Of a stretch of DNA of 37,223 nucleotides, positions 1 through 37,223 are shown one piece after another. The stretch covers positions 20,694,870 to 20,732,092 of the forward strand of contig NC_057719.1 of the NCBI RefSeq assembly GCF_004010195.1. The letters are read 5' to 3'. The DNA is from Chiloscyllium plagiosum (lineage: Eukaryota). The notes below the pieces were generated by a model that was given only the letters and a program-made list of their open reading frames with translations, was not told where the DNA came from and did no database searches. The stretch's first letter is position 1; every line of letters starts with the position of its first letter. The translations under genes and the position numbers were made by a program.

Positions 1-600
1 AAGGCGGAAGATGAGGCATTCTTCCACCAGGCTTCGGGTGGTAAAGGTTTAGCGGTGGTGGAGACCCAGGAAGTGCATGTCCTTGTTGGATTCGGAGGGG
101 GAGTTAAAGTGTTTGGCCACGGGGCAGTGGGATTGTTTCGTGTGTGTGCCCTGGAGATGTTCTCTGAAACTTTCTGTAAGTAGGCGTCCTGTCTCCCCAA
201 TGTAGAGGAGACCACATCGGGAGCAACGGATACAGTAGATGATGTGTGAAAGTACAGGTAAACCTCTGATGGATGTGGAAGGCTCCTTTGGGGCCTTGGA
301 TGGTGGTAAGGGAGGAGGTGTGGGCACAGGTTTTGCCATTCTTGCGGTGGCAGGGGAAGGTGACAGAAGGGGAGGGTGGGTTGGTGGTAAGGGGGGAGGG
401 AGGGGGGTATGGACCTAACAAGGGAGTCGTGGAGGGAATAGTCTTTATGGAATGCAGGTAGGGGTTGGGAGGGAAATATATCCCTGGTGGTGGGGTCTGT
501 TTGTAGGTGGCAGAAATGGCGGAGGGTAATGCGATATATCCAGAGATTGGTGGGTTGGAACTTGAGGACCATGGGGGTTCTGTCCTTGTTGCGGTTGGAG
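1..600 (-). mobile_element. Penelope-like retroelement (family A), frameshifted GIY-YIG endonuclease region; continues beyond the window start
   Basis: ORFs 49..339 and 104..610 give TFPC..K.CAH and HIIYCIRCSRCGLLYIGETGRLL..FREH..PVAKHFN, the PLE GIY-YIG signature; closely similar to 17600-18172. Confidence 0.9.
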
Positions 601-1040
601 GGCTGCTCACTCCTGAAGAAAGCTAGCAAAAGCGAAACTCTCTTCATGTTCTTCTTCCAAGAGCGAAACAAATGAGACTGATGTCCAGGACGTCCAAATG
701 TCACAATCCTGTCCCTGTCACATCTTTTAACATGGGAATGCTGTTGCACATTAGCAGACACACGGCCCTTGATGGATGGTTGATCCAGTGACAAGGAAAC
801 CTTGTCAATAGCTGGAGATCTTCCTCCTGCTGCAGCCTTCATCCACCATCCTGGCTGTTGATATCACATGCATATCTTTTAACTGGATCATCATTGAGAA
901 CATGTCTGGTTCCTCCCCTCTGATCTTACCTTCATGATGGCCCGGCCAAGAGCTGAGACGTCCTGATGGTATCGCTGTTGGAATCAATAGAACGCTCAAG
1001 CCTCTCCACCACAGCAAGGTAGCAATTTAAGAAGGTGAGA
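601..1040 (-). mobile_element. Probable 5' end (leader plus start of AP endonuclease) of a decayed RTE-clade LINE
   Basis: Minus strand opens GCTACCTTGCTGTGGTGGAGAGGCTTG...AAGATCAGAGGGGAGGAACCAGAC, resembling RTE/Expander/BovB leaders from recall; LDVLDIS near 700-678 resembles endonuclease LDILGISE. Confidence 0.55.
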
Positions 1041-1399
1041 TATTATACTGAGTCCTTATTTACATCCTCAACTATAGATAGAGATTCTCAGGGCACCATT
1101 CAGTGGGGAGGAGGAATTTCAGTTTCAATGAAAATTTTAACACTCATTTCAACATTTTCATAATCAATCACATGGTCTTCAAATAAAACAACTGAAAGCT
1201 GCTGTTACCACCTGTTATTTCTCAGACTCCTTTCCTTGTGTCTTCTGTTACCTACTACTACCAAAAACTGCTTTGTATGATTTCTCTTGTCCTTTAATCA
1301 GTCCTGGCTCCCAGTTACTAATCCATATGTTTCATCAGTGACTAAAATGGAAAAGAAATTAATTGTCTGTATTTCCTGGGGATCACCACTTACCAGAAG

Positions 1400-2020
1400 C
1401 TGAATTGGACAAGCCATAGGAATAATGTGGCTGTAAGAGCAAATCAGAGGCGAGGAACGGTATGGCAAGCAACTTGCTTCCTGATCACCCAAAGCCTATC
1501 CAATATCTACAAGACACAAGTTGGAGTATGATGGAATATTCCCCACTTGTCTGGATGATTTCCACTTCAATCACACTCAAGATGCCTGACACCACCTGGG
1601 ACAATGCAACCTTCTTAATTGGCACCACAGCAAATAAACATTCAAATTCTTCACTACCAATGCATAATAACAGCAGTGTGTACCATTTATAAGATGCTCA
1701 GTAAGAATTCATGAAGGCTCCTTGAACAACACCTTATAAACGCACAACCACAACCATCTGGAAAGACAAGCAGATACATGGGAATACCACCATCTGAAAG
1801 TTCCCCTCCAAACCACTCAATTCCAAGTTTGGAAATATAAGGTCATTACTTCAATATCACTGGGTCAAAATCCTGGAACTTCCCTCCTAAGAGCATTGTG
1901 CATTCACCTGTACCAAATTGACTGCTACAATTCAAGAAGAAAGCTTAACACTATCTTTTGAAGGCCAATGTGGAATGGGTAATAAATGCTGGCCAAGCCA
2001 GCAATACCTACACCTTTTTG
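1400..2020 (+). mobile_element. Decayed CR1/L2-type LINE 3' end
   Basis: YKTQV.SMMEYSPLVW-like RT C-terminal motif at ~1508-1555; 3' tail GGGTAATAAATGCTGGCC matches the tails at ~33000 and ~28620. Confidence 0.7.
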
Positions 2021-2169
2021 ATATATTAAAAAATGAGACTTTAAGACCTCTAGCACTACTTATATACATATCCTCTTTCTCTATTACGTTTGACATTTCC
2101 TTTCATTATACCCATCCCAGACCCCACCACTTTCCCTACCTCATTTAAATTTATTTTATCTCTAACATT

Positions 2170-2273
2170 TTCTCTGATTTACAAGAGCTCATTGACCCGA
2201 AACGTTTACTCTGCTCTCTCCTCCACAGATGATTCCTGACTGACTGAGTATTTCCAGCATTTTCTGTTTTTAT
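2170..2273 (+). mobile_element. Old PLE pseudo-LTR fragment (family C) with decayed hammerhead motif
   Basis: ...GACCCGAAACGTT..CTCTGCTCTCTCCTCCACAGATG..CCTGAC..CTGAGTATTTCCAGCATTTTCTGTTTTTAT; related to the reverse complement of 27875-28005. Confidence 0.6.
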
Positions 2274-2372
2274 CATAACTCAGTTTTATTGGAAATCTGC
2301 ACTTAAATGATATCGCCAAACTCTTGTGCATGCACCAGGCAGTAAAAAATGAAGTAAGTCAGAATGACCTAC

Positions 2373-2427
2373 CTTTTCTGATTTAAAGTGTCAGCATTTT
2401 AATCAGAATATTCTATCTTTACGTCTT
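2373..2427 (-). other. Candidate 55-nt non-coding/5'UTR exon
   Basis: Minus strand TATTTTATATTTGTCTTATACAG acceptor and AAG|GTAGGT donor; all three frames contain stops; short uORF ATG CTG ACA CTT TAA. Confidence 0.4.
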
Positions 2428-3459
2428 CTGTATAAGACAAATATAAAATATTTATGGCATACAAAAAATCTGCTTGAAAAGATGTTTAATATGACAGACA
2501 TCAAGCCTGGTGAAAAGCACACTGATAAGCATGTTAAAAGCAGTGAGGACTCAGCACTGATACAATTTAAACTCAAGCAATATTTTCTATCTGCTGAAAA
2601 TGTACAACCTGTAGCTTTTGATTTGTTTTCGAAAGGTTAGAGCCATGTGTGGACTAGCAATAGATATTGTGTACTTGTCTAATTATCTTACTGCCTATAA
2701 AGAGATAACTCACAGTGGCATGCTGCACAATTTACATTTTATAGAAGTACAGGACCGTACAAGTTAGATTTTTTCAGAAGAATGCCTTATGAATATTTTT
2801 AATGAATAATTATTATGCTTGATCTTTTAAAGATTTTTGCAAAATTCTCTGCCGTTGAAACTGCAGAGTATTGAGCTGAGAAATAAAAATTACATTCATA
2901 TAGCACTTTACATGTCCTGAGAACCATCAGTGAAACACAAAAAAATTCATTCATTTCGGATGATATTAAACATTTGCTGATGTTAAGTTGGTATGTGCAT
3001 CAGTGAATTTGTTTAGGCCAGGTTCTCACATAAAACAGTGAGATAAGTTATGAGTTCATTTATTTTTTTGGCGGTATTTGTTGAACCTTTAATTTGCAAC
3101 AAGTTTTTTTTTAGTGAGGATATATAGCTCAAAGATGACCATGGATATAAGTTCAGTGGCTGTTTGGCAAAGCCCTGAGTGGAAGCATAGAATGTCACAC
3201 CTGAAGGTGCCAACAAGCCTACAAACAGCAACTTTTCAAAAAAATTAGTTCCAAACAAACTGGACTGTGAAGACCTGTGACTAACGTTTTTCAGCAGAGT
3301 GCCATCTTGTTTGTCCCAAACTGCAAAGATATCAGTGATTTATGCTTTCAAGAAATTGAATAAAAAGCTGTTTGAAATCAAACACAATCCCTGGTCTATA
3401 CGAGTGGGTCGATGTGTTAGTGTGGGGCTTGTGTTCCGTGAAGCTAATGGCAATGTCCT

Positions 3460-3960
3460 AAGTACCCCCGTGCTGCAAATATTACATGGATTGACTGTCG
3501 TTTATGCATTTTTGAGCAAAATAGAAGGATCTGCAAATATAATTCTGCAGATACAAATTCATCTCATAAACTTATATGTGCGCATGTAAGAGAGACGGAG
3601 TGATTGTGCGCATGTGGGTGTGAATGTATGTGAGAGAGTGTGTGTTTGCATGTGTGTAAGCTTGGTAAACTGTGCGTGTGAGTGTGATGGGTATAGGCCT
3701 GTGAGAGGAGTGCATGCATGGGTGTGAGGGTGGGAGTGTATGTATGTGTGTATGAGAAAGAGCTTGTGTTTGAGAGAGTGTCTGCATGTGTGTGTGTGTG
3801 TGTGGAGTATACAGCACAATGGGGTCACCTGTAGTGTGACATGAACCCAAGATCCCAGTTGAGGCCATCCCCATGGGTACTGAACTTGGCTATCAGCCTC
3901 TGCTCGGCCACTTTGTATTCCTAGAGTCCCCCTTAGAGGACGGTTACCCAAAGGTCTGAG
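3460..3960 (-). mobile_element. PLE family B 3' end: end of GIY-YIG ORF plus CA-rich 3' region
   Basis: Minus strand encodes DLWVTVL*GGL..KVAEQRLIAKFSTHGDGLNWDLGFMSHYR*, followed by degenerate (CA)n at 3590-3805; same family as 20224-20784. Confidence 0.8.
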
Positions 3961-3962
3961 GC

Positions 3963-4085
3963 CTGTTGTGCGGTCCAGGCAGGGGTATTCCCTCCCAGTT
4001 GGAGAACACTTCAGCGGTCTGGGACGTTTGACGTCGGACCTTCAGGTGACCATCCTCCAAGGCGGACTTTGTGACAGGCAGCATC
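3963..4085 (+). mobile_element. PLE family B GIY-YIG fragment, inverted relative to 3460-3960
   Basis: Translates SRQGYSLPVGEHFSGLGRLTSDLQVTILQGGLCDRQH. Confidence 0.7.
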
Positions 4086-4127
4086 TGAGGAGCAGGAAAA
4101 TCAATGTTTCTTGATGAAGGGCTTTTA

Positions 4128-4375
4128 AGGTGAAAGGCAGGAGGTTTGGAGGAATTTGTTTTTCACCCAGATAGTGATGGGTTCTGGAATGCACTGGCTG
4201 GGAGAATAATTGTGAGAGTAACCTCAAAATCTTAAAAAGTACATGGATGATCACTGAAGTGTCAAAACATTAATGGTTATGTTTATTACAGGAAAGTGGG
4301 ATTGGTGTCAATTTAGAGTATTTTTGGTGGTACAGACTCAATGGGCCTTTTCTGTACTGTATGATTCTATGATTA
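4128..4375 (+). mobile_element. CR1-type LINE 3' end
   Basis: TTTTTCACCCAGA..GTG..GGTTCTGGAATGCACTG (FFTQRVV..WNAL-like) and ATGATTCTATGATT tail. Confidence 0.7.
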
Positions 4376-4409
4376 AAGGTACTCTGTTCATTTTGGGTGA
4401 ACTTCCATG

Positions 4410-5340
4410 CCCTGCCATTTCCCTGTGACCCCCATGTTGTTCCTATTTCCATAATCATCCAATCCCTCTTGAACACCTTGATTAAACTTGTCTCCACCAC
4501 ATTTTCAGGCAGTGCATTCCAAACCGAACCCATTTGCTGTGTGAAAATATTTTTTTTTCCTCACCATACATTTGCTTGTCTAGTGAACTACTTTTTAATT
4601 ATCCCCTCTGGTTCTTGATTCATTTGAAAGTGGGAATACCTCCTTACTATCTCCTCTGTCCAGACTCTTCATGATTTTGAAAACTTTCATCAAGACTTCC
4701 CTTAGACTTCTCCTCTCTAAGGAAAACAGTCTCAAAACCTCCAGTGCAGTCTCATAATTGAATTATGTTATCCATGGAACCATCCTGGTAAACCTCTTTT
4801 GCACTGTCTCCAATTCTAAGGTGTAAGGAAAGTCTTGATGAAAGTTTTCAAAATCATGAAGAGTCAGGACAGATAGTGAGAAGGAATTCCCACTTTTAAA
4901 TGAATCAAGAACCAGAGGGGATAATCAACAAGTGGTTTACTAGATATCTTGTGTAATTTGAGCAAGACCTCACTACTTATATACTCCATTCCCTTTGAAA
5001 TACAGGCCAGCACTCCATCAGCCTTCCTTACTACCCATCAAACTTGGATGCGAGCATTTTGTGATTCCTGCATTAGATGCCCAAAGTCCAAATTGCACTG
5101 TGCTACAGCTTTCTACAGTCTTTTTCCATTTAAATAGTATTCAGCTTTTCAATTCTTCCTCCAAAGTGCATAACCTCATATTTTGCCACATTATATTCCT
5201 TCTGCCAAGTTTGTTTCTATTCCCCTAACTTGTCGATATCCCTCTTTCTGTCATTGTCACTACCTGCCTTCTTACCAATTTTTTTGTCAATGACAAACTT
5301 GATGGTAATATACTCATCCAAGTCATTTCTATCCCTCCAC
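4410..5340 (-). mobile_element. Decayed CR1-type LINE with a short plus-strand CR1 fragment embedded at ~4820-4940
   Basis: ORF 4270..4533 contains VWNALPENVVETSLIKVFKRDW; similar to the other CR1 copies in the window. Confidence 0.65.
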
Positions 5341-6199
5341 ATTAACTCAATCTGCTGGTGGAACCTTTTACACATAGCAAAGCTAGCAATAGAAAGGGTT
5401 ACCTCTGGCCCAGGGATAACACTTTTGCTTCATACTTTCAAGTTTCATCCCAGAGACTTGAACATTAAATTTATGTTATACTTCAGTACTACACTGTTGG
5501 AGGTGCTGTCTCCATGAGTTAACTAATGGCCAAGAAGCCAATTAAAAGCTGAAGAGAGTTCTGTCCAAAGTTTTTGGTCTGAGTCCTTCCTCGACTTCAG
5601 GGATGCAAATCCTTAATTCTTTGCTGGATCAATTAATTTAAGCTGCTTGTTCAATCTTTTTATCAATGTGTGTTTTTCATACAAAACTGTTCATAAACTG
5701 AGACTTATTTGGTAAACATACTTGATGTATATAACCACTGTCAATTCCACCTGAAAAAATCATTTCTTTCAACATCTTTAAATGACAAAGAAAATATTTT
5801 AATTAGTCATCTCCTTCAATCAGAGCTCCACCATGATCATTCTCACATTGCACAGTTTAATTAGTATCAGATTTAGTATATTTAAAGATGTTCAGTTGCT
5901 ATGTTTTTGCCTCATTTAGATTCTACATGTGTTTTTCAATCTGTTACGACTGTTCTGCTATTATCACCATTCTACTTTGGTTATATTTTAATTGATCTAT
6001 ACCATGTATATACAACTTATTAAAATAAGTTAGGGCACAGACAGCAGGGGCATTATATTAATAAATATACATAGTATTTTACTGAAACTGAAAATACTGT
6101 CAGAGTTTTACCATACGGTTAATAGTATTTCTATATTTAAAAAGGCCTTGCAAGAATATACTAAATGATGGTAAGCATATATTCCATGCTTGATCAGTC

Positions 6200-6560
6200 T
6201 TACTTAAGTCATTTGAAGCAATCATGAAAAGTATTGATTTGGGAGTGAGGTAGATGTAGTATGTTTATATTTTCATAAACGTATGCTGTTATACTACATA
6301 GGAACCTTATGACTAAGGTCAGTGGATATGGAGCCAGGGAACGGGTATCATAATGGAACGACAAGAGGCTACAAAACAAACAATGGAAATCAATGTTAAG
6401 GACAACTACTCAGACTGGCAAAATGGAGAAGCATGGTGTTCTGTAAGGAACAGTGTTGGGACTACAACATTCACAGTTTAATTAACAATTTAACATGGGA
6501 ATTTGAAGAGCAATTTTTAATTTGCAGACACTATCAAACTGGAGAGATGTAGTTAATACA
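6200..6560 (+). mobile_element. Highly decayed CR1 RT fragment
   Basis: Remnants of VDVVCLYFHK (DF.KAFD), GV.*GTVLG and FADTIKLE (FADDTKL) motifs. Confidence 0.5.
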
Positions 6561-7279
6561 ATGGATGGCTTTGACAAAAGCCATACGTCTACGGAAATTA
6601 GATCTGACTTTAAAGATCCCTAGATTTGACACAAATCTACTTTATAAAAAATTGCTACAAGAAACTGTTATTCAACAGCAGCATATGTTCTGGATTACTG
6701 CAGGCAATGCCATAGAAGATCTGCTGTTAATAAACAAAACTGTTTTGTTTCTTTTTCAGGGGGAAATCTCATTGGACAGCATCGGATAGCTGAAAGGTAT
6801 TTCACAATGTGAAATTAATTATAACTTGGAGGCTTTGTGTCCACTCTTTTCTCCAATTTGTTTTTATTCCTTATCTTTTTGACATGAACAACAGTCTGCT
6901 TCCAGATTTGTATCAGTGTTACTCTGCTGAAAGAGCCTTATGAGGTAAACAACCTTCCTTGACTTTCCCTGTTTTTCACGGATAAAAAGAAGCGTAGCAG
7001 TTGGTATAGCTCAGGGAGATTTAGCTAGCATTGGGAACACAGGAGTACAGAAGATGCTAACGGGTGAATGGTGTCACATTATTCCATGGCCACCAGATGT
7101 TGCTCCTCTTAGAGTATCTCATCTCTAATAAAAATATAAAGAAACTTTAATTCTAGCAATATGTTTTTGCAAATTTATTGCATTTGGCCTATATTTACAT
7201 GTCTACCTTAACTTCATTCTATGCAGTAGGATCTTACTGAGACTTAATTTCTCTGGTCTTGTGTGGGACAATAAGCAGC

Positions 7280-7412
7280 AAGGAGAACGTGAGGACAGCA
7301 GATGCTGGAGATCAGAGTCGAAAGCTGTGGTGCTGGAAACGCACAGTAGGTCAGGCAGCATCCGAGGAGCAGGAGAATCAATGTTTTGGGCATAAGCCCT
7401 TCAGCAGGAATG
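7280..7412 (-). mobile_element. Solo PLE family A pseudo-LTR with mutated hammerhead core
   Basis: Matches the 10054-10170 arm; core reads CTGCTGA...AAAACATT; possible TSD AGCA(G/A)CAAG. Confidence 0.8.
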
Positions 7413-7569
7413 AGCAACAAGATTATGCCACGAATCCTAAACAATCACAATCTCTTCCCTCCATCCCTCTCCTTGGTAGGTCCTCATTAAATGTATTCTG
7501 CCAGGTCTCATTGGCCGGCCTTGGCTTGTTTTCTCACCTGGTAGTATCCATTCAACTGCTACTCTAGCA

Positions 7570-8490
7570 GGGCATATAGTCAGGAGGTGACATACATGCC
7601 CTATCCATCCTATTCATCCCTTTCTCATCATGTTCTGTTCCTGGTGCTGACCAGCCCTCTATAGTGCTTCTTCTTGCTGATGTTCTCTCTTCAAGTGATG
7701 CCTGGAATCACATATGGGCAATGCCATCAGCATCCAATTTATATCCTTTATGAATGATGCAAGATATCCAACTTAGAAGACACGTTCTCTGCCCTATCTT
7801 GTTGGATTGCAGTTGGTACTACAATAGACGTGCAGATTCATAACTTCATGGCCATATTGATGGTGTTGGATGCACAGACTGTGGAACTCCTAGAAGAATG
7901 AGGTCACTTTGCAAATTCTTTTCTGGATGCTGACCTGTACGTCATCCTTTCTGGAGTTGTTGCTTCTGAGGTAGAGGAGGTGAATAACATCCACAATGCT
8001 TTGTTGGTTGATTATGATGGGATTCCCTTGTTGTCATCATTGCCTTGCCCTTCTTACAATTTATTTACTTGTAGGACTGAAAGTCATGTTCAAAACTCAG
8101 CTTTCACCCAGCAAAGCAAGGTTTTTTTTTATTGCGCAAGTCTGTAAAAGTGAATTTTCTATGAATGCCCAAGGCTGTACTTTGCCTTCTTCTGTACACT
8201 GCCTTCTTCATGACAAAATCAATAACCAAGAGGAAGAGGAATGGGGAGAATATGCAGCATTCCATCCTTCTCTGGTACCCATGGCATCTGAGTCCATCTT
8301 GATGCAGCTGTTTTAAGATGTTAAAGTGTAAACAGTATAAAGCTTTAAAGATGTTAAAATACCCAACTGGGATACTGTCTTGTGATGTTCCAGAATGGCT
8401 GCCAATGGATGCTATTGAAACATTTCTGGAAATCAGTGAATGCAATGACATACTGGTACTGATGCTTTAGATTCTTATCAATTCTGTTCT
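7570..8490 (-). mobile_element. Decayed RTE-clade LINE, reverse transcriptase region
   Basis: Minus strand FTDFQKCFNSIH (FIDF.KAFDS.H) near 8440-8405 and CIFSPFLFLLVIDFVMK (GC.LSP.LF.LVID..MK) in ORF 8104..8451. Confidence 0.7.
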
Positions 8491-8789
8491 GTTGGACTTT
8501 GGCTCAATCTACAAACTTACTTTCTTCTATGTGTGAGCCAAGTCCTGCGTGTTCTTTTAAATGAAGCAATAGGAGAAGATATACGGTCTCACACTCTTAA
8601 TTTATTTTACACAGTAAGTGGACAAAGCATTCAGAGCTCTGGGTCTAAACCTCTTTGTCCCTGACAAACTACAAAAGTGTGCCAGTTCAAAAAGAAAGAC
8701 CTCGTTTTATCCCTGCCCCAGTCTTTTATACAATAAAAAACGTCATACATACAATAAAAAACGTCATATAAACACTGAGGTAGAATTAT

Positions 8790-9120
8790 CTTCTGATTGG
8801 GTGTTAATCTGACTCCATTCCCCGCCTCCTCGCATTCCTAGATGTCCGACCCCACGTGACCTTCTTTTGCCCGCGAAATGGAGCATCACGTGACCTCCTC
8901 GACCCACTTCCGAGGCGCGAAACGGGACATCACGTGATCGCCCGCCCTCTTCTGAGTGCGAGACGGGGACGCCACGTGACCGCTCCGCGCTCTTCCGGGT
9001 GTGAGACGGGGACATCACGTGACCGCCCCGCACTCTTCCGGGTGTGAGACGGGGACGCCACGTGACCGCCCCGCACTCTTCCGGGTGTGAGACGGGGACG
9101 TCACGTGACCACCCCCCCTG
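8790..9120. promoter_or_regulatory. CpG-rich candidate promoter, possibly bidirectional
   Basis: Only CpG-dense non-transposon stretch in the window; 7 CACGTG, several CCGCCC and CTTCCG motifs, CCAAT box (CTGATTGG) at ~8793; splice donors facing outward at 8515-8520 (-) and 9196 (+). Confidence 0.65.
8845..9115. repeat. ~43-bp minisatellite, about 6 units, consensus CACGTGACCGCCCCGCACTCTTCCGGGTGTGAGACGGGGACRY
   Basis: CACGTG at 8853, 8887, 8931, 8973, 9016, 9059, 9102; the last units are nearly identical. Confidence 0.95.
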
Positions 9121-9495
9121 CTTGGGTTACAGAGTCACCACAGGGTTTTGAGTGCTGAATCCATCCAGAGTCACAGCCAGCCTTCTGTTTTTAAAGTAAG
9201 GAATATATTTACAGTTCCTGTAAGGAATATATTTACTGTTCCTGTGCATAATGATCTGCTCACGACAGGATCTGCCCCCTCAGAAACCTACCTCGTCTTT
9301 ACAGCAGATAGTGTCTAATTCTGTGTTCAACCTGTTGAGGAGAAATAAAGTTCGGATTAAGACATTGGCAGCAGTATTATGTTCCTCTGCCTGTTGCACT
9401 CACCTTTGTTTACTTCCTTTGGCTGTTTGACAATTGATCTTCATATCTAGTAATTTGGAACACTCTTGGCTGTCCAGAACTTACAGAGTCTTCAA

Positions 9496-9565
9496 GTCAT
9501 AGAGTCATACAGCACAGAAACAGACCTTTGATCCAACTCATTCATGCTGATCAGATTTCCCAAAC
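9496..9565 (-). mobile_element. CR1/HER1-type 3' tail fragment
   Basis: GTCATAGAGTCATACAGCACAGAAACAGACC is the reverse complement of the tail at 16600-16640. Confidence 0.7.
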
Positions 9566-10053
9566 GCCATTAATATTTGTGACAAATTTCAATATTCTTT
9601 TGATACCTTGTCAATCTTAGTTGCCTTGTCATTCTTCAGGGTCTTGGTGAGCAGTTTTGGGCTCCATATCTAAAGGAGGATGTGTTGGCATTGGAAGGAA
9701 CTCAGATGACATTAACAAGAATGATCCCAGGTACAAAGGGCTTACAGTATGAGAAGAGGTTGAGGACTCTGGGTTTGTACTCGATAGTTTTCAGAAGAAT
9801 GAGGAGGGATCTGATTGAAACTTACAGAATACTGAGACACCTGGAGAGAGTGGATGTTGCAAAGATACTAAGAGAGGCCAGGACACAAGGGCATGATCTC
9901 AGAGTGAACGGACAACCCTTTAGAACTGAGATAAGGAGGAATTTCTTCAGCCAGTGAGTGGTGAATCTGTGGAATCATTGCCATTGAAGGCTGTGAAGGC
10001 CAAATCATTGAGTATATTTAAGATTGAGATAGATTGGTTCTTGATGAGTAAGG

Positions 10054-10273
10054 AGAAAGTGAGGTCTGCAGATGCTGGAGATCAGAGCTGAAAATGTGTT
10101 GCTGGTAAAGCACGCAGCATCCAAGGAACAGGAGAATCGACGTTTCGGGCATAAGCCCTTCATCAGGAATAAGCCCTTAATTCCTGATGAAGGGCTTATG
10201 CCCAAAACGTCGATTCTCCTGTTCCTTGGATGCTGCCTGACCTGCTGTGCTTTACCAGCAACACATTTTCAGC
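10054..10273. mobile_element. Palindromic (head-to-head) PLE family A pseudo-LTR insertion
   Basis: Inverted arms meet at ~10175; perfect 15-bp TSD TCTTGATGAGTAAGG at 10039-10053 and 10274-10288. Confidence 0.92.
10134..10170 (-). ncRNA. Minimal type I hammerhead ribozyme motif, core intact
   Basis: Minus strand AUUC-CUGAUGA-A-GGGC-UUAU-GCCC-GAAA-CG-UC-GAUUC. Confidence 0.75.
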
Positions 10274-10584
10274 TCTTGATGAGTAAGGCAATCAAGGGTT
10301 AAAGGAAGAAGGTAGGATAATGGGTTGATTGGTATATCAGCTATGATTGAATGGCAAAGAAGAATCAGTGGGCCAAATAGTCTAATTCTGTTTCTATATC
10401 ATATGATCTTATGGTCAATAGGTTGAAGCATATAATGTTGAAACATAACTAGAGTTAGTTCTTTTTTAAAAAGTGTAGTTCTTTCCCTTTTACTGAGATT
10501 CTAGTTTCACTCAGATTATATTGCAAGTGTGTTCAATATTTCAACAGTAATGGCACAAAAGTACTCGATTAGCAGTCAAGAGTT

Positions 10585-10743
10585 TCAAGATTAGAGTGGT
10601 GCTGGAAAAGCACGGCAGGTCAGGCAGCATCCAGGGAGCAGGATTTTCCTGCTCCTCGGCTGCTGCCTGACCTGCTGTGCTTTTCCAACACCACGCTAAT
10701 CTTGACTCTGATCTCCAGTATCTGCAGTCCTCACTTTCGCCTC
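10585..10743. mobile_element. Short palindromic PLE family A insertion lacking the hammerhead core
   Basis: Inverted arms meet at ~10643; TSD GT(C/T)AAGAGTT at 10575-10584 and 10744-10753. Confidence 0.85.
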
Positions 10744-11246
10744 GTTAAGAGTTCCAGTTACTTGCTTTTTTTTCTGAAAGCCTTAAAGGTAAACACAAAT
10801 CTTTCTTCTACATTCAAATGCTTTGGTTTATTGTGAGAGGGGGATTGTGTACTTAACAACTGCAAAATGCTCTTCATTTTAAAACTTTGAAATTCCTATG
10901 CACTTGCCTTGGAACATAATTTGTAACTTACTCAAAAGTGATTCACTTGCATGGGTTAAAAATTGGGTTTTACCAGACAAATGCATACATATGTCCAACC
11001 AAAGCAGATGTAGTAGATATATATAGTCAGATAGTAGTGCTGCAGTTCACCATTCAATTCCTTGATTATCTATTTTATTTGGTTCTGGTCTCCTAAGATA
11101 ATAGTTATGCAGTGAAATACCACTATAGTTGGCAGTTTTGCATCAGAATTGCACTTAGGGAGTTCATGCACAGGGGACTTAATGTCTACCATTCAAAAAT
11201 TCAGACATTCTCCCACTTGCTTATGACCCAGACTGAGCTGGTTATG

Positions 11247-12017
11247 TTATTTTATGCTACAAATATATAATAATCCAAACCAGAGCACAATACATTACTG
11301 AAAGTGATCATAAATTAATTAGAATGTTTGAAATTATAATATTCAAATGACAGTTCAATGAGGGTTTTATTCTAATTAATTGATTACAGGCTTTACAGTT
11401 GTAAATTAAATTTACACACATTTTACCCATGCATTATAACCCTGTTCTTGTAATATTTAATTTTGTAAGCTGAAACTCTTTGATGGATTACTGCAATTGG
11501 GAAAACTTTTGAAACCTCAATGGATTTAGCCTTGACTTCTTGACAAGGTTTACTGCTTTCAAAACACTTGTCTGCAGTACTTCCAAGTACATTACAGAGA
11601 TGAGCACTGCTGGTTGGGTTGTAGAGCAATATAGAGGAGCTTGTACCTAATGCACAGGAGCAGATGCAGATTTTATAGTCTAGGAGATAGATCAGTAGAG
11701 AATAAAGTCCTTTCAATGTCTCTGCTGCTCTCATACCTGCAGATATTAGAAATGGTGCCCATGTTGTTCCATTGCCATAGCTAGAAGCTGCCGGCTTATT
11801 ATTTTATGCTACAAATATATAATAATCCAAACCAGAGCACAATACATTACTGAAAGTGATCATAAATTAATTAGAATGCTTGAAATTATAATATTCAAAT
11901 GACAGTTCAATGAGGGTTTTATTCTAATTAATTGATTACACGCTTTACAGTTGTAAATTAAATTTACACACATTTTACCCATGCATTATAACCCTGTTCT
12001 TGTAATATTCTAATTTT
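11247..12017. repeat. ~218-bp direct duplication (11247-11464 and 11799-12017)
   Basis: Copies differ at only about three positions by eye. Confidence 0.95.
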
Positions 12018-12113
12018 AGATTAGATTAGATTACAGTGTGGAAACAGGCCCTTCGGCCCAACAAGTCCACACCGACCCGCCGAAGCGAAACCCACCCATA
12101 CCCCTACATTTAC
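12018..12113 (-). mobile_element. HE1-type SINE 3' end, cut by the assembly gap
   Basis: Exact reverse complement of ~12326-12421 apart from the base next to the gap; (TAATC)n tail. Confidence 0.9.
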
Positions 12114-12197
12114 NNNNNNNNNNNNNNNNNNNNNNNNNNNNNNNNNNNNNNNNNNNNNNNNNNNNNNNNNNNNNNNNNNNNNNNNNNNNNNNNNNNN
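12114..12197. other. Assembly gap (84 N)
   Basis: N run. Confidence 1.
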
Positions 12198-12424
12198 TGG
12201 AGTTTGCACGTTCTCCCCGTGTCTGCGTGGGTTTCCTCCGGGTGCTCCGGTTTCCTCCCACAGTCCAAAGATGTGCAGGTTAGGTGAATTGGCCATACTA
12301 AATTGCCCGTAGTGTTAGGTAAGGGGTAAATGTAGGGGTATGGGTGGGTTTCGCTTCGGCGGGTCGGTGTGGACTTGTTGGGCCGAAGGGCCTGTTTCCA
12401 CACTGTAATCTAATCTAATCTAAA
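12198..12424 (+). mobile_element. HE1-type SINE, 5' end lost in the gap
   Basis: TGGAGTTTGCACGTTCTCCCCGTGTCTGCGTGGGTTT core (V-SINE domain) and CR1-like tail. Confidence 0.92.
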
Positions 12425-13127
12425 ATTAGTGTCATAGGGCATGATATCAGCACTCATCAGTGTATGAGGACACCTTCAAGGCTGAAGTTTGAGTTTGTGT
12501 TTGCATGCTTTGAAGCATTGCTGGGAATTTAAATGGCTACCACACATATTCTGAAATGGAATCTCTCCCTCTGACTTGAAAAGGATGCCTGCTTAGATAA
12601 GATCTGTGGAGTAAGTGATTCAGTGCTTTAAAATGTGTCATTTACCTTCTGCTGTCTGCTATGATACCCTAGACTTCTGGCAGCAGGACAAAATGTCTGG
12701 CACATGATGTGCTCTCTGAGGAGGCTAGCACCCTTGCTCCCTGATGTGTTACCATCTCAGCTGATGTCCAGAATGCTGTCAGAAAGCCAGCTGAGAGAGA
12801 CTGCCTTAACAGCCCTTTGCATCCGAACCAACTCACACCGGAGTCACACCTGTTGATTGTCCGAATGTCTCAGCACAGCTTCATCCACCTTCTATTGAAT
12901 CACCGCACATGAGGAATAAAAATTGGACATTTTATGTTCGGAAGAAAATTACAGTTTGAACACTGTATATCAATTTTAAAGAAAAGTTATTCAGCATTTA
13001 CAAATCTGGTATCTGGTGGCTAATTTGCATTCTCAGAATGTCGGCTGAATGATTGACTGTTCTATTATGCAAACTGAAGAGATTTGTGAAGACATTGTTA
13101 ATGCAAATAATTCTTATAATTTTTCAG

Positions 13128-13287
13128 GCAAGTACATTGATTAGGTCAATGAAAGCGGACAGAGACTCATTGTTACCTTGCCACTCTGATTGCCGGGCAT
13201 TATCCTGGATGCTTAAACTATTCATGCCACTTCATTTTCTCCAACGTTTCCACTTGCCAGAATAAAGAAGCAGAAAAGTCATCCACT
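13128..13287 (+). other. Candidate non-coding exon
   Basis: TTCTTATAATTTTTCAG acceptor and ACT|GTAAGC donor in unique sequence; no frame open throughout. Confidence 0.25.
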
Positions 13288-13329
13288 GTAAGCTGATAAC
13301 GCTAATTCTGGGAGACTAGACAATCACAG

Positions 13330-13468
13330 GCTCTCTGCCTCCATTCCTGATGAAGGGCTTTTGCCTGAAACGTCAATTTTCCTGCTCCTTGGATGTTGTC
13401 TGACCTGCTGTGCTTTTCCAGCACCACTCTAATCTAAACTCCAGCATCTGCAGTCCTCACTTTTGCCT
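13330..13468 (+). mobile_element. Solo PLE family A pseudo-LTR with near-intact hammerhead (13347-13374)
   Basis: CTGATGA-A-GGGC-TTTT-GCCT-GAAA-CGTC; TSD AATCACAG at 13322-13329 and 13469-13476. Confidence 0.85.
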
Positions 13469-13469
13469 A

Positions 13470-14640
13470 ATCACAGAATAACGCAGCACGGAAAGAGGCC
13501 ATTCTGCCTATCGTGCCTGTGTCAGTTTTATGATAAAATCATCTGATTAGTTTCACTTCCCTGTCTTTATTGTCTAGTATTTATTCAATTCCTACTTGAA
13601 AGTTACCGCTGAATTTCCTACTGCCTCAGCCTAAGAATAGAATAGAATAGTAATTTATTGTAACTTGCATTTCGACAAAGAAAACAGTGGAAAATGTTTA
13701 AGTCGCCATACTCTTGTGCCTATATTAATAACAGAAAGCACGCATGAAAAGAACACAAAATGCATCTTCAAGGAAAAGGCAGGACCCACATGCTCCACCA
13801 TTGCAGAAAGCTAACATCGAAGCAGCCGAATCCAGGGCCGTTAGAATTCTGGGCTGGATGCATCATGGCAACAAGGTTGCTGAAGGAGACCACAACTTCG
13901 TTGGGCTCACCAGGACGTGGCTGCAATGGCAATGAGGAACAGACGACATTGCCTTCGCCACTGCAACAGACTCCCAAACTATTCCTCCATCAGCCGGCCA
14001 ACTGTGAAGCTGCCACCTCATCGTCAATGCCAGAACCTGGCCTGATGATGATGACACTGCTAAAGCCACTTCTGAATCCACCGCCACCAATAATTGCCCT
14101 CTGGATGAAGCTCTTCACCAGCTGTACACCAGGAGGTAACTAGAAGCAAAATCTTAAAGAGAAATAAAGAAAGTAAAAAAACAAAAAAAGGAAAATGGAC
14201 AGATCAGACAAGCCCCAGGCTGCTTAATCCACTGCCGCCATTTTCTAGAGACAGTGCACTCATTTCATTCAGTGCACAAAAGATATTTCCACATATTGCC
14301 TCTGATTGTTTTATTCATCACTTTAAATTGGTTAAATCCTCTAGTTAACAACGACTCTACCACAGGAATTGATTTCACCTTATTTATTCAACAAAAATCA
14401 TTCATAATATTAGGTACATTTATTATATCTCTTCTTTATATTCTCTAGTCTAAGAATAACAACTGCAGCTTGTAAGTCTCACTGTGTAATTAAAATCCCT
14501 CACTTACTCTACAAAATCTCAAGGCTCTTGATATCATTCTTACAGTATGGTACCTGGAATTGAACATTATACACCAGCTGATGCTTACGCATAATCCATG
14601 CTTTTGTGTTCAATGCTTGTCTTAATAAAACCAAACCTTC
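13470..14640 (-). mobile_element. Old CR1-type LINE 3' region, interrupted at 13633-14245
   Basis: CAGCACGGAAAGAGGCCATTCTGCC tail (reverse complement) and decayed similarity to other CR1 copies. Confidence 0.55.
13633..14245 (-). mobile_element. Non-autonomous retroposon of unassigned family
   Basis: Minus strand starts AAAATGGCGGC and ends AATAAA plus (CTATT)n tail; GC-richer core; interrupts a CR1 remnant. Confidence 0.5.
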
Positions 14641-14647
14641 AAAGTCT

Positions 14648-16790
14648 TAGAGTCATAGGGTCATACAGCAAGGAAACTGACCTATCGGTTCAAACAATCC
14701 ATGCCAAACATAATCCCAAACTAAATTAGTCCTGCCTGCCTGATCCTGGCCCATATAATTCCAAACCTTTCCTATTCATGTACCAAAGTGTCTTTTACAA
14801 GTTGTAACTGTGCCCGAATCCACCATTTCCTCAGGATGTTCATTTCACACATGAACCACCCTCTGTGTAAAACTTTTGCCCCTCATGTCTTTTTTACATC
14901 TTTCTCCTCTCACCCTAAAAAAACCTAAAAAAAAAATTTTCTTAGATTACAAAGAGATCCTTATCAAATAGATCAGTGGGTTGAAAATGACAGGTATTAC
15001 AAGATATTGCATTTTGCTACAAAAAACAAGGGCAACCTAGGGAAAAGACACCTACCATTAACTCTCGCTATTCCCCTCATGATTTCATAATTCTCTATAA
15101 GGTCATCTCTCAACCTCCCACACTCCAGAGAAAAGAGTCCCAGCCTATCCAGCCTTTCTTTATAATTCAAACCTTCCATACCCAGCAACACCCTGGTAAA
15201 TCTCTTCTGAACCCTCTCTAGCTTAGTAATATCCTTCCTAAAACTGGGTGACCCGAACTGGACACAATATTTCAGAGCTGGCCTCAACAATGTCCTGTAC
15301 AATCTCAACATGACGTCCCAACTCCTATACTCTAAGGACTGAGCAATGAAGGAATCATGCTAAATTAACCAAACTGTCAGTATATGATGCAAACTTCAAA
15401 TAATTATGTACCTGAACCCTTAGGTCCCTCTGTTCAACAATACTACTCAAGGCACTGCCATTAATTGTACCAAAATGCAATAACTTGCATTTATCCAAAT
15501 TGAACTTCATCTGGCATTTTTCAGCCCATTGACTCATTTGATCAGAATTCCTTTATAGTCTTAGCAAACTTTCTTTACTGTCTACTATGCCACCAGTTTT
15601 GATGTCATCTACAAACCTACTTGCCATGCCTTCCAAATCCAAATCATTTACATAAATGACAAACAAAAGTGGACCCAGAACCAATCCCTGTGGAACCTTC
15701 TTTCACCACTCCGTCTCCTGCCGTTAAGCCAATTTTGTATCCAATTAGCAAGTTCACCCTAAATCTTATGTGACCTAACACTACTAATTAGTCTGCCATG
15801 TGGAACCTTGTCAAAGGCTTTACTAAAGTCCAAGTAAACAATGTCTACCGCTCTGCCCTCTTCAATCTTTTTAGTAACTTCCTCAAAAAACTCAATCAAA
15901 TTTGTGAGATATGAGTTTCTTCAGACAAAGCCATGCTGACTGTCCCTAATCAATTTTTGCCTCTTTAAAGGTTTATGAATCCTATCTTTTAGAATCATCC
16001 CCAACAACTTGGAGAAAGTGTTTGGAATGCTTTTCTTTATTGGACTAAGCACTGAGTGTAGGAGTTGTGAGGTCATGTTACAGGTATACAGGACATTGGT
16101 TAGACCACTTTTGGCATATTGTGTGCAATTCTGATCTCCCTCTTATCGGAAGGATGTTGTGAAACTTGAAAGGGTTCAGAAAAGATTTACAAGTATGTTG
16201 CCAGGGTTGGAGGATTTAACTGCAGGAATAGGCTGGGGCTGTTTTCCCTGAAGCATCAGAGGTTGAGGGGTAACCTTTTGGAGGTTTATAAAATCATGAA
16301 GGGCATGTATAGGGTGAATAGATATGGTTTTTTTCCCTGTGGTGGGGGAGTCCAGAACTAGAGGGTATAGAGGGGGAAAAATTTAAAAGAGACCTAAAGG
16401 GGCAACTTTTTCATACAAAGGGTAGTGCATGCATGGAATGAGCTGCCAGAGGAAGTGGTGGAGACCGGTACAATTACAACATTTAAAAGGCATCTGGATG
16501 GCTATATGAATAGGAAGCATTTTGATGGATATGGACCAAGTCTTGGCAAATGGGACTAGATTAATTTGGGATATCTGGTCGGCATGGATGAGCTGGACCA
16601 AAAGGTCTGTTTCTGTGCAGCACATCTCAATGACTCTATGATCCTAATTTACCCACAACTGAAGTCAGACTCACCAATTTATAGTTCTCCAGCTTCTCAG
16701 TCAAACCCCTCCGAAACAAAGTCACAACATTAGCCATCCTCCAGTTATTAAGGAAACTTCACCCTTAGTTATAGATGATGCAAATATTTC
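14648..16790 (-). mobile_element. CR1/HER1-type LINE (RT to 3' tail), fragmented, with nested insertions
   Basis: ORFs 14997..15311 (LYRTLLRPALKYCVQF..LERVQKRFTR) and 15355..15537 (WAEKCQMKFNLDKCKLLHFG); YLDFSKAFDKVPHG at ~15836-15797. Confidence 0.92.
16011..16642 (+). mobile_element. CR1/HER1-type LINE 3' end nested in the opposite-strand CR1
   Basis: YRTLVRPLLAYCVQF*SPSYRKDVVKLERVQKRFTSMLPGLED; ATGACTCTATGA tail; the host resumes at ~16648. Confidence 0.92.
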
Positions 16791-17342
16791 TGCACAATAA
16801 ATCATGTTCCCTCCACAGTGCCATTTAATTTACTTTACTACTCATTCTTCCTACCAAAACCTGTCACTTCACCCTCTTCGACACAGAATTTCACCTATTT
16901 GTCGATCCATTTCAGCACTTTCTAAGTGTCCTCCTGAAATATATCACTGTCCTCCTCATTGTTTGCTGCATTTCTGAATCAAATCTGCAAATATACCATG
17001 TATACAATCCAGGTTATTGATTTTTTTTTTCAAAAAAGCAGTGATGTTAATACTGCTACTTAATGAAATAAAAGGATATTATTTTTATAGTTGCCAACAC
17101 CCTATATAAGCCACCACAATGTGTGCTGAAGGCCAATTTTCCTATTTACCCTGGGACACTGATCCGGATCAATCACCCACAATATGGGGTGCTGAAGGCT
17201 AGTTTTCCTGTTTCCCGTGGTTCACTGATTATTCCGGAGCAATTACCCACAATGTGGGTGCTGAAGGCTGGTTTTCCTGTTTACCTAAATCACTCCGAAT
17301 CAATCACCCACAATGTGTGGTGCTGAAAGCCAGTTTTCCTGT

Positions 17343-18172
17343 GTAGAGCTGAAAATGTGTTGCTGGAAAAGCGCAGCAGGTCAGGCAGCATCCAGGGAAC
17401 AGGAGAATCGACGTTTCGGGCATAAGCCCTTCTTCAGGAATGAGGAAAGTTTGTCCAGCAGGCTAAGATAAAAGGTAGGGAGGAGGGACTTGGGGGAGGG
17501 GCGTCGGAAATGTGATAGGTGGAAAGAGGTCAAGGTGAGGGTGATAGGTCAGACTGGGGTGGGGGCTGAGAGGTCGGGAAGAAGATTGCAGGTTAGGAAG
17601 GCGGTGTTGAATTTGATGGATTTGACTGAGACAGGCTGGGGGGAGGGGAAATGAGGGAACTGGTGAAATCCGAGTTCATCCCTTGTGGTTGGAGGGTTCC
17701 CAGGTGGAAGATGAGGCGCTCTTCCTCCAACTGCTGTGTTGTTGTGGTCTGGTGATGGAGGAGTCCAAAGACCTGCATATCCTTGGTGGAGTGGGAGGGG
17801 GAGTTGAAGTGTTGGGCCACAGGGTGGTTGGGTTGGTTGGTCCTGGTGTCCCAGAGGTGTTCTCTGAAACGCTCTGCAAGTAGGCGGCCTGTCTCCCCAA
17901 TATAGAGGGGGCCACATCGGGTGCAGAGGGTGCAATAGATGATGTGTGTGGAGGTGCAGGTGAATCTGTGGCGGGTATGGAAGTTTCCTTTGGGGCCTTG
18001 GAGGGAGGTGAGGGGGGAGGTGTGGGCGCAAGTCTTGCACCTCCTGCGGTTGCAGGGGAAGGTGCCGGGAGTGGAGGTTGGGTTGGTGGGGGGTGTGGAT
18101 CTGACGAGGGAGTCACGGAGGGAGTGGTCTTTACGGAATGCTGATAGGGGAGGGGAGGGAAATATATCCTTG
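17343..18172 (-). mobile_element. 5'-truncated PLE family A: open GIY-YIG C-terminal ORF plus 3' pseudo-LTR
   Basis: ORF 17593..18213 TFPCNRRRCKTC..HIIYCTLCTRCGPLYIGETGRLLAERFREH..HFN..EERLIFHLGTLQPQGMN; TSD GTTTTCCTGT at 17333-17342 and 18173-18182. Confidence 0.95.
17405..17441 (-). ncRNA. Minimal type I hammerhead ribozyme motif, core intact
   Basis: Minus strand AUUC-CUGAAGA-A-GGGC-UUAU-GCCC-GAAA-CG-UC-GAUUC, ~150 nt downstream of the GIY-YIG stop codon. Confidence 0.78.
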
Positions 18173-18311
18173 GTTTTCCTGTTTACCCTGGGATACTGAT
18201 CACTCCGGATCAATCACCCACAATGTGGAGTGCTGAAGGCCTGTCTTCCTGAGTACACTGGTACACTGATCCTCCAGATCAATCACCCAAAACGTGGTGC
18301 TGAAGGCCAGA

Positions 18312-18665
18312 CGTTTTCTTCACCACCCTGTGTACTTGCGATGCCACTTTCAAGGAACTATGGACCTGCACCCTGAGGTCCCTCTGTTCAACAACACTCT
18401 CTAGGGTCCTACCATTAATTGTGCAAGTCCTGCTGTGATCTGCCTTACCAAAATGTGGCACCTCATGTTTATTTAAGTTAAACTCTATCTGTTAATCCTT
18501 GGCCTTTCATTAGCAGGGGGATTGAATTTAAGAGCTGCAAGGTTATGCTGCAGCTCTCTACAGCCCTGATTAGACCACACTTGGAATATTGTGTTCAGTT
18601 CTGGTTGCCTTATTACAGGAAGGGTGTGGAAGCTTTAGCAAGGGTGGGCCATTGGCCTATCTGTT
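18312..18665. mobile_element. CR1 fragment (minus) containing an inverted plus-strand CR1 segment at ~18503-18646
   Basis: Minus HFGKA..INGRTLESVVEQRDLRVQVHSSLKVASQVHRVVKK; plus FISRGIEFKS..RPHLEYCVQFWLPYYRKGVEAL. Confidence 0.85.
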
Positions 18666-19998
18666 AAAGCTTGACTAAGTTGAAATCCTGTACAGTAAAA
18701 AATAACATTGAGGTCATCATTTCTGTTAGGTATCCTTCAGATCACAGTGATTGTATATTCCATATGTTTTAATCATGGAGTTAAAATAGCGATTGGCAGG
18801 TTCCAGGCTGTTATTGGGTGATAAGTTGATGTTATGTTTTAAGCAGTTCACCCACCCCAGTATACTGGCAGATAAAGTTAATATTTGATGCAGTTGCTAG
18901 AAGTCTAACATTGAAGACAAAAGGTTAAGGAATCATACTGCATTCTGACACAAATGATTTAGATTTAAATTTTGTGTAAGTCTTAAGTATCTCTGTATGT
19001 TCAGTAATACATTTCTTTAGAGATGTTAAATGAACTTTCTTGCCTATTTATTGATGAAAATAATCTCATGGAATCTCTTATAGAAGATCAAGGATTTCTA
19101 TTACTTCATGCACATGAGTAGATTTGCTTTAATTGCATTTAATGGTATGGGGAGGGAAGGAGAATGGGGAGTGTCATATCTTATAGAAATTGATTGCTGT
19201 ATTTATCTGCATAACATTATTAAATGTAACTTCACAGCAGTTCATTGCCTTACTTTTGAATTCCTGCTCGTGTTAAAGTGATTGACAAATACATACCAGA
19301 TGCAGAATTCACACAGTTATATTTTATATGAATTTGTCATAAAACTGTTAGGCAGTTTGTCATGGAAATAAAAGATATGAAACCTAGACTTATGTAGCAT
19401 TAGCATCAATGATATTTTACAATGTTAATGCAAATTGCAATTAACATTCAGTGTAGTGAGACTGCAGGATCCTCAAAACTCATTTTTTTTCGCAATAAAC
19501 TATCTATTAATTCTTTGTTAATCAAAAGATTGAAATTTGCCAAGTCTATATTAGCAAACTGTTTCATGCGAAATATTGAGCTGTTTTTGTCTCATAGTAA
19601 AAACTGGTTTAACCTCAGTGCTTGCAAAATCTTATTTTTAACTGACTATAGCATTCTAATCCTGACAAATATAGATGTGTTTTAATCAGCCAGTTAATTA
19701 ATCTAAAGCAATGAGAAAGATGGTTGTAATTTTTCACACCAAATACTTCTTTTAAATGCTGCGATGCTTCAACACTATTAAATCTATCTTTGTTCATGGA
19801 CCAGCATTCAAATTGAAACACTGCATTGAGCAAATGCCTTCAACTCAAAAGGCAGGCCAGTACATGAGGGGAAAGAAAGACAGAAAATGACTCCCTTCTG
19901 AATGATCACTGAGAAAAACCTAACAGTGACTACTCTCCATAATGCAGCATGAAATTATGTCTCTTGCAAGTTTCTGTTTGTTTTTATTTGCATTTCAG

Positions 19999-20128
19999 GG
20001 AACATGAAGAATAAATACATTCACAGGAGCCAATGGTAGTATTGCATTCCAGGAGAATTGCAAGATTGCCCCATGGTTTCTACTATTCCTACCCGCAATC
20101 CCCTCAGCGACCGAAGATCCAGACTTAA
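19999..20128 (+). other. Candidate exon, non-coding or containing a start codon
   Basis: Strong TTTCTGTTTGTTTTTATTTGCATTTCAG acceptor; possible AA|GTAATA donor; all frames closed at the 5' side; no recognised protein. Confidence 0.3.
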
Positions 20129-20223
20129 GTAATATTAATTAACTTTTTTTTGTTCCTTAATGGAATACAGGTGAGGCTGGTAACAGCAAGCATTTATTGC
20201 TCAACCCTAACTGACCTTGAGAA

Positions 20224-20784
20224 TGATTCGGAGATGCCGGTGTTGGACCTTGGGTTCATGTCACATTACAGGTGATCACCATTGCACTACACACACACAC
20301 ACAGATATTCCTACACAGACACTCTCACATACACACGGACACAGATACACACAGACGCGCACACAGACACCCACACACACTCTTATAGACACACAGACTC
20401 CCACACATGCACCCCCTCATAGACTTAAGACACTCTGCACTCACTACACACACACACACAAACACACACACTTTCTCACACTCACAACCCCCACNNNNNN
20501 NNNNNNNNNNNNNNNNNNNNNNNNNNNNNNNAAAGAAAGGGTTTTGTGATTTACACATGAAAGAAGTGAAACTATCACTAAATTCTAACAGATGAAAGGC
20601 TTAACAGACAATCAATTCTTCAATGTATAATTTCAGTTACATCACACTGCAAATTTTTGCTATAAATTCTGTGTTACGATCGAGCCCTCCACAATCACCT
20701 GATGAAGGAGCGTCGCTCCGAAAGCTAGTGTGCTTCCAATTAAACCTGTTGGACTATAACCTGGTGTTGTGTGATTTTTAACTT
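20224..20784 (+). mobile_element. PLE family B 3' end with CA-rich tract, assembly gap (20495-20531) and pseudo-LTR
   Basis: DLGFMSHYR* ORF end at ~20247-20276; 12-bp TSD TGACCTTGAGAA at 20212-20223 and 20785-20796. Confidence 0.88.
20696..20730 (+). ncRNA. Minimal type I hammerhead ribozyme motif, best-preserved copy
   Basis: CAC-CUGAUGA-A-GGAGC-GUC-GCUCC-GAAA-GC-UA-GUG: stem I CAC/GUG, 5-bp stem II, palindromic AGCU in place of helix III. Confidence 0.82.
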
Positions 20785-21523
20785 TGACCTTGAGAAAGTT
20801 GTGCAAATTACCTCGAACTGTTGCAGTCCATATGATGAATAATGCTATTGGGTAGAGAGTTCCAGAATTTTGGCCCAGTGACAACTTTACATTTCTGAGT
20901 CCAAATGATATGCCACTTGGAAGGGAACTTGTAGGTGTCAATGTTTCCATGGTTGAAACATTGAAGATGTTGAATTTCTAAATGGGAAAGATTTGAATAT
21001 GGATTTTAGAGACTTTGTGAAGAGGATTTGGTGAATTTTAATAGTACATTCTTTAGATTGCACACACTGTGGTCATGTTATGTCCATGAGACAATTTCAA
21101 ACTGAATGAAGTTTGGAGATTCTCCTGAAATCGTATCTTCTGCAACTGAAAGATGCTGGGATAGAATATTTGTAGTCCAACTTATTGATCTGAAGCAACA
21201 GCAATTTCTAGAATTAAGTTTTAATGATTTGAATAAAGAAAAATCCAGATCAGAAGAGCTCTGTACCCAGTTTTTGTGTTGTAAATTTTATGCAAGAAAG
21301 AAAGGCTACACATTGTTTCAGATGGCAGTTGACTTAAAAGACATTCACCACAAAAAAAATGAGTAGGGGACAATTTTAAAGGAATTCAGATAATCATTTT
21401 TCTTACATAGAACTTACGGAAGCGAGACAGATCATTCATTGTTGCAGATCTATGTCTACTCAAGGACAAATAAGATGCTACAATACAAACTGGTCTAGCC
21501 AGTAATACTTGCATTCCATGAAT

Positions 21524-22095
21524 TCATAAACCAAATGACCATAGGGTGTAGGAGCAGAATGAAGCTATGCAGCCCATCGAGTCTGCTCCACTATTTAATT
21601 GTGGCTGATACGCTTCTAAACCCCATTCTCCCACCTTCTCTTTGTAGCCCTTAATCACCTTACTAATCAAGAACCTATTTATTTCAGCCTTAAATCCACG
21701 CAATAACTTGGACTTCACAGTACCTCCATAGCAAAAACTATGGCTGAAGAAATTCCTCCTCATCTTCAACCTGAGGCTGTTCCCTCAGGTCCTAGTCTCT
21801 CCTACTAGTAGAAACATCTTCTCCACATCAATTCAATACAAGTCTCTCAGTATTCTGTAAGTTTCAATGTTAACTCCCCTCATCCTTTTAAACTCCATCG
21901 AGTACAGACCCGGAGTCTTCAACCACTCTTCATATGACAAGATCTTCATCCCGAGGATCATTCTTCTAAAATTCCTCTGGACACCTCTAATCCCAGCACA
22001 TCTTTCCTTAGATACGAGGCCCAAAGCTGCTCACAATATTCCAAATGCAGTCTGAGCAGAGCCATATACAGCCTCAGAAGGAAATCTCTACTCAT
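21524..22095 (-). mobile_element. CR1-type LINE 3' fragment
   Basis: ORFs 21833..22024 (VQRNFRRMILGMKILSYEEWLKTPGLYS) and 21524..21769 (RRNFFS); same subfamily as 9640-10415. Confidence 0.9.
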
Positions 22096-22399
22096 GTGTT
22101 CTCATCTGTTTATAAACAAAAGGAACCAGCCTGCTTCCTGAAAGATGTTTACATGGAAATTGTAGAATGTTTCAAGCAAACTTACAATCCTAGTAGATAT
22201 AGAAGGGGTTTCATGGAAAAGAAGAACTGTAATTGTTGCACAACTGCATAAGACTGAGAGGTAAATCCAACATTTACCGGCCAGTCAATATAAGGCCAAT
22301 GATGGCAAAAGTTTGACATGTATTGACCTAGATGAATTAGTGGCTTTTCAAAACATCTGAGTTAGTAAAGGAATGCTATGGTTTAGACAAAGCATCATG

Positions 22400-23770
22400 G
22401 GCTTTCAGATGACACAATGCAGGCTCCTTGAGCACCTCTGCCATTCAATAGGATCGTGTCTGATCTGATTGCGGCCAAAACTGTTTCTACCATTCCAGCC
22501 GACTCGATACATCTTCCTGAAATCTACTGTCCTCTTCATTGTTCACTACGTTTCTGATCATTGCATAACTTAAAGGTTTTGAAATTATTTTCCATATGTC
22601 TAGTTCCAGACCAGTAATATATATCAAAAAGAGAAGTGATCCCAACAGTGAGCCTAGCGAAAAACCATCCAGTCTGTAAGCAGACACTTACCATTACTCT
22701 CTGTATTCTGTTCCACAGCCATTTTTGTTTGTAGAACCTGCTCCTTTAATCCCATGGGCTCCAGTTTAGTTTAGATGTCTATTATATTGTACTTTATTAA
22801 ACAATGTTGAAATAGCACAGCCAGGAAGCCTAATGGGATGGAGGCCTTAGCTATGAGTAGAGTTGAACATATAAGTAAGAATGTTACGCTTAATTTATAC
22901 AGGGCATTGTTGAGACCACATCTTGAATACTGTGTATTGCAGAAGGATGTAAAAATATAAAGGAGGCAGCTCAGAGGAGGTTTTTTGATTAAATTTAATC
23001 GAAAAAGGTTGCAAATGACTTTATTGGAGGAAAAATAATATTGTGTGACAACATAAACTGAATAGTATAATTTCAAATTTAGTGCAAAAACTGATAAACC
23101 TGAAGTGTAAGTATCCAACTCGGAAAATAGTAGGCTGAGTTGAGAAGGCCTCTAATGCTTATATGATCCTGAGGATTATAATTAGAGTCACGGGGCTGGA
23201 TTTATTGTTATACCCAGACGTATGATGGGAAGCAGCAGTATTGTATAATGGAGTGGGATGATGCAAAGTGGAAATTGTATTAACTTCCTTATTTCTTCCT
23301 CCAAGGACTACCACTATGACCATTAAGTTCTGCCCATAGGGTAGGAATTAAATTAAAACTTTATAAAACAAAACAGGCCCTCAACTGGATTCATGCACCC
23401 AATTCTGAACATCACACTTCTGGAAGGATGTTGAGATGTTAGAGAGATGGCAGAGGAGATTTAGTAGAATTATACACATTCAAAAATCACAGTTAAGCGG
23501 AAAGACACAGAAACTGGGATCATCTTCCTTACAATTTGATAGACATGTTCAAGATGATAAAGAGAAACTCTTTCCAGTGGAGGATGTGTCAGCAACAAAA
23601 GGACATTGTTTTAAGGCAGTTAGCTGAAGTACCAGACGTGACACAAGAAGGTTTTCTTTGACACAGCAAATTACTATGATCTGAACTCTCCTGTGTGAAA
23701 TTGGTGGACATAACTGGTATAATAACTCTTTAGTATGCATAAGTATTTACGTGGAAATGTTTACAGGGCT
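22400..23770. mobile_element. Cluster of old CR1 fragments (minus ~22400-22790; plus ~22810-22980 and ~23130-23770)
   Basis: GSLLGSLLFLIYI..LE (ORF 22487..22687), LYRALLRPHLEYCV, LERWQRRFSRII. Confidence 0.65.
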
Positions 23771-23910
23771 ACAAATTTTATTTTAGTATCTCTGCATCAA
23801 CACTGAATGTAAATTAGGGCCAAAAATTTCTCTATTAGAGGGTCCAAGGAAATATTGGCTGTGTATAATAAGTGCTTTCAGTGAAATATAGCAGATGTGG
23901 AGATAACTGT

Positions 23911-24196
23911 GGGTGGCACGGTGGCTCAGTGGTTAGTACTGCTCCCTCAAAGCACCAGGGTCCCAGGTTCAATATCAGTCTTGGGCGACTGTCTGTGTGG
24001 AATTTGCACGTTCTCCCCATGTCTGCGTGCTCTGATTTCCTCCCACAGTCCAAAGATGTGCAGGTCAGGTGAATTGGCCATGCTAAATTGCCCACAGTGA
24101 TAGGTGTATGAGTCAGAGGGAAATGGGTTACTCTTCGGAGGATCGGTGTGGACTTGTTGGGCTGAAGGGCCTGTTTCCACACTGTAAGTAATCTAA
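23911..24196 (+). mobile_element. HE1-type tRNA-derived SINE, full length
   Basis: A box TGGCTCAGTGGTTAG, B-box-like GGTTCAATATC, V-domain core and TAATCTA tail. Confidence 0.92.
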
Positions 24197-24546
24197 TAAG
24201 ATGGAATATTTTTCATTGCCAATTTGAAGCAGATCTTGTATAAATACTTAGCTGTGGATGAATAAATGAATAGTCAATAATGGATTGAGATGACAGCATG
24301 GCTTGATCTACCATGATAGGTACAACATTTAGTTGATAAGTTTTATGCTTTCTGGCTACCATAAGTTTTGGGTATTGTGGTTCAGTCTTCCATTAACAAG
24401 AAATCTTTCACTTAAATAGATTGTACCTGCACTGAATCTGCAGCATTTCATCTTTGTCTCTACTATTGTCTGAAACTCTGAAGTTCCAATAAGTATTTTG
24501 CTTTACAGACATGCCATTGTACGTAATAGTGACTATTATATTATAG

Positions 24547-24765
24547 GAGAAAGTGAGGACTGCAAATGCTGGAGACCAGAGTTGAAAAATGTGGTGCTGG
24601 AAAAGTGCAGCAGACCAGGCAGCATCCGAGGAGCAGAAGAATTGACATTTCGGGCATAAGCCCTTCTTCAGGGATGAGCTCATTCCTGAAGAAGGGCTTC
24701 TGCCTGAAACGCGATTCTCCTACTCCTCGGATGCTGCCTGGCCTGCTGCACTTTTCCAGCACCAC
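24547..24765. mobile_element. Palindromic PLE family A pseudo-LTR insertion with hammerhead motifs on both strands
   Basis: Arms meet at TGAGCTCA (24675-24682); 15-bp TSD ACTATTA(T/C)ATTATAG at 24532-24546 and 24766-24780. Confidence 0.92.
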
Positions 24766-25692
24766 ACTATTACATTATAGTCATTCTATCCTCTTGTCAC
24801 AGAGTCTTGCTAACGTGTGATTGCTGATATCAGTGTCATAGCCATCATTAACATATGCATTCTCATTATACTGCAAATGTTATTAATGTTTATGCTTAGT
24901 CTGTACTGTAACATGTTTAATAAGCTCAATAGCCTTGTATGTTATATCCGTTTGTTTTTTTGTATTGGCTATGCTCTTGACTAGGCTTTGTACAATGTCA
25001 GAAAAGGTCAAAACAAAAATTATTTTATCAAGTGGTATAGCTTGTGGGCCATTTACCCAGTTTCTGAATGGTAAATTCTGATTGGATGTTCAGTGTGGAC
25101 TCCACCAGAGCCCATTCAGGCACATTGCAAATTGCAGATTTGAAGGGTCAGGAAACTCCTGTCAATTTGTGCCCTTGTTGTTAGCAATCCTTTCAGTGTC
25201 ATGATTATGTCGACTGCAAGACTGGGCAAATACATTTCCTCCATGTTATATGCTTGTCACAATCTAAGTGAAAAACCAATTGTAATAAATATCTATGTAT
25301 ATTTAGTGACCGTTTTAAAAATGTACTATTAAAAAGCTTAAGAAAGCTGACTGTTGTAACCATGTGACTGGACTGTCAATAATCTTCCAGAAACTTCTCA
25401 GATGTCAACAGTAGCCAGAAAATCACAACCTCCTCTTCAGTCTGGAATATAAACTGTTGCGTTATAACATGCTGTAGGGATGATTGTCTCACAGAATACC
25501 CCCTGCACTATAAAATTTCAAGTCACATGAATCTGACAAGATGTGTTAATGAATTTACATTTAACCTCTGGAATGGGCATTGACAGTTGGCTATCAATTC
25601 TCATCCTACAGGAGGTTTGGTGCCATTAGACCCACAGTACCTGGTACAAATATATTTTTAATAAAAGAATTTTGAAACAGAAGGTTATTGTT

Positions 25693-25975
25693 GGGTGACT
25701 GTCTATTTGGAGTTTGCACCTTCTTCCCGTGTGTGTGTGTGGTTTCCTCTAGGTGCTCCGGTTTCCTCCCACAATCTAAAGACATGCAGATTAAGTAAAT
25801 TGATCATCCTAAATAGCCCATAGTGGGGGTTCAGTAATGTGTAGGTTAGGTACATTAGTCAGGGGTAAATGTAGAGTAATAGGGTAGGGGAATGGGTTTG
25901 GATGGGATACTCTTCGGAGGGTCGGTATAGACTTATTGGGCCAAAGGGCCTGTTTCCACACTGTAGGGATTTTAT
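25693..25975 (+). mobile_element. HE1-type SINE, 5'-truncated
   Basis: GGGTGACTGTCT..TGGAGTTTGCAC core and GGGCCTGTTTCCACACTGTAGGGATT tail. Confidence 0.88.
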
Positions 25976-27224
25976 GATTATATTTATGGGTTGACACTGT
26001 TCCATTTACCCTGTAGTGACAATATGAACAGCTCAAACTCCAAGATCCAAAGGAAAAGCCTTGGGAATGAAAGACAGACAACAAGCAGTATTTGTGCCCT
26101 CTGAAAGTAAAACTTCCCTTCGTCAGAACAGTGAAGCAGCAATTATATTTCAGTAAAACCTCCTCTCAAGACTTTCAAGGAGAATTTTAAAGAGAAGAGA
26201 TTGCCTATAACTCCTCCACAAAGAAATTCTAGTTTGCTAACTCCAGTTTTTAAACTCTTGGGCTCCAAAAACAAGGACATCATTAAAATGGTATTCCTTA
26301 GCTATTTATATTTAAGTTGAAACTAATCAAATAGTCTCTTTATCCTTTCTGCTTTTCTCACCCAGTGTCTGGCTGTAAGCATTCATATGTTGCAAAGTCT
26401 TTCCTTCCATGTCGTCTGAGACTGAAAAATAAACCCTTTTGCTGGGTTAACTACAGTGTTCCACTTGGTCCTTACAAAGTCAGTAGTAGGAGTTGGGGGG
26501 GGGGGGGAGGTGGAATATGCACCAACTACTTAAAGTAAAAGGATAATTTGAATCACAATCGATGTAAGGTGAGGTGAGGATCAGGAGAAGTATTTATTAT
26601 AAAATTTGTAATCAGTTTGTAACAACATAATTTTTTGTAATCATACACTTCAACATCAATGTTGAATAGAACTTAGAATTTAAAATCTTTTTTTAAGACT
26701 GTAGAATGAAAATGTTTAAATGCAATTTTCAGTCGTTGGAAGAAGTAAAATAAATATGTGAATGTATTTTCAGGCATTTCCTTCCCTCTTCGTTTTGTGG
26801 CTTTTTAAAATATTTCCTGCATACAGTTATTACATTATCTGTCAAAAGCCCTGTAAATCTACGTTTTGTTATGCATGTTATTCTTTCTGTCTGAGATAAG
26901 CTGAATTGAAATTCCATATTTGCACCTGCATGGTGAAGTGACCTTTAATTAACAATAGCCTACAGCTAATATTAAAATAAAACACTAAAAGGTAAATTAC
27001 CAGCAGTATTTGTGTCTCAGATGACATTAGGCTCTGAAAAGGTCAAGGTAAATGGTGAGATTCTAAGAACAGCAGAACAGATTTCAGCAGTATATGGAGA
27101 AGGGGATTTGACCTTATTTACAAATGACCAATTTTAATAGTTCACATTTTTCTCCAGCCAACACAGGGAAAGATAAAACATTCAGTGATTGCACCTTTTA
27201 AGAAGTCAAAGCCCAATATCACTA

Positions 27225-27470
27225 TAGTCATAGAGTCATAGAGATGGACAGCACGGAAACAAACCCTTCTGTCCAACTCGTCCATGTTGACCAGATATCC
27301 TAACCAAATCTAGTCCCCTTTGCCAGCACATGGCCCATATCCCTCGAAAACCCATCCAGATGCCTTTTAAATGTTGTCATTGTACTAGCCTGCACCACTT
27401 CCAAAATATAATCCTGTCATAGAGGTCTACAGCACAGAATATGGCCCTTCAGCTGAGTCTGCACCTAACT
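27225..27470 (-). mobile_element. Two CR1/HER1-type 3' tail fragments
   Basis: TCATAGAGTCATAGAGATGGACAGCACGGAAAC and TCATAGAGGTCTACAGCACAGAA. Confidence 0.8.
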
Positions 27471-27874
27471 AGTCTGTCATTTTATTGACCAATGGAGTAT
27501 CATTATTTCATCATGTAAAGCATATTTTGAAATTTAGGTCCAGTTTTAACCTGCTTTTCACTGTGATTATGGTGCTGAAAGGTATTTACACAATAAGATT
27601 GCTGTAAATTAATATTAAAATAGGTTAAGACAACTCCCATTTATTGCAGCTCCAGAACTTTTAAAATGCTCTTTGAACTCTTGAAAAAGCTATATACAGT
27701 AATAATGTAACAATCAAAAAGGCTAGAGAAACTCATCAGGTCTGACAACATCTATGGAGAGAGAAACGGTGCTAATATTGCAAAAGAAGATAAGTTTTTC
27801 CTGCAGTGTATCAGCGCGTTTGCCTCTAACTAAAAGCTTGATCATTTGAACCCATGGTTGAACGGGTCAATAAT

Positions 27875-28005
27875 AAAATAAAAGAACTGCGGATGCTGGA
27901 AATCAGAAACAAAATCAGAAATTGCTGATAACCTCAGCAAGTCTGGCAGCAACTGTTGGGAGAAAGCAAAGTTAACTTTCTGGTCCAGTGACCATTCTTC
28001 AGAAC
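27875..28005 (-). mobile_element. PLE family C pseudo-LTR with hammerhead-like motif at 27971-28005
   Basis: Minus strand GUU-CUGAAGA-A-UGGUC-ACUG-GACCA-GAAA-G-UU-AAC; possible TSD CAATAAT; related fragment at ~27715-27780. Confidence 0.7.
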
Positions 28006-28247
28006 AATAATCAATGTGGGACTAAGAATGGTTGCTCCTCCAAAGAGGCAGCACTACTTGACCTCTTTCCGTGTTTTAAATTTCAATGATTCAATGAACT
28101 GTGACATTAAATGTTTGAAGGGAATTAATTGACAAGTGAAAGAACAGGGGAGTGAGATTTATTGAATATCTCTCCAAAAGAGCTGACACTCGTACAATGT
28201 TCCTAAGCCCCTATTCTGTGCTTATCTTTTTCATTCCTGTGAAGTGA

Positions 28248-28625
28248 TCTTCACTGACTAGGCTAGCTTCACTGGGTAGCCAGCTTCACTGACTAGGCCA
28301 ACTTCACTGGGTAGGCAGGCTTCACTGACTAGACCAACTTCACTGACTAGATCAGCTTCACTGACGAGGCCAGCTTCGCTAGGTAGGCCAGCTTCACTGA
28401 TTAGACCAACTTCACTGACTAGACCAGCTTCACTGACTAGACAGCTTCACTGATGAGGCCAGCTTCACTAGGTAGGCCAGCTTCACTGACTAGACCAACT
28501 TCACTGACTAGACCAGCTTCACTGACTAGGCCAGCTTCACTGATGAGGCCAGCTTCACTAGGTAGGCCAGCTTCACTGACTAGACCAACTTCACTGACTA
28601 GACCAGCTTCACTGACTAGGCCAGC
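28248..28625. repeat. 18-bp minisatellite (CCAGCTTCACTGACTAGR, ~21 units) with a 90-bp higher-order repeat
   Basis: 28442-28531 is identical to 28532-28621; a diverged third copy lies at 28353-28441. Confidence 0.97.
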
Positions 28626-28735
28626 ATTTATGGCCAATCCCCGATTGCCCTGGAGATGGTGATATATAGCTGTCTTTTTGAACTGTGGCAATCTCTGAGA
28701 TGTACATTCACAGTGCTGTTAAGAATCGTGTTCCT
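28618..28735 (-). mobile_element. CR1/L2-type LINE 3' tail fragment adjoining the minisatellite
   Basis: AGGCCAGCATTTATGGCCAATCCCCGATTGCCCTGGAGATGGTG, reverse complement of the shared tail. Confidence 0.7.
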
Positions 28736-30140
28736 ATTTTACTTTTCTATGTGACAACATGAACAGAAGGCTAATAGCAGAGAGTTTTTGATGCATCGAG
28801 ATTAGAGAAATAAGTGTCAGTTAGGCCCTATTAAGCCCTGCATGCAAATGTTTACCAGAAAATTATTAGTGGACCACTACAGTAGTTGAAGTTATTGTAA
28901 AATCTAAGATAGTATCTGGGGTCAAGTTTAAGGCAAAGCAAAAGTGTGTTACAATTGTGTTCACTTTGAGACAAAAAGGCTCAATCTGAAGTGTGGGAGA
29001 GTAATTGTTCTCTAGATATGTTTTCATAATTCTTTTGTTAAAAGGATTTATTAAATGCATCAGCCAAGGTAACAAAGGCTGTATTAACTGTCATGACAAC
29101 AAAAGCAAGTGCTTTATGGAGCATTAATATGCACCATGCCTACATGTTGAAATTTAAAATGCTTCAGTGCCATTTACAATTATAATAGTGCTGATTCTTT
29201 GAAATAATTAACTATCAGATTTCATAGGGCCATATACCTAGATCCTCTGTTGTCTGTGAAATAAAGTGGGTGTATAATGGGCCTAATAATGGCCTAATTT
29301 GTCCTCATTGGCATCAGCAAAAGCATTGACTTTTGTTTTTAACTTTCTGGGCAAAAAATAATTCCAACATTGTGCTGAAAAGAAGATTTACTGCTTAGAA
29401 ATATTCACTACACTCCCAATTGAATTTAGCTTGAATCATCTGGTGTTAAAAGAGAGGTAATGGCCTCAAATCTGTGTTTGACACCCTGACTGGCCTATTA
29501 ATGCCTGATGAAATGGTCTGTTTGAAAGGGGCTTGCTGCTGGGTGCTCATTGCTCTTGTCATTTTCAGATGGTGAGACCATTCCAATACACAGGATGGAA
29601 TTTGTCACTTTGAGCTGAAAATGGTCCTGGTGTATGATATACAATGTCTTAAACATTTCTGTGGGCAATAAAGAAACCCTAGTTCGATAAGCTTGGTACC
29701 AAGAGGCCATAAAGAACAAGATCTCTTCTCCATGCACCACAACAATAACTTTAGCTGGTATCTGTTGTATAAGGGCTTCATACCCTACAGCAACATTGCA
29801 ATAATGTCAGAGAGCTGCACATCACTGGGCATAAGTAGCACAGCATGAGCAGTGAGCGTACAGGGATATGAACATGCAAAGAAGGTAAATTAGTCCTTAC
29901 CTAATGTAAGCAGAAATCAGACATTTATGTATCTAGGATTATCATGAAGTGTAGCATTTAGTAGTAATATATAATAAATAATGTTAATTTGAAGTCTAAA
30001 CCTAAGTCCAGTTCTTGACTTTACCATCGCCTTAACAAGTCTGTCTTGAACCCAAACTCATAGTGTGGAATCAAACCACACAATAAATTTAAATCAACTT
30101 TTCTCCCTTCACTTGTGATGGTCACTCCCTTCCTCTCTGA

Positions 30141-30700
30141 TATTTGATTTGATTTGATTTATTGTTGTCACACGTACTGAGATAAAGTGAAAAGTGTTAT
30201 TTTGTGTACTCTATAGACAGATCGTACCAAACAAAATACATCAGGACAGTTGATCAAAGTTCAGAATACAGTGTTACAGCCACAGAGAAGATGCAGAGAG
30301 AGACATAGATCAACCTTAACATTTGAGAGGTCTGTTCAAAATTCTGATAACAGCAGGGTAGAAGCTGTTTTTGAATCTGTTTGCATGTGTATTCAAGCCT
30401 TTATATCCTCTGCCCTACAGAAGAAGGTGAAAGGGAGTTTAATCAGGGGTGGGAGGTTGCTTTCCCGAGGCACTAGGGAGTACAGAGGAACCTCAATTAT
30501 CTGAAGGACACAGGTAGGCAGTATTTTGTTTGGTTAATTGAATTCTGGGTAATCGAATGCTGGATAACATAGTTTAACCGAGCACCGGGAGCTTGCGACC
30601 TTGCCGGATAATCCGATATTCGGATAATCGAGGTTCCTCTGTATAGATGGAGTCAATGGATGAAAGGCTGGTTTACATGATGGATTGGACTGTGTTCATG
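30141..30700 (-). mobile_element. Rex1/Babar-type LINE 3' end, interrupted by a MITE
   Basis: Minus strand GRGYKGLNTHANRFKNSFYPAVIRILN matches the Rex1 C-terminal LPSGRRYRS..R.KNSFFP..IRLLN motif; AATAAA plus (ATCAA)n tail. Confidence 0.8.
30483..30641. mobile_element. 159-bp MITE of the Tc1/mariner (pogo/Tigger-like) superfamily
   Basis: 23-bp TIRs CAGAGGAACCTC(A/G)ATTATC(T/C)GAA; TA duplication at 30481-30482 and 30642-30643. Confidence 0.92.
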
Positions 30701-32194
30701 ACTTAACTATTGACTATAATGACCCCGATTTGGTTGGCCTCAATCTAGTGAGATGCATTAGGCAGGACATTGATGCTCATAATTGATAATGAGGGCATAG
30801 TTCAATATCATAGCCAACCCAAAGCTCGTAATTTGCTAATACACTTTTCCAGTTTGCTCAAAGTTGAAAATCAAACCTTCTAACATTACTGTTTGCATTG
30901 TGCAAATTTTAAATAGTTTGAACATTTTAAAAGTTTTTGAATAACTATCCCAGAAGTCAAGCACAAACTTAAAATCAGCCATTTGCTTGCAATGTTCATT
31001 TGCCTTAAATAAATTCACAAGAGCTGTAAAACAAGGTATATCTGAAAAATTATATACAGACTGTAACTGGTAGAGATTGTCTCAAATATTATTAATATCT
31101 TAACCTTTTAAATATTTTTAGACTTCCTTAAATACTTATCACCAATTGAAAATTTTCCAGCTTCATTGGCAAATGGGGAAGGTCAGCAGATTGTTCTACT
31201 CAGACCTTGGGTAGAAACGGAGAGCACCGCTTTGAAGGGTTCCTTTCTAGATCAGGTGTCTGCCAACAGGCAGTTGCTCCCTCCCTAGCCCTAGCACTTT
31301 CATTAATACCTCCAACTATCCCCACCTTGGCATTCCCCTCCCTCTCTATATCCTTGGCCTTGGATGCTGAAACAGATTTTAGGTCTCAGCCCAGGCAACT
31401 GCTACTATTGGCACACAGCTCCTGACCAATCAGAATGTCTGTCATCTCACTGAGTTGAGACCTTTGCCCAAGTGAAGGTTGAATGGTTGTGGGTCTGCTA
31501 CAGTCACAGGGAGGCGTTTTCATTTTTTCACTGGTGTGGTGAGAAACCATGCCAACTAAAATTCCTGCTTATTGCAGTTACCATTGTAGAAACGCCAATC
31601 CTTTGGTACAATCAAACCAACAGGAAATTCATTGATTGGAACCAACACATTTGTACAAACTGCAAAACGTTAGTGCGGCCCATTTGACCCAGTGTGAATT
31701 ATTCATCATCAGACAGGCAAATTAACTGTCCGTTATCAAAAATCTGAAGTTGATTTCAGAGTACTTTATAAAACTGAAGCCGCTTCTCCATCACTGGACT
31801 GTGATAATGACATAATAGCTACTGACCTTTCAAATTCTGCTGTGTTGTCAATTATGTTCCCTCTACCTATTGCAGATGGAATTGGTTTTACACTTAAAAT
31901 AATTGCACAGCTCTAACCTACTTTCAAGAGTAACTACAACCTGAATATTTCAAAGTTTTTAATCCTGTGTCAACATCAGTCAAAAAAAAATCAAATGTTA
32001 GCTGACGTCATTAACATTTAATAAGTTGATCTACTGTAGCCTAATTCGAGAATGCATTTTGGAGTAAAATGACTGTATGTAAAACAATTCTGAGGAGCTG
32101 GACAATGGGCACACCTCAGGCCAAGGGATAGGGAAATCGATTAAAGGAATATCGCAGAAGAGGGAATAGCCATATACTTGTGATTATTAAATAT

Positions 32195-32698
32195 AAAGGT
32201 AAAGTTACCATATTCCTAATCTGCTATTGGAGACAGAAGACTGATGGCAGTTTAACATGAGGGCCATTATACCTCAGATGTGTGGAAAGGATAGGGATGA
32301 GAGTTCTTCAGGGGAACCTTCGCTGGTGCAAGAATTGAATTGAAACCCAAAGGGGCAGCATGGTGGCTCAGTGGTTAGCACTGCTGCCTCACAGCACCAG
32401 GGTCCCAGGTTCGATTCCAGCCTTGGGTGACTGTGTGGAGTTTGCACATTCTCGTGGGTTTCCTCCGGGTGCTCTGGTTTCCTTCCATAGTCCAAAGATA
32501 TGCAGGTCAGGTGAAATGGCTATGCTAAATTGTCCATAGTATTAGGTGCATTAGTCAGAGGGAAACGGGTCTGGGTGGGTTACTCTTCGGATGGTCAGTG
32601 TGGACTGGTATCCACACTGCAGGGAATCTAATCTAATCTATTGACATCACTCTACATTGCAAGCCAAGCATCCAAACAACTGAGCTAACTGACCCCCA
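32195..32698 (-). mobile_element. Older tRNA-derived SINE split by an HE1 insertion
   Basis: Minus strand head GGGGTCAGTTAGCTCAGTTG (A box) at 32698; B-box-like GGGTTTCAATTC resumes at ~32348. Confidence 0.65.
32353..32640 (+). mobile_element. HE1-type SINE, full length
   Basis: A box TGGCTCAGTGGTTAG, B box GGTTCGATTCC, (TAATC)n tail. Confidence 0.92.
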
Positions 32699-32707
32699 GT
32701 AAACTTA

Positions 32708-33048
32708 GGAGGTGACGGCCTAGCGGTAATATCACTGGACTGTTTTCTTCAGAGACCCAGGTAATGGATCCTGGGGTTGAATCTCATCATGGCAGATGGT
32801 GGAATTTAAATAAATAAAGTTCTGGAATGAAGAGCCTAATGATGACCATGAATCAATTGTCGAATGTCGGAAAAACCCATCTGGTTCACTAATGTCCTTC
32901 AGGGAAGGAAACTGCCATCCTTACCTGGTCTTTCCTTCATGTGACTCCACACTCATGACAATCTAATTGACTCTTAAGTGCCCTTTGGGCAATTAGGAAT
33001 GGGCAATAAATGCTGGTCTAATCAGTGATGCCCTCATCCTGTAAATGA
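32708..33048 (+). mobile_element. tRNA-derived SINE sharing its 3' tail with the LINE family at 1400-2020
   Basis: A-box-like GGCCTAGCGGTAA, B-box-like GGTTGAATCTC; tail GGGCAATTAGGAATGGGCAATAAATGCTGG. Confidence 0.75.
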
Positions 33049-34597
33049 AAAGAATAGAAGCTCTGATCATAATGCAGAATGTTTGGGCTAGGTGGGAGAG
33101 AAAGGTGCTGAGATAGGCAACAAACTGACCTGACTTCTGCAGCTTAGGCTAAGGCGCAACTGACTCATGGTTCTCACATGTATCATGTCGTATTTATATC
33201 CTACCTAAACCAATGGGATATGACAGTTGATGGAGTAGATCAGGATACCTCCACCAGGGACTGGAGTAATGACTAACCAATGTTCTGGTTAGTCAATAAA
33301 TGGAAAAAGGCCATGAGCAAACTGTGTCAAAGAAGGATGGATATACCAGATATACCAATCAGGAATAGAGACCCTTGACGAAATCTTGGGGTGCTCAGCC
33401 CAATCCTTTTTGAAAGGTGAGTGTGGGAATTTAATTGGGCAAAAATTCAGCTTGCTGATTGGTGAGTTAAAGTTTTGCTACTAAGTTCTTTAACCTTTCC
33501 CATGGGTCAGCTTTCAAAAATCTCTCATTAGCATCCTAGCTCACTAGGATTGCATGCACGGGTATAAATAGCTAAAGATTAGCAACGTGTGTATTCCTAA
33601 ATCAAACCATACATCAATGAGACATGTATTTGTTGAGGTAGACCTCCAAGTTTCAAATACAAACTTCTTCTATTAATGAGGGAGTAATCCCTCTACACCA
33701 AGCTGTTTCTTTGTTCAAATGCATGTAGTGTAATGGGTGAAGCCTTACAGATTCAACCAGTTCACGTGGAGTTTAGTTTTGCTTGTAGGTCGTAAAAACA
33801 TAGACCTGATTTTCCCAATGGCCAACAGTCGTTGTTCCAATGTAGATGGGAGTTGAGTGTAGTGTCTCTGTACAACCCCATTGCAGTAGACTCCAAAGGA
33901 ATTGCCCAGGAGTATGAATATTCTGCTTGAACTCTCTAAAAGTTTCCACTTAAATCAGAGAGTGATGAAATGAAGTAAACAGTTACTCAGAAAAAGATAG
34001 ACTATTAAATATATCAGGCTGGCTCTTGAATAACGATTCAACTGACCGCATACTTTCACGACAAACAACAACTCACCTCCCCCCAGATTCCTTACAACCC
34101 CACACCATCAGGACCAGACTGACATCCATACCCCGCTCTGGACCCAACACCACTTCACCTGCTTCAGACCTACCCAGACTTTTGGCAATATTGCATCCAA
34201 TCTGCCTCAGTCTCTTCACCCCCACCCTAGCACCCCCATCCTCTCCTGCTCCATAGCCAATCTGCCATTGGCCACACCAGCCCCACTTCAAATTTGAAAC
34301 TGAATGGGCCCCATTTTAACTAGACCTGATTTCGCAAAGCTGCTGCCATGTCCTACCATAAACACCATATCATTGACCGACTCCCTTTGCCACTTTGCAC
34401 CCTGGTGTCCTAACTACCTGGCATTCTAGCCTCTAGCACCTTATCCCTTGGCATTCTACCCCCACCTGGCACTCTATACCCTGGCAAACTATCCATACCC
34501 ATTTGTTAACTACACATCTGGCACCCCATCCGCAATCCACTCAGCATCAATGCACCTGACACTCAATTTAGCTGATGCCTGACAAGCCTGGCACCCT

Positions 34598-35173
34598 AGG
34601 AGAAAGTGAGGACTGCAGATGCTGGAGATCAGAGTCAAAGTGTGTGGTGCCAGAAAAGCACAGCAGGTCAGGCAGCATCTAAGGAGCAGGAGAGTTGATG
34701 TTTCGAGCATAAGACCTTCATCAGGAATGGGGGGGGAAAGGAGGTGTGGTGGGGTGCAAGGGGGCTGAGAGATAAATGAGAGGGGGGTGGGGCTGGTGTG
34801 AAAGTAGCTGGGAATGCGATAGGTAGATGGAGATGGGTGGAGTGGCTAGGTGGGGGGAGGAAGATAGACAGGTAGAACAATTCAAGAGGGCATCGTCCTC
34901 TTGAACAGGCCTACCTGTTCATCTTCCTTCCCATCTCTCCGCTCCACCCTCTGCTCCGATCTACCACCTATCACCATTACTCCCGCCTGCATCTAACTAT
35001 CACCTTCCCAGCTACCTTTTCCCCCAGCCCCAGCCCCCTCCTATTTATCTCTCAGCTCCCATGGCATCCCCCTTCCACATTCCTGATGAAGAGCCTATGC
35101 TTGAAACGTTGACTCTCCTGTTCCTTGGATGCTGCCTGACCTGCTGTGCTTTTCCAGTGCCACACTTGTTGAC
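34598..35173. mobile_element. Long palindromic PLE family A insertion (~290-bp arms) with decayed hammerhead motifs on both strands
   Basis: Centre TTCAAGAGGG-CATCG-TCCTCTTGAA at ~34881-34905; motifs at ~34697-34725 (-) and 35083-35110 (+); possible degenerate TSD C(C/T)TGGCACC(C/T)T. Confidence 0.88.
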
Positions 35174-36482
35174 ATGGAAACTTGGCACCTTACTCACCTG
35201 GTACCTTAACCTCCTGGCATCCTAATCTCACATTTGTGCACATATTATTTGACAGCAGCTGTCTAAATGTCTGTATAATACTGTGCCTTTCAATTTCAGA
35301 AAATGGCAGATGGTCGCTCTGCAGAGAGGCCATAGTTTTCCTGGCCTGACAGTTATGCACAACCAGAGAGCTCTCACCCCTTAATGTTGCTATGGCATCT
35401 CCTTCACCCCTTGAGGGGATGGAGCAGCTGGTTAGAGATCAAGCTTCTTCTGTCCCGTCTCGCCTAGCTGGTGAATTCATGGCTTGAGTTATGGAGTGAA
35501 GATCTCCAAACATAACTGGCAGGTACTGATTATTCTGTCTCACCATGGCAACTATCACCCATCCCATGAAGACAACTGTGCCCTTGCATGCTGGAGTCAC
35601 ATCAGAAAGGATGTGGGCAGACTTCCCTGCTCTCGGCTCCAGTCTGCTCATGATCTCTGGCACTTCTGATTAACATTTCCCTGCTTGCCGATGTAAATCC
35701 ATCTACTGATCGATGGCCCAAGTGCTAAAGTCCATCATCTGTCAGAGGCTTATTCTCCTGCAGTCACCTCATATCAAAAGTCTTGACCACTTCTTCTTCC
35801 TGTAGCTGTGGGACTTTGCCAGTGCCATGGTCACCATAATGTGACCCCAAGTTTATTTTAGAAAAAGTACACACCGAGGTGCTGGTGGTAGTGGGGATGG
35901 GGGTGGAGGTAGGGGGGCTGGCCTTGAAGGTGCATCCTCTGAAGTTCATGAATTTCCTCCTCAGAGGTGCACTGTGAGATGCTGATAGAGATGGGCAGGG
36001 TTCTTCTCTATTTGGTTCTGAGGTAGGGAATGGAAGCCATAGACTGCGTAGAGAAAAACATAAACATTTTCAGGTGTTGCAGTTCGCCCTCCTCACTCAT
36101 GGCTTTATGAAGATGTTTGTGTTTGATATGTAGCTGTGAGCCTTTTACATGAGTATGGATTTGCTTTCCGCCCTTCAGCACAGACACATTCCCCTTGCTC
36201 TCCCACCAGTTGGGTGACCTGTTCCTGAGAGTGGGCAAGCAGTCTCATACCAGCCCACCACACTCACCACCCCTCCCCACTGTCGCGATACATTCTCTCT
36301 TGCAGAAGGAGAAAAGTATTGAAAGGCATTTGCTTGATTACTTTAACACTATGTCAATCTTGACAGATAAAGGTCAAGATGTCAGTCTGTGACCGCCTGT
36401 GAGATATGGGGCAATTTAGAAGGTGATATGGTCAAACAGCCTATGCATATTGATAAATTGTGAACTATATTTTGTATCCTCG

Positions 36483-36835
36483 TATATCCTCGTAAATCTC
36501 TCTTGAACCCTTTCCAAAGCTTCCACATCCTTCCTGTAATGCGGTGACCAGAACTGTACGCAATGCTCCAAATGTGGCTGCACCAGAGTTTTATCCAGCT
36601 GCAGCATGATCTCATGGTTCCAAAACTCAATCCCTCTACCAATCAAAGCTAACACACCATATGCCTTCTTAACAGCCCTATCAAACTGGTTGGCAACTTT
36701 CAAGGTTCTATGTACCTGGACACCAAGATCTCTCTGCTCATCTCCACTATCAAGAATCCTACCATTAACCCAATACTCTGCATTCCTGTTACTCCTTCCA
36801 AAGTGAATCACTTTACATTTTTCCACATTAAACTG
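36483..36835 (-). mobile_element. CR1/HER1-type LINE RT C-terminal fragment
   Basis: ORF 36416..36937 QFNVEKCKVIHFGRSN..QRDLGVQVH..LVQPHLEHCVQFWSPHYRKDVEALERVQERFTR. Confidence 0.93.
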
Positions 36836-37223
36836 ACATTGATTGGGAAAGCTATAGCTCAAGTTCATTAGATGGGTCAGTGTTTGTCCAATGTGTGCAG
36901 GAGGGTTTCCTGACACAATATGTAGATAGGTCAACAAGAGGTGAGGCCATACTGGATTTGGTTCTGGGTAATGAACCAGGCCAGGTGTTAGAATTAGAGG
37001 TAGGTGAGCACTTTGGGGACAGTGACCACAATTCGGTGACTTTTACTCTAGTGATGGAGAGGGATAAGTGTGCACTACAGGGCAAGAGTTATAGATGGGG
37101 GCAGGGAAATTATGATGCTGTGAGGCATGACTTAGGATGTGTGGCCTGGAAAAGTAAGCTTCAAGGCAAGGGCATAATTGATATGTGGAGCTTGTTCAAG
37201 AAGCAACTATTGAGTGTCCTTGA
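36836..37223 (+). mobile_element. CR1-type LINE ORF2, end of AP endonuclease and linker; frame open to the window edge
   Basis: From 36841: DWESY..GFLTQYVDRSTRGEAILDLVLGNEPGQV..VGEHFGDSDHNSVTF..NYDAVR..MWSLFK with no stop; absent from the ORF track. Confidence 0.92.

Follow-up and report, generated by a model that had tools for sequence, protein, structure and literature searches.

What carries the hammerhead ribozyme motifs in this shark DNA, and does their density reflect ribozymes that work where they lie? The first-pass annotation of the 37,223-nt stretch of Chiloscyllium plagiosum analysed here (the window) had assigned these motifs to Penelope-like elements (PLEs) and described the genome as densely seeded with potentially self-cleaving motifs. 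A genome with many copies of PLE hammerheads records the points at which cDNAs started and stopped. We read the motifs as the pseudo-LTR (pLTR) hammerheads of endonuclease-bearing PLEs, with families A and C on one side and family B on the other (the labels A, B and C are our own), and we attribute their density to 5'-truncated retrotransposition rather than to selection on each copy; to this reading as a whole we give a probability of about 0.8.

Hammerhead motifs and their preservation

All 12 sites of the first-pass annotation were located, with a numbering that was off by a few bases, and the motif at 20696-20730(+) has exactly the letters described, with the cut predicted after 20727 (CAC CUGAUGA A GGAGC GUC GCUCC GAA AGCU A/GUG). 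It is composed of a 3-bp stem I, CUGAUGA, an extra A, a 5-bp stem II with a 3-nt loop, GAA, the palindrome AGCU and A17. Descriptors written as regular expressions were run on both strands and compared with 300 dinucleotide shuffles in 1-kb blocks. The bare core (CUGANGA..GAAA) was found 11 times in the window against a shuffle mean of 2.9 (maximum 8) and by itself carries little weight against chance; two of the 11 matches (613+ and 29505+) lack stem II and look like chance occurrences. With stem II and NUH added, 7 matches remained against a shuffle mean of 0.07 (maximum 1). The strict minimal type I descriptor, a check proposed in the first-pass annotation, further requires the 4-nt palindrome and a 2-bp stem I, and gave 4 motifs against 0 in each of the 300 shuffles. 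Because copies of the same repeat are not independent of each other, what counts most is that two unrelated lineages pass the descriptor. No hammerhead family was among the 21 Rfam matches up to E 5, which comprised only hairpin look-alikes of the inverted pairs; such silence would be unsurprising for a motif without helix III. A chance likeness of a common repeat to the hammerhead core could draw on the 2.9 bare cores per shuffled window, the non-independence of the copies and the silence of Rfam, but it is scarcely credible given that two otherwise dissimilar lineages keep the core, A9a, the G10.1-C11.1 pair, the palindrome and NUH with different pairs, and that they match the published consensus at the published place.

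The state of each copy was tabulated by the position of C3 for 11 sites, and the twelfth (2174+) was judged by eye. The core was scored as C3 U4 G5 A6 N7 G8 A9, G12 A13 A14, A15.1, U16.1 and H17. Core and NUH were intact in 8 of the 12 sites (20699+ included), the palindrome in addition in 5, and stem I as well in 4, so that 20699+, 17437-, 10166- and 35083+ have every feature. Among the 11 tabulated copies, the extra unpaired base after A9 was always A, the pair 10.1-11.1 was G-C in 7, G.U in 3 and U-A in 1, and an open helix I of 2–3 bp was present in 8, though weak in folds (0-0.16). Helix III, described earlier as a 4-nt palindrome, is ACGU or AGCU in 6 of the 11, 5 of them with an intact core; 27971-, however, has only AGU, one base short and non-palindromic, and this copy is the sole source of the UGGUC/GACCA and GUU/AAC stems. 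The pair 1.1-2.1 is lost in 13347+, 24641- and 34697- (the last also with a UxC mismatch in stem II), G12 is lost in 10180+ and 7375-, and the CUGANGA half is missing from 2174+. The earlier division into intact and decayed copies could mostly be kept, except for 35083+, which had been called decayed and yet passes the strict descriptor, with G.U and A-U in stem II and U17. An extra partial family A motif at about 4075-4130 was absent from the earlier list. In the folds, stem II pair probabilities were 0.93–1.0 across motifs (0.93–0.99 for the 20696 motif as a monomer, with stem I at 0–0.16), and the helix III duplex energy was -3.1 kcal/mol for ACGU and -4.5 kcal/mol for AGCU.

Family A accounts for 9 of the 12 sites. 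The two family C copies align with A along the complete end module (local score 68 over about 120 bases), and families A and B have just 11 core bases in common; hence there are two lineages with three subfamilies, and not three different families as had been claimed. The stem I pairs are C-G and U-A in A (only 2 bp, followed by a mismatch and one more pair), C-G, A-U and C-G in B, and U-A, U-A and G-C in C; the helix III palindrome likewise changes between ACGU and AGCU. This between-family comparison was made by hand on n = 3 sequences, one of them a damaged copy, and pair counts are manual because the MAFFT cross-family alignment was out of register. The earlier claim of covarying stems stands to the extent that pair types switch and yet stay paired among A, B and C, but it finds little within family A, where a two-sided pair change was present in 1 of 9 arms.

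Most decay within families takes place at CpG sites, and the preservation of the core does not significantly exceed that of the flank. Changes in family A were enriched at CpG (23 of 108 cells against 34 of 592 others, p 1.5e-6), where they strike G12, the pair 1.1-2.1 and the palindrome. Non-CpG changes affected 1 of 89 core cells and 22 of 359 downstream cells (1.1% vs 6.1%, p 0.06; singletons p 0.48), a trend that leans toward some constraint. In family B, positions with a 5% variant in run X1 numbered 1 of 11 in the core and 2 of 56 downstream. The first-pass annotation had looked to covariation and to core conservation above the flanks: we found the former between families, but the latter falls short of significance within them.

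Carrier elements and insertion architecture

The intact hammerhead at 17437(-) lies about 155 nt 3' of an endonuclease ORF on the same strand (listed as 17593-18213, with the element portion ending at 18172), in a copy flanked by a 10-bp duplication at 17333/18173 within a tandem array (Table 1). The ORF combines a GIY-YIG-type core with the linker CNRRRCKTC (Cx4CxxC) and CTLCTRC..H..H, and its match to Pfam GIY-YIG was below the cut-off (E 0.016). The best of its 17 longer homologues were from Chiloscyllium (75% identity), Rhincodon (63%) and Stegostoma (58%), followed by RT plus GIY-YIG proteins that were 39–50% identical. A telomerase-like RT stands N-terminal to the endonuclease in homologues P0004 and P0008 and is absent from the truncated window copies. 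By our own reading, the Stegostoma (zebra shark) protein continues past the stop into LMKGLRPKR, which is a translated A-type hammerhead; the link between endonuclease and hammerhead thus recurs in a second shark. The window contains no ORF for family C, which is placed among PLEs through its homology to the A pLTR. With a strict motif 155 nt behind a GIY-YIG ORF and with insertions bounded by target site duplications, the earlier assignment to minimal type I hammerheads of PLE pseudo-LTRs agrees with our results, and the motifs are almost certainly PLE hammerheads. By their motifs, the carriers would most likely be Neptune-type PLEs, with Nematis as the other candidate clade. They resemble Neptune, as described by Craig et al. 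(2021, PMC8557442), in the C-terminal GIY-YIG, the CX2-5CxxC linker and the internal cysteine pair, and also in 5' truncation, an inverted 5' copy and a 30–40-bp tail on one end; they differ from it in that the window copies lack the RT and show clear 8–15-bp target site duplications. Pattern scans gave 0 loci for families A and C in metagenome and prokaryote genome contigs and 0 loci for family B in metagenome contigs, and a tRNA gene search of the window found none.

Table 1. Coordinates of PLE-derived features in the window
Position	Strand	Feature	Remarks
1..488	-	Second family A endonuclease fragment, with frameshift, truncated by the window start	76% DNA identity to 17702-18174; GIY-YIG E 6e-4
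2150..2270	+	Decayed family C copy, 5' half of core gone	Boundaries approximate
3480..4135	.	Inverted family B endonuclease-like fragments with UTR, without hammerhead, abutting family A fragment 4075-4130	Boundaries approximate
7277..7415	-	Solo family A copy beginning ~7 nt ahead of C3, core destroyed (A6>C, G12>A)	
10054..10273	.	Family A head-to-head pair, 15-bp duplication 10039/10274	Both arms start ~4 nt before C3
10588..10743	.	Family A pair lacking the core, arms head to head	Boundaries approximate
13330..13468	+	Solo family A copy, hammerhead 13345-13376, pair 1.1-2.1 broken, 8-bp duplication	
17343..18172	-	Longest family A copy: GIY-YIG endonuclease half, pyrimidine-rich UTR, intact hammerhead 17408-17439	
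20212..20223	+	Left copy of 12-bp target site duplication	Exact match to 20785-20796
20224..20248	-	Inverted PLE tail, very short second arm	Reverse complement matches sequence continuing past 20786 elsewhere
20249..20275	+	Last codons and stop of endonuclease-like ORF (LGFMSHYR, stop)	Ending shared with 3828-3920(-)
20276..20660	+	Family B 3' UTR: CA-rich 20289-20471, N gap 20495-20531, AT-rich part	Sequence
20661..20667	+	Candidate TATA box TATAAAT, 30 nt before junction hot spot 20691	Sequence; putative function
20688..20698	+	Junction hot spot: arm 5' ends of other family B copies, strongest at 20691 (8 nt before C3)	Joints in X1/X9 contigs
20696..20730	+	Family B minimal type I hammerhead	Sequence, descriptor, folds; cut predicted after A20727
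20739..20744	+	Poly(A) signal ATTAAA (AATAAA in ~35-40% of contig depth; T>A at 20740)	
20756..20759	+	Poly(A) addition sites used by family B	A-run loose ends of RNA reads
20762..20779	+	GU/U-rich downstream element of poly(A) site	Sequence; role by general knowledge
20785..20796	+	Right target site duplication copy	12-bp match to 20212-20223
24547..24765	.	Family A head-to-head pair, 15-bp duplication with 1 mismatch (24532/24766)	Arms start ~7 nt before C3
27876..28010	-	Family C copy, sister of A, hammerhead 27971-28005, helix III one base short	
34598..35166	.	Family A head-to-head pair, long upstream arms, no clear duplication	35083+ strict, 34724- fails

PLE-derived pieces, by our own boundaries, make up about 11% of the window. 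The insertions consist of one or two head-to-head cDNA arms within an 8–15-bp target site duplication, with the tail on one arm. In the pair at 10054..10273, for instance, the minus arm is intact and tailed and the plus arm has G12>A and no tail, and in the pair at 24547..24765 the hammerheads of both arms are damaged. Of nine family A arms, three extend far upstream, five start 4–7 nt before C3 and one starts 9–17 nt before it; the short arms hold the whole hammerhead, which indicates that they were copied from uncut RNA. The tailed arm of the core-less pair at 10588..10743 begins at the base after the predicted cut (+1 to +3, given a 2-nt microhomology), and another fragment begins 5–7 nt upstream of the cut. 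The junctions show microhomologies and a templated copy of stem II sequence. As RNA, 10054-10273 forms one hairpin of -164 kcal/mol (z -23) in which the whole motif is paired, so that close opposite-strand pairs would block, and not enable, a dimer. The nearest intact copies of the same family and strand in the window are 7.3 kb apart.

The family B insertion between the duplication copies at 20212 and 20785 ends at 20784-20786, which is the tail-less 3' end of the family, and loose ends peak behind 20782-20786 in both DNA runs. The continuation of the tail past 20786 was seen in 1766 contigs of run X1, 1824 contigs of run X9 and 292 RNA reads, the last of which show that read-through RNA exists. 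Within the insertion, the linkage of the endonuclease stump to the hammerhead spans a 37-base assembly gap and rests on the target site duplication. Other family B endonuclease-like pieces, 3828-3920(-) and 3884-4111(+), weakly match consecutive parts of a local PLE endonuclease profile (E 0.058 and 0.018) and are the next-best profile matches after the family A pieces; a local tblastn of the family B endonuclease-like fragment gave E 8e-4. In the database search this fragment found none among 48 candidates, with no BLASTP alignment. Family B would thus be a PLE by its architecture more than by protein evidence, the protein link being weak.

Family B in DNA and RNA reads

Reads were aligned to the region 20540-20900 at 80% likeness in 4 of 24 listed runs, which samples the whole family and not this locus; the index gave no RNA run for 16700-20200, and the RNA runs were chosen by their species label. 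Family B is very abundant, with 62,529 contigs aligned in X1 and 62,691 in X9, from a second organism, although contig depth does not equal copy number. We tabulated all 24 changes above 5% in X1 (own count; some differences are uncounted in the table). Inside the motif these fall in loop II and at CpG sites, including C11.1>U (10%) and G12>A (9%, with about 9% of depth in both DNA runs), and the other core and stem I bases have no 5% variant. The 56 bases downstream of the motif are equally quiet, with 2 variable positions. A deletion of 2 nt at 20728, which leaves GUG in place, occurs commonly. Among the 15 of 89 joints that are listed, seven are opposite-strand joints, and all seven have one side at 20688-20698; the joint at 20691 was found in 9+3 X1 contigs and 6+1 X9 contigs, and a tandem joint 20782->20691 in 4 X9 contigs. 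In three of the seven listed opposite-strand joints the other side is 20730, which in the common 2-nt-shorter form immediately follows the cut. Alignments also break at the 20730 indel, and these joints are a lead only; they and the family A arm at +1 to +3 may derive from cut RNA.

The RNA evidence comes from one sample, a single-cell poly(A) run (X21) of which about 2% was covered, with 3755 reads aligned; a second run of that sample (X22) had 0 aligned reads. About 85% of X21 depth is sense to the ribozyme. Loose ends consisting of A-runs stand behind 20756 (457 reads) and 20759 (558 reads), 12–15 nt after ATTAAA/AATAAA and upstream of the GU-rich stretch, where the underlying DNA is not A-rich, and RNA depth at the poly(A) site drops from 1497 to 468. 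Poly(A) addition therefore takes place 29–32 nt past the predicted cut, and uncut family B RNA is abundant. Depth bins before, across and after the cut were 1649, 1600 and 1722, with no pile-up of read begins or ends, in an oligo-dT library that is blind to cut RNA (the 3' piece is about 30 nt and the 5' piece is untailed). A step in RNA depth at 20683-20696 was considered as a start site and rejected: first mates of 150 nt with 67–69 loose letters reach about 80 nt upstream of the poly(A), so that a read-length effect suffices and the step is no evidence for a start site.

These data bear on the possibility that the dispersed copies act as ribozymes in vivo and cleave transcripts of the host and of the elements, in trans or with a chaperone; for family B, cleavage 12 nt upstream of the poly(A) signal would then remove the tail and destroy the RNA. 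Four of the 12 copies have every feature, G12 is kept in about 90% of family B depth while the other core bases have no 5% variant in X1, the family is transcribed mostly in the sense direction with a poly(A) site in use close behind the cut, and the cut site is where one arm and some joints begin. Even so, we hold such activity to be improbable, since the RNA shows neither a depth drop nor an end pile-up at the cut (in an oligo-dT library), the helix III duplex amounts to -3.1 to -4.5 kcal/mol, stem I is unformed in the monomer folds, and the nearest intact pair of the same family and strand is 7.3 kb apart. In addition, Cervera and de la Pena (2014, PMC4209133) report PLE hammerhead monomers as inactive and dimers as slow, and only 1 of 9 Xenopus dimers is reported to have cut. 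The statement that the genome is densely seeded with potentially self-cleaving motifs is hence right about density and overstated about cleavage: 8 of the 12 copies are damaged, pairs form hairpins and no RNA ends lie at the cut in this oligo-dT library. For most copies, cleavage is unlikely.

Two readings were weighed for the bunching of 5' ends immediately ahead of the core. We consider it probable that the dispersed copies are inert passengers and, jointly, that the stop just upstream of the core corresponds to the 5' terminus of a transcript initiated in the pLTR. A stall of the RT, or a repair hot spot, at the hammerhead structure seems less likely, though it deserves some weight: stem II is very stable (0.93–1.0), the junctions carry microhomologies and the templated stem II copy, and family A has only weak TATA-like words at -36 to -52. 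Against a stall, the ends lie beyond the hairpin, 4–11 nt upstream of C3, in two unrelated lineages, family B has a canonical TATAAA 30 nt before its best junction, and the D. virilis start site is likewise reported slightly upstream of its hammerhead.

A further alternative is that the short copies of 95–135 bp form an independent, non-autonomous SINE- or retrozyme-like family with its own cycle through cleavage and circles. Independent insertions with similar 5' starts, the tandem joint in 4 X9 contigs, which shows that some tandems exist elsewhere, and the reported derivation of animal retrozymes from pLTRs would fit this, but the short copies run collinear with the 3' end of those that carry ORFs and have no upstream candidate promoter, the unit forms no tandem arrays in the window (a hammerhead is overlapped by 0 of 9 tandem-repeat rows), and circle-derived copies need not begin just before the core. 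We regard it as very unlikely. Non-LTR retrozymes share with the copies here the type I hammerhead and a pLTR origin, and differ, according to PMC7229834, in being tandem units with mostly canonical hammerheads, whereas the copies here are solo or head-to-head. Retrozymes have been reported in one chondrichthyan genome (bioRxiv 10.64898/2026.07.22.740005).

Under the reading that we prefer, dispersed copies would be by-products of retrotransposition that decay at CpG, and the ribozyme would be selected only in active master elements, where two copies of the same family would pair through the 4-nt palindrome. Cutting would be slow, as a dimer or with the help of the element's protein. Following the literature, the PLE protein would nick both strands and prime at two internal sites that bracket the tail, on uncut RNA.

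A possible LTR-like layout in family B and published systems

The poly(A) site of family B lies between the ribozyme and the priming points, 5' ends lie before the core, and a minority lie possibly at the cut. What is new here is that family B uses a poly(A) site some 30 nt past the cut, ahead of the element's 3' end, and has a candidate TATA box 30 nt before the junction hot spot. A canonical poly(A) hexamer within 112 nt after the cut was present in 0 of 10 family A and C arms, so this layout is not general and belongs to family B only. A retroviral LTR is organised as U3-R-U5, with a TATA box, a start, a short redundant region, a poly(A) signal and downstream priming that yields strong-stop DNA. 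By analogy, the family B pLTR may be LTR-like with the ribozyme in R (TATA at 20661, start at about 20691, poly(A) at 20756-20759, then the RT starts at 20786 and at the tail end), a tentative reading that we consider doubtful. With poly(A) upstream of both 3' ends, polyadenylated RNA would have priming points only in the 5' pLTR; the first cDNA would run about 95–130 nt to the cap, which is the size of the mini-copies, and would be inserted as a 'strong-stop' mini-element. A full-length copy would then require a jump through R, read-through RNA or a circle. In the last case, the terminal hammerheads would pair by their family-specific palindrome (ACGU and AGCU do not pair mutually) and remove cap and poly(A) together, and arms starting at the cut site would be fossils of that circle-forming cut. 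The analogy is functional only, as there is no integrase, no primer tRNA site and no true LTR here, and priming takes place at nicked target DNA. If the LTR-like reading were true, strong-stop mini-elements would account for the abundance of solo hammerheads across animal genomes. A working poly(A) signal present in tens of thousands of copies could also terminate host transcripts prematurely.

Among the closest published systems is the Poseidon element PAc of Anolis (Frangieh et al. 2024, PMC11167929), whose protein nicks each strand, extends both and initiates reverse transcription at two internal sites bracketing the tail, and whose hammerhead cleavage is protein-assisted and dispensable for insertion in vitro. 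The likeness extends to the two 3' ends that bracket the tail, the uncut template RNA and the lack of RNA-seq ends at the cut. PAc differs in belonging to another clade and in an ORF that starts inside the hammerhead, and neither poly(A) nor start site is mapped in the sections available. For the Clec2 hammerheads, the cut has been described as stripping the tail and destroying the RNA.

The motif class, the palindromic helix III, the multiple families and the solo and paired copies are already published: Cervera and de la Pena (2014, PMC4209133) report minimal hammerheads in metazoan PLE pseudo-LTRs as solo copies and as opposite-strand pairs, with several families per genome. The motifs here share with theirs the type I topology, CUGANGA with an extra base, G10.1-C11.1, GAAA, the palindromic 15.2-16.2, NUH and a short stem I. 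Published counts are 4,000 for coelacanth and 9,000 for Xenopus, against 4 strict motifs in 37 kb here, and if the window is typical the shark density may be far above both. Literature searches turned up no account of a PLE hammerhead followed by a poly(A) site, although subscription papers, Repbase and supplements may cover these families. The searched supplementary file of PMC4209133 contains no shark; its turtle row GAAA GCUU AUGC CCAAAUAAAUC resembles family B, and its shrimp row has A17. By eye, AAUAAA or AUUAAA stands in the bases printed after the cut in 9 of the 44 rows inspected in that supplement, where the authors note only 'AU-rich'.

Junctions and mixed lineages of Penelope-like elements

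The longest family A insertion, a Penelope-like element (PLE) copy on the minus strand, is accompanied by a 10-bp duplication where it enters the array of 66-69-bp units. In one head-to-head pair of opposite-strand family A arms, the spacer between the arms (10170-10180) is an 8-base copy of the stem II region of the hammerhead itself and hence a templated junction. The fragments of the second lineage, family B, which lie beside a family A pseudo-LTR (pLTR), represent either a nested insertion or a template switch between the two lineages.

Repeated features of the window and their positions
Feature	Position	Description
Family B endonuclease-like fragments	3480-4135	inverted order; directly abut family A pLTR fragment
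GC-rich tandem repeat	8886-9115	43-bp unit, 5.3 copies
LINE-like fragments	9604-9957, 14997-15359, 36416-37042	decayed, C-terminal
Direct repeat	11247-11464 and 11799-12017	98.6%; adjoins SINE-like pair
SINE-like repeat	12010-12429	head-to-head pair; 104-bp arms, 100% identity; N gap within
Tandem array	17123-17342 and 18176-18308	66-69-bp unit; interrupted by longest family A insertion
Minisatellite	28249-28625	18-bp unit, 21 copies

Hammerheads in other species

The predicted zebra shark protein P0003 runs past the PLE stop into the pLTR, its final residues being a translated A-type hammerhead; gene models of this kind are probably mis-annotated PLE copies. GAAAGCU and CCAAAUAAA are common to family B and the turtle hammerhead in supplement file 2 of PMC4209133. 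This shared sequence is a hint that a lineage carrying a hammerhead and a poly(A) signal is old or has moved horizontally.

Other repeats

Every unit of the 43-bp tandem repeat contains TCACGTGAC, an E-box or CLEAR-like word. Since its CpGs are well preserved, in contrast to the remainder of the window, this stretch may be a promoter, or else a repeat of recent origin. The LINE-like fragments, which had no match in Pfam, resemble CR1/L2-type LINE ORF2 tails. Finally, the SINE-like pair may have been inserted very recently, or it may have arisen as an artefact of the assembly.
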